From: a virus
Strand: one strand, 5' to 3'
Length of the DNA: 64,000 nt
Virus record (IMG/VR): IMGVR_UViG_3300035703_000047
Location: 24,986 to 88,985 of that record
Below are positions 1 through 64,000 of the stretch, one piece after another. Under the pieces are notes generated by a model. That model saw only the letters and a program-made list of their open reading frames with translations. It did no database searches and was not told the DNA's origin. Position 1 is the stretch's first letter; each line of letters opens with the position of its first letter. The translations under genes and the position numbers were made by a program.

Positions 1-197
1 TCTTCAAGTTGCTTGAGAATTTTATCTTCGTTATATTTCCAAAAACCGTTTTTGTTTGTATCTTCAGTCATGTTCAAATTAAAAGTAATAGTATCGGGAG
101 AAGAATAAGGATTTCCAGTCAAACTAATCCCATCATAATTCCAGAAGTCTTGAGTTGGAATAGAACTTTCATACGTGCTTTCAAAGTTTTCAGGCAT
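1..197 (-). CDS. Conserved cyanophage hypothetical protein, N-terminal part (possibly DUF3310-like), truncated by window edge
   Basis: Manual translation from ATG at 197: MPENFESTYESSIPTQDFWNYDG...NKNGFWKYNEDKILKQLE, open to position 1. Not in the ORF track. Preceded by a sigma70-type promoter. Confidence 0.6.
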   Translation of the reverse strand, partial: MPENFESTYESSIPTQDFWNYDGISLTGNPYSSPDTITFNLNMTEDTNKNGFWKYNEDKILKQLE

Positions 198-247
198 TTT
201 CAATCATAGTAAAAGAACAAAGAGAGGAGGCACATTTACCTCTCCCA

Positions 248-276
248 ATTATATCAGAAAGGAGCGGGTTGGTCAA
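248..276 (-). promoter_or_regulatory. Sigma70-type promoter embedded in the 3' end of the cobS-like gene
   Basis: Minus strand TTGACC-N17-TATAAT with extended -10 (TGa). Confidence 0.7.
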
Positions 277-1384
277 CGTATTCTACGGTCAGTTCAGGAC
301 CAGTAGAAGGCATTTGGAAATCAGCATCCACTTTATCATACAGTTCCAGGAAGGACTGTTTGGTCTCATCGTCGAAACGATTCACACACACTTGGATTGC
401 CTTTGCCTTGTCTTGGAAGATGCTGTAAGCACGGATGATATGAACCAGACGGCGAGTGCTGATGATTTCCTCAATACCACCATCATAGAAGGTCTTGCGG
501 ATGATGTCTGCCCAATCAGCAAGACGTTTGCAGAAATCAGTCTCACTAATGTTCAAAGATTCAGTAACCTTTTCAAGAATCTTAACTTCATTGGAAACTG
601 AAGGATATTCCTGTTCAAGAGTCACCGGAAAACGTTCTAGGAACGCCTCGTTGAGCACGTTGGTGCCGATGAACCTACCGTCATCAGAACCCTTGCCTTT
701 AGTGTTTGCGGTGGCAATCACGTTGAATCCCGCAGCAGGTTTTACGAACTTACCGATCTTTTTCAGGAAGACACCTTTACCTTCTAACACGGATTGTAGG
801 CAAAGGATTTTGTTGGAGGCAAGGTCAATCTCGTCAAGGAGCAGGATCGCTCCACGCTGGAGTGCTTCAATCACAGGACCATTATGCCAAACAGTAGCAC
901 CATCCACAAGACGGAAACCACCGATAAGATCGTCTTCATCAGTTTCAATAGTAATGTTTACGCGGATTAGTTCACGCTTAAGTTGAGCACACGCTTGCTC
1001 CACAGAGAACGTTTTACCATTACCCGAAAGACCCGTAATGAACGTAGGATAAAAGAGACGGGACTGAATAATGCGTTTAATGTCTTTAAAATTACCAAAC
1101 TGGACGAAGGTATCATCTTTATCGGGAATAAGATTTTGTTCAGCAGCAGGAAGAACGGCAGGAGCACTAAAAGAACGTTCAATCTCCTCAACACGTTCTT
1201 GAGTCACTTCTAGATTCCAACGACCACGAGCAGTCTTGAAGTTTTCCAAACGACGAGTAACAGTAGGATATGAAAGATTATTCATTGCACAATAGGCTTT
1301 GATATCACCGGAAGTGATTTCAATTCCATAAGCAGATTTAAGGCCTTCAAGAACTTGATCGTCAGTCATTTTGGTACGAGACAT
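254..1384 (-). CDS. cobS: CobS-like MoxR-family AAA+ ATPase
   Basis: Walker A GLSGNGKT, Walker B LLLDEID, ATANTKG and NEAFLERF motifs; typical T4-like cyanophage gene. Confidence 0.9.
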   Translation of the reverse strand: MSRTKMTDDQVLEGLKSAYGIEITSGDIKAYCAMNNLSYPTVTRRLENFKTARGRWNLEVTQERVEEIERSFSAPAVLPAAEQNLIPDKDDTFVQFGNFKDIKRIIQSRLFYPTFITGLSGNGKTFSVEQACAQLKRELIRVNITIETDEDDLIGGFRLVDGATVWHNGPVIEALQRGAILLLDEIDLASNKILCLQSVLEGKGVFLKKIGKFVKPAAGFNVIATANTKGKGSDDGRFIGTNVLNEAFLERFPVTLEQEYPSVSNEVKILEKVTESLNISETDFCKRLADWADIIRKTFYDGGIEEIISTRRLVHIIRAYSIFQDKAKAIQVCVNRFDDETKQSFLELYDKVDADFQMPSTGPELTVEYVDQPAPF

Positions 1385-1411
1385 TTGGTGGTGTGTTTCT
1401 CAACTGAAGCT

Positions 1412-1470
1412 ATAATACCACCATACAAGGGGGGTGGACGGAGGGGTGTGCCACTTTTCAAACTGGACAC
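1412..1470 (-). promoter_or_regulatory. Putative activator-dependent promoter: upstream box plus -10 TATTAT
   Basis: Minus strand GTGTCCAGTTTGAAAAGTGGCACA-N29-TATTAT; same architecture as 7645-7699. Confidence 0.6.
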
Positions 1471-3482
1471 TAGAGTATTTCTTTTACTTTACCAATTAAA
1501 GTTCTGCCCCAAAAGTCAAAAATAGAAATTTCTATTTCAGGATCTACAACATATAAAGACGCTAAACATCTCTGTTGTGAAGTTTGAACTTCAATATGTC
1601 CATATAAAAATGTTGTGGCATCAGTGGAAAAAATATTTGATAGATTAACAAATTTTTTCCCAGTTCCAACAAAAATATTAGCAAACTTTTCCGCATCTTT
1701 ATATAGATCAGCCATAACAAATTTAACCTGAGTTCTTTTAAAAAGTTTCCAATATCTAATAAAATTACCAACCCCACCAAAATGATCCATCAGTTCTTTA
1801 TATAGATTTGAAAAAGATTCGTCTTCAGAATACTCGCAATCAATTTTCCCTATCCAAGTAAAATAATCTCTTTCGGAGAAACTTCTAATACAATCAATTA
1901 GATCGTCATTCTTCCAACTGTGTAAATGTTTATACCATCGTAAACTTTTTACATTAAAATCATAGACTATAACTTTTCCATCTTTATTTAATTTTTTATT
2001 TTTAAAAATATCAAATAATTTAAATCCACTTGCAGTATTAACAACCAAGTCAAAGTTACCCTTATTGGATATATGCATTGTTTCACTATTAAATAACCAA
2101 ATTTGGTCCTTTATCAATTTTACATCAGATATAATTTTAGATTGATTCCAATTCTGACCTTCATATGGAGTTAAGGCTTTAATACTATCCTCAAACTTAT
2201 CTGTTTCATGTTCAGGATAATAATAAAATTTATTAAACCTCAATTTTTCACTCAAAGTTATTACTGGCCAATTATTCAAAAACATAGCCTTTAAAAGATT
2301 CCAACCTCTTCCAGCCTCAGACTGCATGGCTTGTTTATTTGAGTACTTAACCCACAAAGGAGTATAATCATCATGAAAGTTTTCCACACTTCTTTCCACA
2401 ACAGGTAAAAGTTGTTTTCCAGAGTACCACTCTCCAAACTTTGGACAACCCACTTTCTTCCATGCTAAAACATTAACTATAAAAAATTGTGGGTGCAATT
2501 CCAACCACTTTCCAGGCCAAGCCAAAATATGTCCAGCTACTCCAAAATTATTATTCTCTTTTATAAACTCTCTTATTTCTCTATCATACTCAAAACTTTT
2601 TAAAGTACAACCTGCAGATTGAATAACACAATACTGATATCCCTTAGTTAATGATTCATTTAATATTTCATGCACTTCATCTCCACATATTATCTCAGCC
2701 CCATTCCTAGGCCTATTGAGATAAAATAAAGTTGCACCTTTGGCTCTAAGATACATTGGGAAACTACTAATAGAGTTTCTCTGATTATAAACTCCATAAC
2801 AAATTTTACTTTCTTTCATATCAAGTTGTTTGAATGCGGTTTGAATTAAATTATCATTAATATGTCCATGGACAATAAAGTGATATCTTGGTTCATTACT
2901 ATCGTTATAAACTGCATGAATATTACCTATATCTAAAAAGAATCCTGTCCCCTGTTTAAATGGAACTCTACCCCAATCTTTAAAATAAAAATTACATCCT
3001 TCAGGATTATTAATTGCTATATTTAAAGGTCCAAAAATTCTACCTTCTCCGTCAGAATGAGGCATGATATATCCACCAGGAGAGAGTCTCATAATCCGGA
3101 CTCTATCATAATTTTTGTACCCCAATCTTCTTAAGAACTTAGTACAAGTAGGAAAATATTTACATACTTCAGTCCATTTGTAATTTGCTTCAGATAATCC
3201 ATACTGATCAAAATGTTCAGTGACATCCGGTCTAATTCCGTGAAGAGTTAAAGCTGCCCATCCCTCATGAGAATAACTCAAGTGTTTGTCTTTCTGTCTG
3301 TGACCAACAAAAAGATGATCATTCTCAATACATTCCTGATGCATTTTTTCAAAATCATCTTTGAAGTCTATTTGTAAAAAAGGCCAGTCAGACTCAAATA
3401 CATCAAAATGTTTTGAAACCTCAGTTGGATGCCATTGATTATCTAATGAAGATTTTATAAATTCATCAAGTATTTCAACCAT
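1470..3482 (-). CDS. Multidomain protein: N-terminal Asp/Asn beta-hydroxylase-like 2OG-Fe(II) dioxygenase plus uncharacterised (GT-like and SAM-binding-like) domains
   Basis: RVRIMRLSPGGYIMPHSD...HAVYN...RYHFIVH gives the HxD...H...R set. ATG at 3482 preferred over TTG at 3491 and overlaps the upstream stop. Confidence 0.7.
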   Translation of the reverse strand: MVEILDEFIKSSLDNQWHPTEVSKHFDVFESDWPFLQIDFKDDFEKMHQECIENDHLFVGHRQKDKHLSYSHEGWAALTLHGIRPDVTEHFDQYGLSEANYKWTEVCKYFPTCTKFLRRLGYKNYDRVRIMRLSPGGYIMPHSDGEGRIFGPLNIAINNPEGCNFYFKDWGRVPFKQGTGFFLDIGNIHAVYNDSNEPRYHFIVHGHINDNLIQTAFKQLDMKESKICYGVYNQRNSISSFPMYLRAKGATLFYLNRPRNGAEIICGDEVHEILNESLTKGYQYCVIQSAGCTLKSFEYDREIREFIKENNNFGVAGHILAWPGKWLELHPQFFIVNVLAWKKVGCPKFGEWYSGKQLLPVVERSVENFHDDYTPLWVKYSNKQAMQSEAGRGWNLLKAMFLNNWPVITLSEKLRFNKFYYYPEHETDKFEDSIKALTPYEGQNWNQSKIISDVKLIKDQIWLFNSETMHISNKGNFDLVVNTASGFKLFDIFKNKKLNKDGKVIVYDFNVKSLRWYKHLHSWKNDDLIDCIRSFSERDYFTWIGKIDCEYSEDESFSNLYKELMDHFGGVGNFIRYWKLFKRTQVKFVMADLYKDAEKFANIFVGTGKKFVNLSNIFSTDATTFLYGHIEVQTSQQRCLASLYVVDPEIEISIFDFWGRTLIGKVKEIL

Positions 3483-4437
3483 AAACTTCAATTTTTTTTA
3501 CATCTTTTACTTTTGAAAAAACTTCATTATTCCATCTTTTTTGCAAATCTGCATCATTATACCAATCTTTTTCAATTCGATGAAATTTCAAAAGATCATT
3601 ATTGACAACAATTGAGCCAAGATAATATCTACCTAATGCTAATTTACTTAAATCATCTAAAGGAATTTTATCTTTCGTATCTTGATTTAAATTTTTATAC
3701 CAAGTATGGAATTGAGATTCAAGTTCCTTCAAAAAATGCGGTCTTTGATGAAAACAAAGCCATGCTTCCGAACTATACATGCTTTGTATTTTTACTTGTT
3801 CGTTATCAACAACCCTAACATCATTATCATATGCGGCACTCATAAAATCTTTACCCAAGGTATTATATCCAAGATAAAGATGACCCCAAGAAAACTCTGT
3901 GGTTAAAAATATTTTATCCTCTTCTTCTAATTTTTTACCTGGATATGGAGGAAAAACCGTGACTAAACAACTATAGTTTGGAAATTCCCCTTTTCTCGTC
4001 TGCAATGCATTCTCGGTTATATGAATATAATCATTAAGATTCAACCAAGCAGTATGAATTTTTTGACCACGAGCCCATGGGCCGTTACCAAAATCAGACT
4101 TCTCACCATATTCTTCAAATTTTTCATGTAGATTATTCAGATTAACTCTAGTCAAATCCCCAAGTCCCTTTAAAGGAATTAGAGGTTTATGTTCATATGC
4201 AAAATTAATAATATCAATTAAAGAATTAAGTTTTTCATACAATTCACGCAGATTTGTATAGTTTTTATTTGATATATCAAGATTAGGATAGGAGTTTTTA
4301 GTCTTTGAATAACTCTTAACTTCTTGTATCCATCTATCAGTTAAACTACTATTTTGAAGATTATAAAGTAATTGAAGTAATTTTCCATTTTCCAATTCAA
4401 AGGTATACCTTACACTTTTTCTTCCTGATAAAAACAT
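3475..4437 (-). CDS. Hypothetical protein (320 aa)
   Basis: Long AT-rich ORF, overlaps the start of the hydroxylase fusion gene, late promoter core upstream. Confidence 0.75.
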   Translation of the reverse strand: MFLSGRKSVRYTFELENGKLLQLLYNLQNSSLTDRWIQEVKSYSKTKNSYPNLDISNKNYTNLRELYEKLNSLIDIINFAYEHKPLIPLKGLGDLTRVNLNNLHEKFEEYGEKSDFGNGPWARGQKIHTAWLNLNDYIHITENALQTRKGEFPNYSCLVTVFPPYPGKKLEEEDKIFLTTEFSWGHLYLGYNTLGKDFMSAAYDNDVRVVDNEQVKIQSMYSSEAWLCFHQRPHFLKELESQFHTWYKNLNQDTKDKIPLDDLSKLALGRYYLGSIVVNNDLLKFHRIEKDWYNDADLQKRWNNEVFSKVKDVKKIEVYG

Positions 4438-4469
4438 TTTAATAAAAAATCAAAATAATAACGATAATT

Positions 4470-4476
4470 TATTTAG
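4470..4476 (-). promoter_or_regulatory. T4-like late promoter variant (CTAAATA)
   Basis: About 33 nt upstream of ATG 4437. Confidence 0.55.
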
Positions 4477-4478
4477 TT

Positions 4479-5362
4479 TCAATCGAATCGGGAACTCTGC
4501 ATCTCATCACTACGTTTTTTGTCCGCACGACGCTTTGCAACCTTCTGTGCTGGAGATGCAGGTGCGCCATATTGACCAGCAGTAGGTGGTTTTTTACCAG
4601 GAACTTTTTTACGTTGTCCAGCAGGAGTTCCCTCCATACCACGAATCATTTTTTTAACATGGGTGTATGCCTTATCAGTCGATCCACCGGACTTGACTTC
4701 TTTACCAGTCTTATAATCCTTACCAGTTTCTTTTTCGTAGCGATTGAGTTCGCCAATCAGGACTTTCCCAGGCAAACATCCTCCATGATTGATTCAAACC
4801 AGGACTCACTCATGTTGAGAATAATTTTATCTGCAGCATCTTCGGTTGACGCAAATCCTTCGTCAAGAAGATAGGATAAAACTAATTCATATGTATTGAT
4901 ACTTTCACCAATCTCACCCATTGCCTTTTGCTTACGCAGTTTCTTGGGATTCTTGGTTACTGTGCCAGAACCATGTTTGTGTCCGCCAGAAGTATACTCA
5001 ACGGCACTATCTCTTGCATAATCTCTAGTATCTTGATCTAGTTTTCCTCTACCAGATTTACCCGCAAAACCAGAGTATCTAGGTTTAGTGGATTTCTTAC
5101 CACGATCCCCAGCATCAGGTCCATTATCAATTCTACGAGTGTGTTTTTCAATTTCTCTTACTTTCTTGGTCTTTTCACCTTTCTGCGAATACTCACTTGC
5201 TGGTTTCTCACGTCTAGCAATAGCAACTTTTCCCATTGCCGCTCTTGCCTTTGGAGTTTTGCCATAAGAACCTTCTGCCTCAAGAATTTCTTCAACTTCT
5301 TCTTGAAAGACATTAACTTGTCGATAGGCTTCCATTAGGCTTTGCAGATCTTTAATGTCCAT
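4479..5362 (-). CDS. Basic, low-complexity putative head-internal protein, encoded as two ORFs (4757-5362 and 4479-4775) joined by a candidate -1 frameshift
   Basis: YELVLSYLLDEGFASTEDAADKIILNMSESWFESIME module; second ORF is in the -1 frame and has only a TTG start; slippery G_GGA_AAG in the overlap; late promoter upstream. Confidence 0.65.
4749..4786 (-). other. Candidate -1 programmed ribosomal frameshift signal
   Basis: Minus strand ATG GAG GAT GTT TGC CTG GGA AAG TCC TGA TTG GCG AA: GGAGG (4780-4784), 10-nt spacer, GGGAAAG (4763-4769), UGA (4757-4759). Confidence 0.6.
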
Positions 5363-5384
5363 GTTTTTACAAATACTTTTTAGT

Positions 5385-5392
5385 TATTTATA
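5385..5392 (-). promoter_or_regulatory. T4 late promoter TATAAATA
   Basis: Perfect consensus 22 nt upstream of ATG 5362. Confidence 0.8.
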
Positions 5393-5415
5393 AAAAAAGA
5401 AGGGTTTTCCCTTCT
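5392..5415 (-). terminator. Rho-independent terminator after the cobT-like gene
   Basis: AGAAGGG-AAAA-CCCTTCT followed by a U tract. Confidence 0.8.
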
Positions 5416-7622
5416 CATGCAACAAAGTCAATAAACTCACCAAGAACTTTCTTATTCATTTTTTTACTCTTCAGGGACTTGACAAACGCAGATCGAATCT
5501 GAGTTTTACTTGCATCATCAGAAACTTCAAACTCTGCATCATTAGAAAGAGCAGAGCCAGAAAGACCAAAGTATACATGATATCCAGATTTTTTAATTGA
5601 AAAGGATTTATGTTTCTTCCAATCATTCATGATCTCATTGTATTCCTTATTCTCCGAATAATACCCAGAAGAATAATCAGAAGTTTCATAATAACGACGA
5701 ACAAAACTTCCTGCATCACGACCTTCCAGGACCCGAATACCAATAAAATTTACATCTGTAAAACGATCACGAAGATTGCGAAGAAGAACATCAGTAAAAC
5801 TAGTAAAATCTCCTTCCAAGTTGTAGGAGAACCCGATTTTACGATCTCGTAGAATAGTATTCACTCCAATAGAATTCAAACCAATATACACTTCTTCGGA
5901 GTCATAATTAAAACGACCTTTAAATTCTTTGTGAAATTTAAGAGGTGCAGCTTCACCATCAGTCAAAACCACACACTGAACTTTCTGAAGTTTATTTTCC
6001 TGTTGAAACTGAGGAAGAATTTGATGAAGTGCAACCAAGCTTTCATTCAAAGGAGTTCCAGAAAGAGAAAGACGATATGGATGAGTATACTCTGGTGCAT
6101 CATTATAGGAGTACTTGAACTCTTTTGCCAACCTAAAGATGTTAATCATTTGTTCTTCAAGAACACGATTATTCACTTTACTGGTAAACAAGTTCATAAG
6201 TGAGAAAGATTCATCAACATGAATCAACCCATGTTTTTTCTCATAATGAGGTTTAATAGGTTGTGGATAATTATTTTCATCCCGATCTGGGCGGCGCCAC
6301 TCATTAGTAAATGCATAAACCTCAAATGGAATAGATACTTTCTTACAGAACCAAATCAAATTATAAAGTTGTTTGATAGTATCCATCATAACATTAGACA
6401 TTGAGCCGGACCAATCAAGAATAAAGACCAAACCATGATTCTTACCATTAGCAAGAGTAGTGACTTTCTTGAACAGGTCTTCGTTGTATTTGTAAGTATG
6501 AAGTTTAGAACAGTCCAGAACACCAGTACGGGCAGTAGTAGCACGAGCGTAAGAATCTGCTGCCTTACGACACTCAAACTCTTTGACCAGATAATTGACT
6601 TCCTTCTGTGCAGAACGTTTAAATTCAATATATTCTCTATCTACTTTTCCAAAAAGATGATTTTTAGCGAAATTATAATGTTGTTCCTCAAACTTTTGAA
6701 TTGTTTTTGACCACCAATCATTAATTTCTCCATGAACATCAGAATTAGATGCAATGACTGTATCAAGATTCAATTTGGGAATCTGCAAGTAAATATTTTC
6801 TGAAGAATTTGTATTCACAAGATCCCGAATTGCTTCTTCAAGATTATCTACAGTTTTAACTTCAGGTTCAGAAGTATCACCCCCAATATTCGAAGTTTTA
6901 TCTGAAGGAATATCGGTTTTTTCGTCGGACTGACCATCAGAAGGGGACTGGTTACCTTGACCGGAAGTTTCTAGATCATCCTTATCCGAAGACTCCTGAG
7001 ACATGTCCTCGGACTGATTACTGGGAGTAGATTGAAGATTATCAAAAGAATCAATCTTAGTTTTTTCTAGATCTTTTCTCTTACAATACTCATAAAGTTT
7101 TACAGCAGCTGCAATCGCATCATCAAAAGTTTCTGCATCTGCAACCATATTCAGGATCTCAGTTTCTTCACCCCGTTCAATAGGAACCTGAGTAAATCCA
7201 CCGATCTTAAACCACAGATTTACACGATCAGCTAAATTGTAAGTAGAAATATCATCATCCTTAATCTGGAAAAAATCATCCTCATGCAGTTCCTTATATC
7301 CCGCAAAGAAAGATTTATTGAGACCGGCATAACGACGCTTCATCATCTTTTCGATGCGAGCGTCCTCAGTTACATTCACGAATTGTTGGGGAATGGTAAA
7401 CTTCTTACTCCAATCCTCATTAGGAGTATAAAGTGCGTGACCCACTTCATGTCCAACAAGCATATCGTATATAGAGTTAGAAGCCTTCTCCCACATGGGG
7501 AGAGTCAACACACGAGTATCCACATTGAAACATGCAGTAGGAACATGTTTGTGTTCCACCACAAGGTCTTCCGTTGCGAGAAGACGAGCGAGTTGACCTT
7601 TGACTTCGTGATTAACAGGCAT
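5415..7622 (-). CDS. CobT-like protein: N-terminal HExxH metallopeptidase-like domain, acidic linker, C-terminal VWA domain
   Basis: HEVGHALY, EDARIE, MIDAS DWSGS...GTP...LTDGE. Start MPVNHEVK at 7622 preferred because 7667 lies upstream of the -10 box. Confidence 0.85.
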   Translation of the reverse strand: MPVNHEVKGQLARLLATEDLVVEHKHVPTACFNVDTRVLTLPMWEKASNSIYDMLVGHEVGHALYTPNEDWSKKFTIPQQFVNVTEDARIEKMMKRRYAGLNKSFFAGYKELHEDDFFQIKDDDISTYNLADRVNLWFKIGGFTQVPIERGEETEILNMVADAETFDDAIAAAVKLYEYCKRKDLEKTKIDSFDNLQSTPSNQSEDMSQESSDKDDLETSGQGNQSPSDGQSDEKTDIPSDKTSNIGGDTSEPEVKTVDNLEEAIRDLVNTNSSENIYLQIPKLNLDTVIASNSDVHGEINDWWSKTIQKFEEQHYNFAKNHLFGKVDREYIEFKRSAQKEVNYLVKEFECRKAADSYARATTARTGVLDCSKLHTYKYNEDLFKKVTTLANGKNHGLVFILDWSGSMSNVMMDTIKQLYNLIWFCKKVSIPFEVYAFTNEWRRPDRDENNYPQPIKPHYEKKHGLIHVDESFSLMNLFTSKVNNRVLEEQMINIFRLAKEFKYSYNDAPEYTHPYRLSLSGTPLNESLVALHQILPQFQQENKLQKVQCVVLTDGEAAPLKFHKEFKGRFNYDSEEVYIGLNSIGVNTILRDRKIGFSYNLEGDFTSFTDVLLRNLRDRFTDVNFIGIRVLEGRDAGSFVRRYYETSDYSSGYYSENKEYNEIMNDWKKHKSFSIKKSGYHVYFGLSGSALSNDAEFEVSDDASKTQIRSAFVKSLKSKKMNKKVLGEFIDFVA

Positions 7623-7791
7623 GAACTTTGTTTCGTATGCAGCCATAATACGACGAAACCGCCCCATTGGAGCGGTTCATGTGACGCTTTTTGAACTGGG
7701 CCAGTCGTGCTTTCGCCTGGCGCAGTGCTTGTGGTTTAAGTTTTCGTTTCTGGGGTTTTCCAGAGTTGTGTTGCCAGTTTGGTGTGGTCAT
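7612..7791 (-). CDS. Small basic hypothetical protein (59 aa)
   Basis: Manual translation MTTPNWQHNSGKPQKRKLKPQALRQAKARLAQFKKRHM...; ATGA overlap with the g46 stop; below ORF-track cutoff. Confidence 0.65.
   Translation of the reverse strand: MTTPNWQHNSGKPQKRKLKPQALRQAKARLAQFKKRHMNRSNGAVSSYYGCIRNKVHAC
7645..7699 (-). promoter_or_regulatory. Putative activator-dependent promoter of the cobT-like gene
   Basis: CCAGTTCAAAAAGCGTCACA-N29-TATTAT, same spacing as 1412-1466. Confidence 0.6.
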
Positions 7792-9506
7792 GACACTAGT
7801 TTACTGAATCCCTTTACTTTATCAAATTTCATCACCCTGTCAAATTTGTCCATGAGATCGTCGGTCTTGTGTGAGATAACGAACACATGAGCGTCCTGGA
7901 TGACGTAACGAATAATATTTGTGAAGAAATCTGTACCTGCACCATCCAAAGAACTATCAAAGATTTCGTCTAGGATAAGAAGATTTGTACTGGCCGAGTT
8001 TCTAAGTTTGGCAATGTCCCGCCAAGTAAACAAGAGAGAAAGGTCAATACGCATCTTCTCACCTTCACTAAACGACTCATAACTAAAATCTTCATGAACC
8101 GGTGACTTTATAACCTCCTTAAACTCTTCATCCAGTGTGAAATTGATGTAGAAGTCCATCATCTGCAAATATTTGTTTATCTGCTGATTCATAAGAGGCA
8201 GATACTTTTTGATGATCTTGGACTTTACTCCACCATCTTTCATCAATGAATGAGCGAACTCGTAATAATGAACTTGTTCCTTTTCCTTGGATCTTTCTTT
8301 TTCTAATGTTTCGAGATCCGATATTAAGTTTTCAAGGGCTTTGCGTTCAGAATTTCTATTTTGAACTTGTTCGGCAATTTCTTGAATTTCGTTTCGTAAA
8401 TTTTTGATTTGTCGGTTAAGCCCAGTAATTTTAACATTGTTGTGTGAAATGTCATTGTTGAGTTTGTTGATCTCCGTAGAATAAGATAAAAATTGTTGAT
8501 CTTTTTCTAGTTCTACATTGATTGCATCCTCCAACTCTTGGTATCCTTCATTGAGTTCTTTAGATTTCTCCTCAATATCTACAATCTTATCTAGGCGAAA
8601 TCTTTCCTCAATGCTTTGGGTACATGTAGGGCATACCGAATTTTCCTGAAAGAACTTATGTTCCGATACTAGTGTTTGAATTTTTTGTTCTAGTTTTGCC
8701 TTAATTTGATTGAGTTTTTTTAGAGTTGAATTTGTACTAGTTAATTCTTCCAACTTTGGTTGAAGATCTCTTTCAATCATTATCAAAGTAGATTCATTAT
8801 CAGTAGTCAATTCATCAATTTCATTCTCAATTATTTGAATATTTTCTTCCTTCCTCTTGATACGATCTTTTCCACTTTTATCAAGATCTTTGATGAAATT
8901 TTCTTGCATCTCAATCTTATCTTCAATCATCTCCTTTTTTAGTGAATACTCACGAATGAGTTCATTAGTACGTCTCATTCTTTCTTTAAGAAGATTATTC
9001 ATTGTAGAGAAAATCTTAATATCAAGAAGGTCTTCAACAATTTCTCTACGATTTGCAGAGGTTAATTGCATGAATGGGACAAAAGTTGCAGATCCAAGAA
9101 TAACAGTTTGAGTAAAAGATTTGTAATTAAGTTTTAAAATACCTTCTTCAAGTTTTTTCTGTTGATCTTGTGCCGCAGAGTCTTGATCTTGGACTTTTCC
9201 ATCTATCCAAATTTCAAAAATATTTGGTTTTATTCCTCTAACAACTTTATATTCTTTATTTCCAATTGCAAATTCTATTTCTACAACACAATCTTTTTCA
9301 TTTACCGAATTGATGAGTTGTGGTTTATTAATTTTTCTGAATGGTTTGTTATACAAAACAAAAGTAAGAGCATCTAAAATAGTACTCTTTCCGGATCCAT
9401 TAGTTCCTACAATTAAGTTTGTTTTGAAGTCTTGAAAATTTACTTCAGTAAATTGATTTCCAGTGGAAAGGAAGTTGCGCCATTTAATCGTTTTGAATAA
9501 AATCAT
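7788..9506 (-). CDS. g46: Recombination endonuclease subunit, Rad50/SbcC-like
   Basis: GTNGSGKST, CPTC zinc hook, FSEGE signature, LILDEIFD. Confidence 0.95.
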   Translation of the reverse strand: MILFKTIKWRNFLSTGNQFTEVNFQDFKTNLIVGTNGSGKSTILDALTFVLYNKPFRKINKPQLINSVNEKDCVVEIEFAIGNKEYKVVRGIKPNIFEIWIDGKVQDQDSAAQDQQKKLEEGILKLNYKSFTQTVILGSATFVPFMQLTSANRREIVEDLLDIKIFSTMNNLLKERMRRTNELIREYSLKKEMIEDKIEMQENFIKDLDKSGKDRIKRKEENIQIIENEIDELTTDNESTLIMIERDLQPKLEELTSTNSTLKKLNQIKAKLEQKIQTLVSEHKFFQENSVCPTCTQSIEERFRLDKIVDIEEKSKELNEGYQELEDAINVELEKDQQFLSYSTEINKLNNDISHNNVKITGLNRQIKNLRNEIQEIAEQVQNRNSERKALENLISDLETLEKERSKEKEQVHYYEFAHSLMKDGGVKSKIIKKYLPLMNQQINKYLQMMDFYINFTLDEEFKEVIKSPVHEDFSYESFSEGEKMRIDLSLLFTWRDIAKLRNSASTNLLILDEIFDSSLDGAGTDFFTNIIRYVIQDAHVFVISHKTDDLMDKFDRVMKFDKVKGFSKLVS

Positions 9507-9759
9507 ATTTTCTTGGGGGAATCACAAAATCATCAGGAGATATAATTGCATATCTATAATTATACTCGTGGCAAGTCTTTATTGCAAGTTGTGGATCAAC
9601 TTCTACAACTTCCATTTCAGGATAATCATCAGCCTCTAAAAGACCAGCAAATCTCTCTGCATCATCTTCATCTTGAAAAAAGTATAGTGTCTTTTCACCA
9701 TTAGAATCAGATACAGCGTATGCGCCGTCTTCGTCTCCATATGGTGTGATCATGTACAT
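9484..9759 (-). CDS. Conserved hypothetical protein between g47 and g46 (DUF3110-like)
   Basis: FQDEDDAERFAGLLEADD motif; typical position. Confidence 0.7.
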   Translation of the reverse strand: MYMITPYGDEDGAYAVSDSNGEKTLYFFQDEDDAERFAGLLEADDYPEMEVVEVDPQLAIKTCHEYNYRYAIISPDDFVIPPRKYDFIQND

Positions 9760-9760
9760 A

Positions 9761-10807
9761 TTATTCTATTTCGCAGGCTTCTTGATAGACCTCTCTCAAT
9801 AGTGTTTTGACCTTTTCTTTGTCTAGGTCAAAATCAGAGTCCTCTACATATTTATTTAAAATAGTAATAGTGTCCTCTATTTTTTCCTGGTCAAAATCTA
9901 CATTATCATCATTAACTTCAAAATTTTCAACAATTTTAATGTCAACAACTCCGGTCTTGTATATCTTATCTACAAACTTTTCAAAAAGAAGTTGATCTGA
10001 TTTTTTGCGAACAATAATCTTAACAATCTTATCTTTACAAGAAGTTGTATTAAATAATTTTGAATTTTGATCCTCGTAATAAATTCTCTCAAACATATTA
10101 TAAGGATTTTGAACGAACTCCAATTCAAAAGTTTCGGTATCAAAAAAGTTAAATCCTCTTTTATCATCCACATCATTCCAATAAAGTTGATAAGGATTTC
10201 CGAGGTAAAAAATCTTTCCATTATTAGAACGAGTATGATAGTGTCCAGAACACACAATTCTGAAGTTATCAAAAACATTCACTTCCATTCCATGTTGTTG
10301 AACATTTCCTGGATACACGCTGAATCCATTTAGTTCAAGATGTCCAAATGCAGCTTTTGATTTAGTTTTAGAAAGCTTTTCCAAGGTTTCTTCACGATTC
10401 TCCGGAGAAATCCAAGGAATCATAAATGTTTTTAATCCAGCAACTTCGTATTCGTCCGGACTAGAAATAGGAACAATGTTGTCATACTCCCTTAACAGAG
10501 ACTCAATAGAGTTGACTTCATTTGTATTTTTATAGTAAGCATCATGATTTCCTACAATTTGATATACTTTGATACCAAGATCTCGAAAACGATCATAAAC
10601 ATTTTCCTTCGCCCAATTTAGAGCCCAAAAATCAACACTTTTACGATTATCAAAAGCATCTCCAAGGTGAATACAATGTTTTATTTTTCTTTTTTCTAGT
10701 TCTGGAAAAAAGACATCATCATAAAACTTTTTAAAATAATCATGAAAGGTTTTACTACCTTTTCTGGCCCCATAATGGGTATCAGTCACACAAGCAATTA
10801 ATGTCAT
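9761..10807 (-). CDS. g47: Recombination endonuclease subunit, Mre11/SbcD-like
   Basis: DTHYG, GDAFD, GNHD, GHYH metallophosphoesterase motifs. Confidence 0.95.
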   Translation of the reverse strand: MTLIACVTDTHYGARKGSKTFHDYFKKFYDDVFFPELEKRKIKHCIHLGDAFDNRKSVDFWALNWAKENVYDRFRDLGIKVYQIVGNHDAYYKNTNEVNSIESLLREYDNIVPISSPDEYEVAGLKTFMIPWISPENREETLEKLSKTKSKAAFGHLELNGFSVYPGNVQQHGMEVNVFDNFRIVCSGHYHTRSNNGKIFYLGNPYQLYWNDVDDKRGFNFFDTETFELEFVQNPYNMFERIYYEDQNSKLFNTTSCKDKIVKIIVRKKSDQLLFEKFVDKIYKTGVVDIKIVENFEVNDDNVDFDQEKIEDTITILNKYVEDSDFDLDKEKVKTLLREVYQEACEIE

Positions 10808-11283
10808 TGATACATTTTTGTTTGAATTGAATCTTTAATACTATTATAGTCAGAAGAATTGCCGTAATCATTATCTACTGTAAATACTTCGTCATATCCA
10901 GATCTTTCAATAATTTTCGATCTAATCTCCATTTGTTTCTTTTCTTTTTGAATTCTCCTCAGAAAAGCATAGTGAATAATCTGAGTAAAATAAGCAAATG
11001 GATTGGAAGACTTTTCTGGATTGAAATTATGAATGTATTGAACACAGTTTTCAATTCCATCGCAGATCATGTCTTCTCGGAACATATAGTTAACAAAGTT
11101 TGGTTTGTAAGATAAATGAGTAGCTATCTTAAGAAAACACTCTCCCAAGTAATTGGTGATACGAGGTTTTGGTTGGTCATTTTCTGCAGCTACCTTAACT
11201 TTTCTTTTATACTCAACTATAGCTTCTAAAAATTCTTTATTGTTTACATAATGTTCGGATCTTTTTCTTTTTGGTGCCTGCAT
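10804..11283 (-). CDS. g55: Late-transcription sigma factor
   Basis: HYVNNKEFL, NFVNYMFREDMICDGIENC, NPFAYFTQI. Confidence 0.95.
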   Translation of the reverse strand: MQAPKRKRSEHYVNNKEFLEAIVEYKRKVKVAAENDQPKPRITNYLGECFLKIATHLSYKPNFVNYMFREDMICDGIENCVQYIHNFNPEKSSNPFAYFTQIIHYAFLRRIQKEKKQMEIRSKIIERSGYDEVFTVDNDYGNSSDYNSIKDSIQTKMYQ

Positions 11284-11315
11284 TTCATGAGTCCCTGTTT
11301 ATATTAAGTGTTCTT

Positions 11316-11344
11316 ATTATAACAGAATATTTGGCTATTGACAA
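11316..11344 (-). promoter_or_regulatory. Sigma70-type promoter for g55
   Basis: TTGTCA-N17-TATAAT. Confidence 0.7.
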
Positions 11345-11367
11345 TGGCTTGGAAAAGTTGGTACAAT
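11338..11367 (+). promoter_or_regulatory. Divergent (antisense) sigma70-type promoter
   Basis: TTGACA-N18-TACAAT with TG extension; overlaps the g55 -35 box. Confidence 0.5.
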
Positions 11368-11388
11368 TACTCTGTGGAGTTTCAAAGA

Positions 11389-11796
11389 TTAGTTATCTTT
11401 AATATCTTGATTTCTATAGAGCTTTTCAAGCTTTTTTCTTGCTTCATGAACTGATGAAAGATATCCCATTTCTGGAGTAAGAGGGTTTTTTATATTTTTA
11501 TCTTCTTTTTGTATTAAAAACTTATGGTACATTTCAATAATTTCTGTATCACGAACTTCACTAATTGTGAGGACTTTTTCCATATCAAGTAAAAATGTAT
11601 CATCATCAGCAAATTTAAGCCATGGATCTATTTTATATCCTTGCATTCCAATTTGTTTCATTACAATAATCTCAATAGTAACCGGATTATGTAATATTAA
11701 CATGGTTCTACCGTCTTCTTCAGAAGGGCAAACAATAGAAAATATTTCTTCTCCAGAAATTAATTTAATAACCGCATAGAAATCTTCTTCCATCAT
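11389..11796 (-). CDS. Conserved hypothetical protein downstream of uvsW (Sm-like fold suspected)
   Basis: YAVIKLISGEEIF...PWLKF motif; conserved position between uvsW and g55. Confidence 0.75.
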   Translation of the reverse strand: MMEEDFYAVIKLISGEEIFSIVCPSEEDGRTMLILHNPVTIEIIVMKQIGMQGYKIDPWLKFADDDTFLLDMEKVLTISEVRDTEIIEMYHKFLIQKEDKNIKNPLTPEMGYLSSVHEARKKLEKLYRNQDIKDN

Positions 11797-13256
11797 TCTT
11801 TTAAATTTACTTGTATAAACTCGTAATTAAAATGTTCTTCATTATAGATTTTAACTCTTTCTATTAAATGATTTAAAGTATAATTTTTTCTAGACTTATA
11901 AGTACAATCATCTGCAATATCATAAAGAACTGCTTGAGTTTTATTATCTCCCTTTCTTAATACTCTCCCAATTGATTGTAAATTACGGATTCTAGATTTC
12001 GAAGGTGAAGCAAAAATAACATTATGTAAATTTTTAATGTTAATTCCTGTAGAAAACGTTCCATACGAAGCAACAATAATTGCATTTTGTTCTCTCTCAG
12101 TAATTTCTCTAACTAATTCTCTTTCTTCCGCATCTACACCACCATGAACATAAAAAACTTTACGTCCTTCTTTGACTGAATTATTTATTAATTCGTAAAG
12201 AGGTTGTCCATGACTTTCAACCCTAGAAAAAAGAATAAGAGTATTTCCTTTTAAATCTAAAGCTAAATTTTTAATAAAGTTATTTCTCTTTTGATGTCCA
12301 ATAATAAACTGAACTTCATCTTCGAAGGTTTCAAATTGTTGTGGATTATGTTTAAGAATAATAATTTTAATTTGAAGTTTGGAAAGATGTCCTTTATCAA
12401 TTAACTCTTTAGTTTGTGTTACTTTATATGATGGACCAAATAGACCTTCTAATACCCATTTGTGTGTTTGAGTTCCATCAAGAGTACCAGTAAAACCAAA
12501 CCTATATTTGGTATTATCCATTTTGGTCATAATATTGACCAATGATTTCGATTTAAATTGATGAGCCTCATCACCAATCACTACGTCAAATGAATCATAA
12601 AACGTTCTAGGTAGTTTATAAATGGACTGCCAAGTAGTAATGACTACAGGAAATTCATTTGTCTTTTCACGACCACTGTAAATGCGATGGCAAAAATCTT
12701 CGGCATTCCATCCATAATCTTGAAAGTCTTTAAACATTTGTTCAACCAAAGACGTTGTAGGAACAACCAAAAGAATCTTTTGATTTTTCTCTGCAAAATA
12801 TCTAACAATAGAGTAAATCATTAATGACTTACCAGATGCAGTTGGAGAAATTAAAAGCTTACGATTATATCTAAGAGCATCATAAACTGCATCTATTTGA
12901 TAATCTCTTGGTTTATGTTTAGAAATACGAGTCATGTAATCTTTGACTCCTTCATGAGAGATCATTTCATTCTCTTCTAAAGGAGTTCCGTAGAATTTAT
13001 TATTTTTAAATTCTACTCTATAGTCCCATTTCTTTGCCCAAGATACTACTTTATCAAGTAGACCGACATAAATTTCGCCAGTATGTGTTGAAAAAAGACG
13101 AATTTTTCCGTCCCAGTATTTACTTCTATATTGAGGCATAAATTTAGCACCAGGAACGTCAAAGGTAAAGTGTTCTGATAGTTCTTGGTAAATATGTGGT
13201 TCTGCTTCAATTTTTAAGAAAACTTCGTTCTTCTTTGCAATTATAATATCAGTCAT
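11793..13256 (-). CDS. uvsW: SF2 RNA-DNA/DNA helicase UvsW
   Basis: SPTASGKS, DEAH, TGT, QSIGRVLR; start MTDII at 13256 preferred. Confidence 0.95.
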   Translation of the reverse strand: MTDIIIAKKNEVFLKIEAEPHIYQELSEHFTFDVPGAKFMPQYRSKYWDGKIRLFSTHTGEIYVGLLDKVVSWAKKWDYRVEFKNNKFYGTPLEENEMISHEGVKDYMTRISKHKPRDYQIDAVYDALRYNRKLLISPTASGKSLMIYSIVRYFAEKNQKILLVVPTTSLVEQMFKDFQDYGWNAEDFCHRIYSGREKTNEFPVVITTWQSIYKLPRTFYDSFDVVIGDEAHQFKSKSLVNIMTKMDNTKYRFGFTGTLDGTQTHKWVLEGLFGPSYKVTQTKELIDKGHLSKLQIKIIILKHNPQQFETFEDEVQFIIGHQKRNNFIKNLALDLKGNTLILFSRVESHGQPLYELINNSVKEGRKVFYVHGGVDAEERELVREITEREQNAIIVASYGTFSTGINIKNLHNVIFASPSKSRIRNLQSIGRVLRKGDNKTQAVLYDIADDCTYKSRKNYTLNHLIERVKIYNEEHFNYEFIQVNLKE

Positions 13257-13677
13257 ATCCTCTAATAAATTTTTGCCATTCAATGGCGTTTTTCAACTGG
13301 TATGTTCTATTTAATATAGTTTTAATAATACTTTCTAGATAATTTAACATCATCTGATAGTATTCTATTTTAGTTTGGCATTTAATTATATCTTCATCTG
13401 CATCAAGATATTTGTCCAAATCATTTTTTAAAACTCGGTGATCAAATGGTTTTTCCACATATACGTCTGGCTCTGCTTTACCAGTATAATATTGCCACTT
13501 TTCTTTTTTTAAAATTTTGTATTTATTTTCTTGAGCTTTTTTTAGAGTTAATACATTGTTAAAAATTTTATAATATTTTGCATGAAGACTGGCAATCTTT
13601 ACAGATTCTGTATGCAAGTTATCCTCATCAATTTTTGAGTCTTCTTCCCAAAGTTTTTGAATTTCATCCAGGTTCAT
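13249..13677 (-). CDS. uvsY: Recombination mediator UvsY
   Basis: LHAKY, YYTGKA, IKTILNRTYQLKNAIEW; position between g3 and uvsW. Confidence 0.9.
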   Translation of the reverse strand: MNLDEIQKLWEEDSKIDEDNLHTESVKIASLHAKYYKIFNNVLTLKKAQENKYKILKKEKWQYYTGKAEPDVYVEKPFDHRVLKNDLDKYLDADEDIIKCQTKIEYYQMMLNYLESIIKTILNRTYQLKNAIEWQKFIRGYD

Positions 13678-14203
13678 ATTTAAAGATTTTATAAAGAGTA
13701 TACTTAAAGGTTACCGTAGCCACTGCATACTGAATATCTTGACTAGTGGCGTCAAAATCAATTTCAGAAAGAGATGTTGGAAACATTCCTTGAAATTTTA
13801 CAAAAGTTGATGGTTGAAAATTACTGTTATAGACTAATAGGGTTCCATCAGATACATTCGGATCTTGATTGGGATTGTATGGGTCACTTTGTTTCCATTC
13901 AGTATATTCGTAAATACTTTCTGGATATCCTAGTCCCCGCATCCAATTTTGAATAATGTTATAGTTTTCTAAATTTTCGTCAATATTAAAAGTTAATTTA
14001 AAATCATCAAAAATTAATTTGTCACCAGGAATTGGGATATCTTTCAAATAAGTTGGTTGGATTGCTACTCCAAGATTAATTCCTGGAATATTTGCCGATT
14101 TTGAAAAAAAATCTACTTTTGGTGATCTTGTAAGATTAAATTTAAATCCTAGAGAACTTAAAAAATTTCTATTTGAAATTTGATTATCAAAAGCACTTGA
14201 CAT
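13664..14203 (-). CDS. g3: Tail tube terminator / tail completion protein
   Basis: NRNFLS, ANIPGINLG, PGDK, FPTSLS; follows g23. Confidence 0.85.
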   Translation of the reverse strand: MSSAFDNQISNRNFLSSLGFKFNLTRSPKVDFFSKSANIPGINLGVAIQPTYLKDIPIPGDKLIFDDFKLTFNIDENLENYNIIQNWMRGLGYPESIYEYTEWKQSDPYNPNQDPNVSDGTLLVYNSNFQPSTFVKFQGMFPTSLSEIDFDATSQDIQYAVATVTFKYTLYKIFKYEPG

Positions 14204-14215
14204 CGTTTTTACTTT

Positions 14216-14222
14216 TATTTAT
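14216..14222 (-). promoter_or_regulatory. Late promoter (ATAAATA) for g3
   Basis: Core just downstream of the g23 terminator. Confidence 0.6.
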
Positions 14223-14229
14223 TTGCAAT

Positions 14230-14252
14230 AAAAAAGGGTCCTTTCGGACCCT
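14230..14252 (-). terminator. Rho-independent terminator after g23
   Basis: AGGGTCC-GAAA-GGACCCT plus U tract. Confidence 0.9.
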
Positions 14253-14276
14253 GAATCTGAAGAGTTGTGAAATGAA

Positions 14277-15686
14277 TCACATAAGGTTGGCAACCTTGAC
14301 TCTTCTATAGTAACGGTTTGCATTGAGGCGGAGTCTTCCGAGTCCCTGATCGGTTCCTTCTGCAAATGGGTTGGCAACAATACCATAACGGGTCTTGAAG
14401 CCAATTTTTGGTTGGAAGGTATCCTGACCGACGGCACGAACCATCTGGAGAGGAACATATGGGCAGTAGAAGATACCAGCGTCATATGCGCTAGAACCCT
14501 TGTAACCTACAACGTAGTACTGGTCAGCACCAGTTCCACCGCCATTGTAACCAGCAGCATATGGGTCAATGTAGACTCTATACTTGCCTTGGAGAACACC
14601 AGCGAAGGTGTTACCAGTGTCATCAACGTTAAGATTAGCGTTGAGTGCAGGAGTGTAGTCAAGTACACCAGCCATAGTTAGAGCAGAAGCAACGTCTGCA
14701 GAACAGATGATGGTGTTGCCCTTTCCTCTACGAGTTCTTTGTGCGATTGCGTTAGCATCACGCTCGATTTGGAAGAGTAGACCCTTGAACTTCTCAACGG
14801 ACCAACGACCGTTTGAATCAACGTCAAGGTCAAATACACCCTGAGTTGCGGTATTTGCAGTAGCACCTTGCTCGGCAACCTTGTAGATAGTTCTGATGAC
14901 TTCTCTGTTGATCTCAGCGAGGATCTCAGTAGAAAGAAGGTTAGCAAGTTCTGCTTCTGCATTTAGACCGTGGATCGCCTTGAGGTCTTGAGCAAGCTCT
15001 AGGGAATACTCAGCCTTGAGGGCGCGTGACTTAGCAGTTACGGTGACTTTCTCGATTGAGAATGCCATCTCGTTGAAGAAGTTACCAGCAGAATCTCCGA
15101 GAGCCTCGGAATCGCCAGTGGTCATACCCTGACCAACGTTATATGGTGATGGGTTGGTGGTAGCGGTTCCAACTGGGTTGAGAAGACCTGGATTGCTTCC
15201 ATCCTGATTAGTTGTACCGAAACCAACTAGACCATCGGAGAAACCGTTGGAAAGGTTACGGCTGTTGTTCTGACCAGAGAAAGTGGTATCTACTTCATTG
15301 AAGAAGGTCTCATCTCCACTCTGACCGTTGTAACGGGAACGCATTGCGAAGATGAGTCCAGTAGGGCCAGACATTGGTTGAACGCCACAGATGTCATAAG
15401 CAATGAGGTTAGGCATTGCACGACGAATGAGGCTGATTAGAACTGGGTCGAAACCAGCAACTGGACCACCAGCAGCAGCGGAACCAGAGAATCCACCAGT
15501 ACCAGCAGAGTTGGTTGGGGAAGCTTCGCCAAGGAACTCAGCAGACTCGCGGAGTTCTCTCTCTTGGTTCTCTAGAAGTTGTGCAGTAACTGCACGTCTG
15601 TGGGAATCTTTGATATTGCCTAGACCATCAAAGTCTAGAACTGGAGCCCACTTCTCCATTAAATGTTGTGAATTAATTCCGTCCAT
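14277..15686 (-). CDS. g23: Major capsid protein
   Basis: AGFDPVLISLIRR, GVQPMSGPTGLIFAMR, ELAQDLKAIHGL, FQPKIGFKTRYG. Confidence 0.98.
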   Translation of the reverse strand: MDGINSQHLMEKWAPVLDFDGLGNIKDSHRRAVTAQLLENQERELRESAEFLGEASPTNSAGTGGFSGSAAAGGPVAGFDPVLISLIRRAMPNLIAYDICGVQPMSGPTGLIFAMRSRYNGQSGDETFFNEVDTTFSGQNNSRNLSNGFSDGLVGFGTTNQDGSNPGLLNPVGTATTNPSPYNVGQGMTTGDSEALGDSAGNFFNEMAFSIEKVTVTAKSRALKAEYSLELAQDLKAIHGLNAEAELANLLSTEILAEINREVIRTIYKVAEQGATANTATQGVFDLDVDSNGRWSVEKFKGLLFQIERDANAIAQRTRRGKGNTIICSADVASALTMAGVLDYTPALNANLNVDDTGNTFAGVLQGKYRVYIDPYAAGYNGGGTGADQYYVVGYKGSSAYDAGIFYCPYVPLQMVRAVGQDTFQPKIGFKTRYGIVANPFAEGTDQGLGRLRLNANRYYRRVKVANLM

Positions 15687-15745
15687 TTTAGTTTGATACC
15701 TCGTTTTAAGTGTTGTTAAACTGCGGTTTGAGTATTATCTAGAAA

Positions 15746-16954
15746 TCACTTTTTAGCAACGTTGGAAAGTGCTCTTAAATAAGCATCCATAGAAGGTGAA
15801 TGAATCACTTCTTGGAAATTAGCTTCTTCCTTTAGGTTTTCCGTTTCGTCAGCTGGAGCACTAGCGTGTTCTGGGAAGTAAGACTTCCTTAGAGTTACTA
15901 GTTTCTCACGATAGTTCGCTTCACTCTCAAACTCAACACTTTCTGCAAGGCTTGCAAACTTATCCTTTTGGGATAGTGCGAGACCTTCTGCAACTTCGCC
16001 AAAAATTCTGTCAGCAGAACTTTCGGAGAGCTTTTGATTAAGAGCAATATTGCGCTCAATCTGCTCGTTGAGTTTTGTCTCCATATCATCAAGTTTTTGT
16101 ACCATGCTCTCTAGTACATCATATTTCTCTTCAGGCATTGATACATAATGTTCTTCAAAAAGACCCTTCATTCCAACAATGAAGGATTCCGTGATCTCAG
16201 TCTTAAGACCACTTTCAATGGCAAGAGCATTCTCTTCTAACCACTCGGAAGCAACATACTCTAGGTATGAGTCAACACGTTCGGTTAGTTCTAGTTTGAT
16301 TTCTTCAACCTCTTCTGCAAGAGCTTCAGCATAATTTTCTTCCAAAATAGATTGAATTTCCTTTGTTTTCGAGTGTAAAGCAGCTTCGAATACAAGCTTC
16401 GCTTTCTCTTTGAATTCCTCGGAGAGATCATCTTCACCAGAGAGAAGAGCATTAACGTCTTCATCAATAATAGAATCTACGTCTTCTTCAACGACTTCTT
16501 CCTCTTCAGACTCTTCTACTTCAATTTCCTCGCCTTCAGACTCCTCACCTTCTTCTGCAACGATTTCTTCATACTCTTCTTCTTCAACTTCCTCTTTCAT
16601 ACCACCACCTTGACCTGGGGTAGAAACAGAAGTTGCTGAAGTCTCAGCACCTTGAGCTGCAGCAGCTTTAGCATTTACAACATCCTTAACTTGCTTAAGA
16701 GTTGCACCAGGAGTCTTTAGCGTATTGCTATTATCATCTGGTCTGCTATTTTCTGGTGTAGGGCCTCCAAGATCTTCCCAACCACCAGTTTGACCTGGAG
16801 TTGCAACAGGGGTTGCACTTTTTTCTGGGGAAGCCGGTGCAGATGCGTTAGCATTTACAGCGGTTTTGGATTGTGAAGTGCCGCTTCCTGCGCCACCGCC
16901 CTGGCCGGGGGTAGCAACAGATTCCATTTCTTGTAAATTGTTACCACGGGACAT
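15746..16954 (-). CDS. g22: Prohead core scaffolding protein
   Basis: Acidic coiled coil, LSEEFKEKAKLVFEAA, position between g21 and g23. Confidence 0.9.
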   Translation of the reverse strand: MSRGNNLQEMESVATPGQGGGAGSGTSQSKTAVNANASAPASPEKSATPVATPGQTGGWEDLGGPTPENSRPDDNSNTLKTPGATLKQVKDVVNAKAAAAQGAETSATSVSTPGQGGGMKEEVEEEEYEEIVAEEGEESEGEEIEVEESEEEEVVEEDVDSIIDEDVNALLSGEDDLSEEFKEKAKLVFEAALHSKTKEIQSILEENYAEALAEEVEEIKLELTERVDSYLEYVASEWLEENALAIESGLKTEITESFIVGMKGLFEEHYVSMPEEKYDVLESMVQKLDDMETKLNEQIERNIALNQKLSESSADRIFGEVAEGLALSQKDKFASLAESVEFESEANYREKLVTLRKSYFPEHASAPADETENLKEEANFQEVIHSPSMDAYLRALSNVAKK

Positions 16955-16989
16955 TTTTACTCTCCGATTACCTTAGTATAATCTGTATT

Positions 16990-16997
16990 TATTTATA
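16990..16997 (-). promoter_or_regulatory. Late promoter TATAAATA for g22-g23
   Basis: Perfect consensus with an overlapping second ATAAATA. Confidence 0.8.
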
Positions 16998-16999
16998 AA

Positions 17000-17650
17000 T
17001 TATAGATTTGACAGAAACTCTTGGAACAGATTTAACTTCTGTTCATCAAGTCTTCTCTGGTCTATAAGTGTATTTATTCTTTTTTGGGTTCTTTCTGCAA
17101 GTTGTTCACGAAGGATTCCTCCATCCCAAACCCACTCTTTGCCTTCCATAATTCCAGAAACAAAAGCATCTGGAGCGGAAGGATCAGCAACGATATCAGC
17201 TGCAGTAGCAAGCATGAAATCTTCACCGACAATTTTGTGTCCTTCACTAGTTGTTTGTAGAGAACCTACACCACGAGAAGAAACACCAAGCATTACGCCC
17301 TCATCCAAAAGGGAGGATGCAATCTTACCCATAGGAGTATTAAGAATTTGTGCTTTACCTTTGAAGTTATTACCTTCCTGAACTAGTGAAGTAATCTTAT
17401 GCGAAACGCGATCAAGATTTACTGTTGGGCCATCTGGATGGCCAAGTTCTCCAAGAGCACGACCTTTTTGAACAAACTGCTCATTGTAACGATCTACTTC
17501 ACGGGAAAGAACATTAATTGGATACATTCTTCCATTGCGATTTTTAATTTCTCCTTGGAGAAATACGCCTTCAATATAGAGTTTTTTATTAACACCTTTT
17601 CCTTCGGTGATAATCTTTACATTCGTTACTTCTTCGGTAATTAGTTTCAT
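17000..17650 (-). CDS. g21: Prohead protease
   Basis: NRNGRMY, GELGHP, GVSSRGVGS, DIVADPSAPDAFV. Confidence 0.95.
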   Translation of the reverse strand: MKLITEEVTNVKIITEGKGVNKKLYIEGVFLQGEIKNRNGRMYPINVLSREVDRYNEQFVQKGRALGELGHPDGPTVNLDRVSHKITSLVQEGNNFKGKAQILNTPMGKIASSLLDEGVMLGVSSRGVGSLQTTSEGHKIVGEDFMLATAADIVADPSAPDAFVSGIMEGKEWVWDGGILREQLAERTQKRINTLIDQRRLDEQKLNLFQEFLSNL

Positions 17651-17655
17651 AGTTC

Positions 17656-17925
17656 TTAGTTGGTGAGTCCTACTTTAGCTGCTTTAACTGATGCAGAAGA
17701 TGCAAAGATTACATCAGTTGAATATTTTTCAAGAAATTCAACTGATCCAGTAGCCATTGTAAATGTACTAGTAGTTGCGGATCCAACAGAAGGTGAAATA
17801 CTTACTGTAGCCGCAGCACCAGATCCATTATACAATCTTACACAGGTAGCTTCACTAATGCTGGAAGCTGTACCTGATGTAGTTGGCATCGCAACTTCTG
17901 TTGCAATTATTTTTGTTCTTTGCAT
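17656..17925 (-). CDS. Small hypothetical (probably virion) protein
   Basis: ATCVRLYN...VEFLEK; late promoter at 17951-17957. Confidence 0.7.
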   Translation of the reverse strand: MQRTKIIATEVAMPTTSGTASSISEATCVRLYNGSGAAATVSISPSVGSATTSTFTMATGSVEFLEKYSTDVIFASSASVKAAKVGLTN

Positions 17926-17950
17926 TGTTATAATAAAGTTCTATAATAAC

Positions 17951-17957
17951 TATTTAT
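17951..17957 (-). promoter_or_regulatory. Late promoter (ATAAATA)
   Basis: About 25 nt upstream of ATG 17925. Confidence 0.65.
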
Positions 17958-18172
17958 TATTCTGCGTCTTCTTCGTAGTCTTCAGACTCTTCTGGCGCAT
18001 CTTCATGTTCGATTTCACCAGATTCTTCCTCGTCACCAAACATTGAAGCAGCTACAACAGGTCTAATAATTTCAATATTTTCTGCAGATTTTTGCATTAA
18101 AATTTCTTTAATTCGGTCACTAATGTCTGCGGGAGATTCATTAGAAACCATCATATTAATAAGGTCATCCAT
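17957..18172 (-). CDS. Small acidic prohead core-like protein (gp67/68-like position)
   Basis: 71 aa, acidic tail, directly after portal. Confidence 0.7.
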   Translation of the reverse strand: MDDLINMMVSNESPADISDRIKEILMQKSAENIEIIRPVVAASMFGDEEESGEIEHEDAPEESEDYEEDAE

Positions 18173-18199
18173 TTTAAAAATTCAGTGTTTACTTAAGGG

Positions 18200-18206
18200 T
18201 ATTTAT
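18200..18206 (-). promoter_or_regulatory. Late promoter (ATAAATA)
   Basis: Upstream of ATG 18172. Confidence 0.65.
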
Positions 18207-19921
18207 TAAATTCTGCCACCTTTTGGCATTGTAACTTTTGGAGATTCTGGAGATGGAGGCATTTCTGCAACCGAAGCATTAGTTTCAGGATTCATCGGAA
18301 CTTCTCCCATCGCAGGTTGTTCAGTTGATGGTTGTTCTTGTCCAAAAGGCAACCCTGTTGTAGGATCAACATCTGGAGGAATTATACCAGCCTCTTTTTC
18401 TACGATAATTTGTTGATCGATCTCTACAATTTCCGAATCCGTTTGTTTTAGAACATTTCTTCTGATGTAGTCCACAGAGAAATACTTACCAACATAAGGT
18501 TCTGCAACTGCAAGAACATTCAATCTATTTTGAATTAGTTCTGCTTCTTTGAGTTCTGCAAAATGATTGTCATAAACATAATCAAACTGAATATGGTCCG
18601 AAAGAACCTTCCAATCTTCTGGAGTAACGATATTTTTTAAGATAAGTTGAGTCCTCAACATATCCATGAATAAATGAGAAAATCTTTTTCTCATTCTTCC
18701 CACGAATTTGGTAAACTTAATTTCATCTCTAAGAATTTCGGAAGAACGACCTAGATTGAAACCACCTTCTCCGCCTAAACGAGATTCTGGAACACCAAGA
18801 GCTCGGAAAAGTTTCTTTTGGAAATAATTAACATCTGTAAGTTCACCAAGATTTTGTCCACCAGGAAGAGTTGTGATTTCTGTACCACGACCCCCTTCCC
18901 TTCTTGGAAGCCAAAAATCTTCTAACATTGACATCATTCTCTTATCGTCACGAATCTCACCAGTATTCGCATCATAAACTAACTTATTACGATAACGAGT
19001 CATGACATCGCGGAGATATTGTTCCGCTTTAATTTTTGGAAGATTGCCTACATCAATGTAGAAAATTCTACGCTCTGGAGCACGGGATAATCTATAGATA
19101 ACAAGAGAATCCTCAATCATACGAAGTTGATTGAGTGCTTTGATTGCTTTATGTAAATAAGAAAGAATTACCTGTTTATTTCTATCTACTAAACCGGAAT
19201 GTACAAAAGTTATTGCATCTTTAGAAATTCTTGCTGACCCACCAATAGCGGTTTTAAAGTTACTAGTTGATTGTCCAGCCCCTGTTCCTCTAATATTTGG
19301 GTCATATTCATAAAACTCCTCTACTTCAGGAGTTGACATATTTCCATTCGGAGATTTTCCAGATGTAACAGAGAATGATGGATTTAAAACATGTTTTCCA
19401 TCTTTTTTGATCTTTCTAACAAGTTTGATTTTCATCGGATCAATATATCTGACCTCTTTGATTCCTTCTTGTGGTTTTTCTAAATCAATAACTTTATGGT
19501 AGTAAATTCTTCCATCTACATACCAATTTCTCATGATCTCATGACATCTTTTATCAAAATCTAAAATTTCTTTGATATATTTAAATTCTTGTCTAATAAT
19601 ATCTTTTAATTTGTCCGAGGCAGGAACGTTTTGCAAATCAATCTGAACTGGAGAATCATTTTGATCAGAAACAATTGCTTCATTAATAATATCTTCAATG
19701 GCTCCATCAACTTCTGGATGAATTGCCATTTCACGATATCTTTTAATTAAATCATACTCTGATTTATAAACTCCTTCAATATCAACATATTGTCCGTAAA
19801 AACCACTAGACACATAAAAGTCCGAAGAATCTTCTTGATTCTCCGGAATAGGAGAGACGATAGATTTTTTTGATCTATCGTCTTCCGAGTCTTGGATTTT
19901 AAAACCAAATAATTTAGGCAT
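18206..19921 (-). CDS. g20: Portal protein
   Basis: WYVDGR, YRLSRAPERRIFYIDVGNLPK, EDFWLPRREGGRGTEITTLPGG. Confidence 0.98.
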   Translation of the reverse strand: MPKLFGFKIQDSEDDRSKKSIVSPIPENQEDSSDFYVSSGFYGQYVDIEGVYKSEYDLIKRYREMAIHPEVDGAIEDIINEAIVSDQNDSPVQIDLQNVPASDKLKDIIRQEFKYIKEILDFDKRCHEIMRNWYVDGRIYYHKVIDLEKPQEGIKEVRYIDPMKIKLVRKIKKDGKHVLNPSFSVTSGKSPNGNMSTPEVEEFYEYDPNIRGTGAGQSTSNFKTAIGGSARISKDAITFVHSGLVDRNKQVILSYLHKAIKALNQLRMIEDSLVIYRLSRAPERRIFYIDVGNLPKIKAEQYLRDVMTRYRNKLVYDANTGEIRDDKRMMSMLEDFWLPRREGGRGTEITTLPGGQNLGELTDVNYFQKKLFRALGVPESRLGGEGGFNLGRSSEILRDEIKFTKFVGRMRKRFSHLFMDMLRTQLILKNIVTPEDWKVLSDHIQFDYVYDNHFAELKEAELIQNRLNVLAVAEPYVGKYFSVDYIRRNVLKQTDSEIVEIDQQIIVEKEAGIIPPDVDPTTGLPFGQEQPSTEQPAMGEVPMNPETNASVAEMPPSPESPKVTMPKGGRI

Positions 19922-19947
19922 TACTCAAATATAAACTCTATTTCTAT

Positions 19948-19955
19948 TATTTATA
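19948..19955 (-). promoter_or_regulatory. Late promoter TATAAATA for g20
   Basis: Perfect consensus overlapping the g19 stop. Confidence 0.75.
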
Positions 19956-20643
19956 GGGGGTTTAAAATCTGAGGATCAGTACCTAATTGAGTAGAACCAT
20001 TTGAGTCAAGAGCATCCCACCACTGCACTTGAAGATCTACGGTAAATTCTTCAATAGTATCTGAAGAATCATATGATAAATCGATAGAACTAACGGCAGT
20101 TGGAAATATCCCATAAAACTTATATGCTTTTAAAACTGGAATGGAATCTCCAGCTTTAGTAGTAACAGGAGAAATAATATTAGATTGTGCAGATGCAACC
20201 GATGTTCTACCAAACTGTTTTACAACAGCGTCTCTTTGATATTGAGCTGGATTGATCAATCCAGTATTATCGTCATGTTTATTGATGGCGTTCATCCATT
20301 TTTCAAAAGCGGTTCTAATTGTAAAATCAATATCATTGATAATTGTAATTGTCCAAACATCAAAAGTTCTATCTCCTGCAATTTTTAGAGTTCTTCCTCT
20401 AAAAGGAACTTCAATAACACCAACATTTGATGCAGGTAAATTTGCAGCTTTAATCATAAATCTAGAAAGTTCACTTACAGATCTGGCTTGATTATTGGAT
20501 GAATTTGCAGTTGAATCGGTTGCAAATGATGGAAAATTTAATTCAACTTCAAAAAGATTTGGGCGAGCTGCTCCACCTATCAATCTTGATTTAAAATCTT
20601 CTAAAGTTCTAGATCCAAAATTTGGAGTATTTGAAAATGACAT
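19951..20643 (-). CDS. g19: Tail tube protein
   Basis: ARPNLFEV, VPFRGRTLKIAGDRTF, IEEFTV. Confidence 0.95.
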   Translation of the reverse strand: MSFSNTPNFGSRTLEDFKSRLIGGAARPNLFEVELNFPSFATDSTANSSNNQARSVSELSRFMIKAANLPASNVGVIEVPFRGRTLKIAGDRTFDVWTITIINDIDFTIRTAFEKWMNAINKHDDNTGLINPAQYQRDAVVKQFGRTSVASAQSNIISPVTTKAGDSIPVLKAYKFYGIFPTAVSSIDLSYDSSDTIEEFTVDLQVQWWDALDSNGSTQLGTDPQILNPL

Positions 20644-20680
20644 TTTTTTACCTCTGTAGGGATTGGTGTTTTAAAAAGAA

Positions 20681-23089
20681 TTAAACGGTTCCAACAACCT
20701 CTTCAAAACTAATACCAGTTCTGTTAGCAACAAAAGTTAGACCAATGAAATTGATTGATCTTGCAGGTTTTATAAAAATATCAGCCCTAAATTGATTTGA
20801 GTCAATTACATCTGGTGTATTATTTGATTCGTCACAAACAACTAGGAAATCTGTAATTCCTCTCTTTGACTTAACATCACGAAGATATGGTTCAACGATA
20901 TTATTGAAGTTGGATCTTGTAATAACATCATTGAATTCGAAGAGTTGAGCCTTTGCCGCTCTTTGAATTGTATCCTCAATAGTTAAGAATAAACGACGAA
21001 CATTGATTCTATCAAATGCGCTTGCATAAGATAATGCAGTTTTATCACCGAAAAGAAGTATTCCAGATCCTGGTGAGAATATCACAGGATTGATTCTCTT
21101 AGGATAAAGTAAATCTCTTTGAGCTTGAGATGGATTATATGCAAGTTTAACAGCATTATTAATTGTACCTCTCGAAGATCCAGCAGGAGAGAACCACGGA
21201 TAGTTATTGATAGATGTTCTTGCCATCAATCCAGCAATATCTGCATTTAGTGGAATATATCTAAACTGATTATTAAATCTATCATACATGTACTTATATC
21301 CAGAATCAAATACTGCATATGATGAAGAATTTATAGAATCAAAGAACTTAATGACATTATCTGTCTGAACATCACTATTTGCAATATTGACAATTCCAGA
21401 TTTTGCTGGTGAAATACACGCAATACAATCTTTTCTATTCTCTACAATATCAATCAATCTATTTGCTTTTGCTTGTGATTCGATTAAACTAATACCACCA
21501 TCAGGACCTGCGATTAAGAAATTAATTTCATATTCTGTAGGATTTCTAAAAATTTCATAAGAACTAATAATATCACCTAATGTGGCTGCCATTCCTCCAT
21601 TCGCAGAAGAATAATCATAACCATTAGATAGTCTATAAGACTTATTTCCAAAACATCCAAAATTAACTCCAGAAGATTCTTGTGAAGGAGCTATAGTTCC
21701 ACCACTAGCCTGAACATAACCATTGATATTAGTGAACTTGACTCCAGTAACTGCATCACTACTGCCAGCAAAAATATAAGAAGATGCATTTGACAGATAA
21801 GTTTTAACGTAAATATTTTCTGATGGAGAAATTCTACCGTCTGTTGCTTTAGATAAGTTTGTAAATTTCTCTAAAATATTACCAGATGTCCCACTTATTG
21901 AACCATTTTCATCTACAACAACAACATGAACCTCGTCATTTTTTCCACCCCTTTCCGATGCATACTGAGATGTCCCTGGTTTTGGTGCAATCGACTTCCA
22001 ATAAACAGTTGAATTTGATAATCCTAAAGTTTGTTGGTCATACCAATCAACTGAAGTGTTTGAAGATTGTGTAAGTAACCCTTCACCAAATCCAGTTGTT
22101 CCATCAGTAACATTTCTACTATAGGTTACAATTAAACTAGTCGATGCATATGATACTGGAGATGCAGAATCTATTACGATTGCACCAGTACTAATAGCAA
22201 CAATTCTTGCAGATAAAGCTCCATTTTCACTTCTAATCAAATCACCGACACTAAGAATTGATGTAGTGTCAATTGGAGTTTGGTCTGATGGATATGTAAT
22301 TGTTGTAGATCCTATGCCAATAGTCGCTGTATTTCTAAATCTATACTTTTCTAGTGATGTCGCAGTACCAACACTATTGAAAACTTGATAATAGTTTCCT
22401 GCACCATCTGGAATTTTATTTAATCCAGAAGATGTGTATGATACTTCAGTTGCAACTCCCGTTACTTCATTGTGCAAACTTACAATTTTGACATCAATAT
22501 TATCCCTGTTTACTTTAGTAACAATTCCCTTCACATATCCAGAAAATAACTCAACTGTTCCTGAAGGAGTAGCATAAGTAGTTGAAAATCCACAAGTAAT
22601 AGCAAATCCGGCAGAAATACCAAAAGTTCCAATCGCTATTCTTTGATCTGCAAGAGCATCGATAACGCAAACTTTTAACCCATTGCCCCATGATCCAGGA
22701 TTTTTAGCTGCAAAAATCCAATCGTTATCAGTGAAGTGATTATTAGAAAAATCTTCTTGACCAGTGATTTTGAGGTCAATAGGCGCGGATACAGGATAAT
22801 TTGCATTTTTTAAATTATCAGAATCCGTTCTAACTACTCTTAAAGTTCCTCCATAGGAAAGATATGAAGAAGCGGATAACCAGTATTCATATTGACTATC
22901 TGAATTTGATGGTTTACCGAAAGTGTTCAATAAATCCTGTTCAGTTTCTATAAGTACTGGTTCACCTACCGGACCTTTTACAAATGGACCAGCAAAAGCC
23001 CCTACTTGATCATTTACTGCATCAATTCTACCTACAGTAAGATCAACCTCTCGAACTTTTATTCCAGGTGATACTAAGTTTAGCGACAT
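20681..23089 (-). CDS. g18: Tail sheath protein
   Basis: SPGIKVREVDLT, PWFSPAG, FDRINVRRLF, KPARSINFI. Confidence 0.97.
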   Translation of the reverse strand: MSLNLVSPGIKVREVDLTVGRIDAVNDQVGAFAGPFVKGPVGEPVLIETEQDLLNTFGKPSNSDSQYEYWLSASSYLSYGGTLRVVRTDSDNLKNANYPVSAPIDLKITGQEDFSNNHFTDNDWIFAAKNPGSWGNGLKVCVIDALADQRIAIGTFGISAGFAITCGFSTTYATPSGTVELFSGYVKGIVTKVNRDNIDVKIVSLHNEVTGVATEVSYTSSGLNKIPDGAGNYYQVFNSVGTATSLEKYRFRNTATIGIGSTTITYPSDQTPIDTTSILSVGDLIRSENGALSARIVAISTGAIVIDSASPVSYASTSLIVTYSRNVTDGTTGFGEGLLTQSSNTSVDWYDQQTLGLSNSTVYWKSIAPKPGTSQYASERGGKNDEVHVVVVDENGSISGTSGNILEKFTNLSKATDGRISPSENIYVKTYLSNASSYIFAGSSDAVTGVKFTNINGYVQASGGTIAPSQESSGVNFGCFGNKSYRLSNGYDYSSANGGMAATLGDIISSYEIFRNPTEYEINFLIAGPDGGISLIESQAKANRLIDIVENRKDCIACISPAKSGIVNIANSDVQTDNVIKFFDSINSSSYAVFDSGYKYMYDRFNNQFRYIPLNADIAGLMARTSINNYPWFSPAGSSRGTINNAVKLAYNPSQAQRDLLYPKRINPVIFSPGSGILLFGDKTALSYASAFDRINVRRLFLTIEDTIQRAAKAQLFEFNDVITRSNFNNIVEPYLRDVKSKRGITDFLVVCDESNNTPDVIDSNQFRADIFIKPARSINFIGLTFVANRTGISFEEVVGTV

Positions 23090-23126
23090 GTCTTTCCCCT
23101 CTGAAGAAGTTCAACTTAACTACAAA

Positions 23127-23133
23127 TATTTAT
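23127..23133 (-). promoter_or_regulatory. Late promoter (ATAAATA) for g18-g19
   Basis: Upstream of ATG 23089. Confidence 0.7.
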
Positions 23134-23172
23134 TATTTGATAACTTTATATTGGGGAAATCGCTAATGAACA

Positions 23173-23403
23173 TTACCAATCTGGATATTGCCAGTACAAA
23201 TTTGTAGATTTTTGTTTTCTATTACTAATAATTCTTCTTTTTGTACACTCTTTACATTCGTATGAATATGCTGAAGGTATGTCACCCCTACCTTTGCGTG
23301 TCAAATAAAATCCATCTATAAGATCTTTAATTTCTGCACAAACTCTACATTTTCGTTCAGTGAGAAATAGATGTTCTAATTCAAACTGATCTTCTATATT
23401 CAT
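23173..23403 (-). CDS. Small Zn-finger-like protein (CxxC...CxxC)
   Basis: CRVC...ECKEC; translationally coupled to g17. Confidence 0.75.
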   Translation of the reverse strand: MNIEDQFELEHLFLTERKCRVCAEIKDLIDGFYLTRKGRGDIPSAYSYECKECTKRRIISNRKQKSTNLYWQYPDW

Positions 23404-25052
23404 TATCTATAGTCCCACATATATTGACTATCTCCATATTCATCAACATGCCATCTATTACCATCTTCATCCACAAAACTCTCACCACCTTCCAGTCCAT
23501 CAGTAATAAATCCGAATGGTGCCATATCTTGTTCAATTTGATTCTTTTGTTCTTCATATAATCTTTTACGAACATCATTATCGGTCATCTCTTTGAAATA
23601 TGGTTGCATAATCAACCATGAAAAAATAACTAAACACATTGCGAGATCATCATTACAACCATCTTCTGCTTCAAAGGAGTTTGACTTTTGAATAAAAGTT
23701 GTCAATTCACTTATAGTGTCATAGTCCTTTATAAGAAGTTTATCGGATTCAATTAATGCCTTAAGATTCATACATCCAATCTTTTTAACATTCTTTGACA
23801 TTTTAACTCCCATTTGAGATTTCTTTCCAGAAAATCCCTGCCCAACTAATTGTCCGGCTCGACCTCTCATCGTACACATTAAGACATTATCGTACTCCAA
23901 GTCCATGTGGAGGATTTGTCCTACTTGTTCTCCAACATCATTTACTTCTACAAGAATATATGCTTTATTATAAGCAACAGCAAGATCTTTTATGATACTT
24001 GGAAACAACATCGGTTTAATTTGATTGTTTCTATATTTTGCTACAAGTCTATATGGAAATGTCGTTGTATCACAAACAGTGAATGCGGAGTAATCTTTTT
24101 CTACACCACGAGCTACATCTACAGTTAAAACATAATTGTGATCTTTTTGTGGTTCCTCATAAATGTCCAATCCTGCATTAGATTTAATTGGATCTTCATA
24201 CACTAAAGATCTGAGTTTTGCTGCAGATACAAGTGTATCCGAAGATCCCAAGAAATCACATTCAAACTCTTGTTGGAATTGTTCTTTTGAAGTGTTGGCT
24301 ATCGTCTGGGCTTTCCACTTATCGTCTCTGCCTGGAACTTCAGACCAATGTACATCCGTGGGTATATATTCATTTCTACCCCTTTCGGCGTCATGCCACA
24401 TGCGGTAAAAGTGATTCATACCCTTGGGGGTAGAAACTATGATAACTTTTGTGCTTTGTCCAGACGATATAGTAGGATAAACAGAGGCAAAGAATTCATC
24501 AGCAATGTGATTCGGTATGAAAGCGAACTCGTCCAAAAAGATGATATTATATGATCCGCCTCGGACAGCAGATGCAGAAGTAGATGCGGCGATAATTTTG
24601 GAACCATTTTCCAGTTCTAAAGATCGTTTATTCCATGATACAATACCTTGTTGCATCCACTTCGGCAGTTTCTCGTATGCAAATTGTAACCTACTAAGTA
24701 AATCCTGTGCAGTAGACGCTTTGTTGGCTAGAATAGCTATATTAACATTATCATTAAATACAGCATAATGTAACAAATATGAAACACAAGTAGTAGATTT
24801 ACCCGTCTGACGAGGCATTCTACAAATATTAAATCTATTTTCATGGAAGTTGGTGATCAACTTTTCCTGAAAAGGATACATCTTAAACGGTATTTCACCA
24901 TAATCAAGGGAAACAATTTTAATATAATTTTTAGCAAAATACACAGGATCATTCTTGCACTTGATAAACTCAAGAATTTGTTCCTGTGTAAATTCTACGG
25001 CTACATTAGCCTTTTTGAGATTGGGATTACCAAGATATACCTGATCACTCAT
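23403..25052 (-). CDS. g17: Terminase large subunit
   Basis: YLGNPNLK, PRQTGKST, FLDEFAF, DVARG, NDDLAM. Confidence 0.97.
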   Translation of the reverse strand: MSDQVYLGNPNLKKANVAVEFTQEQILEFIKCKNDPVYFAKNYIKIVSLDYGEIPFKMYPFQEKLITNFHENRFNICRMPRQTGKSTTCVSYLLHYAVFNDNVNIAILANKASTAQDLLSRLQFAYEKLPKWMQQGIVSWNKRSLELENGSKIIAASTSASAVRGGSYNIIFLDEFAFIPNHIADEFFASVYPTISSGQSTKVIIVSTPKGMNHFYRMWHDAERGRNEYIPTDVHWSEVPGRDDKWKAQTIANTSKEQFQQEFECDFLGSSDTLVSAAKLRSLVYEDPIKSNAGLDIYEEPQKDHNYVLTVDVARGVEKDYSAFTVCDTTTFPYRLVAKYRNNQIKPMLFPSIIKDLAVAYNKAYILVEVNDVGEQVGQILHMDLEYDNVLMCTMRGRAGQLVGQGFSGKKSQMGVKMSKNVKKIGCMNLKALIESDKLLIKDYDTISELTTFIQKSNSFEAEDGCNDDLAMCLVIFSWLIMQPYFKEMTDNDVRKRLYEEQKNQIEQDMAPFGFITDGLEGGESFVDEDGNRWHVDEYGDSQYMWDYR

Positions 25053-25055
25053 AAA

Positions 25056-25232
25056 TTACGACTTCGCTAAATTCGCTACTACTTCCTGTTGTTTGAGATA
25101 AAGTTTAAAATAAGCCTTTGCAAACTCTATTGCTTCTTCTTTATCTAATTTATCTATAACCCTTGATTGTTGTTCATAAATCAACATTTTATTAATATCT
25201 TCAAGCACAATTTTAGAAGGGTCTATATTCAT
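25056..25232 (-). CDS. Putative NblA-like phycobilisome degradation protein (58 aa)
   Basis: Manual translation MNIDPSKIVLEDINKMLIYEQQSRVIDKLDKEEAIEFAKAYFKLYLKQQEVVANLAKS; fills the gap between the 547-aa gene and g17; two-helix pattern like NblA. Confidence 0.5.
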   Translation of the reverse strand: MNIDPSKIVLEDINKMLIYEQQSRVIDKLDKEEAIEFAKAYFKLYLKQQEVVANLAKS

Positions 25233-25233
25233 T

Positions 25234-26877
25234 TTATTTACCTTGAATAACTACGATTGGTTTGGATGGATCAGTAGGACTTGGATACCACTGCAGTATA
25301 ACTGCACCCGGATAGAACTTCTCAATTTCCGTTTTTACTTCATCTTTAGAAGGTCTCTTCATATTTGGGAAGAAGAGTTGAAGATTCATCATTGGTCTAC
25401 CTCTCCAAGAGAAGAGTATAGTATAAACATTACCAGTAGATTGTATCCGTTGATAGTCCTCGTTTGTTAATTGTCCAGGTTGAATTACAGAATCTGCAAG
25501 AGGTAAAGAGGGGCCAGAAAGTTTTTTAAGTGCGGCGTTCTTTTCATTTGGATTAGTATTACCAGTTGCAAGATTTCTGATTTTTGCTTGCCTTTGTGCC
25601 TGTCTATGTCCAGAACCAATTTCAAAACTCACATTCTCATTTGCTGGATGAATATCATTTGGATCATATGGATCTGGAGCTAGAGAAGCTGGAAGTGAAA
25701 ACATTCTCCAATAACCTTCACCATATCTACACTCTTTCATTGTTTCGTTCTTTTTACACTTAGGGCAATATCTCTGAACTTCCCCCATTTCCTGAAGTTC
25801 AAAAGATTCCTTCTTGGTCTTATTGCCCCAATTCTTTGCGCCCACTTTACGACACTTAACGAGAGCACCAGATGCATATGCAGATGGCCAAACCTTATAA
25901 CGAGACTTTACCTTTGAATAACATGCATCTTTTTCTTCAGTCGCAACCATCTTTGCCTTACCCTTTCTATCGGGATTGGGGTCTTCTTGATTCTTACGAC
26001 GGAATGCACTCTCCTCTTCCTTATCGGAAAGATCTGCTTTCATTTTACTTGAACCGCACTTTGGTTTGGTTGTTTGTCCTGGTTGTTTTGCACAGGGTTT
26101 TCCCGAGTATTTACCACCCAATTGAACCCAACCAGGGGTGCCATCAGAAGCGCGACTCTTAGTAAACCAGTCACGCAAAGAATAATCACCACTCTTGTTT
26201 TCATTAATAAAATCCTCCTTCACACAATTAGGAACTACTTTCTTCCCCTTCTTCTTCATTCCAAGTTGTTTATATCCATCCCAACATTTCTCAAATACTG
26301 GTTCACTAAAGCTCTTAAATTTATAATCACTACCCTTAATAATATCAACAACGTGTGCAAAAGTATTGCCATTTGCATCGTGAAGTTCTGTCCACTCTTC
26401 CTTTACTTTTTCCATCTTTTTGAGTTTGGAGTAGTAATTAGGAATTTCATCTAGATGTTGCAATGCAATATCCATTGCTTCATTATTATCTGTAGTATGT
26501 TCATGTTCAACTTTTATCCCCATCTCAAGTTGTTTTTGGATGGTTGATGGGGATACTTTATGCTTTTTTGCGATTTCTTCTACTGACTTATGACCTTTGA
26601 ATCCTTCTTTGACTTCTTTCTTTCTTTCAGTATCATCTTCTCCGTGAGAAAGATGATCAGCTACCGTATCAAGATACTCTGCAGCCTTTGTAATTTTTGA
26701 TTGAACCCAAGCTTCTAAATCGCCTTCACCTTTAAGTTTAGTCATTAATCTGGTGATAGCAGCCTGTGCAGTTTTAAGTTCTCCACGAGCCATGGAAAAC
26801 TCAAAGTCTTCCCCAAGAGGTGTAATAACTTCTAGATCTGCAAGAATAGACCACTCTTTAAATGTGAGTTTATCCAT
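25234..26877 (-). CDS. Modular basic protein (547 aa), putative head-associated
   Basis: Mosaic of short modules: EAWVQSKITKA, VEHEHT...HLDEIPNYY, CWDGYK...VPNCV, WPSAYASG, CPKC. Confidence 0.8.
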   Translation of the reverse strand: MDKLTFKEWSILADLEVITPLGEDFEFSMARGELKTAQAAITRLMTKLKGEGDLEAWVQSKITKAAEYLDTVADHLSHGEDDTERKKEVKEGFKGHKSVEEIAKKHKVSPSTIQKQLEMGIKVEHEHTTDNNEAMDIALQHLDEIPNYYSKLKKMEKVKEEWTELHDANGNTFAHVVDIIKGSDYKFKSFSEPVFEKCWDGYKQLGMKKKGKKVVPNCVKEDFINENKSGDYSLRDWFTKSRASDGTPGWVQLGGKYSGKPCAKQPGQTTKPKCGSSKMKADLSDKEEESAFRRKNQEDPNPDRKGKAKMVATEEKDACYSKVKSRYKVWPSAYASGALVKCRKVGAKNWGNKTKKESFELQEMGEVQRYCPKCKKNETMKECRYGEGYWRMFSLPASLAPDPYDPNDIHPANENVSFEIGSGHRQAQRQAKIRNLATGNTNPNEKNAALKKLSGPSLPLADSVIQPGQLTNEDYQRIQSTGNVYTILFSWRGRPMMNLQLFFPNMKRPSKDEVKTEIEKFYPGAVILQWYPSPTDPSKPIVVIQGK

Positions 26878-26900
26878 TTATTTTTATAAGTTTCCTATTT

Positions 26901-27332
26901 TTATTTAGATTGATTCTGATTCACTGAACTCTTTAAAAACTTTTGAAGTTCTGCAGTAGATCCTAAGAATACCGCATTATTTGTAACGTTTGTTGGTATG
27001 GATCCTTTTTGTTCCTGATTAATATCTTTCATCTTCTTTTGAAGATCTATGAGTTTATCAGTAACATCTCCAACGTTTTTAATTAATTGTCCAGCAACTT
27101 CATATGCTCTTGGAGAATCAGATTCTTGTGCGAGTTCTAGAATACCATTAATCGCTTCTTGACCTTTTTCAATAATTGAATAGAGTTGACCTCTAGAATA
27201 CTCATAATCTTTTTGAAGTTGATCTGAAGAGTCTGTAGGGTTCTTTATTGCAGTGGGTTCAGCCTTAACAATCTCCGATTGAATCAGAGTTGTTTCAATA
27301 TCTAAAGCCTTATCGATATCTTCAAAACTCAT
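26901..27332 (-). CDS. g16: Terminase small subunit
   Basis: DYEYSR, SPRAYEVAGQLIK, NNAVFLGSTAELQK. Confidence 0.92.
   Translation of the reverse strand: MSFEDIDKALDIETTLIQSEIVKAEPTAIKNPTDSSDQLQKDYEYSRGQLYSIIEKGQEAINGILELAQESDSPRAYEVAGQLIKNVGDVTDKLIDLQKKMKDINQEQKGSIPTNVTNNAVFLGSTAELQKFLKSSVNQNQSK
26902..26908 (-). promoter_or_regulatory. Late promoter variant (CTAAATA)
   Basis: About 25 nt upstream of ATG 26877. Confidence 0.55.
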
Positions 27333-28378
27333 ACATCAATTCCTTTGGTGGTACTATAAATTTTTCCATCTGCAAAATCATAACGGGACTCACTAAATCC
27401 AAAATCATCATCGAGATTGATTAATTCATCATCCGAATCATCAATTACATTGAGTCCTGTTCCAGCAACATGCGTAACAATACTAGTATTATCTTGACCT
27501 CTATTTACTAGTAGAGTATTACCACTAATTTTTCGAATGTACATAGACTCAGAATCAATCATAATATATGATTTTTCTACTAAAACTGATCCATCAACAA
27601 CATCAAATTCTGTCACTTCTGCAGAAATATCCTCTGCAATTTGTGTAATTTCATCATTATTATAATCTTGTAATGCTCTAACTTTTGCCATATACCTTAA
27701 CTGTCTAGAAGCATTGACTCTATTTGTATTGGTATAATAATCAACTTGAACTTGTTTGATTAGAGCCTCATTTGGAGTTCCAACTGGACCAAAGAGATAA
27801 GTCTTAGCGACAAAATCTAAAGTATAAACCAAAACTCTTCTTGTAGTATAATCACCTTCATATTGATCGTCCATCGAAATTCTTTCAAGAATCATTGGAA
27901 TATCTCTTTTCTCTCCAATGTCTGATACTAAATCTACAGTCAGATTAAAATGTGGTTGAAAGTAAGGCAATATCTGTTCCACTACTTGCAAAGCATCTTC
28001 ATTCAATTTAGACATTATCGAAAGTCTGAAATTCACATTATATGGGACAGGCATATAAACTTTTGTCAATTCGTTATTTGACTTATCTAACGCTTTAAAA
28101 GTTTGCATGGTAGAAGATTTTCTAGCAGCATCATAAGAAATTCCGGTCATCTCAAAGGACATTCTGGGAAGAGTAATTGCCACTCTCTTTTTTAAGTCTG
28201 GAACTTGTTCAATTCTAGCTAAAAACTTTTGAACAGGACCATATGCAATAGGTACTGTAATAATACTAAAATCATCACCTGCATTATCTTTATGTTTAAT
28301 TTGAATATTATTAAAAAGTGTCCCGAAAGCAACTATAGTCTTTCTCAATATTTCATGGTAAAAATAATTTGAGATCAT
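27329..28378 (-). CDS. g15: Tail sheath stabiliser / tail terminator
   Basis: YFYHEILRK, PIAYGP, LPRMSFE, EQILPYFQP. Confidence 0.92.
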   Translation of the reverse strand: MISNYFYHEILRKTIVAFGTLFNNIQIKHKDNAGDDFSIITVPIAYGPVQKFLARIEQVPDLKKRVAITLPRMSFEMTGISYDAARKSSTMQTFKALDKSNNELTKVYMPVPYNVNFRLSIMSKLNEDALQVVEQILPYFQPHFNLTVDLVSDIGEKRDIPMILERISMDDQYEGDYTTRRVLVYTLDFVAKTYLFGPVGTPNEALIKQVQVDYYTNTNRVNASRQLRYMAKVRALQDYNNDEITQIAEDISAEVTEFDVVDGSVLVEKSYIMIDSESMYIRKISGNTLLVNRGQDNTSIVTHVAGTGLNVIDDSDDELINLDDDFGFSESRYDFADGKIYSTTKGIDV

Positions 28379-28402
28379 TATAACTAACTGTAGAGTAATA
28401 AT

Positions 28403-28409
28403 TATTTAG
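28403..28409 (-). promoter_or_regulatory. Late promoter variant (CTAAATA) for g15
   Basis: Overlaps the g14 stop. Confidence 0.55.
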
Positions 28410-29836
28410 TATTCACCAAATGGATTCTTTTGACTAAAATCTAGAATATTGTCGGCAGCAATTTCAATTTCTATATTTTCAGCATACGCATCTAGAAAAT
28501 CATTTGTTTGGACAGTTGATATTTTATAACTTGCACCAACACCTATTATAGCTTCACCTTTAGCAAAATTGCCATCAACAATAGAAACTTTAAGAATCCT
28601 ATTTAAGGAATCCCAACTTCTAACATATCCCGTAGTACCGGTTTTGGATCCGGTGACAACTTCATTGTAGTCATAATCTCCAAATGTAATTGCAGTAGGA
28701 TCCGTAAAAGATATTGATGGTATAGTTGTATATCCAGCTCCAGCATTAGAGTATCGAACTGAAACCACTTCTCCACGAGAATTAAGAAGTGCCTCAGCTT
28801 GTGCATTTCTGATGTTAGAAGAAATGCCTGTACTTGTAGGAATAAAGGTTCTATCAATTATGACTTGTGGAGTTGTAGTATATCCAACTCCACCAGAAGA
28901 AATTCCAATTATTCCAAGAACTCTCGTGTTTATGACTGCAGTAGCAATTCCACCACTTCCACCACCTCCAGAAATACTTATAATTGGTGGTTCAGTATAC
29001 CCAAATCCTGGATTTGTAATGAGAATTCTATCAATTGCAAGTTTTTGATTTGGAGATCTACTTGTCATAATTGCAACTGCGGTTGCAGTCTGTCCACCAG
29101 TTGGTGCGGTAGATATAGAAACTGTAGGAGCAAAAGTATATCCAAATCCATCATTAATTAGATCAATATACTGAACAGATTTAGAGTTAGGATTAGTTGT
29201 TGCAAATCCAACTGTTGCTACAGCCGTAGTTGCACTGGTTCCCACCATTTGAATGGTGTATATATTTCCAAGATCTTTAATAGACTCATTTATCTCTATT
29301 CCTGCAGAATCAATTTCTGGAACATCGATAATTTCATCCTCATACTCAAATCTTTCACATCTTAATTCATAGACATATAAGTTATTAAGTTGATAAAAAG
29401 GTTTTTTGCCTTCAACATATTTAATTTCAAATAAAGATTCATCCAATGGAAACCATATCAAATCACCCTCTTGTGGCCTATATGCAATCTTTCTTTCATC
29501 TTTTGGCCATAGTTTTAATAGTGGAGAAATAAAATCATCATATCTTTCTTTTGAAATTATAAGATTTATTTCATCATTACTTCTTACTCCAAATTTACTC
29601 AATAAATCTCCATTCCCACCAAACCCATCAAAATTCATTAGATAAGCCTCAATGCGAAAACTATCATCAAATTTTGATGCTACTACTTCTTTAATAACCG
29701 TATTTTCACCAATAATTCTTCTGGGCATGTATAGAATATCTTGTCCATACATTTTAAGTTGTTCATTAATTAAATCTTGAATGAGTCTTTGCTCACTCGG
29801 AGATCCTTGTAAAAAGTAAGAATTGAGTGGTGACAT
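28406..29836 (-). CDS. g14: Neck protein (head closure) with inserted beta-rich repeats
   Basis: RPQEGDLIWFP, PFYQL, DFSQKNPFG; internal GxGYTxxPxI repeats. Confidence 0.92.
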   Translation of the reverse strand: MSPLNSYFLQGSPSEQRLIQDLINEQLKMYGQDILYMPRRIIGENTVIKEVVASKFDDSFRIEAYLMNFDGFGGNGDLLSKFGVRSNDEINLIISKERYDDFISPLLKLWPKDERKIAYRPQEGDLIWFPLDESLFEIKYVEGKKPFYQLNNLYVYELRCERFEYEDEIIDVPEIDSAGIEINESIKDLGNIYTIQMVGTSATTAVATVGFATTNPNSKSVQYIDLINDGFGYTFAPTVSISTAPTGGQTATAVAIMTSRSPNQKLAIDRILITNPGFGYTEPPIISISGGGGSGGIATAVINTRVLGIIGISSGGVGYTTTPQVIIDRTFIPTSTGISSNIRNAQAEALLNSRGEVVSVRYSNAGAGYTTIPSISFTDPTAITFGDYDYNEVVTGSKTGTTGYVRSWDSLNRILKVSIVDGNFAKGEAIIGVGASYKISTVQTNDFLDAYAENIEIEIAADNILDFSQKNPFGEY

Positions 29837-29837
29837 A

Positions 29838-30668
29838 TCAACCTATAAGATCGAGTGGTGGTAATTCATATTCATCCTTCAACTGTTGTTCCAATTTTTC
29901 TATTTCTGCAACTCCATCATCATATATTTGTCTACCATTAAGTTGAACTCCACCTGGGAGAAGAACCCCATTAAATTTAATCATATTTTGACCCCACTGT
30001 TTTTTAATTAAAGCTGTCAAATATTTTTTCAACCACCAATCATTATAAAGTTTTGGTGCGTCTGAAGGATCGACAATTCTATAACAGTCAATGATTACAT
30101 ACTCATTTTCACCAACTTCCGACCAATCAATATCAAGATATAGTTTATGATTTTTCTTATTAAAACGGATCTGTGCATGGGGATTTAAAAGAAAATCCAA
30201 ATCTTCAAGATACCTTTTAACCATTGCATAATTTAAAAGATCTAATGCACCATAATAATAAACATCGTTCAAAAATAATTGATATTTAATGTTAAAAAGT
30301 CCATCAGAGACCGTACTTGAGTTTATTTTAAGAATATTATTAACGCCAATAATTGAATCTGGAAGTGGAAGGTAATTCACCCCTTCGACGTAAGTAAGAG
30401 AGGTTAATCCGGCTCCAACAACAGCTCCAGAAGTTGTGGAAGTACCTATAGGACCAGATTGCGAAAGAGTTCCTTTAGTTGCTGGAGTAAGTTTGTGCTT
30501 TAAAAACACACGATCAATACCATCATAGTGACGTTCATGATAGTATTGAATTGCATCATCAATTAAATTATCAATTTGATCATCATCTACATTTATTTCT
30601 AAAACCGGTTTTCCTAATTGTTTGAGACAGTATTCTTTCAACTCCGCTCTACTAGATGGCTGCGCCAT
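29838..30668 (-). CDS. g13: Neck protein (head-tail adaptor)
   Basis: LGKPVLEINVDDDQ, KQWGQNMIKF, LPGGVQLNG. Confidence 0.93.
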   Translation of the reverse strand: MAQPSSRAELKEYCLKQLGKPVLEINVDDDQIDNLIDDAIQYYHERHYDGIDRVFLKHKLTPATKGTLSQSGPIGTSTTSGAVVGAGLTSLTYVEGVNYLPLPDSIIGVNNILKINSSTVSDGLFNIKYQLFLNDVYYYGALDLLNYAMVKRYLEDLDFLLNPHAQIRFNKKNHKLYLDIDWSEVGENEYVIIDCYRIVDPSDAPKLYNDWWLKKYLTALIKKQWGQNMIKFNGVLLPGGVQLNGRQIYDDGVAEIEKLEQQLKDEYELPPLDLIG

Positions 30669-30695
30669 AAAAAAATACCCCTAGTCTTCTAGAGA

Positions 30696-30702
30696 TATTT
30701 AT
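30696..30702 (-). promoter_or_regulatory. Late promoter (ATAAATA) for g13
   Basis: Upstream of ATG 30668. Confidence 0.7.
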
Positions 30703-30705
30703 TAA

Positions 30706-32403
30706 TTAAATAATAGAAACATACGTTCTTGGAATTTGATATGGATTATTAATAGTTGGAGAACTTATTTCCTGAACATAAATTGATCCAATTCCAACAT
30801 AAGAAGATTTTGAAAACGATTCCAAACCAAAACAAATACTAAACAACGTACCAAAAGTTTCTGTATATACTCTAGTAATGGACTCTTCAGAATGTCCAGA
30901 AATATTAATAAATCCTCCTGTAATAGTAGACGGTAAGAATCTGACATTAGGATGATTTAATTCTCCATATAAATTAAAATCTACAAAACCAACATTGGAG
31001 TAAACTGATAATTTTCTAGTGTTTCCATGACCTTCTATATTAATTAATCCATTTTGATTAAACGAATACTCAAATTCAATTTTTGATGGACTATAACCGG
31101 ATATAGTATATAAAATACCAGAAGAAGGTGGTAATTTTGTAATTGATGACTGTGATGAACCTAAAATGTTTAATGTAGCAACCTTTCCAACATAATCTTT
31201 GGTATTAACTCCATTATAAGATGTTAGAGAAGATAGTGTTCCATTTCCAACACTTGAATAACCGAATTTTAATCCACTATAAGATCCCGATAATTGGTGA
31301 TTGCCAAATGCATCATAAGAATATGTGGAATTAATTTGAGTATTAGATGTACCATCAAACGCAAATAGTGCAACTCTCTGTGAAGGATTAAAACTAACTT
31401 TAGATATAGCTGAGTATTGATCATCACATTTAATTTCTTCGTTATCGCAAGTGTCATATGTATTATCTACATCATGTCTTGTAAACTTAAATAGAACCGT
31501 GGAAACATTGTTACGTGCATAAGTACTTGTAGACGATCCATTTATTAAAATTTGAGCAAGACTTACATTAACATAACCAACTTCAACTGAAGAATATCCA
31601 GAAATACTATAAATTGATGTATTCGTTACAGTCTGCCTACTAAAATTATTCAGACTGGAATTTGAGAAAGTAAATAACTGTGTATTACTTCTGGAATCTA
31701 CTGAAGTGGATTCTGAAGATGTTCCGGATATAGAAATATTTCCATCACCATTATATGCATAAGATTTTTTCGAAACACTAGTTACTACAGAGAATAATAT
31801 ACCCGAACCGGAATAAGACTTACTTTGACTTTCTTTAGTTGTAAGTGTTTGTTGAGAAATTTCAATTGATCCAGAAGTTGAAAATTCTCCAGAATCACCA
31901 TAGTAACCATAAACAGAAATTTTTCTATTTAAAGAATCTCCATAAACATTCAATGATCCAGTGGCAATATATGGAGTAGGTACAAAAGCCGGTCCACCGA
32001 TTCCTGAAACAACAAATGCACCCGATGCGTTATATGGGGATCTAAATCCTTGGGTGTTTGTTAATTTTTTATCATCATTAAGACTAATTAACCCTTTGCC
32101 TTTATATTTAAAATCGTAATTCCTTGAAAAAATATCTATAAATATAGTTCCAATTCCAGGATAACTTCTTGGAACTTCTACATTACTTTGACCAGAAAAA
32201 CTAAAAAGAGTTGGTTTGCCAGGATAAGAAGGTGTGTAGTCAGTTAGAGCTTTTGACCTATCTACTAATATCTGTCTACCAAAAGTTATTATATCTTCAT
32301 CAATATTAAAGGTTATAGTTTTTGACGCAAAGGTGTTAGTATTTGGCCCAACAATAACACCAAGTCTTAACTTACCTTTAATACTGTCAAATGTATAGTT
32401 CAT
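30706..32403 (-). CDS. Ser/Gly-rich repetitive putative structural protein
   Basis: Repeating Y-x-G-x-G-x-hydrophobic units; lies in the structural module. Confidence 0.65.
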   Translation of the reverse strand: MNYTFDSIKGKLRLGVIVGPNTNTFASKTITFNIDEDIITFGRQILVDRSKALTDYTPSYPGKPTLFSFSGQSNVEVPRSYPGIGTIFIDIFSRNYDFKYKGKGLISLNDDKKLTNTQGFRSPYNASGAFVVSGIGGPAFVPTPYIATGSLNVYGDSLNRKISVYGYYGDSGEFSTSGSIEISQQTLTTKESQSKSYSGSGILFSVVTSVSKKSYAYNGDGNISISGTSSESTSVDSRSNTQLFTFSNSSLNNFSRQTVTNTSIYSISGYSSVEVGYVNVSLAQILINGSSTSTYARNNVSTVLFKFTRHDVDNTYDTCDNEEIKCDDQYSAISKVSFNPSQRVALFAFDGTSNTQINSTYSYDAFGNHQLSGSYSGLKFGYSSVGNGTLSSLTSYNGVNTKDYVGKVATLNILGSSQSSITKLPPSSGILYTISGYSPSKIEFEYSFNQNGLINIEGHGNTRKLSVYSNVGFVDFNLYGELNHPNVRFLPSTITGGFINISGHSEESITRVYTETFGTLFSICFGLESFSKSSYVGIGSIYVQEISSPTINNPYQIPRTYVSII

Positions 32404-32431
32404 TGATACTAATTTGTAACAACTATTTTAG

Positions 32432-32468
32432 AAAAAAATAGGAGGATGCCATAAAAAAGCGATCCTCC
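32432..32468 (-). terminator. Probable intrinsic terminator
   Basis: GGAGGAT...ATCCTCC stem followed by TATTTTTTT on the minus strand. Confidence 0.6.
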
Positions 32469-32505
32469 ACCGAAATTATTAATATTTAAATTGTATTTTA
32501 ATTTA

Positions 32506-33513
32506 TTACTCAAGAGCAACATTAAGAGTAATTTTAATTTGGTCACCCGGATTACTTACAGTGTATGGTCCATTTGTAAATCTTTCTGCATACATAATGG
32601 AACTATAAAGAGTTGCACTACCCAATCCAACAGGATTATTAAGAGTTGGGTTCAAAGCAGGGGTAGTATAAAATTCATCACCATTAGGAACAGCAAACAC
32701 CGTATATGTTCCAGAGGATAAAGTAGTATTACCAGTTCCAGCGGCAACATAAAGAATATCACCAGGTATTAATTGATGATTAACTGCTCGAATTTTTCCA
32801 AAATTAAACTCTACACTAGGATCAGTAGCAACTTGAATATTTTCTATTAATGCTTTATCTAAATAAACAACTTTTAACGCCCTATCAATACCTATGACTT
32901 TAGTTCCCGTTTGAATTCCTGCGTTTCCACCAACAACCATTCCTAGAGTCAAATCATCTACAGTTAAATCAGAATCAATTGTAATGTAAAAATTACCGAC
33001 GATTCCAATCACTGGATCGCTATTACTTCCTTTAGTAACTGTAGTACCAATACCAACAGAAGCATAATGATTCACGCCTTGAACTGTAACAGGCATGTTA
33101 TTTGCCCTGGTTACATAATATCCAAAAATATCTCCAGCTTCTGACGAAAAGGTAAAAGTTTGTTCGGGATATGTAGCAGTTGTGCCTGAACCTACTTGAT
33201 TTATTCTCCAACGAGATCCATTTAATAAAATACCGGTCTGTGAAGTATAATTTTGATCTGATCTATTGTTTACGCAAAAAGGATATCCAGTAGAAGGAGT
33301 TGATCCATATCCAACAGACCCAGAAGCATCATACGGTTCATAGTATGCTAATTGTGAAGGAACATCAGTTTCTGAAGGAGCCGTGTTACTTGAAAAAAGT
33401 TTTAAAACTAAATTTCTTGGAGACTGATCGGCTAAACTTGCAGTAAAATTATTTTGAGCAATCAAATATCGAAGGGACTCAAGTTCTCCAATGTTTGGAA
33501 CTAATAGTGCCAT
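32506..33513 (-). CDS. Putative virion structural protein
   Basis: MALLVPNIGE...LKLF, YPEQTFTF, YAERF...GDQIKITL; own late promoter. Confidence 0.75.
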   Translation of the reverse strand: MALLVPNIGELESLRYLIAQNNFTASLADQSPRNLVLKLFSSNTAPSETDVPSQLAYYEPYDASGSVGYGSTPSTGYPFCVNNRSDQNYTSQTGILLNGSRWRINQVGSGTTATYPEQTFTFSSEAGDIFGYYVTRANNMPVTVQGVNHYASVGIGTTVTKGSNSDPVIGIVGNFYITIDSDLTVDDLTLGMVVGGNAGIQTGTKVIGIDRALKVVYLDKALIENIQVATDPSVEFNFGKIRAVNHQLIPGDILYVAAGTGNTTLSSGTYTVFAVPNGDEFYTTPALNPTLNNPVGLGSATLYSSIMYAERFTNGPYTVSNPGDQIKITLNVALE

Positions 33514-33554
33514 TTAAACAACTCCGTACAAACTATAATGTTTCTTGATATCTC

Positions 33555-33562
33555 TATTTATA
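33555..33562 (-). promoter_or_regulatory. Late promoter TATAAATA
   Basis: Perfect consensus upstream of ATG 33513. Confidence 0.75.
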
Positions 33563-34235
33563 ATTTTAATTTTAAAGAGATCAAAAATCTATTGATATTA
33601 TTCACTGCGATAACATCAAACGATAAAATATCGCCGGCTACTATATTTTTTGTCCAATTGGTCAAGTCATCATCACGGACTTTCCTATCATTAGACATTT
33701 GTGGATAAACTCCACCAACTATTGAAGTAAAAGTTGGAAATGTTGAATAATTTGATTTTTTTATATCTATTGTTAAATCACCTTGTTGATCTGATAAAAT
33801 TACCAAAGAATCCAATATACCACTTACATCTAAAGTTATGGAGCCTTTATTTCCAGGTAACATGTTGATAGAACCACTATCAACAATATAATTAATTGTC
33901 CTAGTTAAATCTGCCGTTGTCGCAAGAGCAATAATAAAAACTTCATCTCCAGGATTAGGAGCTACTGTGAAAATAATATTACTTGTTGATGTGGTATAAT
34001 CTTCAACTGGAGACATTACCAAATGATTTTTAACAACAATTAATTGTTGATCATTAATAGGAACGTATGCAGTTGCGGATGAAGTTAATCCAAAAGTATG
34101 TGCTGTTCCTGTAAATTGTGAATTTATGTTATCAAGAATAATATTTCCATATTGAATTGATTTGGTTGGGATTTCATAATCAACTCCAATTCTATATGGA
34201 CCCGGTTCATCCAGTGTTACTAAGTACTCGGACAT
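33558..34235 (-). CDS. Putative virion structural protein
   Basis: LDNINSQFTG...IIFTVAP module shared with g7. Confidence 0.7.
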   Translation of the reverse strand: MSEYLVTLDEPGPYRIGVDYEIPTKSIQYGNIILDNINSQFTGTAHTFGLTSSATAYVPINDQQLIVVKNHLVMSPVEDYTTSTSNIIFTVAPNPGDEVFIIALATTADLTRTINYIVDSGSINMLPGNKGSITLDVSGILDSLVILSDQQGDLTIDIKKSNYSTFPTFTSIVGGVYPQMSNDRKVRDDDLTNWTKNIVAGDILSFDVIAVNNINRFLISLKLKL

Positions 34236-34567
34236 TATGATACTCCTGGAGTTACCAAAACATTTCCTTGAACAGCTCGGGTTCTGTAAGAATTAGGAGA
34301 AATAAGAATAACATCGTAAACATAACGACCACTTTCAATTGAGTCAGTTGCAGTATAACCCATAGAGACCGTAATTTTTCCATTAATTCTATCCGGAAAA
34401 CTTAAAGTTAGTGGATAAGAAACTGAAGACGTTGGGTGTTTTCTAATACAAGAAATACCCGTATATCCAGTTAAATTTAATGGTGAGTTAGTAGTATTCC
34501 TGATCGTAAAGGTGGCTTGAAAGTCAACCCCTTGTTCAAGAACTAAGTTTACGTTCCTTGCCGCCAT
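34235..34567 (-). CDS. Small Ig-like putative tail-fibre attachment/structural protein
   Basis: NLVLEQGVDF...GRYVYDV...QGNVLVTPGV. Confidence 0.7.
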   Translation of the reverse strand: MAARNVNLVLEQGVDFQATFTIRNTTNSPLNLTGYTGISCIRKHPTSSVSYPLTLSFPDRINGKITVSMGYTATDSIESGRYVYDVILISPNSYRTRAVQGNVLVTPGVS

Positions 34568-34586
34568 TATTAGAATCCGTTTTAAG

Positions 34587-34593
34587 TATTTAT
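34587..34593 (-). promoter_or_regulatory. Late promoter (ATAAATA)
   Basis: About 20 nt upstream of ATG 34567. Confidence 0.6.
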
Positions 34594-34832
34594 GATAAAG
34601 AGTCTAATTTAGACATAATTAATTTCATCATATCTTTTATTTCATTCACATCGGACTTTAATTGATCTATCTCATCAATTTTTGAATCTATTTTGTTTAG
34701 TTTATTAACTTCTTGTATTTTTGAATTTTTTAATTCCAAATATTTTATATAATCAGAATCGGAACAATTTAAAATTGCTCCAGACTGTTCATCTCTAAAC
34801 AAACTACGATTTCCTTCTACTGGTATTAACAT
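34590..34832 (-). CDS. Conserved small coiled-coil protein
   Basis: MLIPVEGNRSLFRD...GAILN; start 34832 avoids overlap with the upstream gene. Confidence 0.75.
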   Translation of the reverse strand: MLIPVEGNRSLFRDEQSGAILNCSDSDYIKYLELKNSKIQEVNKLNKIDSKIDEIDQLKSDVNEIKDMMKLIMSKLDSLS

Positions 34833-34836
34833 ACTT

Positions 34837-37800
34837 TTAGATGCTTGCAATTGCTCTAAAATCCTTAATCTTTGGTACAAATGATGAATTAGTACCTGAC
34901 ATAATGATTTTTATTTGGAATCCATTAAATTGGGGCAAATTCGAAGCAGTAAACTCATACTGATTGAAATTATTTTCAGAAGTTGAATTTGCAACCATTT
35001 TATCGGGTCTTCCATTATTATTGGAAGGATTAATAACTTGTCCATTTGAGTCCAAATTATCATATCCAGGGAATAATTGCCAAAGTTGAGATGATGTTGG
35101 GGAATCTGATCTAAAAATTCGATAACATACTCTAATATCATTTGTCGAATGTTTGAAAGCATCAAAGAATACTTTTAAGTTATCTGAAGGTTTATCCAAA
35201 ATAACTATATTACTCAAATAAGTCGCTGCTGAAGGATCATCCGATAAAGAATTAACTCTGAAATCTGTAGCATAATTTGTAATTTTGGAATTAATTCTGT
35301 TAGCAATAGTAATTACATTTATCCTATCCAAATCAATCATTGGAGAAACATTTTCATCTTTAGTACTTAAAGTTAGTTCCATAGTAAATGATTTTTTACC
35401 GGGGAAATTTGATAAAAATGTCTCTTCATTTATTCCAGAACAAATAATCCTTGGAGTATTGAATTGATTATTTGAATTTAAAGATATCTCAGAAAATCCT
35501 TGATCCAAGAATGGTATCAAATCACTATCTGGTGTAGATCCACTAAATGTTCTTACTTTTGCCGATATAGATGTTCTTTGTGGCAATAATGTTTCAATAT
35601 TTGGTCTGATAAAATTAAAAGGAATGTTTTGTGATGCTTTTGGTCCTTTTGGAGATGACATCAATGGAACTGTATCATAGGATCCACATGATTTATTATC
35701 ATTAAAATATAAAGCAGGAAGTCCTAAAACATTTCCAGGAGTCCTATCAATACCTCTACTACTCATTCCAACTTTAATATAATAATGGTCTAAATCTGTG
35801 GGATAATTTTGCAGATCAGTATCTGATAAATTGTGAGTTTTATTTATTCTTCTCAGTGAGACTCCATTTAACTCATATTTAAATACAGAAGAGTCAATAT
35901 TATATGATGATGAAACTGTATCATCGATATTTCTAGTTATCCCAGTCAAACTACTAGTTGATGTGACAACTCCAGTATATCTTATGACTTCACTATTGAT
36001 TAAAATATACCCCGGATTTACTGAAGAAACGGGAACATTTTCAAAACTTGTAAATACTCCAACAGAACTTACAACAATATTATCAGTGGAAGTTGAATTG
36101 TATGAATTTTTTAAACTTTCTGGTTTTTGATCGGATTCTAAACCAGATAACGTTACTTTATCAACTGCAGAATACATTCCATGATTGTTATGACTAACTT
36201 TAAAATGTAAGCCATCCGATAAATCATTTATAGTGTTTACAAATGCCCCAGAGAGAGGAGAAGTTCCTGCAGAACCAACATAATATAAAGTATCAGTAAC
36301 GTTTTTGTTGATGGTTCCTTGTACTTTATTTACAATTAATGAATTGAAAGCAGAGATTATTCCTACGTTGTTTGGAATCGTAAGAATTAAATTATCACCG
36401 AGACCATCAGTTTGAGAATAATTAACTTCTAAAGAGTCCCCATAAGCATATCCTGTTCCACCTACAGAAACTGTAGCCGCAATAGCAACTCCATTTTGTA
36501 CACTTAAATTAACTTTTGCACCAAAACCAAAACCAGTTAAAGAAATTAAATCTACATTGGAGTAAGTTTTAAACGAAGATGTAAATCCAATTCCTGTTGA
36601 AGTTACTATTAATGTACTTCCTATTCCAACTGAACCCACTATTCTATCTAAATTTGATCTAAATGTTATATTATTATTTTGTAGTATTGGTGTTCCTGAT
36701 GTTAAATTTGTAACTTCAGTTGAAGTTAAACTTTTTCCTAATCCAATTAAAGTTGATTTAGAGATGCAGTCTAATGGATTTGGTCTCAAAGTTACAATTT
36801 GATTATTTCCAATATCTAATTTTGGATTGTAGAATCTTACAGTGGATGGAGTAGTAACAAACTTTGCATTATAAAGAACTAACTTTAAATCTTCTAATTG
36901 ACTTGGATCCCAAGTTGCTCCATTTTGGGATTTAAATAATGACCCCAATAAAGGTTGTTGTGATACAACAATTTTTTGAGATTCTGGCAACTGTAATGTA
37001 GTTATATCTTCCTCACCCATTCTTGAAATCCACACCGTATATTCATTTGATGCTGAAAGTAGTACCACGCAATAATCTCTACCACTTTCTAGATAAACTG
37101 GAGAGGAAAATGTAAACGTTGTTGCACTTTTGGCATCTTCAGATATAGTTACCTGACTTGGATCCAAAACAACTTCACCAAAAGGAACAATAGTTGTTGT
37201 TGGAAGACCAGTTTGCATAGTTCTTATTTGTAAAGTAACTGGCAAATTGTTGGTATCTTTTGTTCTGAAAAATATATCACATTTTGTGATGAAAACACCA
37301 TTTTCCTCAGGAACTTCAAAAGACTGTGCAAGAGGATCTGACCATCTTACCTGTGTTACTGTACGAACACTCCTGTCTATGAAAGAAGTTCCTCCTATTA
37401 ATGTAGTATCTCTAGTGGTTGAACTTCTAGTTTCCGTTCTACTAACTCTCTCAATAGTAGAATTTCTTGTTCTTAGAGTAACATCTTCAGTATTATTAAG
37501 AGTTCCAGAAGATGCAAATCGTGCATCAGCACTACTGTCACTAGATCCAGCGATTGTTGTATTAGTTTGACTGGTTGTAAGAGTAAAAGTCTTTGTCCCA
37601 GTTTCGAATGATGGGGTTGATTTTAACCTAGAGTCGGGAATAAATAACGATCCAATCAAAGTTCCACTAATATCCGTAATCAATCTCACATTTGTTATAT
37701 TTGCTATAGCTTTAGAAGTTTGGCCAACCAATTTCATATCTTTAACAATATGTCCATAAAATCCTGATTCAGATTGCAGTTCTAAAGAAGCTGTATCAAC

Positions 37801-40800
37801 ATTTAATATAGTAGAAGTTGTTGAATATGAAGAAGGTATAAATTGAGAAGGTATGTATGGATTTTCAACAAACACTTGTTCCGGATTATTGTATGGCCCA
37901 TACTTATGATTTGGAGTTGCTAATCTAAATTTAATAGAAGTTGTTCCCAATGTACCAATAACAGTTTCTCCAATAGTAAAACTACCACTTTCTACTTGTA
38001 CTTCAATAAGTTTTGGTACAACGTACTTATTCATGTCAACATTATCAAAAAATGCATACATTAATGTTTGTGGTTTCAATCTTCTTGCTACAAATTCAAT
38101 ATTTCTAGATCTCATTGTATGAATAATATCTGTAGATATTACAGATGTTCCTAAATTGACAGTATCAAATTTTTCACCAATTTTATACTGAATCCCTTGT
38201 CTAGATTCATTTGTAGTAGTTAAAGTGGTAACGTTTTGGAAAGTTACCGTTGTGTCTCTAAAGCTGGTATCTGTTATTATTGCATTTCCACTCCAGAAAC
38301 TATTAGATCCGGTTTGAACAGTTTGTGTATTACTGAATAAATTTTGTCTACCAATTTCTTGTACTCCTGTCCAAGTAGTTTCCCAACCACCCCAATCTAT
38401 AGGAGTTAATCCAGTATTGGTGTCAGCGCCAAATTGTTGTATTGCAGCCGAATAATTTCCCTCTTGTTCTATTGTTCTCGTAGTTCCTCTTGTTTCAACC
38501 CATGTATCTGTTGCAGGGTTCATTTCAATAGTTCCAATCCAATTAACAACATTAAAGGGATTGACATTTTCAGATCTAGTTGCAAAATTGTTTTTGAGGT
38601 ATACTTGTTCGTCATATTTCAAACAAACAATGTCTCCAACTTTAACAATATTTGGATTGCCCAAATCTTTTACAAATCTTAAATCCGCATCAGGATTTGA
38701 AATATTAGATGTTCCTATTACTGATTCTGAACCTAAAAGAAGATCGAAAGATGTTGTATAATGTTGAGGTCTAAGTAATCCTTCAGTGGTGTCTATACTA
38801 CATTTATGTTGGGGATTACCCAAAGATCCCGAATTTACAGATTTGAAATTATCTACAAGGAAACCACACTTAAATCTATCCAATTGTGTTTGAGAATCTC
38901 TAAGGGTTAAATTTTTAGTATCAGTTTCTAAAAGAGATAAAGATGTATAATACTCAATATTTCGTATTCTATCTTCGAGTTTGGAAATATCTTGCATTCT
39001 ATAACGTTTATGTGAAGATATTTCTACAGTCACATCTTCAGGAGTATAAACGTATGGTTTCATTTTAATTAAAGCTATTTCTAAAGCATTTTCAATAGTA
39101 TTTGGTGAAATTGGATTTAATGAAGGAACTCCTTTTGAAACAAAAAATTCTCCATACTTGTTTAAGTATAACCTATCAACTCTTCCAACGTAATACGAAT
39201 ATGATAAAAGTAAATTGCGATCCTTAACAAAATTATACGGCGACGAATTTGTAGAAGATGCGAGCTTTCTGGAATCAAATTCAAATGGAGAATATGGTGT
39301 TATTACACTATTGTAAGGAGTAACTCTTGGTCTAAAATCAAGTATATCACTTGCTCTATGAAATGGTATATCCGGCATTTCACTGGAATATCTTTGACGT
39401 TCATAAGAATCTACCGTCACAAAATCTCCATCATCATTTGCGTCTATGTAGTAATAATTATATACTATTTTCAACCTTTTTGTTGGCGGTGTTACTCCAG
39501 ATTTTCTCTTTAATGATGAATAATCTGCAATCTCTAAAGTTTGTCCACTATCAAATATAAAGTCCGATACAATATTTCTATCTCCCTCTATGATGGAATC
39601 TATTTCCGCAGTGACGTTTGACTCACTGAAAATAATTTTTTCTCCCTTGATAAAAGCATTTTCATTAATATATACAAATTCCAATTGATTTGTTCCGTTA
39701 GTGGAAACAAATAATGCCATTGCATTACTTCTTTCCCCATAAATTATTTCACCTTTAATGCCATTTAAAATATTAGCGTTTAAATTAACGACTTCCAGTT
39801 TTGGTAATTCCGCATCTTGAGAATTTGAAGATTCGAAGATTCCTGAAACATAAATTACATCTGGAACATTCAGTGATATCTTATCATCTTGTACTCTAGT
39901 TCCATAATATGGGTTATATGTTAGGCCATCATTAAGTGTAGTACTGCCTATTCCGGATGAACGACTGCTAGAATTTCTAACGTCAAGAATGGCACATCTA
40001 TTATAAATTTTCTTTCTAGACTTTAATTTCCTCTTTCTTAAAGTAACACTTAATGTAGCAGAACCATTTTTACTTAAGTTTACCAACGTTAGAGTTCTTC
40101 CGGAAGTAATACTGAACTGATTAGAAGTCAATTTTTCAATAGTACCATCACTAAACACTAGTGAATAATCTTCTTCATCGAAGGGCTCTAGAGTAATATT
40201 AGTGTCAGTTTCTAAAGTTGCTGTCAGTCCGTTAGATGAAACAGTTACTGGATAAGATTTTCTATAAACTATTTCACCTTCAGATACATCAACACTCTCA
40301 ACATTTGTATTTTGCAGTTCGGTGAACAAAAATGATTGTTTATTATTAGTTAATGCGGAGACTCCTTTTAATAAATCATTCGAAACTAATGTACTGGTAG
40401 GTAGAGCTCCACTACTAACCCCTGTAACATTTGTAGTTGCTTGAATGGATATTGATTTTAATGAAGTGCTAACAGAAGTTACTCTGTTATAAGTAGGCAA
40501 TGTCTGGCCAGATTTTGTATAAACAAAAATATCTCCAGTATTAATCCCTACACCAAAAGTGGATGATGATGATGTTACTGTACTTATTCCACCAGAACCA
40601 GCAGAAATAGTAAAACTAGTGCCTTGCGGAGCAAGAGGAATTCCCACAGATATTACAGTATCCGCAGTAAAAGATACGGTGGCTCCGACATATCCAACTA
40701 ATTGTTTTATATCAGATAAATCATAATCTCTAACACTGACGATTGTTCTTGATATATCTTGACCATCAACTTTCAACTGTTCTCCAACAACAAAATTACC

Positions 40801-42339
40801 AGAAACTTGGTATAGAATTACTTGATTACTATTTGTAACACTTGATACTAAATATCCAGAGGCTGAACTATTCTTGCCTTGAACAAATGATGGTTTAGAT
40901 AAACTTATAGTAGTATTTAATGTCAAGTATGTATAAGTTTGTAAATCATATAATGATGTCTCAAATATTGTAGAAGAATTTACATATTCGGAACTTTTTA
41001 ATTTTAAATCATAAACTCTACCTACTCCTATTGGGATTCCTGAGACAACGCCTGGTGTTTGAGTTCTTTGTGAATATAAGGTTATTGTACTAGTCGAATT
41101 GAATCCAACAGGAATAGTTCCATACACATTATTAATTTCTATCTGATTACCCAAACTAAATGGAACGGTTATATTTTTAACGGTTTCTGTAGTTCTTGGT
41201 TTTTCTAGATCTGCATTTATTGTCAATAAAGTTTCTACTTCATAACCCTTGACGTATGCTTTTCCAGGAGAAATTTGTAGGGTTAGGAGATCATCCGAAG
41301 GAATATTTCCTTGTTTTGTAAGTTGGTTTGGATTATATAGACCATTATTTCCTATTTTATTATTTAATGATTCTTTAGCAACAACTTTAAATGGGTTTAC
41401 ATAATAATCACCAGATTCGTCATTAGTTCTTCTAGCTAATTCATCTTCTATTAATGAAGAAATATTTTCTTTCCTATTAATTTTTTTAATAATCCCATTT
41501 TCAACTCTTAATAACTCTACAAAATTTTCATCATTGAAATCATCTAAAGATTTTTTTATTAAAGTTGAAACTATTCTAAGTCTATCTGCTCCTGGAGCAG
41601 CAAAGTTTGAAAATCCTCTAGCATTATCGAACAAATCAGGATTAGCTTGAGATGGAACAGCTATGTCCTCAAAAATAGATAGTCCTATTCTATAAGAAGG
41701 AAGATTTGAATATTGATCTAAAATTACTGTTTGTGGAAAAACATCTACAAAAAATCCTCTTATAAAGTAAACGCCTTCACCTATTTTTACTGCGGACCCT
41801 ATAGCAGTAGAATTTGATATAATGGTAGTTGCAAATGAAGATTCGGATCTTATAACCCCTAACCCATAATCAATATTTTCCAAAACAATAAGATTTTCTC
41901 CATCAACAAAAGTAGTACTTGTGAAATCCGTTTCACTAGAACTTTGATACTTTATATACAACGTATAAGTATTATTTTCCGACTCCTCACTGGTAATATA
42001 ATTTTCAATTTTAGCATCTACTCCACTAGTTTCACCTCTTATTCTTTTCCCAACCAAATATGGTAAATAAACAATTACAGGAATACTTAAATGTGTAGGA
42101 TCAATCTGGACACAAGTATATTCTGAGTCATATGCAATATTTCCAGGAATTACTACAGACCCTTCTTTGAAAAAATGTTTGCCAAATTTTTCAACTTGAT
42201 TTTGTAAAATAGATTGGAGTGTGGTTAATTCTCTGGCTTGAATTGGAGTTCCGGGTTTAAATAAAACCCTTTGATAATTTTTCTGAGGATCAAAATCATC
42301 AAAATATGGAGATGTATTTAAATTAGTATTCTGTGACAT
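34837..42339 (-). CDS. Large virion structural protein, DUF4815/VrlC-like
   Basis: NLNTSPYFDDFD, QARELTTLQSILQNQ, RRTNDESGDY, DPLAQSF; follows g8. Confidence 0.88.
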   Translation of the reverse strand: MSQNTNLNTSPYFDDFDPQKNYQRVLFKPGTPIQARELTTLQSILQNQVEKFGKHFFKEGSVVIPGNIAYDSEYTCVQIDPTHLSIPVIVYLPYLVGKRIRGETSGVDAKIENYITSEESENNTYTLYIKYQSSSETDFTSTTFVDGENLIVLENIDYGLGVIRSESSFATTIISNSTAIGSAVKIGEGVYFIRGFFVDVFPQTVILDQYSNLPSYRIGLSIFEDIAVPSQANPDLFDNARGFSNFAAPGADRLRIVSTLIKKSLDDFNDENFVELLRVENGIIKKINRKENISSLIEDELARRTNDESGDYYVNPFKVVAKESLNNKIGNNGLYNPNQLTKQGNIPSDDLLTLQISPGKAYVKGYEVETLLTINADLEKPRTTETVKNITVPFSLGNQIEINNVYGTIPVGFNSTSTITLYSQRTQTPGVVSGIPIGVGRVYDLKLKSSEYVNSSTIFETSLYDLQTYTYLTLNTTISLSKPSFVQGKNSSASGYLVSSVTNSNQVILYQVSGNFVVGEQLKVDGQDISRTIVSVRDYDLSDIKQLVGYVGATVSFTADTVISVGIPLAPQGTSFTISAGSGGISTVTSSSSTFGVGINTGDIFVYTKSGQTLPTYNRVTSVSTSLKSISIQATTNVTGVSSGALPTSTLVSNDLLKGVSALTNNKQSFLFTELQNTNVESVDVSEGEIVYRKSYPVTVSSNGLTATLETDTNITLEPFDEEDYSLVFSDGTIEKLTSNQFSITSGRTLTLVNLSKNGSATLSVTLRKRKLKSRKKIYNRCAILDVRNSSSRSSGIGSTTLNDGLTYNPYYGTRVQDDKISLNVPDVIYVSGIFESSNSQDAELPKLEVVNLNANILNGIKGEIIYGERSNAMALFVSTNGTNQLEFVYINENAFIKGEKIIFSESNVTAEIDSIIEGDRNIVSDFIFDSGQTLEIADYSSLKRKSGVTPPTKRLKIVYNYYYIDANDDGDFVTVDSYERQRYSSEMPDIPFHRASDILDFRPRVTPYNSVITPYSPFEFDSRKLASSTNSSPYNFVKDRNLLLSYSYYVGRVDRLYLNKYGEFFVSKGVPSLNPISPNTIENALEIALIKMKPYVYTPEDVTVEISSHKRYRMQDISKLEDRIRNIEYYTSLSLLETDTKNLTLRDSQTQLDRFKCGFLVDNFKSVNSGSLGNPQHKCSIDTTEGLLRPQHYTTSFDLLLGSESVIGTSNISNPDADLRFVKDLGNPNIVKVGDIVCLKYDEQVYLKNNFATRSENVNPFNVVNWIGTIEMNPATDTWVETRGTTRTIEQEGNYSAAIQQFGADTNTGLTPIDWGGWETTWTGVQEIGRQNLFSNTQTVQTGSNSFWSGNAIITDTSFRDTTVTFQNVTTLTTTNESRQGIQYKIGEKFDTVNLGTSVISTDIIHTMRSRNIEFVARRLKPQTLMYAFFDNVDMNKYVVPKLIEVQVESGSFTIGETVIGTLGTTSIKFRLATPNHKYGPYNNPEQVFVENPYIPSQFIPSSYSTTSTILNVDTASLELQSESGFYGHIVKDMKLVGQTSKAIANITNVRLITDISGTLIGSLFIPDSRLKSTPSFETGTKTFTLTTSQTNTTIAGSSDSSADARFASSGTLNNTEDVTLRTRNSTIERVSRTETRSSTTRDTTLIGGTSFIDRSVRTVTQVRWSDPLAQSFEVPEENGVFITKCDIFFRTKDTNNLPVTLQIRTMQTGLPTTTIVPFGEVVLDPSQVTISEDAKSATTFTFSSPVYLESGRDYCVVLLSASNEYTVWISRMGEEDITTLQLPESQKIVVSQQPLLGSLFKSQNGATWDPSQLEDLKLVLYNAKFVTTPSTVRFYNPKLDIGNNQIVTLRPNPLDCISKSTLIGLGKSLTSTEVTNLTSGTPILQNNNITFRSNLDRIVGSVGIGSTLIVTSTGIGFTSSFKTYSNVDLISLTGFGFGAKVNLSVQNGVAIAATVSVGGTGYAYGDSLEVNYSQTDGLGDNLILTIPNNVGIISAFNSLIVNKVQGTINKNVTDTLYYVGSAGTSPLSGAFVNTINDLSDGLHFKVSHNNHGMYSAVDKVTLSGLESDQKPESLKNSYNSTSTDNIVVSSVGVFTSFENVPVSSVNPGYILINSEVIRYTGVVTSTSSLTGITRNIDDTVSSSYNIDSSVFKYELNGVSLRRINKTHNLSDTDLQNYPTDLDHYYIKVGMSSRGIDRTPGNVLGLPALYFNDNKSCGSYDTVPLMSSPKGPKASQNIPFNFIRPNIETLLPQRTSISAKVRTFSGSTPDSDLIPFLDQGFSEISLNSNNQFNTPRIICSGINEETFLSNFPGKKSFTMELTLSTKDENVSPMIDLDRINVITIANRINSKITNYATDFRVNSLSDDPSAATYLSNIVILDKPSDNLKVFFDAFKHSTNDIRVCYRIFRSDSPTSSQLWQLFPGYDNLDSNGQVINPSNNNGRPDKMVANSTSENNFNQYEFTASNLPQFNGFQIKIIMSGTNSSFVPKIKDFRAIASI

Positions 42340-42344
42340 GTTTA

Positions 42345-43940
42345 TTAGAACTCCAATACAATTTTGATGTCTTCTTTTTGATTAACAGACCTTGGAATTG
42401 GTTGACGGTTATCCAAGTAAATAATATCACCAGATTTTTTATTATATTCAGCAGAGGAAATACCGGCTATAAACTCTTGTCCTAACTGATATATTCTATT
42501 ATTTATTGTAGTAGTTATACCACTAAAACTTGAATTAATTGATAATGTTGGTCCAATTATTGAAGAGCAATTGATAGTCAATCCATATCCAACATCCGGA
42601 TTAGAAGTAAATGGAATAATTTTAAATCCCGTTTCACTTGAAGCTAGTCCTGTTGGTTGATAATACTTCAAAACTCCAGTTATAGGATCCCATGAAGCTA
42701 CAAATCCAATAGCAGTTGATCCTAAACCTACTGTTTGTTTTATAACAGAATCAATTGCATATGTAGTATTAGTAGTCACCCCAGATAATTTAAGCGCATT
42801 TAATCCACTAACCAAAGATGAATCTAATTGTTGTATATTACTTCCAACTATCGTTGGATTTTTAATTACACCTATTCTTGCAAAATCATTTCCAAGAATA
42901 ATATCTGGATTACTCTCTAAGGTTTCATATCTGGAGTATAATAAAACTCGATATGCACCCAACTCTCTATAAATGTCATATCCATGACCTCCTTTAGGTG
43001 GAATAATAACATTAAAAGAGGCTATAGAAGTAGTACCTATTCCAGTATTACTCAATTGGCGCAATGGACCAGTTACTTCCGATCCTGGTGCTCCAGGATA
43101 AAACTCAATTGTCCCATAAGTATAATCCTTTCCGCCATCAGTAACAAATACCTCAGATACTTTACCGAAAGAATCGATCGTAATTGTGGCTTTACCTCCA
43201 GATCCATCACCCAATATCGGAACATTTGAAAATGATGTTGAAATTGGTTGATAGTTGGAACCCCTATCATTTATGATTACTACTTCTATTTTACCATCAA
43301 TAGCATTATTTTTTGTAGATATAGATTCTCCTGTATTTCCCCAATCTTCTGGTACTGGAATAAATTCTATAGAATCAAATTTGACAATTTCCGAAGGTTT
43401 AATTGTGTACAAATATTTCCAAATATATCCATCTCCGCTGGCTCCTGCAGCCCTGGGTTCTAAATCAATAAAAGTAGGTTGATCAAAAGATGGTCTTCCT
43501 TTAGGATTTTCCGGATCTGTTCCATTCTGTAAACAAATATAAACTCTCAGATCCTCATTTATTACATAAAAATTTGATTCATATAAACTTGTTTGACTAG
43601 TAACTGAGGTAACGTTATATACATTATAATCATGTCTATACATTTCATAAGTATTTCCGGCAACCCAATTCACTTTTCTTACAAGTCTTCTTACATCCTG
43701 ACTTGTTATCTGTTTTAAAGATATAATACTTTCTTTAACTTGACTTTCTTCTTTAAAACCATCTAGTGGAGAAGGGGTATTAGAAATCCACGTAGGCGAT
43801 CCGCCAGAAGCTGGATTTGTGCAGTTAGGTAATCCTATAAAAGTATAATATTTATTTGATGTGTCACCTACACCAGAAACACTTTTTATAAAGTTATCTG
43901 CATTTAGAATTCTAAATTGATCTGATATTATGGCGGGCAT
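42345..43940 (-). CDS. g8: Baseplate wedge subunit
   Basis: AIISDQFRILNA, YEMYRHDY, DGYIWKYLYTI, QKEDIKIVLEF. Confidence 0.92.
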   Translation of the reverse strand: MPAIISDQFRILNADNFIKSVSGVGDTSNKYYTFIGLPNCTNPASGGSPTWISNTPSPLDGFKEESQVKESIISLKQITSQDVRRLVRKVNWVAGNTYEMYRHDYNVYNVTSVTSQTSLYESNFYVINEDLRVYICLQNGTDPENPKGRPSFDQPTFIDLEPRAAGASGDGYIWKYLYTIKPSEIVKFDSIEFIPVPEDWGNTGESISTKNNAIDGKIEVVIINDRGSNYQPISTSFSNVPILGDGSGGKATITIDSFGKVSEVFVTDGGKDYTYGTIEFYPGAPGSEVTGPLRQLSNTGIGTTSIASFNVIIPPKGGHGYDIYRELGAYRVLLYSRYETLESNPDIILGNDFARIGVIKNPTIVGSNIQQLDSSLVSGLNALKLSGVTTNTTYAIDSVIKQTVGLGSTAIGFVASWDPITGVLKYYQPTGLASSETGFKIIPFTSNPDVGYGLTINCSSIIGPTLSINSSFSGITTTINNRIYQLGQEFIAGISSAEYNKKSGDIIYLDNRQPIPRSVNQKEDIKIVLEF

Positions 43941-43959
43941 TTTAGAACATACTTTTTTT

Positions 43960-43966
43960 TATTTAG
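43960..43966 (-). promoter_or_regulatory. Late promoter variant (CTAAATA) for g8
   Basis: About 20 nt upstream of ATG 43940. Confidence 0.55.
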
Positions 43967-43973
43967 TTACATT

Positions 43974-46900
43974 TTACTTACTTATTATACTTCTGGTTCT
44001 CATAATTTTGGGAGAAGATGAAATACCAGAGATTCCATTGTCATTAAAAACTTCGAAAGATTTTGGATTACCTAAAATTCTATTCTGATAATCGTAAATT
44101 TTAGCCCAACTATATCTACCATAATAACCATTTGTACCTATTCCATTATTATTAGATCCCTTAGAATATACTTTAACATAATTATCCACCATAGGAGCAA
44201 AATTACAAGTAACAGTGACAATACCAAGAGAAGGTGGTGTTATATCTTCCACAATGTAAACTCCATCAATAAAAGATTTAGCTGTGCCAATCTTGGAATT
44301 TGGATAATTACTCATTCCGCCAAGAAGTGTTGTGATTCCTACCAAATCCCCACCGGTTTCAACATTGCTATCAGTAATAACAAAATAATCTCCTTTAGAC
44401 AACTGACTATTAAGAATTCCAAAATTGTTTAATGCAGAGTATCCAATTCCCAAAGTGCTGTTATCATATTGTTCAGATTGTAATGTAAATGAAATTTTTG
44501 GAGAGGTTGTTCCAATACCAGGAGTTCCTGTAATATAAGTAGTGACACCAATAATTATTCCATGGTCTCCAGTAACTTTAAATGATCTAATAACTTCAGT
44601 ATCAAAACTATCCGGCTCCACTATTACTGGAGGAGGATTATTAAAATCATATCCAAATCCAGGGTTTATTATTTCTATAGAACTAATACTTCCAGAAGTT
44701 ATACTAGAAATCGCAGTAGCTCTATTATAAACTGGTTCTGCATATATTGCAGTAGCTCCAGATCCTATAGCAACATATCTACCGTCAACACCAACATTAT
44801 CGACAAATATTAAATCATTAATAAAGTTTAATTGCGATGTTGATCTATAAATCCAATTACTTAAATCAAATGAATAATATAAATTTCCTGAAGATGTGGT
44901 AATTACATAGAAACCATAACTGTAATTAATGTTTATTAAGTTTTCAATTCCGATATTATTTGGTATAATTCGATATGAATTTTTATCAATTGATTGAATT
45001 ATTACTCCATAATCTCCAACTGCAATGAAAGTTCCCTCTGCATAGATTACTTTATTTAAATTTGTATTTACTGGAGAGTTTACAAATTCCCAAACATCTC
45101 CATTATTAGAATTTCTAATTACTCCATCATCACCAACAACAACAAAATATTCAGAACCAAAAACTACACTGTTTAGATCAGATAAAGTTTCTGAAAATCT
45201 ATTAACAAATGAATCTGTACCTACTCCAGTTCCAACAAATATGGACCCACCTGCACCGACTGTAACCCAGGAATCCGTAACTTGAGAATATACAATTTCA
45301 TTGAATGTTCCTGTATAACTACTACCAACTCTATCAATTATTCCAAATCCCAAAATAGAAACTTCTTCAACTAAAGGAACCTGGTCCCATGTTGATATTA
45401 CATTTCCATAATCAGTGGCTTTTATTACTTGTCCCAAATTTCCGACAGAAATTACAAAGTTGCTGGATCCAACTCCAACAGATTCAACTGAGTTGAAATT
45501 GGAATTTTGGCCAAATCCAACTGTAGAAACTTGCCAATTTATTCCATCAAAACTTATGGCATATACGGAACTATTTCCAACTGAAATGAATTTATCTTTA
45601 TACTTAATAGATTTTAAGTGATATGAAGTTGATAATCCAACACCACCTTTCCAGTTAAAAATGGGATCTTTTTTAGTAATTAAAGATTGTGAAATTATTA
45701 CTTTAGGTGATTGAGTATTAGCATATCCTACACCTTGATCTATAACAGTAATGGAAGAAATGGTTGAGGCTGTAGAAACTACAGATTCAACTAAAGGTTC
45801 TTCAATTACTCTATCTTCGAGTATCAACACATCTCGTATATCTTCAGGCATAGAATCTAAATCTGAAAATAGTGGATATGCATTATCAACATATATTACA
45901 TCGTCAGTAGGTTCAATTTTTTTAATCACCGTTGCAAAAGGACCAATTTTACTTTGTAAGTTTGGTCTAGATTTGGAAAGTAACGACCCATTGATAATGG
46001 TATCATTATTTTGTTTTTTCCAAGTAAGAGGTCTGATTCTTGTCGGATCTGTAATAATACCAACAGAATAATAATTAAATGTTTCTATCTGATCTGAGGA
46101 TGTAATTTTTTTAACGACTCTATCAAATTGAGAAATGTCATATGGATCTGTAGGATTTTCTTGTATTTTTACAGAATCTCCAGGTTTAATTGTTTTAGGT
46201 GGATCAACTAATAAAACATCAACGGAAGAACCTCTGTAATATAAAATAGTACATTTAGATCCACTTCTAGGTGGCTCAGTAAATGTTACTCTACTTCCCG
46301 AAAACTTATATGATACATTAGGAACTTGTAAAATATCATTTATGTATATAAAAATGTTATTAGTTATGTCCAAATCTGTTCCGGTAAGGACTTTCAAACC
46401 TATGACTTGTTTCACGCCATTTAAAGTAGTTGAAAGTGTAAATTTCTTTCTAAATCCATTGAATGATTCGGAAATGTCGTCAAATTGAATGAATTGTCCA
46501 GGATAAAAACCACAAAAACTATCTCTTTCCACCTCTTCGACTGTTAAAACAAAAGGTTCAAAAGTTAGTGATGGATTAGTAACTATACCAATGGGCGTAA
46601 GTTTATCTCCAATTCTATATCCTATTCCCGGTTCATCAAACTTATATGATATAATACTTGATCCCATACCAACTTCAACTGTAATTTTTGCCTTTTGGCC
46701 AACACCAGAAGTTCCTCCAGTATAACCTAAGCTAAGATTACTGTATCCAGTTGGTATCCCAATTACAACTTCTGGAAGTGAAGTTGTCGTGTATCCAGAT
46801 CCAGCATTTACAATTACAAATCCAGAAATAGTTCCCGCTGCACTAACAATTGCAGTAATACTTGCACCAGTTCCAATAGTGGACGCGATACTGACAAAAG

Positions 46901-49900
46901 GTGAAGATCTATAACCAGATCCGTTTCCAGTTACCCGTACACTACTAATAGTTCCTGTAGCTGAAATAACTGCAGTAGCAGCTGCTCCAATTCTAGGAAC
47001 ATATCCATAACTAGTTGATATTGATACTTTGGATATTTTTCCAGCACTTGGAGTACCGGATAAAAATTTGATGGTATTTGATATACTTCCATCAACTGTA
47101 TAATCACTTGTTGGATTTTGGAAAACATTATTAATTAAAACTATTGGATTATTATTAATATCAATAGAACTATTAACATTATTAAAAATCGTATTTGTGT
47201 ATTGTCCACCAGACTTTAAGACAAATTCTGTAGCTGCAATTCCAGTAAATGATAAAGATATGTCATCAAGGATTATATTTTTATCTTCAGGTGTATCTGG
47301 ATTAAATTGTCTACTAAAAGCTCTGCCACCAAATATTGATCCAGTTTCTAGACCAACTGGGCCCAGATTTCCAATAGGAGCCTGATCAAAATATATCACA
47401 TCTCCAACGATATTAAAACTACCGTTTAAAACAGTTGCAGAAACACCAACCGTATGTGCGGTTGCGACTGTACCAAAGTATCCACGTATGACTTCTATCT
47501 GGTTTGGAGAGGTTACTCCAATACTTTTAACAGAAACATATTCATTATCCAAATTAATAATATCTCTATAAGATATGGATGATATTCCAGAAGAAATACT
47601 TATTATAGTTGTTGATGCTGAAGAAACACTAGAAGCAAGAGAAACATTTAATGACTTTCTAGATAATGGTTTTTGTACTATTCCATCTAAGGTAATAATT
47701 ACGCTAGAATTAGGTTCTTTATATGCAAGAAAATGTGTACCAGTACCGACATTAGTTATGTTAAAAAACACACTTGTTGATAGTCCAGAAAGTTTAAATT
47801 CATTATCATTTAACTTATACACAAATACTGAAGTTGGTAAAACTCTAGTACCCAATTCTAATGGACTAAACGATAGATTATCTTTATTTCCAGTTCCACC
47901 AATGTAAGTACCTGCTATTGAAATTATTGAATTAGGATTATATCCGTCTCCACCATTTAAGACTTTTACGTAACTAATCTCTCCAACATCATCTCGGAAA
48001 ACATCAAAAGTAGCTCCAGATAAATCACTGGATGGTACAGATTGATAACTTTGATTGGATTCTGATTGAATTACCGTTGGTCCCGTTTTAGAAATAGTAA
48101 ATCTTAAATCATTAGTAGGACTTGTTCCTCCAAAATTAGTTCCCGCTATAGAAACTTGTTCACCCACATAATAATTACTACCACCCTTCTTTAATATTAT
48201 AGATGTACCTATTGGAATTCCAGATCCATTATATGAAATCAAAACATTAAATGTTGCATCAGTTCCAAGTCCTGTTCCATTTACACCTATCACTTGAGTA
48301 TATTGTGTATTGGTTGAAGGTGTTCCATTTGGAACTGTTCCGGAAATACTTGTAGTTATTCCAACATCATATCCATTTTCAAATATTGCAGTCCCATCAA
48401 AATTATAGACATTCAATAAACTATCTTTAATTCCTGTAGTATATGAAGTAGTGGCAATTCCAATAGGAGTACCATTAGAATATGTGTATATTAACTCTTG
48501 ACCTGACTGGAAGTTGTGATTGGGAATTATAATCTTATCATTAGACACGTCAATATTATTACCAGAAAATACATGTTTAAACAAAGAGGTTCCATTATTT
48601 GTCAACTTAAATGTAGTTAATCCAACTACCGAACCTCCCCTAGTCAAAGAAGGATATATTATTGAATCGGGTTTTGCAGTAGTTCCAATTCCAACTATAG
48701 AAGTAATTATTCCTACATAATTTTCTATTACACTAAAAACATCTGCATAACAATTTAAATTATATGTTGAACTGCAATCCGAATCTATTGGAACAGTATA
48801 GTCAAAAATTTGAGTTTTAGATGTATTATAAATTGTCTGGACAGGAACATTATTAATAATATATTTTGAAAGATCTACGATATACTCAAAACCCGCAATA
48901 GTTTCTGTTGATATTCCAGATAAGTAAGTAGTACCCAGTCCATCCCAGTAATTTAACCCAACTTCGACAGACTTATTATTTGAAGAATATTTAACATCAT
49001 GAGAAAGTGCATCTAAAACATATCCAACTTCTGATTTGAATACCGATTGATTCCAACTTGGATTTGTATTAAGTGAAGGATAAACAGAAGTTATAAATCC
49101 TACAACCTCTTCTTGAATAAATTCTTTATTATAATCTAATAAATCAGATCCATTGACATATCTATCTGATAAAAGTTGTTCTGTTGTGCCATCAAATTGA
49201 CTACTTATATCATCAATTTCAATAACCTTATTTGTTTTATTGAGAATATATGCAGATAAATCAATTCCTTCATCCAAAAATATATCTTGTGTTGACCCAT
49301 CAGGCAATAATTCTTCCTCATAAACTCTTGCAAAATTAGATCTGGTACTCAAAGGGGTTATTTCGTCAATATTTACAAATGTAAATGTATCTGTAGCAAC
49401 CAATCTTGGTTTCATATCGGAAGATTTGACAATACCAACATTAACTTCATTTAAGGTCGGTTTAGTTAAAATTTCCAGATCAGAAAATTCTTTAAATCCG
49501 GATGGATGTAGAATTGATCGTACTGATTCTCTCCAAGTACTGTAAGGAATATTTCCTTTAATAGAGTATGAGAATTTTTGATAGTAAAAATTATCAGATA
49601 TTCTTTGGAGATAATCATTTAAAATACCGGAAGAGGATTCTATAGTGGAAGTTTTATCTCTAGAAACTCCCAAAGTAGAGTATAGATTAAATACATCAAC
49701 ATATTCTACTGTACCATTAATTTTAGATATTTCTCCTAAAATTTTATCTCCAACATTTATTGTACCAAAAATATTCTTCAACCTCATTTGGTTCAGTTTA
49801 TTGTCCCATCCATTATCCATAACTATGCCAGAAAATGTTTCTGACAATACTTTTTCATTTGAAATATAACTAACATCATCTTTTAATACCATACGAAATT

Positions 49901-52900
49901 CAGGAATATCATTTTTATTGACAACAATTCCCAAATTCAGTTCATCATTATATGTACCAAAGGAACCAGTAGAAATCCCCGACATGTCATAAGTTACTGT
50001 ATTATTATTAATATCGACATCAACTACATCAAAGAAAGTATAATTATATGAAGATGAATTGAAATTGGCCTTATCGGATGTTGAATTAGTCAATCTACAA
50101 TTTTCAATAAAAATCTTATCTCCGATTTTAAACGGATAGACAAAATCGGTTTTACCAAATCCAGAATTTATGAAAGGATTAAACACTGCGTCATTAGATA
50201 ATTCTAATGTGACTAAATTTTCATTGGTAGTTATGAAATCAATTTCATAACCATTTGAATTATATATTGGAATAATCTCTAAAGGAGATGACAATGAAGT
50301 GGAATTTTTAATAACATTTACGGAAGTTATCGATCCTCCTGATACGCCGCAATCAAGTTCAATTCCAAACTCATTATCTTTTACTATTAATTTGGGTATA
50401 GTATTATATCTTCTACCTCCACTAATAATTTCAATATAGTCTATGGTTCTTATATTTTTTATTCCAATAATAGAAGGTACGCTTAAAGATGGTGAAAGAG
50501 TTGGATCAGTTGGGTAATCAAATCCATCTTTAATCCTACTAAAAGTTTCAACTTTTCCAATTTCTGAAGATATTAATTTTACTATTGCATTTTTGCCTAA
50601 TTCACTATTAACTCCCCTGACACTGGGCAACTTTTTGTACCCTCTACCTGGAAAATTAATCTTAAATTTAGATATTGGTCCTAATGCAGTAGTAGAGGTA
50701 GTTTTATATGCAATTTTAGTTTCTGGCTGACCTATGATATTTTTTTCTATTTTGTTTAATTTTTTAGTATTAAAGAAAGAAAATGTCTTATCAGAAGCAG
50801 TCTCAATTTTAAATCTACTATTAAGTTGGTGATCTATTACAGAAAGTTTATTGTAAGATTTTACACTAATATCAGAAGAAATCTCATTCTTACTCTTATC
50901 TGAAGATCCCTTGGAAAATAAATTATAATATATCGGGAAAACTTGATTAGAAAGATCTAAAATAATTTTTGCTCCATCAGTACCTATAATGCCGGTTCTA
51001 CTTATAAAAAAGTCACTTTTTTCATTGATTTTTTGAGTAAAAATAGGATCAAAATAAAATTGCAAATCAAGATCGATCAAACTACTATCAGATAAATCAA
51101 ATTCTATTTTTGTAGTTCTTATAGTTGAAATTTGAGGATTAATAAAATATAAATTATGTGTAGAACCACCTGTTGATGAAAGATCGATAAACTTAGACTC
51201 AAAGATATCACTTTCATACTCACAAAGTTTTATAAAATTAAAACTAGTTTTTGATACATAATAAACTCCATAATTATCCAAACCACTTATAGGAGAACTG
51301 GAAATATAAACTACTTTATCACCAGTATTAATTTCTCCTGTATACGAAGAAATATCTATAGAATTTTCTTCCAATATAATATCAGTATCTGAAAACTGAA
51401 TTTCCCTCATTAAAACTTTTCTATTTACTGGGTCAAAAATAACTTTAACAACATCATTATAATCTGTAGTTAAATTTAGAGATATTATATCACCCACACT
51501 TAAATTATGATTTGATGCGGTAGTTACTATACCCAATATTTTAGTTATAGTTCCTGTGACTTTGGGATTTAATGTAGTTAAAGAATGAGCGGCTCCAATC
51601 ACACCGTATGAAGAAGTTTGATCCCAAAATTCCAAAGAATTTAAATTAGTTCCAATACCAGTAGAACTTGTAAATCCAATTGTAGATAATCCTACATAAT
51701 TTTTTCCTATATTTACCGCATAAACTATCGGAAAATCAGATAATTTAAATGATACAGCAGATCCAACATTGTTAACATATAAAGTAGTACCAGCGAATCC
51801 GGCGTTATAAACAAGAGGTTGCCCAGTATAAAACTTGTGTGATGGTAAGTATATGCTTCTGGTAGGTATAGATCTATTTTCGAAAGATGTAGTTCCAAAC
51901 CCAACAACAACACGATCTGTCGTATTTGTACCAATACCTACAGAGAATTTTGGATCAAAGAATGTGGTGTAATTTTCAAATGTCAAATCGGTAATATTAC
52001 CAGTTGGTATTCTGAATTCTCTAGGTAATAAAGTTACTTTATCAATTCCAGCAGTATGTATCCCAGTGTTTTGAAGTCTATTTACATAGAATCCCGACCT
52101 CTTACTATCTACATCTGTAATTAGTAAAACTTCAGTTCCTATACCTATGAAATCATTAATTCCAAATCCATTAATATCTTTTAATTTTATGAAGGTAGAT
52201 ACTCCGGTAAAGACATCCGATTGAATATCCTCCAATAACTCAGACTCTTTTTCTAAAACTCTAACATACTTTATACCTTCAAAATCTGATGCCGTTATTG
52301 TTGATATTCCACTTATTAGAATTGGTTGGCCATTTTTAATTTTATGTGGAGAACTTGTCTTTACTATAGTTTCTGGGTATGTTATAAAGAACTCTGCATC
52401 TTGAATCACATCTTCAGGTAAACTAATAGATTGTATTTCCCTACCGTCTAATTCACTTACGACTATATTTGACTGTATTCCCTCAGTCTCCGACACATCG
52501 ATATCTATTTGATCATTTACTTTATAGTCATCTCCGGGTGAAAATATAGAAACTCCATCTATTTTGCCTGAATTTACAGAAGTTACATAAAATTCTTGTT
52601 TATATTCATCTAGTACTTTATCAATTAGATCATAATATGAATTAGATCTATTTAAGTAATATGGTCCAACATTTCTAGTTAAATTTTTAGTAAAGACATT
52701 TATATCTTGATTGAACGATGGTAAAAAGTTTTCACCAATTGGGTTATTATAAAAATGTGGTCCTACAGCATATGGATATCTAGGACTAGCCTCATTTGAA
52801 GCATTAACATCAATAGTACAAAAATATGCATAAGTTCCATTTGGATACTCTGGAGTGATGCAAAATCTTCCATTATGTTGATCAAGATCTCCAGAACCAT

Positions 52901-55900
52901 CGTAGATATAGTCATCTATAAAAAATCCAGGTTCAAAAGAAGGAGGTCTTATTCCAGAATCGAAATCAGTATTTAGTGTATAACTAGAATTCATTCTTCT
53001 TATAAATCCACCATTTATTGTATTATATGCATATGCTCCATAAATTGGATTTCCATCATATGCATAACCTAAAATTGGTGAATGATTTAGAGATCCTGTA
53101 CTTTCTTTATTGGATTCTGTAAAATTATCCGATAATTGATATCTCAGTTTTTTGGGGACATAAAAATTAGTAAACCGCAATCCCAAACTTGGATTTTTAC
53201 TTGGTACAATCAACCCATCATCGAGATTAGAAATTGTATTTTTATATTTTACGACTTGATTTATCTTCCATTCTTTTACATGTGCCAAGAATTTAGCATC
53301 TTTACCTCTATTTTTCAAAGTAAGTACGGTATTTTTTGAATTATATCCTACACCACCAAAAACAATATTGATATTTGACAATTTACCTTCTTTTACGATT
53401 GGTTCTATTTGAGCATACTTTCCTTCACCGGAAACTATTATTTCAGAATTTTCCCTAAATCCTCTACCTCTATTAATAATTTGAACATCTACAATTGATC
53501 CATCAATAATAATTGGTTTTAAAATTGCTTCTGCAGTTATACTTGCAACCCCAACATTAGGTCTTCTATGATAATTGATGATAGATGTGCATCCATATCC
53601 AGTTCCACCATCTTCAATAAAAACATCTTCAATTGATCCAAGTACAATCGGTTTAAGTTCTATGCCAGTTATTGTTGATCCTATTCCGGATTTAGATTCT
53701 ACATGTATTTCAATTGGAGGATAAGCAATAATATGAGTTCCAATTCCAAGAGAATTGAATTTAACAAATTTATTTTTTATATAATTTTCATTACTTAAAT
53801 TTCCATTATTTTCAGCTTCATATAATCTAAATTTATTAACATCAATAATTTTAACATAATAACCCATAGATGTAGACATTCCACCAATAGCCGAACCTTC
53901 ACAAGAATATTTCACAAAATCAAAATTATTAAATCCATGATTTTTTGCAAAAATATATGAATCAAATGTATTAATTCCAGAACTTCTATTATCTGCAGAA
54001 AGTATAGATGGAATTCTTATTTTTCTATTAGAATATCCTTGTCCAGGATTTTTAACATAAATTTTAGTAAAAGTATTTTTATTTTTTAACGTTGTTATGA
54101 AATGAAATCCAGAAGAAACGCCAACAATATCAATTTCATTTGTTTTCTGAAGTGCATCAACTCTGTTATTATAAAGTTTTATTTTATTATCCGTCAAAAT
54201 ACCTACAAAATACATAGAACCATTAACAATTCCAGGTATATTTGTATTTTTATTAGAATCATAAACAATTTCTTCTCCATCTTCAAAAGGAATGTTATTA
54301 ATAAACTTTATAGTATTATCTACCGTGTTTACATTCAGATCCGCTTTAAATCCAGATGAGATTCTAGATTTAACAAAATTTGATTCTAATAAACATCCAG
54401 TACCATTTCCTCCAGTTATTGTAATTTTTGGTTTTTCTTGATAACCATATCCAGAATTTAATATCTTAATCTCTCTAACTGTGCCCGAAACATTTAAATG
54501 GGCTTTTACTCCAGTTCCGGTTTCGTCTTTTATTTCTAATGGAGGGACATCAATTACATCATAATCTTTTCCGTTATTTGTAACATCAATTGATATTATA
54601 TCTCCATAGTAAATATTTTCATCAGATAAATTTGGAGATAGTAATTCAACACCATTTACTAATAATCCAACTTCCCTATTAAATGTAGTCCTTAAATTTA
54701 AGTCATCGAAAGCTTCTCTATTTGCATTAGGATTAAAAGGAAACTTTTTAAGAATTTTTTGATGTTCTAGTGTTTTATCCTGATTACCTAGTGGATATAT
54801 AAATCCATTGGTGATTGGAGATGTGGTTTGTATATATTTTTTTGAAAAAATATCTGATTTACTATATGATAATTTTATTTTATTATTATCAACTCTTGTA
54901 ACATAATAAGATCCTGTTAGTAAATCCGAAGATGTTGATGGCGATTTATAATGAATTAATTCTCCACTTAGATAATTATGATTCTGAACATTAAATGTAT
55001 CAGTTTTAGAAATTCCCACTTCAGTGGATAATGTTTTTTTATTTTCCGTGGAAAAAATAGTATAATTTGGTAATCCAGAAGATGTGACGTAAAAATATTT
55101 TTCTTCAGAATCAATATAAGTATTTTGGACTCCTGTAGGTATATTTTTTATATTTTCAAAATAGTTACTATAATGATTTGACTTATATATTTTTTTTCTT
55201 ATAGTTTTTGCATCTAAAATTGCAAAAGACGCAGAATTTAATACTTGAACTAAAATTCTATTACTATATTTTTTGATCAAATCTGATGTGGAGTATTCGA
55301 CATCTAAAATCTCCACCTCCACATTATTTCCTATACTATCTACAAGTAAAATCTTCTCATCTTGATAAAAATAAACTTTATCAAATAAATTGACTCTATA
55401 TTTCGTCGAGTCAATTTGTGATATATTTTGTATTACATGATTGGTAGGAATATTATAAATCCAACTGTTAAATTCATACTTGTCATATAAATCCTTCCCA
55501 AATCCAGATAGAGAAATATTATCCCCCACTCTCAAATTTGAGGTTTTTGAAAAATCTATGTTATCAATTACATTAACAACTCTAAACTCTACTTTTGATG
55601 TGTTTCCCACTCCAACATAACTAAAAGCAAATTTTTCTTCTATTAAATCAAGTCCAGAATCCAAATACTTAGTTACATTAGTAACTCCAGTAAATTGATT
55701 AATGGTTTTTCCAGTATAATCAATTTGAATAAAATCTGAATTTTTTGGTTTTACTAAAAGAGTTCCAGAATTAGCAAAACCTATCGTAGAGTCAACCAAT
55801 ATAGTATCACTATTTACTTCGACATCTTCCAATATTCTAGTTTTACCAGAAACTTCAAAATTGCCACTAAATGAAGTACTATCTAAGGAAATTTCGTATA

Positions 55901-56759
55901 AATCTTTATTATCTACTGGTCTATACTCTACATTAAAAATAGAGGCACTAACTGTACCAATTTCCGGTAAAGTTTGAAATAAAAAATTACCTTTAATATC
56001 TATAGGATTTCCGCCAGAAATTTTTTCTACCAATATATTCTTAGTAATAAAATAAGAATTAGAAGATGGGGAAATAGTATATTCTTGTGGTTTTATGATT
56101 TCAATATCCGAACCGTATAGAATTTTAAATAATAACTTATAAGACAGATCTGTTCCTTTAGATTTATATAAATCCTTAATTTTATAAGCTACATTCTCAA
56201 TAGAAATATCTTGATAAAAATCTCTAGATTCAAATCCTGGTAAAAATTCATATTTAAAGTTCTCAAAGAATTTAATTAAAAATAAATTACTTAGATTTTG
56301 AACGATATTTCCCGCAGAATGTTCAGAAGCTTCAGTTGATGAGAAAACTAAAAATTCTGGATTATTTAAAGATTGTAATTTTTCAATTCCACTAAATCCT
56401 CGAATACAATTTTGAAACGAAGTTTCAGTCTTTGAAAGGTAAGTAATAATTTCGTCGTTTATTTTCAACAATCCATAAGAATCAGGCCAACCATCAGTTG
56501 ACTGTACAGTTATAGTATCATCAAAAGATAAAACGTTTGAAGTTAGAGTAGTCTGTTCTTTTAATTCCTGGTTATTGAATTGTTTAGAATTCTTATATTT
56601 TGAAATATTTGAAACAATATCAATAGAACCGGACTGATGTTCCATTGAATGGTAATATTGTTTAAGAAAATCCAGGAAAAGAGGGGATTCTGCAGATAGA
56701 AATTCTGGAATCTGCGTGTCAATAATTGAACTGATTTTTACTCTTTTAATTTCCGTCAT
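43974..56759 (-). CDS. g7: Giant baseplate wedge initiator (4261 aa)
   Basis: QIPEF...FLKQYY, YKSKGT...LFKILYG, DNFYYQKFSYSIK...LHPSGF; between g6 and g8. Confidence 0.88.
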   Translation of the reverse strand: MTEIKRVKISSIIDTQIPEFLSAESPLFLDFLKQYYHSMEHQSGSIDIVSNISKYKNSKQFNNQELKEQTTLTSNVLSFDDTITVQSTDGWPDSYGLLKINDEIITYLSKTETSFQNCIRGFSGIEKLQSLNNPEFLVFSSTEASEHSAGNIVQNLSNLFLIKFFENFKYEFLPGFESRDFYQDISIENVAYKIKDLYKSKGTDLSYKLLFKILYGSDIEIIKPQEYTISPSSNSYFITKNILVEKISGGNPIDIKGNFLFQTLPEIGTVSASIFNVEYRPVDNKDLYEISLDSTSFSGNFEVSGKTRILEDVEVNSDTILVDSTIGFANSGTLLVKPKNSDFIQIDYTGKTINQFTGVTNVTKYLDSGLDLIEEKFAFSYVGVGNTSKVEFRVVNVIDNIDFSKTSNLRVGDNISLSGFGKDLYDKYEFNSWIYNIPTNHVIQNISQIDSTKYRVNLFDKVYFYQDEKILLVDSIGNNVEVEILDVEYSTSDLIKKYSNRILVQVLNSASFAILDAKTIRKKIYKSNHYSNYFENIKNIPTGVQNTYIDSEEKYFYVTSSGLPNYTIFSTENKKTLSTEVGISKTDTFNVQNHNYLSGELIHYKSPSTSSDLLTGSYYVTRVDNNKIKLSYSKSDIFSKKYIQTTSPITNGFIYPLGNQDKTLEHQKILKKFPFNPNANREAFDDLNLRTTFNREVGLLVNGVELLSPNLSDENIYYGDIISIDVTNNGKDYDVIDVPPLEIKDETGTGVKAHLNVSGTVREIKILNSGYGYQEKPKITITGGNGTGCLLESNFVKSRISSGFKADLNVNTVDNTIKFINNIPFEDGEEIVYDSNKNTNIPGIVNGSMYFVGILTDNKIKLYNNRVDALQKTNEIDIVGVSSGFHFITTLKNKNTFTKIYVKNPGQGYSNRKIRIPSILSADNRSSGINTFDSYIFAKNHGFNNFDFVKYSCEGSAIGGMSTSMGYYVKIIDVNKFRLYEAENNGNLSNENYIKNKFVKFNSLGIGTHIIAYPPIEIHVESKSGIGSTITGIELKPIVLGSIEDVFIEDGGTGYGCTSIINYHRRPNVGVASITAEAILKPIIIDGSIVDVQIINRGRGFRENSEIIVSGEGKYAQIEPIVKEGKLSNINIVFGGVGYNSKNTVLTLKNRGKDAKFLAHVKEWKINQVVKYKNTISNLDDGLIVPSKNPSLGLRFTNFYVPKKLRYQLSDNFTESNKESTGSLNHSPILGYAYDGNPIYGAYAYNTINGGFIRRMNSSYTLNTDFDSGIRPPSFEPGFFIDDYIYDGSGDLDQHNGRFCITPEYPNGTYAYFCTIDVNASNEASPRYPYAVGPHFYNNPIGENFLPSFNQDINVFTKNLTRNVGPYYLNRSNSYYDLIDKVLDEYKQEFYVTSVNSGKIDGVSIFSPGDDYKVNDQIDIDVSETEGIQSNIVVSELDGREIQSISLPEDVIQDAEFFITYPETIVKTSSPHKIKNGQPILISGISTITASDFEGIKYVRVLEKESELLEDIQSDVFTGVSTFIKLKDINGFGINDFIGIGTEVLLITDVDSKRSGFYVNRLQNTGIHTAGIDKVTLLPREFRIPTGNITDLTFENYTTFFDPKFSVGIGTNTTDRVVVGFGTTSFENRSIPTRSIYLPSHKFYTGQPLVYNAGFAGTTLYVNNVGSAVSFKLSDFPIVYAVNIGKNYVGLSTIGFTSSTGIGTNLNSLEFWDQTSSYGVIGAAHSLTTLNPKVTGTITKILGIVTTASNHNLSVGDIISLNLTTDYNDVVKVIFDPVNRKVLMREIQFSDTDIILEENSIDISSYTGEINTGDKVVYISSSPISGLDNYGVYYVSKTSFNFIKLCEYESDIFESKFIDLSSTGGSTHNLYFINPQISTIRTTKIEFDLSDSSLIDLDLQFYFDPIFTQKINEKSDFFISRTGIIGTDGAKIILDLSNQVFPIYYNLFSKGSSDKSKNEISSDISVKSYNKLSVIDHQLNSRFKIETASDKTFSFFNTKKLNKIEKNIIGQPETKIAYKTTSTTALGPISKFKINFPGRGYKKLPSVRGVNSELGKNAIVKLISSEIGKVETFSRIKDGFDYPTDPTLSPSLSVPSIIGIKNIRTIDYIEIISGGRRYNTIPKLIVKDNEFGIELDCGVSGGSITSVNVIKNSTSLSSPLEIIPIYNSNGYEIDFITTNENLVTLELSNDAVFNPFINSGFGKTDFVYPFKIGDKIFIENCRLTNSTSDKANFNSSSYNYTFFDVVDVDINNNTVTYDMSGISTGSFGTYNDELNLGIVVNKNDIPEFRMVLKDDVSYISNEKVLSETFSGIVMDNGWDNKLNQMRLKNIFGTINVGDKILGEISKINGTVEYVDVFNLYSTLGVSRDKTSTIESSSGILNDYLQRISDNFYYQKFSYSIKGNIPYSTWRESVRSILHPSGFKEFSDLEILTKPTLNEVNVGIVKSSDMKPRLVATDTFTFVNIDEITPLSTRSNFARVYEEELLPDGSTQDIFLDEGIDLSAYILNKTNKVIEIDDISSQFDGTTEQLLSDRYVNGSDLLDYNKEFIQEEVVGFITSVYPSLNTNPSWNQSVFKSEVGYVLDALSHDVKYSSNNKSVEVGLNYWDGLGTTYLSGISTETIAGFEYIVDLSKYIINNVPVQTIYNTSKTQIFDYTVPIDSDCSSTYNLNCYADVFSVIENYVGIITSIVGIGTTAKPDSIIYPSLTRGGSVVGLTTFKLTNNGTSLFKHVFSGNNIDVSNDKIIIPNHNFQSGQELIYTYSNGTPIGIATTSYTTGIKDSLLNVYNFDGTAIFENGYDVGITTSISGTVPNGTPSTNTQYTQVIGVNGTGLGTDATFNVLISYNGSGIPIGTSIILKKGGSNYYVGEQVSIAGTNFGGTSPTNDLRFTISKTGPTVIQSESNQSYQSVPSSDLSGATFDVFRDDVGEISYVKVLNGGDGYNPNSIISIAGTYIGGTGNKDNLSFSPLELGTRVLPTSVFVYKLNDNEFKLSGLSTSVFFNITNVGTGTHFLAYKEPNSSVIITLDGIVQKPLSRKSLNVSLASSVSSASTTIISISSGISSISYRDIINLDNEYVSVKSIGVTSPNQIEVIRGYFGTVATAHTVGVSATVLNGSFNIVGDVIYFDQAPIGNLGPVGLETGSIFGGRAFSRQFNPDTPEDKNIILDDISLSFTGIAATEFVLKSGGQYTNTIFNNVNSSIDINNNPIVLINNVFQNPTSDYTVDGSISNTIKFLSGTPSAGKISKVSISTSYGYVPRIGAAATAVISATGTISSVRVTGNGSGYRSSPFVSIASTIGTGASITAIVSAAGTISGFVIVNAGSGYTTTSLPEVVIGIPTGYSNLSLGYTGGTSGVGQKAKITVEVGMGSSIISYKFDEPGIGYRIGDKLTPIGIVTNPSLTFEPFVLTVEEVERDSFCGFYPGQFIQFDDISESFNGFRKKFTLSTTLNGVKQVIGLKVLTGTDLDITNNIFIYINDILQVPNVSYKFSGSRVTFTEPPRSGSKCTILYYRGSSVDVLLVDPPKTIKPGDSVKIQENPTDPYDISQFDRVVKKITSSDQIETFNYYSVGIITDPTRIRPLTWKKQNNDTIINGSLLSKSRPNLQSKIGPFATVIKKIEPTDDVIYVDNAYPLFSDLDSMPEDIRDVLILEDRVIEEPLVESVVSTASTISSITVIDQGVGYANTQSPKVIISQSLITKKDPIFNWKGGVGLSTSYHLKSIKYKDKFISVGNSSVYAISFDGINWQVSTVGFGQNSNFNSVESVGVGSSNFVISVGNLGQVIKATDYGNVISTWDQVPLVEEVSILGFGIIDRVGSSYTGTFNEIVYSQVTDSWVTVGAGGSIFVGTGVGTDSFVNRFSETLSDLNSVVFGSEYFVVVGDDGVIRNSNNGDVWEFVNSPVNTNLNKVIYAEGTFIAVGDYGVIIQSIDKNSYRIIPNNIGIENLININYSYGFYVITTSSGNLYYSFDLSNWIYRSTSQLNFINDLIFVDNVGVDGRYVAIGSGATAIYAEPVYNRATAISSITSGSISSIEIINPGFGYDFNNPPPVIVEPDSFDTEVIRSFKVTGDHGIIIGVTTYITGTPGIGTTSPKISFTLQSEQYDNSTLGIGYSALNNFGILNSQLSKGDYFVITDSNVETGGDLVGITTLLGGMSNYPNSKIGTAKSFIDGVYIVEDITPPSLGIVTVTCNFAPMVDNYVKVYSKGSNNNGIGTNGYYGRYSWAKIYDYQNRILGNPKSFEVFNDNGISGISSSPKIMRTRSIISK

Positions 56760-56760
56760 T

Positions 56761-58635
56761 TTATCTTGTGTATTTTCCGTTTAAATAACTTGATGTACTT
56801 ATGTACTGAGTTGCAGAAGAATTTTCACCAGAACTTACAACATCTTCTACAATATTTACCATAGATTTTTGAACGTCCAATTGTAAATATAGATCTTTCA
56901 GTCCAATAATATCATTTGATTCTGGAATGGCCTGAACTTCTATAAATCCATTCGCTAACACGGATGAAGTTATAATTACACCATCCAAAAGAATTTCACC
57001 TCGTTTATAATTTATTTTCCCAGCATTGTTTTTTACAATACTGGGAACATTATTTTCCAATTTGAAGAAAAATATATTTCCAGAATCTTTATCAGTAGAA
57101 GATGCAATATCTGCCATATAAACAATATCACTTATTCCATTAATAAAAAATCCTGTAGATTTTATAGAATATCCACCGGTTTTTATATGTATCTGATTTC
57201 CAAAACACAACTCATAAGTAGCAAGAGAATTTAATTCTGGATTTAAATCCCTTCTCATTTTAACTTTTGTTATGTTAGAAGTAATAGATTTATCACAATC
57301 ATCTATAAGACTAACAACTTTACTATATTTAAATCTACCTCCAAAACTATTAACATCTTTTGAGTTAGAATAAGAAGTTAAAGTATCAACTACTTTTGTT
57401 TTTACTATTTCTGGGTTACTTAATTGATTTTTATTATAATAAACTGAAGCATCCAATTCTACATACAAATAAGATAAATCAACTATCTCGGGTTTAATAC
57501 CGGCAATCGAATATTTTTTAATGGTGCTTAAAATATTTTGTTTGGTAATCTGTGATAAAAATGTTCCGTTTCTTGGTTTTATGGATATGAAAACTTTTCC
57601 ATATTCTGGGGGATCCAATTCATCACCACCATAAGAATTTACAGATTCTATGTTTGGATAGATATATGGAATGAGGGATTTATAATCATTTGCAGTTACT
57701 GCTCTATATTGAGATGCATAAACTTTTGGAGCAAAATATTTAATAGAATCCATAGATTCTATATCATCACCATTTTCTGACTTTGATTGTGTTAATAATA
57801 GTGATATTCCAGTAGTAATGTCAAATAAATTATTATCTTTCAATCTCCCAGAAAATGTAAAATTACTAGCTCCATTACCAGAAGATCCATTTGTAACAAT
57901 ATAACTAATTTCTATTCTGCTTCCATTGATAGGTTTTTTTCCGATAATATTATCACCGAATCTAATTTCATATTTTGTATCGGAAACTTCTTGAATTAAG
58001 AAAATTCTAGAATCCCCTCCGATATTCAATAAAGTATCATACTGATTGTATATTTCCGTAACTTCATTAATAACTTTAACTCTAATTGTAGTTGTATCTA
58101 TTCCAATATTTGGTAAAATAAATCTTTGATTTGGTTGAGATTCATCCATTATAAATGTACTCGTTACATATACACCTTCATAAACCTGTAAATTATCAAA
58201 AAAAGCAACTCCATCGTTACTTACTGGTGTAGTAATATCTTCTGGTATTGAAAAAATATAATTTCCGTCAGTTACTGCTCCAAGAGCCACTTGTCCCGCA
58301 AGTAATTTAACACTTTTAGCGTTTGTTTGACTCATATCAACGCTAAAATTTATTAATGCTCTTGAAGCTCTTTTAGATCTAGGCAAATAACCAATATTTC
58401 TAGATAAAGAAACTACATTTTCTCTAAGAGTAGCACTTTCTAAAAAGACTTCATTAACTGCCATATTTGAATTATAAGCAGTTATATAACTATTATATGC
58501 TAGTAAATCAATTAAAACTGAAAAGTTTGATCCATCAAAATCAAAATCAGTAAATTCGGAATTTGCACGTAAATAGTCCTTGATCTGAGTCTTGAGATCA
58601 CCGAAATCTAAATTTGTAAATTGATTGAATGACAT
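56761..58635 (-). CDS. g6: Baseplate wedge subunit
   Basis: LDFGDLK, FTDFDFDGSN, RAVTANDY, YGKVFISIKP. Confidence 0.95.
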   Translation of the reverse strand: MSFNQFTNLDFGDLKTQIKDYLRANSEFTDFDFDGSNFSVLIDLLAYNSYITAYNSNMAVNEVFLESATLRENVVSLSRNIGYLPRSKRASRALINFSVDMSQTNAKSVKLLAGQVALGAVTDGNYIFSIPEDITTPVSNDGVAFFDNLQVYEGVYVTSTFIMDESQPNQRFILPNIGIDTTTIRVKVINEVTEIYNQYDTLLNIGGDSRIFLIQEVSDTKYEIRFGDNIIGKKPINGSRIEISYIVTNGSSGNGASNFTFSGRLKDNNLFDITTGISLLLTQSKSENGDDIESMDSIKYFAPKVYASQYRAVTANDYKSLIPYIYPNIESVNSYGGDELDPPEYGKVFISIKPRNGTFLSQITKQNILSTIKKYSIAGIKPEIVDLSYLYVELDASVYYNKNQLSNPEIVKTKVVDTLTSYSNSKDVNSFGGRFKYSKVVSLIDDCDKSITSNITKVKMRRDLNPELNSLATYELCFGNQIHIKTGGYSIKSTGFFINGISDIVYMADIASSTDKDSGNIFFFKLENNVPSIVKNNAGKINYKRGEILLDGVIITSSVLANGFIEVQAIPESNDIIGLKDLYLQLDVQKSMVNIVEDVVSSGENSSATQYISTSSYLNGKYTR

Positions 58636-59033
58636 TAGACTCTAGTGGGTTGTAGTAAAAACTCTACTGTTTGAGTTGGAAGAGGAATACCAACTATATC
58701 ATAAGATATTCTTATATTAATTTCATTAGAATCACTTGGATATGTAACTAATACTGAAGATAAAGAAATTCTTTTTTCAAAATTTTTTAGTAATGTAGTA
58801 ATTCCTAATTCTAAAGAGTACGCTCTTTCCGGAGTTTGAAGATCAAACATTGAATTTTCAACTTCAGATCCCAATAAAGAATTGTAGAATCTTTCACCTG
58901 TTCTGGTTCTAACTAAATTAATAACAGATTTTTTAATAGCATCGGCATTATTAATTGAAAGAATATCATTGGTCACGGGATTTCTCACAAATGAGAGACT
59001 TATATCTTTAAATTTGCGAGAAATCCTAGTCAT
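58635..59033 (-). CDS. g25: Baseplate wedge subunit / sheath initiator
   Basis: FKDISLSF, NLVRTRTGER, FEKRI, FLLQPTR. Confidence 0.92.
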   Translation of the reverse strand: MTRISRKFKDISLSFVRNPVTNDILSINNADAIKKSVINLVRTRTGERFYNSLLGSEVENSMFDLQTPERAYSLELGITTLLKNFEKRISLSSVLVTYPSDSNEINIRISYDIVGIPLPTQTVEFLLQPTRV

Positions 59034-59048
59034 TACTCAAACTAAGGG

Positions 59049-59055
59049 TATTTAT
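59049..59055 (-). promoter_or_regulatory. Late promoter (ATAAATA) for g25-g6-g7
   Basis: Upstream of ATG 59033. Confidence 0.7.
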
Positions 59056-59072
59056 TATATGTATAAGACATT

Positions 59073-59312
59073 TTACCACTTTTTACCATAATTTGGTTCA
59101 GTACCATACTCCCAATCATCATAATCTTCATCATTACGAATTATTTCATGAAGGTCTGTTTGTTTTTTTAAATCATGTTGATGACCAAGATCATATAATA
59201 TTTCTTGCAAAACTCTCTTTTTTGTTGTTGGTTCATAATCTGTGATCAATTTAGTGGTTCCCCACATTTCTTTCATATAATTTTGGTCTCTATCTACGGG
59301 TAAATTTGACAT
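59073..59312 (-). CDS. Conserved cyanophage hypothetical protein
   Basis: VDRDQNYMKEMWGT...YDDWEYGTEP; AGGAG RBS. Confidence 0.75.
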   Translation of the reverse strand: MSNLPVDRDQNYMKEMWGTTKLITDYEPTTKKRVLQEILYDLGHQHDLKKQTDLHEIIRNDEDYDDWEYGTEPNYGKKW

Positions 59313-59316
59313 TTTT

Positions 59317-59361
59317 GCTCCTGATTGTAAAATCAGAACTTTTTACGGGGTTTCTATCCCG
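59317..59361 (-). promoter_or_regulatory. Candidate structured RNA leader (two hairpins or pseudoknot)
   Basis: CGGG-ATAGAAAC-CCCG, TAAAAA linker, CTGATT-TTAC-AATCAG overlapping the SD. Confidence 0.4.
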
Positions 59362-59821
59362 AAATGTCATCTGAATTAATAATTTCTATGTCTTCACCCA
59401 ATATTTCTTCCAAATATTCTTCAGTCCAAAAAGTATAATAGTCAGTTTTTGCTAATTTTTTACGAACAGCACTTAATTTTTTCTTAGATTGACATAAGAT
59501 AAGATTAAATTTATCATTATTTGTTTTAACTCCACCCACAAAGGTGTCTCTTGAGGATAAATCTTCAAAAAATTTATAATATGTAAACTTTTTATTATAA
59601 TGTTTGACCCATTTTACAACCTGATCTTCTCTCCAAAAATCTTCTATAATAAAAATGATAACATCATACCCTGGTTGGGGTACAATGTTATCAATAGAAG
59701 TTTCTACAATTAAAGTTTTAGAACCAGAAGCGTATGGGCAAACTGGAAACCCATTCAATTCATCTTTTGGTGTGGATATTTGTGAAATCCACTCTTGAAT
59801 ATATGACTCTTTTTCAGTCAT
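59354..59821 (-). CDS. Hypothetical protein
   Basis: ELNGFPVCPYA, LAKTDYY motifs. Confidence 0.75.
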   Translation of the reverse strand: MTEKESYIQEWISQISTPKDELNGFPVCPYASGSKTLIVETSIDNIVPQPGYDVIIFIIEDFWREDQVVKWVKHYNKKFTYYKFFEDLSSRDTFVGGVKTNNDKFNLILCQSKKKLSAVRKKLAKTDYYTFWTEEYLEEILGEDIEIINSDDISG

Positions 59822-59822
59822 A

Positions 59823-59969
59823 TTAACCTGCTGCTAATGGTGAGGAGGGATTTGGTTTTTGTGGAGATGGTATTTTAGACTGAGAGGATACATCATACGA
59901 AAATACATTTGCATCCTTTTCTGCAACTGGTTCGGAATTTGGAGATAGTCTAGGATCTGAATCTGCCAT
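59823..59969 (-). CDS. Small Pro/Ser-rich hypothetical protein (48 aa)
   Basis: Manual translation MADSDPRLSPNSEP...SSPLAAG; CTAAATA at 59995-60001 upstream. Confidence 0.55.
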   Translation of the reverse strand: MADSDPRLSPNSEPVAEKDANVFSYDVSSQSKIPSPQKPNPSSPLAAG

Positions 59970-59994
59970 CGATATAAGGTTAATAATTTAAAAT

Positions 59995-60001
59995 TATTTA
60001 G
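59995..60001 (-). promoter_or_regulatory. Late promoter variant (CTAAATA)
   Basis: About 25 nt upstream of ATG 59969. Confidence 0.55.
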
Positions 60002-60039
60002 ACTTATATCTTTTTTTTTATTTTACTAAATTTAAAAGG

Positions 60040-60192
60040 TTATTTACCTTGACCTCTATAAGGCTTACGAGCTTTGTTACGGCTAGTTGCAGCATACTTA
60101 GTACCATTACCTTTTCCTTGTAAAGTCAGCTTTGGTTTTCCCGGCATATAACCAGTATTTTTATTCACTCCACCCTTTGATTTTACAGCCAT
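60040..60192 (-). CDS. Small highly basic protein (50 aa)
   Basis: Manual translation MAVKSKGG...ATSRNKARKPYRGQGK; GAGG RBS. Confidence 0.7.
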   Translation of the reverse strand: MAVKSKGGVNKNTGYMPGKPKLTLQGKGNGTKYAATSRNKARKPYRGQGK

Positions 60193-60289
60193 TTTAATAC
60201 CTCATAGTTAGTTTTATTTGTTATTAGAACACGTCTAAAAACGCGCCGAAGATAAGTATTCTGGGGGTTTACTATAACCCCCTCAGAAA

Positions 60290-61042
60290 TCAAATAATAC
60301 GAGTCTTCTCGTGTCCTACACGAATCTTAGGATCACACCAGATTTCAAAACCGGCTTCTTTTGCATCAAGACAGAAGGATACATCTTCTCCACACATATC
60401 TTGAACTTCACCAGAATCAAATACTTGCATCTTAGGAGCAAACCATGGATACTCAAGAGATTCAAAGACACCGTGTTTAATCAGAACCCAACCAAACCCA
60501 GTATAATCAACTGTGAATGGTTTACGACGCTTACTCATGGTCTCACCGGTTTCATGGTTCATAACTCCACCATTGTTCTTAAAGTCATCCTCTTCAAGCC
60601 AATGAGCCACAGAAGTGGTTTGTCCATCCTCAGTCATATACCAACCAGCTGCAATATCTTTATCCATTGCAACGAGACGATAAAACTTTTCAGTGTCAAA
60701 AACGATATCATTATCAATCCATAGTTGATAATCATATTTGAGTTTTCCATCCCAGGGAATTTGTTTTGGTCCACGCAAAACATTCGCTCCAAGAACCTTG
60801 CATCGTGCAAAGTTCACCATAGAAGAATAATCCTGTGAAATTTGAATACTTGCACCATTCTGGACAAGATCAAAACACAATTGAACGAAATTCTTCAAGA
60901 AAATATAAGAACATCCTCTACCAGGAAGACAAAAGATAATTGATTTACCGCGAATCATTTCCTTTGCGGCTTCAATATCAAAATCTTCTTCGTTTTTTCT
61001 TGGTGTTGGTGCTGTAGCTTTAATTGTAAATCCTTTAGACAT
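60290..61042 (-). CDS. GT-A fold glycosyltransferase-like protein
   Basis: LWIDND (DxD), TGFGWVLI, GEDVSFC, VGHEK. Confidence 0.8.
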   Translation of the reverse strand: MSKGFTIKATAPTPRKNEEDFDIEAAKEMIRGKSIIFCLPGRGCSYIFLKNFVQLCFDLVQNGASIQISQDYSSMVNFARCKVLGANVLRGPKQIPWDGKLKYDYQLWIDNDIVFDTEKFYRLVAMDKDIAAGWYMTEDGQTTSVAHWLEEDDFKNNGGVMNHETGETMSKRRKPFTVDYTGFGWVLIKHGVFESLEYPWFAPKMQVFDSGEVQDMCGEDVSFCLDAKEAGFEIWCDPKIRVGHEKTRII

Positions 61043-61065
61043 AAAATTAGAATTGCAACGTTATT

Positions 61066-61113
61066 ATTCTACCACCACAAGTCAATTCATGCAATGGTCT
61101 CTGGGTTATTTAG
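61066..61113 (-). promoter_or_regulatory. Tandem promoters: sigma70-type plus late core
   Basis: TTGCAT-N17-TAGAAT with TG extension (61066-61094) and CTAAATA (61107-61113). Confidence 0.55.
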
Positions 61114-61122
61114 AAGAAAATT

Positions 61123-61272
61123 TCAAACACATTCATCTTCAATTTTAGCTAATAAATCTTCAATTTCGTTTTTAAGTGATTGATTAATGACTAGAATTTT
61201 ATCGGTATCTAATCGATATTGAATGCAATCAATTAATAGATCCTTTTCTTGATAATCCATGTTAATTTCCAT
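61123..61272 (-). CDS. Small hypothetical protein (49 aa)
   Basis: Manual translation MEINMDYQEKDLLIDCIQYRLDTD...; alternative in-frame ATG at 61290. Confidence 0.5.
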   Translation of the reverse strand: MEINMDYQEKDLLIDCIQYRLDTDKILVINQSLKNEIEDLLAKIEDECV

Positions 61273-61316
61273 ACATTTTTTTATATTCATTTTCAAACAT
61301 TATATATCATTTTTAA

Positions 61317-61916
61317 TTATTCCCCAACATACCTAGCGATAGATCCCACATATCTACCAGGATTAATAATATTTTTTGTCACATTACTAAATGCACCTAC
61401 AGTAACATGATCGATAATACTTACGTTATTAATAGTGGAGGATTTAAATCCAAACGTACAATATTCTCCGATAAATGTTCTTCCAGCAAGTAATGTTCCA
61501 CCATGTATTACAGATCCTTTACCAATTTCACCATGATGAGGAAGTAAACAATAACACTCTATCCAACAATGATCTTTAACTTCAGAATGATATGCAGTAG
61601 TACTAAACGCGCCGATAAAGACTCCCTTACCTATCTTACAAGTATCAAAGAGTACACACGAGTCATGAACATACGTTACACAATCTAACTCTAAACGATC
61701 TACCTCATCACAGATTCTTTTTCTTAAATTCATATCCAAAGAGAATCCAACGAAATACTGGTAATCAGATTTATTTTTCAGATTCAAGAATGTCTCTGGA
61801 GTAATGATTTCAATTTGATTTTTAGTTTCGAGTAAAAACCACCTCAAAGCTCCATCAGTTAACGAAGATTCCGGATATCCAATAATTCGAATTGGTTTAT
61901 TATTTTCAATAATCAT
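61317..61916 (-). CDS. Hexapeptide-repeat sugar acetyltransferase (NeuD/PglD-like)
   Basis: Left-handed beta-helix repeats (KIGKGVFIG, EIGKGSVI, FIGEYCTFG) and GAFSNVTKNI...YVGSIAR. Confidence 0.85.
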   Translation of the reverse strand: MIIENNKPIRIIGYPESSLTDGALRWFLLETKNQIEIITPETFLNLKNKSDYQYFVGFSLDMNLRKRICDEVDRLELDCVTYVHDSCVLFDTCKIGKGVFIGAFSTTAYHSEVKDHCWIECYCLLPHHGEIGKGSVIHGGTLLAGRTFIGEYCTFGFKSSTINNVSIIDHVTVGAFSNVTKNIINPGRYVGSIARYVGE

Positions 61917-61919
61917 AAA

Positions 61920-63059
61920 TTATTTTTCAGTAAAAGTCACATTGAAATGATTTAAAGCTTCTCTAATTCTTTGACGATTAAAAAGTCTTTGATACTCACC
62001 ATCATGAACAATATTGTCCATTTTAACACAGTTATCTTCAAATCTCTTTTGATTATCATACCACAGTTCTCTAATATTTGTCGAACCGTTTAATAGATGT
62101 TGATTTCTATCGAACGCTGCTGCAAGTCTCTCAAAGTGATCTTCAATTTCATCATAACTATGATCAACAACATCTTCAAAAACATCCACGCCAAAAAAGT
62201 TTTTCATCTCTCTCGCCATTCCAACTCCGTTTATGTAAATTGGAAAATTTTTACCATAAACGGATTGCATTTCCTTTTCACTCAGAACGGGAGTTCCTTC
62301 AAAGAACGTTGTTCCGGTGATAATTTCAAGACCAATTCTTTCATAAATGGGTAATAAATTTGTATTGTAATTATATGTTACTCTTAAATCTTCTTGATTA
62401 AACTTAGGAAGTTTTAACTTATTAAAATCTTTTGATTTAAATTTTACAAGACCTCTTGCAAGATCACTTTTTAATTGATAACTAGGTGGTTTATCGATAT
62501 TTTTATATTGTTCATGTGTTACAAATATTGGACTATTCATATCAAAAGTAATTGCACCATTCTGATGGTAATCTTTTGATAACAGATAACAAACTGCCAA
62601 TACTCGATGTAATTTTGTACTTGAATTAAATGATACCCATCGATTCGTTAAATTTTTCTTTTCACAATGAATCCATTTTTCTTCAATACTTGTAGGAGCT
62701 AAATTCGTTAGATATAAATTCGGAATATCTAATCCTCTTTTATTCAATTCTCTTTGAAGATTAAAATGCGGTGAGGAAATTATAAAATTTTGTTCCGGAT
62801 GATTCTCACAAAATTCTGTTAAACCAACAATATCAGTATTATCTTCAATATCAATAATCGTATCAATAAGATTTAAAATTACAACTCGACTTTGGAAATT
62901 AATTTCATTCAAATCCTCAAAACTTGTTCCATAACCATAAGGACAAAAAACAAGTTGATAACATTCAATATCTTCGTCTACTTCATGTTCATCAAAAAAT
63001 ATTTCAAGCATCTGATTGAAAGATATGCCCGGAATTGAGGATAAGGTTTTAATTTCCAT
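61920..63059 (-). CDS. Hypothetical protein, possible GT-B/GT10-like glycosyltransferase
   Basis: SFN...HR, EIITGT...LSEK...FPI...DHSYD pattern. Confidence 0.5.
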   Translation of the reverse strand: MEIKTLSSIPGISFNQMLEIFFDEHEVDEDIECYQLVFCPYGYGTSFEDLNEINFQSRVVILNLIDTIIDIEDNTDIVGLTEFCENHPEQNFIISSPHFNLQRELNKRGLDIPNLYLTNLAPTSIEEKWIHCEKKNLTNRWVSFNSSTKLHRVLAVCYLLSKDYHQNGAITFDMNSPIFVTHEQYKNIDKPPSYQLKSDLARGLVKFKSKDFNKLKLPKFNQEDLRVTYNYNTNLLPIYERIGLEIITGTTFFEGTPVLSEKEMQSVYGKNFPIYINGVGMAREMKNFFGVDVFEDVVDHSYDEIEDHFERLAAAFDRNQHLLNGSTNIRELWYDNQKRFEDNCVKMDNIVHDGEYQRLFNRQRIREALNHFNVTFTEK

Positions 63060-63060
63060 C

Positions 63061-63651
63061 TTAGTTAAAATACTTTTGGTAAATTTCTTCTTCGTTTGAT
63101 AATCTCATTGTAAGTAAAATTCTTGGTAACTTATCACTTATCACATCAACACCATGAATCTCTTTTACACTATTTAATGTTGGAACATCCAAAACATATC
63201 GATCAACTTCATAGACATCATTCGGATCATACTGATGACCATTTACACCAGACTTAAATGAATGATGTACTGATTCTATATTTTCTCTTTTTGATTTATA
63301 ATAAACAGTCTCTGCACTTGTCTCATTTAATATAGGCCAATGCAATCGAATTCTCCTTTTAATTGAATTATCACCATCTGTATGAAGTGCAATTGCTCTA
63401 ACTTCATCAATGTATACAAAAGACATGTAAGGTACTTCACTTCCAAGTTCTTTTTGAATACATTCAAATAACTCAGGAATATCTTCTTTGAATTTTTTCA
63501 GATCCTCATCAGATATAAAGTTAAAAGAAACTTTCTCAGAAAATTTTTCCTCAGAAGCCCTTACATCTTCAGTTACAAATTTTGTAATGTAAGGAACTAC
63601 TTTTTGTTGTACTTTTTTAAAATCATCAATATCAAGTTTCTTATAATACAT
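63061..63651 (-). CDS. Putative 2OG-Fe(II) dioxygenase-like protein
   Basis: LHTD...IHGV...PRILLT (HxD...H...R). Confidence 0.6.
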   Translation of the reverse strand: MYYKKLDIDDFKKVQQKVVPYITKFVTEDVRASEEKFSEKVSFNFISDEDLKKFKEDIPELFECIQKELGSEVPYMSFVYIDEVRAIALHTDGDNSIKRRIRLHWPILNETSAETVYYKSKRENIESVHHSFKSGVNGHQYDPNDVYEVDRYVLDVPTLNSVKEIHGVDVISDKLPRILLTMRLSNEEEIYQKYFN

Positions 63652-63670
63652 TTCAATCGACTTAAAAAAG

Positions 63671-63677
63671 TATTTAT
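63671..63677 (-). promoter_or_regulatory. Late promoter (ATAAATA) heading the modification cluster
   Basis: About 20 nt upstream of ATG 63651. Confidence 0.6.
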
Positions 63678-63864
63678 GGCCATCAAAAAAATTTTTGAGT
63701 GTGGAAGGCTTTTCGAGCGCTTTTTGGGGTCGTTATAGATTAGGGTAGTGAGCGTTTTTTCTTTTAGGGGGCCACCGCGCCCCCGCGCTATACATAAGAC
63801 CGCACATATAACTGCTCAAACTGTCATAAGACCACGAACACCGCTGCTCTTTGAATTCGTATTC

Positions 63865-63904
63865 GTGTCCCCTCCAATGACACATAAGCCTTCAGAGGGG
63901 ACAC
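63865..63904. repeat. Perfect 10-bp inverted repeat
   Basis: GTGTCCCCTC (63865-63874) / GAGGGGACAC (63895-63904), 20-nt loop. Confidence 0.8.
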
Positions 63905-63916
63905 ACACCGAACACC

Positions 63917-64000
63917 TCAGCCACTGGTCTTGAAATACGCAGCGGCATTGCCCTCGATCACAGCGTTCTGTGCATGTGTGGCATGTCCGCTGTAGGACTG
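63917..64000 (-). CDS. C-terminus of an ORF entering from beyond the window
   Basis: ...QSYSGHATHAQNAVIEGNAAAYFKTSG-TGA, followed by the inverted repeat; only 27 codons visible. Confidence 0.35.
   Translation of the reverse strand, partial: QSYSGHATHAQNAVIEGNAAAYFKTSG

Follow-up and report, generated by a model that had tools for sequence, protein, structure and literature searches.

A lambda-type slippery heptamer in a 32-nt insert at the frame break of a late gene, probably for a capsid-cargo protein, in a T4-like cyanophage: a candidate programmed -1 frameshift

Introduction

On the minus strand of a metagenomic virus contig, an open reading frame that ends early (ORF1) overlaps a second one that lies in its -1 frame (ORF2). 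This arrangement raises the question of whether the two frames are two genes, one gene broken by an insertion, or one gene whose second half is reached by ribosomal frameshifting. The initial annotation of the window (the whole stretch of 64,000 nucleotides that was analysed) favoured frameshifting and described a complete candidate cassette, made of a slippery heptamer, an upstream Shine-Dalgarno-like GGAGG and a 3′ hairpin, in a gene for a late, basic, putatively head-internal protein. Here, we show that the frame break recurs in many diverged relatives and coincides with a short insert that is missing from most of the family. A programmed -1 frameshift at the heptamer is the best reading of this joint, one that we hold with moderate confidence from comparative sequence evidence; the proposed stimulators fared less well than the heptamer itself. 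The features of the locus are collected in Table 1.

Table 1. Features of the ORF1/ORF2 locus in window coordinates. A slash within a peptide marks a junction or a candidate cleavage site.
Feature	Position	Strand	Remarks
Intrinsic-terminator-like hairpin and T-run	5397..5416	-	8-pair stem GAGAAGGG/CCCTTCTT; ends the upstream 750-aa VWA/peptidase gene
TATAAATA, T4-type late-promoter motif	5385..5392	-	22 nt upstream of ORF1 ATG
Leader MDIKDLQSLME, L-x-E before Ala	5330..5362	-	candidate capsid-targeting/propeptide segment
ORF1, zero frame	4757..5362	-	201 aa; stop TGA 4757-4759
ORF1 layout	4757..5362	-	leader, basic EGSYG...KNPKKLRKQKAMGE module, acidic helical spacer ...NMSESWFESIM, tail EDVCLGKS
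32-nt insert relative to unsplit homologues	4752..4783	-	from alignment with L064, L057, L063, L069; ambiguous by about 2 nt
GGAGG in Met-Glu-Asp codons	4780..4784	-	10 nt 5′ of heptamer, 4 nt 5′ of TTG 4775
TTG, sole start codon of -1 frame ORF	4773..4775	-	used by gene callers in 24/24 related ORF2 calls
8 nt TGCCTGGG missing in a near-identical contig of another study	4767..4774	-	loss gives one 291-aa ORF reading ...EDVKVLIGELNR
Slippery heptamer G_GGA_AAG	4763..4769	-	bases fixed by residues of both frames in related ORF1/ORF2 pairs
-1 frame continuation VLIGE/LNRYEKETGK...SSRFD	4479..4763	-	94 aa and stop; strongly basic C-terminal module
Weak hairpin UGGCGA-N6-UCGCUA, 6 bp	4738..4755	-	begins 7 nt 3′ of heptamer

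Results

The heptamer and the two frames

On re-reading the minus strand, we confirmed every sequence statement of the initial annotation, including its letters, ORF bounds and phase. The 3′ end of ORF1 is ...ATC ATG GAG GAT GTT TGC CTG GGA AAG TCC TGA and its -1 frame is ORF2 (4479..4775), so that a slip would yield a product of 294 aa, computed as ...SIMEDVCLGK/VLIGELNRYEKE. The heptamer G_GGA_AAG (4769-4763) is in the right phase for the zero frame, with X computed to fall at codon position 3. Among the 19,893 codons of the long ORFs of the window, this is the only in-phase G_GGA_AAG, in-phase X_XXA_AAG being found ten times, and its position in the overlap is unlikely by chance (about 0.03-0.5% for an overlap of about 6-10 codons). 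No tRNA genes were found in the window; a host tRNA-Lys(CUU), if present, would reduce slippage on A_AAG. In E. coli, G_GGA_AAG is highly shift-prone (PMC5009743).

A 32-nt insert divides a gene that is continuous in its homologues

Judged from their homologues, ORF1 and ORF2 are the halves of one gene. Indeed, an ORF1-like spacer and an ORF2-like module are continuous in a single frame in about 180 homologous IMG/VR loci (the in-frame fusion is seen in L064, L057, L063, L084-86, L099-101 and others), and about 120 proteins encoded by a single ORF have C-termini homologous to the -1 frame module. The -1 extension that had been proposed (LGK/VLIGELNRYEK) would thus join halves that are contiguous in homologues. 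At the joint, alignment with the closest unsplit loci shows a precise insertion of 32 nt in the window. The insert follows the acidic spacer ...NMSESWFESIM and precedes the basic ELNRYEKE module, and it brings with it a new I-G-E joint and the TTG as well as the slippery site and the stop of ORF1. We found no other copy of this insert in the genome and no match to it elsewhere in the related loci. The cassette is missing from most of the family and marks one sub-lineage, which also has in-frame derivatives.

A scan of about 140 related loci for further ORF ends that combine a heptamer in phase with a long extension in the -1 frame gave nothing recurrent. In the window, the gene between the terminase genes (25234-26877) is a single uninterrupted ORF. 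One further locus, L135, was rejected as a relative of the joint: it has WFESIMED in common with ORF1, but its DNA is unrelated.

Genomic context and head-cargo character

ORF1 and ORF2 have no Pfam or PHROG match, and their neighbours are the VWA/peptidase gene, a 320-aa gene, a 2OG-oxygenase fusion and a CobS-like AAA gene. The T4-type late-promoter motif TATAAATA is present in five copies in the window versus 11.3 expected. Four of these five copies are located 22-41 nt upstream of minus-strand ATGs, including those of the gp20 portal and gp22 scaffold genes (26-35 nt upstream for these two), and the motif is depleted elsewhere. This suggests that ORF1 may be transcribed late, together with the head genes.

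Related ORFs start with MDxK(D/E)LxxLxEAY or with the T4-like MKxFxxF(I/L)xE, which we compared with the properties of the T4 capsid-targeting sequence (CTS) (PMC9026906). Every ELNR module other than that of the split form stands either behind a leader-bearing polypeptide or behind a T4-like leader of its own, MK(Y/D)FQEFLSE. The motif (I/L/V/M)-x-E was present at 58/58 ELNR joints and 46/46 AEGSYG joints (104 tested), versus a background of 2.5%, and the window encodes a gp21-type (S77) prohead protease (17003-17650, PF03420 match of 131 bits). By these sequence features, the product is one of a family of modular, fast-shuffling proteins, in which a capsid-targeting-like leader and basic modules are separated by (I/L/V)-x-E joints resembling those that the T4 gp21 prohead protease cuts, and ORF1 and ORF2 would form one late gene of a T4-like cyanophage for a probable capsid-cargo protein. 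The late, basic, head-internal product guessed at in the initial annotation fits the late promoter, the gp21-type protease, the leaders of relatives and the x-E joints alike.

Cyanophage S-SZBM1 encodes a protein, S-SZBM1_194 (gp194), that is 79% identical over the ORF1 module; no slippery site was found at the S-SZBM1 195/194 junction. Gp194 is not among the 30 virion proteins detected by mass spectrometry (Table 1 in PMC9146016), an absence that weighs little because Lys/Arg-rich proteins give poor tryptic peptides.

The frame break recurs in diverged, mosaic relatives

Protein searches returned 14 further 90%-identity clusters of ORF1-like proteins, all of which end in ...SWFESIMEDVCLGK(S/F). 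These proteins are 188-264 aa long, share 66-87% identity with ORF1 and show six or more types of N-terminal architecture. On the other side of the joint, 24 ORF2-like gene calls start with (M/L)PGKV. They include P0146 (110 aa), which is only 48% identical, and the 99-aa calls comprise 17 distinct sequences with 24 variable positions, mostly conservative. In a variant from another study, X3, 18 of the 24 differences from ORF1 are at third codon positions, and the pattern is mosaic. Over the ENA, JGI and Logan collections, the split form is found in about 73 contig records versus 7 for the in-frame form, and ORF1 and ORF2 partners are seemingly on the same contig in six cases with an equal longest contig (for example 10474 nt for P0011/P0127 and 93143 nt for P0014/P0228).

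Since frame 0 must encode C-L-G-K and frame -1 L-P-G-K-V, no choice of codons is left, and the stretch T TGC CTG GGA AAG is fully determined in such pairs; the conservation of the heptamer in split relatives is thus deduced from proteins and matching contig sizes, not from their DNA. The sole change beside the heptamer is S to F (TCC to TTC), which is silent in the -1 frame (GTC to GTT). Altogether, the recurrence of a break right after C-L-G-K in many diverged, mosaic relatives supports a programmed -1 frameshift, which predicts this pattern. Two aspects temper this reading. First, the constancy of the heptamer bases, as deduced at the protein level, holds within one sub-lineage, and the insert was absent from the rest of the family. 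Second, the flanks of the joint are 90-100% identical among carriers (about 50 aa on the ORF1 side, about 24 aa on the ORF2 side), and this conservation may therefore partly reflect the recent spread of one recombining cassette.

The rare in-frame relatives correspond to the split form minus 8 or 11 nt. For instance, record 8 of X2 differs from the window over 4300-4936 by one substitution and the 8-nt gap. Frame-restoring deletions thus arose at least once and probably twice (8 nt; 11 nt). Such restoration could mean that the break is a burden and not a device.

The proposed stimulators

The 3′ hairpin did not hold up as a stimulator. Its folding energy is -6.4 kcal/mol with a z-score of -0.98, and 31 of 200 shuffled sequences fold as well; this 6-bp chance-level hairpin is the only structure found 5-9 nt after the heptamer. 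Over 4740-4800 there is no significant local structure either (z = -0.08). A weak hairpin does not exclude this class of frameshift, because the lambda G/GT site needs no structure.

As for GGAGG, its position 10 nt 5′ of the heptamer was as described, and it may at most be a candidate stimulator. The pentamer occurs 26 times on this strand. Moreover, an SD-like motif of even four bases precedes only 10 of 41 genes, none of the motifs found being GGAGG. A stimulator layout of the dnaX/IS911 type is thus no more than putative, because GGAGG here spells plain Met-Glu-Asp codons, is common on the strand and belongs to a phage with low SD use.

Does ORF2 start on its own?

GGAGG could serve instead in the initiation of ORF2. 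According to this explanation, ORF1 stops at TGA 4757 and ORF2 starts alone at TTG 4775, via GGAGG or by termination-reinitiation, the heptamer being coincidental. The TTG is the only possible start of the -1 ORF and is kept in all related calls, with GGAGG just upstream. The tryptic peptide VLIGELNR named in the initial annotation would arise by either route. As the invariant stretch that holds the heptamer also includes TTG and GGAGG, separate initiation predicts the same protein-level pattern as frameshifting. Short gene overlaps are frequent in this phage, and in other phages the ELNR module also stands alone with its own leader (L047-L050). The resulting N-terminus, MPGKVLIGE/LNR, ends in I-x-E and could act as a short propeptide; against this, it is devoid of the aromatic positions of the family's T4-like leaders (cf. 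PMC9026906).

Several other observations argue against separate initiation. A TTG start would be unusual, because a plausible ATG start is available for 41/41 genes in the window's list of ATG-start genes. The rarity of SD-like motifs upstream of genes, with no GGAGG found among them, also speaks against it, as does the short spacing of 4 nt between GGAGG and TTG. An in-phase lambda-type heptamer in the overlap would moreover have to be accepted as an improbable coincidence, at about 0.03-0.3% for an overlap of 6 codons. Finally, the relative P0167 ends in ...EEVSLGK (its 3′ end is uncertain), and any Ser codon at that place kills the -1 frame TTG and keeps L-G-K. We consider an independent start of ORF2 unlikely on balance.

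Could the insert be a tolerated truncation?

The insert could also simply end the protein after the spacer, ORF2 having no useful expression and being still intact because the cassette is young and recombining. Architectures made of ORF1 only do occur naturally (L106, 179 aa; L110), and the modules appear to be independent cargo units. The near-identity of the joint region among carriers, the mosaic X3 and the existence of frame-restoring deletions are also in line with this explanation. However, ORF2 stays open down to ...SSRFD in about 73 contig records, which span several ORF2 subtypes and no fewer than six architectures of ORF1, and the substitutions in ORF2, singletons included, are mostly conservative. 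In addition, the split form outnumbers the in-frame derivatives by about 10:1, though in-frame and insert-free alleles are present in the same samples. The intrinsic leakiness of the heptamer in bacteria (PMC5009743) also speaks against this explanation. We give this possibility less credit still than an independent start.

Mutation, assembly error and bypassing

The locus was initially read as a one-off 8-nt indel allele, on the basis that the IMG/VR homologues were all unsplit and that a near-identical contig has lost 8 nt of the insert. The window derives from a metagenome contig that is 46% complete, and DNA pattern searches for the joint gave no split form in IMG/VR viral contigs or JGI metagenome contigs (the latest pattern does match the window). 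This reading was dropped because the split form is present in many lineages. The segment 4300-5391 was identical in a separate Logan assembly of what is probably the source run, and the same break was present in X3 and X4, contigs of a second study. With 14 further ORF1-type clusters and 22 further ORF2-type calls also showing the break, a recent mutation or an assembly error peculiar to this contig is ruled out for practical purposes.

Least probable of all is a translational bypass of the kind known from T4 gene 60 and the yeast mitochondrial byp elements, with take-off at GAG 4783-4781 and landing at GAA 4751-4749, which would skip 32 nt between two Glu codons to give ...SIM-E-LNR, a product exactly equal to that of insert-free relatives: the take-off site is followed neither by a stop nor by a slowly decoded codon (the next codon is GAT), the region 4740-4800 folds no better than shuffles, and the residues of the insert are conserved in both frames and partly translated in the in-frame derivatives.

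Discussion

A proposed course of expression

From the sequence, its homology, the recurring frame break and the in-frame derivatives, we infer slippage at the heptamer and, with it, a rate of slippage, packaging into the capsid and cleavage. Most ribosomes would read CTG GGA AAG TCC and stop at UGA, giving the 201-aa form. In a minority, tRNA-Gly and tRNA-Lys would slip one base back on G_GGA_AAG (to GGG AAA), and translation would continue into ORF2 to give the 294-aa fusion. The linker DVCLGKVLIGE would then be flanked by two protease-type sites, IME/ and IGE/, and the processed pieces would match those of the unsplit relatives. The C-terminal basic module would thereby enter the head at a fixed low dose, brought there by the leader of ORF1.

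We also put forward, as a tentative proposal that may well prove wrong, that the insert is a portable recoding joint, set between two modules of a capsid-cargo polyprotein that the protease cuts apart. It would convert a 1:1 fusion into a dosed pair, composed of abundant ORF1 and a rare fusion whose linker the prohead protease would trim at IME/ and IGE/. The joint could have spread by recombination among T4-like cyanophages and sometimes been erased by the 8- and 11-nt deletions, and would provide a Gag-Pol-like dosing of proteins that are carried in the head and presumably injected. If this is so, the wild in-frame alleles are ready-made controls.

If the slip is real, T4-like cyanophages adjust the composition of their head cargo during translation, and nature offers an allelic series of the joint (split, 8-nt deletion, 11-nt deletion, no insert). 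In dozens of metagenome contigs, routine annotation would then be dividing a working fusion between two "hypothetical proteins". Should ORF2 start at TTG instead, the locus is a clean, less novel example of a 32-nt insert that splits a polyprotein gene in two.

Comparison with known systems

To our knowledge, phage frameshifts are mainly found in tail-chaperone genes and a few capsid genes, and none is known in internal or cargo proteins of T4-like phages; a full-text literature search on cyanophages and ribosomal frameshifting returned nothing relevant. The closest parallel is the gpG/gpGT pair of lambda, in which overlapping late ORFs yield a major short product and a minor long one through G_GGA_AAG, with no need for a strong RNA structure. 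The heptamer described here is identical and in the same phase, and a short and a long product are likewise proposed from overlapping late ORFs. In contrast to lambda, the gene lies elsewhere than between the genes for the tail tube and the tape measure and shows no homology to chaperones. It would encode a modular protein of head-cargo type in a T4-like myovirus, and the cassette is confined to one sub-lineage, with the break lost in some relatives. The placement of GGAGG 10 nt 5′ and of a hairpin 7 nt 3′ of the heptamer recalls E. coli dnaX and IS911, but here the hairpin is at chance level, GGAGG is common and SD use is rare in the phage.

We know of no frameshift in the T4 internal-protein genes. 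Like IPI, IPII, IPIII and Alt of T4, the gene combines a late promoter, a leader with (L/I)-x-E, basic modules and a protease of the gp21 family, and the MKxFxxF(I/L)xE leaders of its relatives are close to the T4 CTS (PMC9026906). It differs from the T4 internal proteins, with which it has no sequence homology, by its polyprotein-like strings of modules with internal joints.

Compensatory ("corrective") frameshifting at indels is a described class (PMC5009743). As in that class, relatives have the gene whole, an insertion has disrupted its frame here, and slipping at a shift-prone site in the overlap can bring the frame back. While the unshifted product is useless in compensatory frameshifting, ORF1 alone is a natural architecture, and the split is the commonest state of the sub-lineage. 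Like T4 gene 60, the locus is a T4-like phage coding sequence interrupted by a short non-homologous insert with synonymous codons on either side; unlike gene 60, it has neither a stop following the take-off codon nor a take-off hairpin, and the residues of its insert are conserved.

In T7 gene 10A/10B and in retroviral Gag-Pol, the proportion in which a capsid-directed protein and its extended form are made is set by frameshifting. By analogy only, the N-terminal part of the product described here would direct packaging, with a rare extension at a fixed ratio. The protein would be cargo and not a shell protein, unlike in those systems, and its linker would be cut out by the prohead protease.

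One gene in two frames

Judged by sequence comparison, ORF1 and ORF2, whose minus-strand reading frames overlap (Table), are one gene in two frames. In phage DSL-LC02 (gp WJZ48229) the joint is read straight through in one frame, and the acidic spacer (...NMSE(S/A)WFE.IM) and the basic module that follows it (ELNRYEKETGK...) share a frame in ~180 IMG/VR loci retrieved by searches with ORF1, ORF2 or a relative. When its DNA is aligned with that of the nearest relatives sharing this architecture, the window shows 32 extra nt as one clean insert, which is unique within the genome.

Contigs of four public runs were compared with window positions 4300-5600. The segment is genuine: Logan's assembly of the run that is the probable source matches 4300-5391 with zero differences. 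Contigs from two freshwater runs of another study cross the joint gap-free; one carries 24 substitutions relative to the window, confined to 4964-5285, of which 18 affect third codon positions of ORF1. Over 4300-4936, a contig of a marine run departs from the window in two places, a single substitution and an 8-nt gap at 4767; the gap yields a single 291-aa ORF (...EDVKVLIGELNR). Contigs in which the entire 32 nt are absent also occur in these same samples.

The initial annotation had proposed a complete -1 frameshift cassette, with an upstream Shine-Dalgarno motif and a 3′ hairpin as stimulators. The phase check bears out the zero-frame phase of the heptamer G_GGA_AAG, and translation of a -1 slip indeed gives a 294-aa product (...SIMEDVCLGK|VLIGELNRYEKE). 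GGAGG is present 10 nt 5′ of the heptamer, but the roles given to it and to the hairpin found no support: the hairpin (6 bp, beginning 7 nt 3′ of the heptamer, -6.4 kcal/mol) folds no better than shuffled sequence (z = -0.98). The long ORFs of the window comprise 19,893 codons, in which in-phase X_XXA_AAG occurs 10 times and in-phase G_GGA_AAG only here; in E. coli this heptamer shifts very readily (PMC5009743).

Table. Coordinates of the features discussed (window positions unless a locus is named)
Feature	Position	Strand	Detail
ORF1	4757-5362	minus	201 aa; 3′ end ...ATC ATG GAG GAT GTT TGC CTG GGA AAG TCC TGA
ORF2	4479-4775	minus	-1 frame relative to ORF1
G_GGA_AAG heptamer	4769-4763	minus	candidate slippery site
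32-nt insert	4783-4752		GAGGATG...ATTGGC
TATAAATA motif		minus	22 nt 5′ of ORF1 ATG
TATAAATA motif	16990-16997, 19948-19955, 33555-33562	minus	26-41 nt 5′ of gp22 scaffold, gp20 portal, 335-aa genes
Promoter-leader bin	5356-5399		TATAAATA, leader and ORF1 start
Length polymorphism	5376		one T, within promoter-leader bin
44-nt block	4914-4957		encodes KNPKKLRKQKAMGE
Second copy of block	G000:C1:8196-8239 (L145)		same genome, 91% identity
ORF between small- and large-terminase genes	25234-26877	minus	547 aa; N-terminus MDKLTFKEW
In-phase A_AAA_AAG	26569		within the 547-aa ORF
Stand-alone ELNR-module gene	~2471-2800 in L048		105 aa
S-SZBM1_195	L001 2175-2438		87 aa
In-frame stop	L173, ~2001		within ELNR-type module (G*PVTKGG)

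Recurrence of the frame break

A recent indel allele creating the slippery site by accident was our first reading, dropped once protein searches spanning 5.8 billion sequences revealed recurrence. With ORF1 as query, 14 further 90%-identity clusters were recovered (188-264 aa, 66-87% identical overall), which display at least six N-terminal architectures and all end in ...SWFESIMEDVCLGKS or ...CLGKF. The ORF2 query gave 24 gene calls of 98-110 aa, all beginning with (M/L)PGKV and all open to the family's usual C-terminus. The 99-aa calls comprise 17 distinct sequences, variable at 24 of 98 positions, mostly by K/R, S/T, I/M, D/E or A/V exchanges. One of the 24 calls, P0146, shows just 48% identity, its sequence running LPGKVVLGERNR. 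In cluster look-ups, ~73 contig records (ENA, JGI, Logan) carry ORF2 calls of the split form, in which the frame breaks at the joint, versus 7 with the rarer in-frame form (283 aa, ...IMEEKVLIGELNR), bearing in mind that the same sample, assembled twice, may recur among records.

In six cases the longest contigs of an ORF1-type and an ORF2-type protein are equal in size (10474, 93143, 8968, 9652, 8776 and 2033), and these proteins were thus taken as partners on one contig. As C-L-G-K in frame 0 and L-P-G-K-V in frame -1 together fix all of T TGC CTG GGA AAG, the protein residues imply that the heptamer is conserved in these pairs; the only change adjoining it, a Ser-to-Phe exchange (TCC to TTC), leaves the residues of the -1 frame unaltered. 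However, the joint region, flanks included, is 90-100% identical among split-form carriers, so that recent recombination-driven spread may account for part of this "conservation". A loss of 8 nt (TGCCTGGG or TTGCCTGG) in one case and of 11 nt (TGTTTGCCTGG) in the other turns the split form into the two in-frame forms. As a single deletion suffices for each, at least one of them descends from the split form, and such frame-restoring deletions may signal a cost of the break.

Expression of ORF2

A -1 frameshift at G_GGA_AAG is, on these sequence comparisons, a plausible mechanism for ORF2 expression and the best reading, backed by recurrence although not by the proposed stimulators. The main rival is an independent start at TTG 4775, which draws on the same invariant bases and is indistinguishable from the frameshift at the protein level. 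Nevertheless, all 41 genes of the window's ATG-start gene list have a plausible ATG, making a TTG start unusual; GGAGG is not among the Shine-Dalgarno-like motifs found upstream of these genes and lies a short 4 nt from the TTG; the product would have no leader; and a lambda-type heptamer would seldom fall in phase within a 6-codon overlap by chance. The related protein P0167, whose tail (...EEVSLGK) cannot encode a -1-frame TTG, possibly also counts against the rival. P0167 (ENA, 852-nt contig) has a proline-rich middle module, and its C-terminus (...NMSESWFESILEEVSLGK) is a diverged split-form tail with Cys replaced by Ser. A silent ORF2, the third option, is made less likely by how many intact copies there are and how varied they are.

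A probable late gene of a T4-like cyanophage

The window derives from an 88,985-base metagenomic virus contig, ~46% complete. Its phage is a T4-like cyanophage encoding gp20 portal, gp21 protease, gp22 scaffold and gp23 capsid, with Synechococcus phages of the Kyanoviridae as closest isolates. ORF1 is preceded by a terminator-like hairpin that ends the upstream VWA/peptidase gene. Within the window TATAAATA is depleted (5 copies versus 11.3 expected), as would be expected of a motif reserved for late promoters, and four of the five copies stand 22-41 nt 5′ of minus-strand genes, portal and scaffold included. Given the placement and depletion of this motif, ORF1 is very probably transcribed late. 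In the probable source run, summed contig depth reaches ~3,600 over the promoter-leader bin versus ~22 alongside; this segment seems common to far more abundant phage loci.

A putative modular head-cargo protein

By sequence, the family is modular and mosaic. The tripeptide (I/L/V/M)-x-E precedes the ELNR-type module in 58 of 58 distinct occurrences and the AEGSYG module in 46 of 46, against a background frequency of 2.5%. The P1 Glu is itself part of the conserved motif, whereas P3 stays hydrophobic across 30 different contexts. N-termini are of two leader types: MDxK(D/E)LxxLxEAY, to which ORF1 belongs (MDIKDLQSLME|A), and MKxFxxF(I/L)xE, which is very similar to the capsid targeting sequence of T4 (PMC9026906). 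In four related loci (L047-L050) a T4-like capsid-targeting leader, MK(Y/D)FQEFLSE, is joined directly to the ELNRYEKETGK module; here the ORF2 module forms a putative cargo gene of its own. Proteins of two others (L106, L110) end after the spacer.

Leaders and joints, taken with the S77 protease and the late-promoter motif, support the initial guess of a head-internal protein, and a cargo role with predicted cleavage is plausible. The absence of one family member, S-SZBM1 gp194, from the detected virion proteins (PMC9146016) counts against this view. Immediately 5′ of S-SZBM1's large modular member lies S-SZBM1_195, whose product ranks third in abundance among the virion proteins by emPAI; the adjoining large protein was not detected (PMC9146016).

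The module borders at 4914 and 4751 are the exact points where many Logan contigs break or jump. Taken with the repeated 44-nt block, this suggests that modules are shuffled at the DNA level, at fixed joints. The stop that interrupts the IMG/VR relative L173 could mean that this copy is either broken or recoded. The 547-aa ORF, which shares CW.GYK...KKKG..VPNCV with the S-CREM1 gp219 homologue and locus L082, is by sequence probably another cargo polyprotein.

Proposed mechanism and comparison with lambda

Slippage at G_GGA_AAG would yield a major 201-aa and a minor 294-aa product. The 11-aa linker being flanked by IME| and IGE|, the protease would leave mature pieces as in unsplit relatives, and removal of the linker in this way would account for the insert doing no harm. 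As ELNR modules are otherwise always attached to a leader-bearing chain, the trans-frame fusion could be the route carrying the ORF2 module into the head. A slippery site of the lambda type would thus operate in a new gene class and lineage, a head-cargo-type gene of a T4-like cyanophage.
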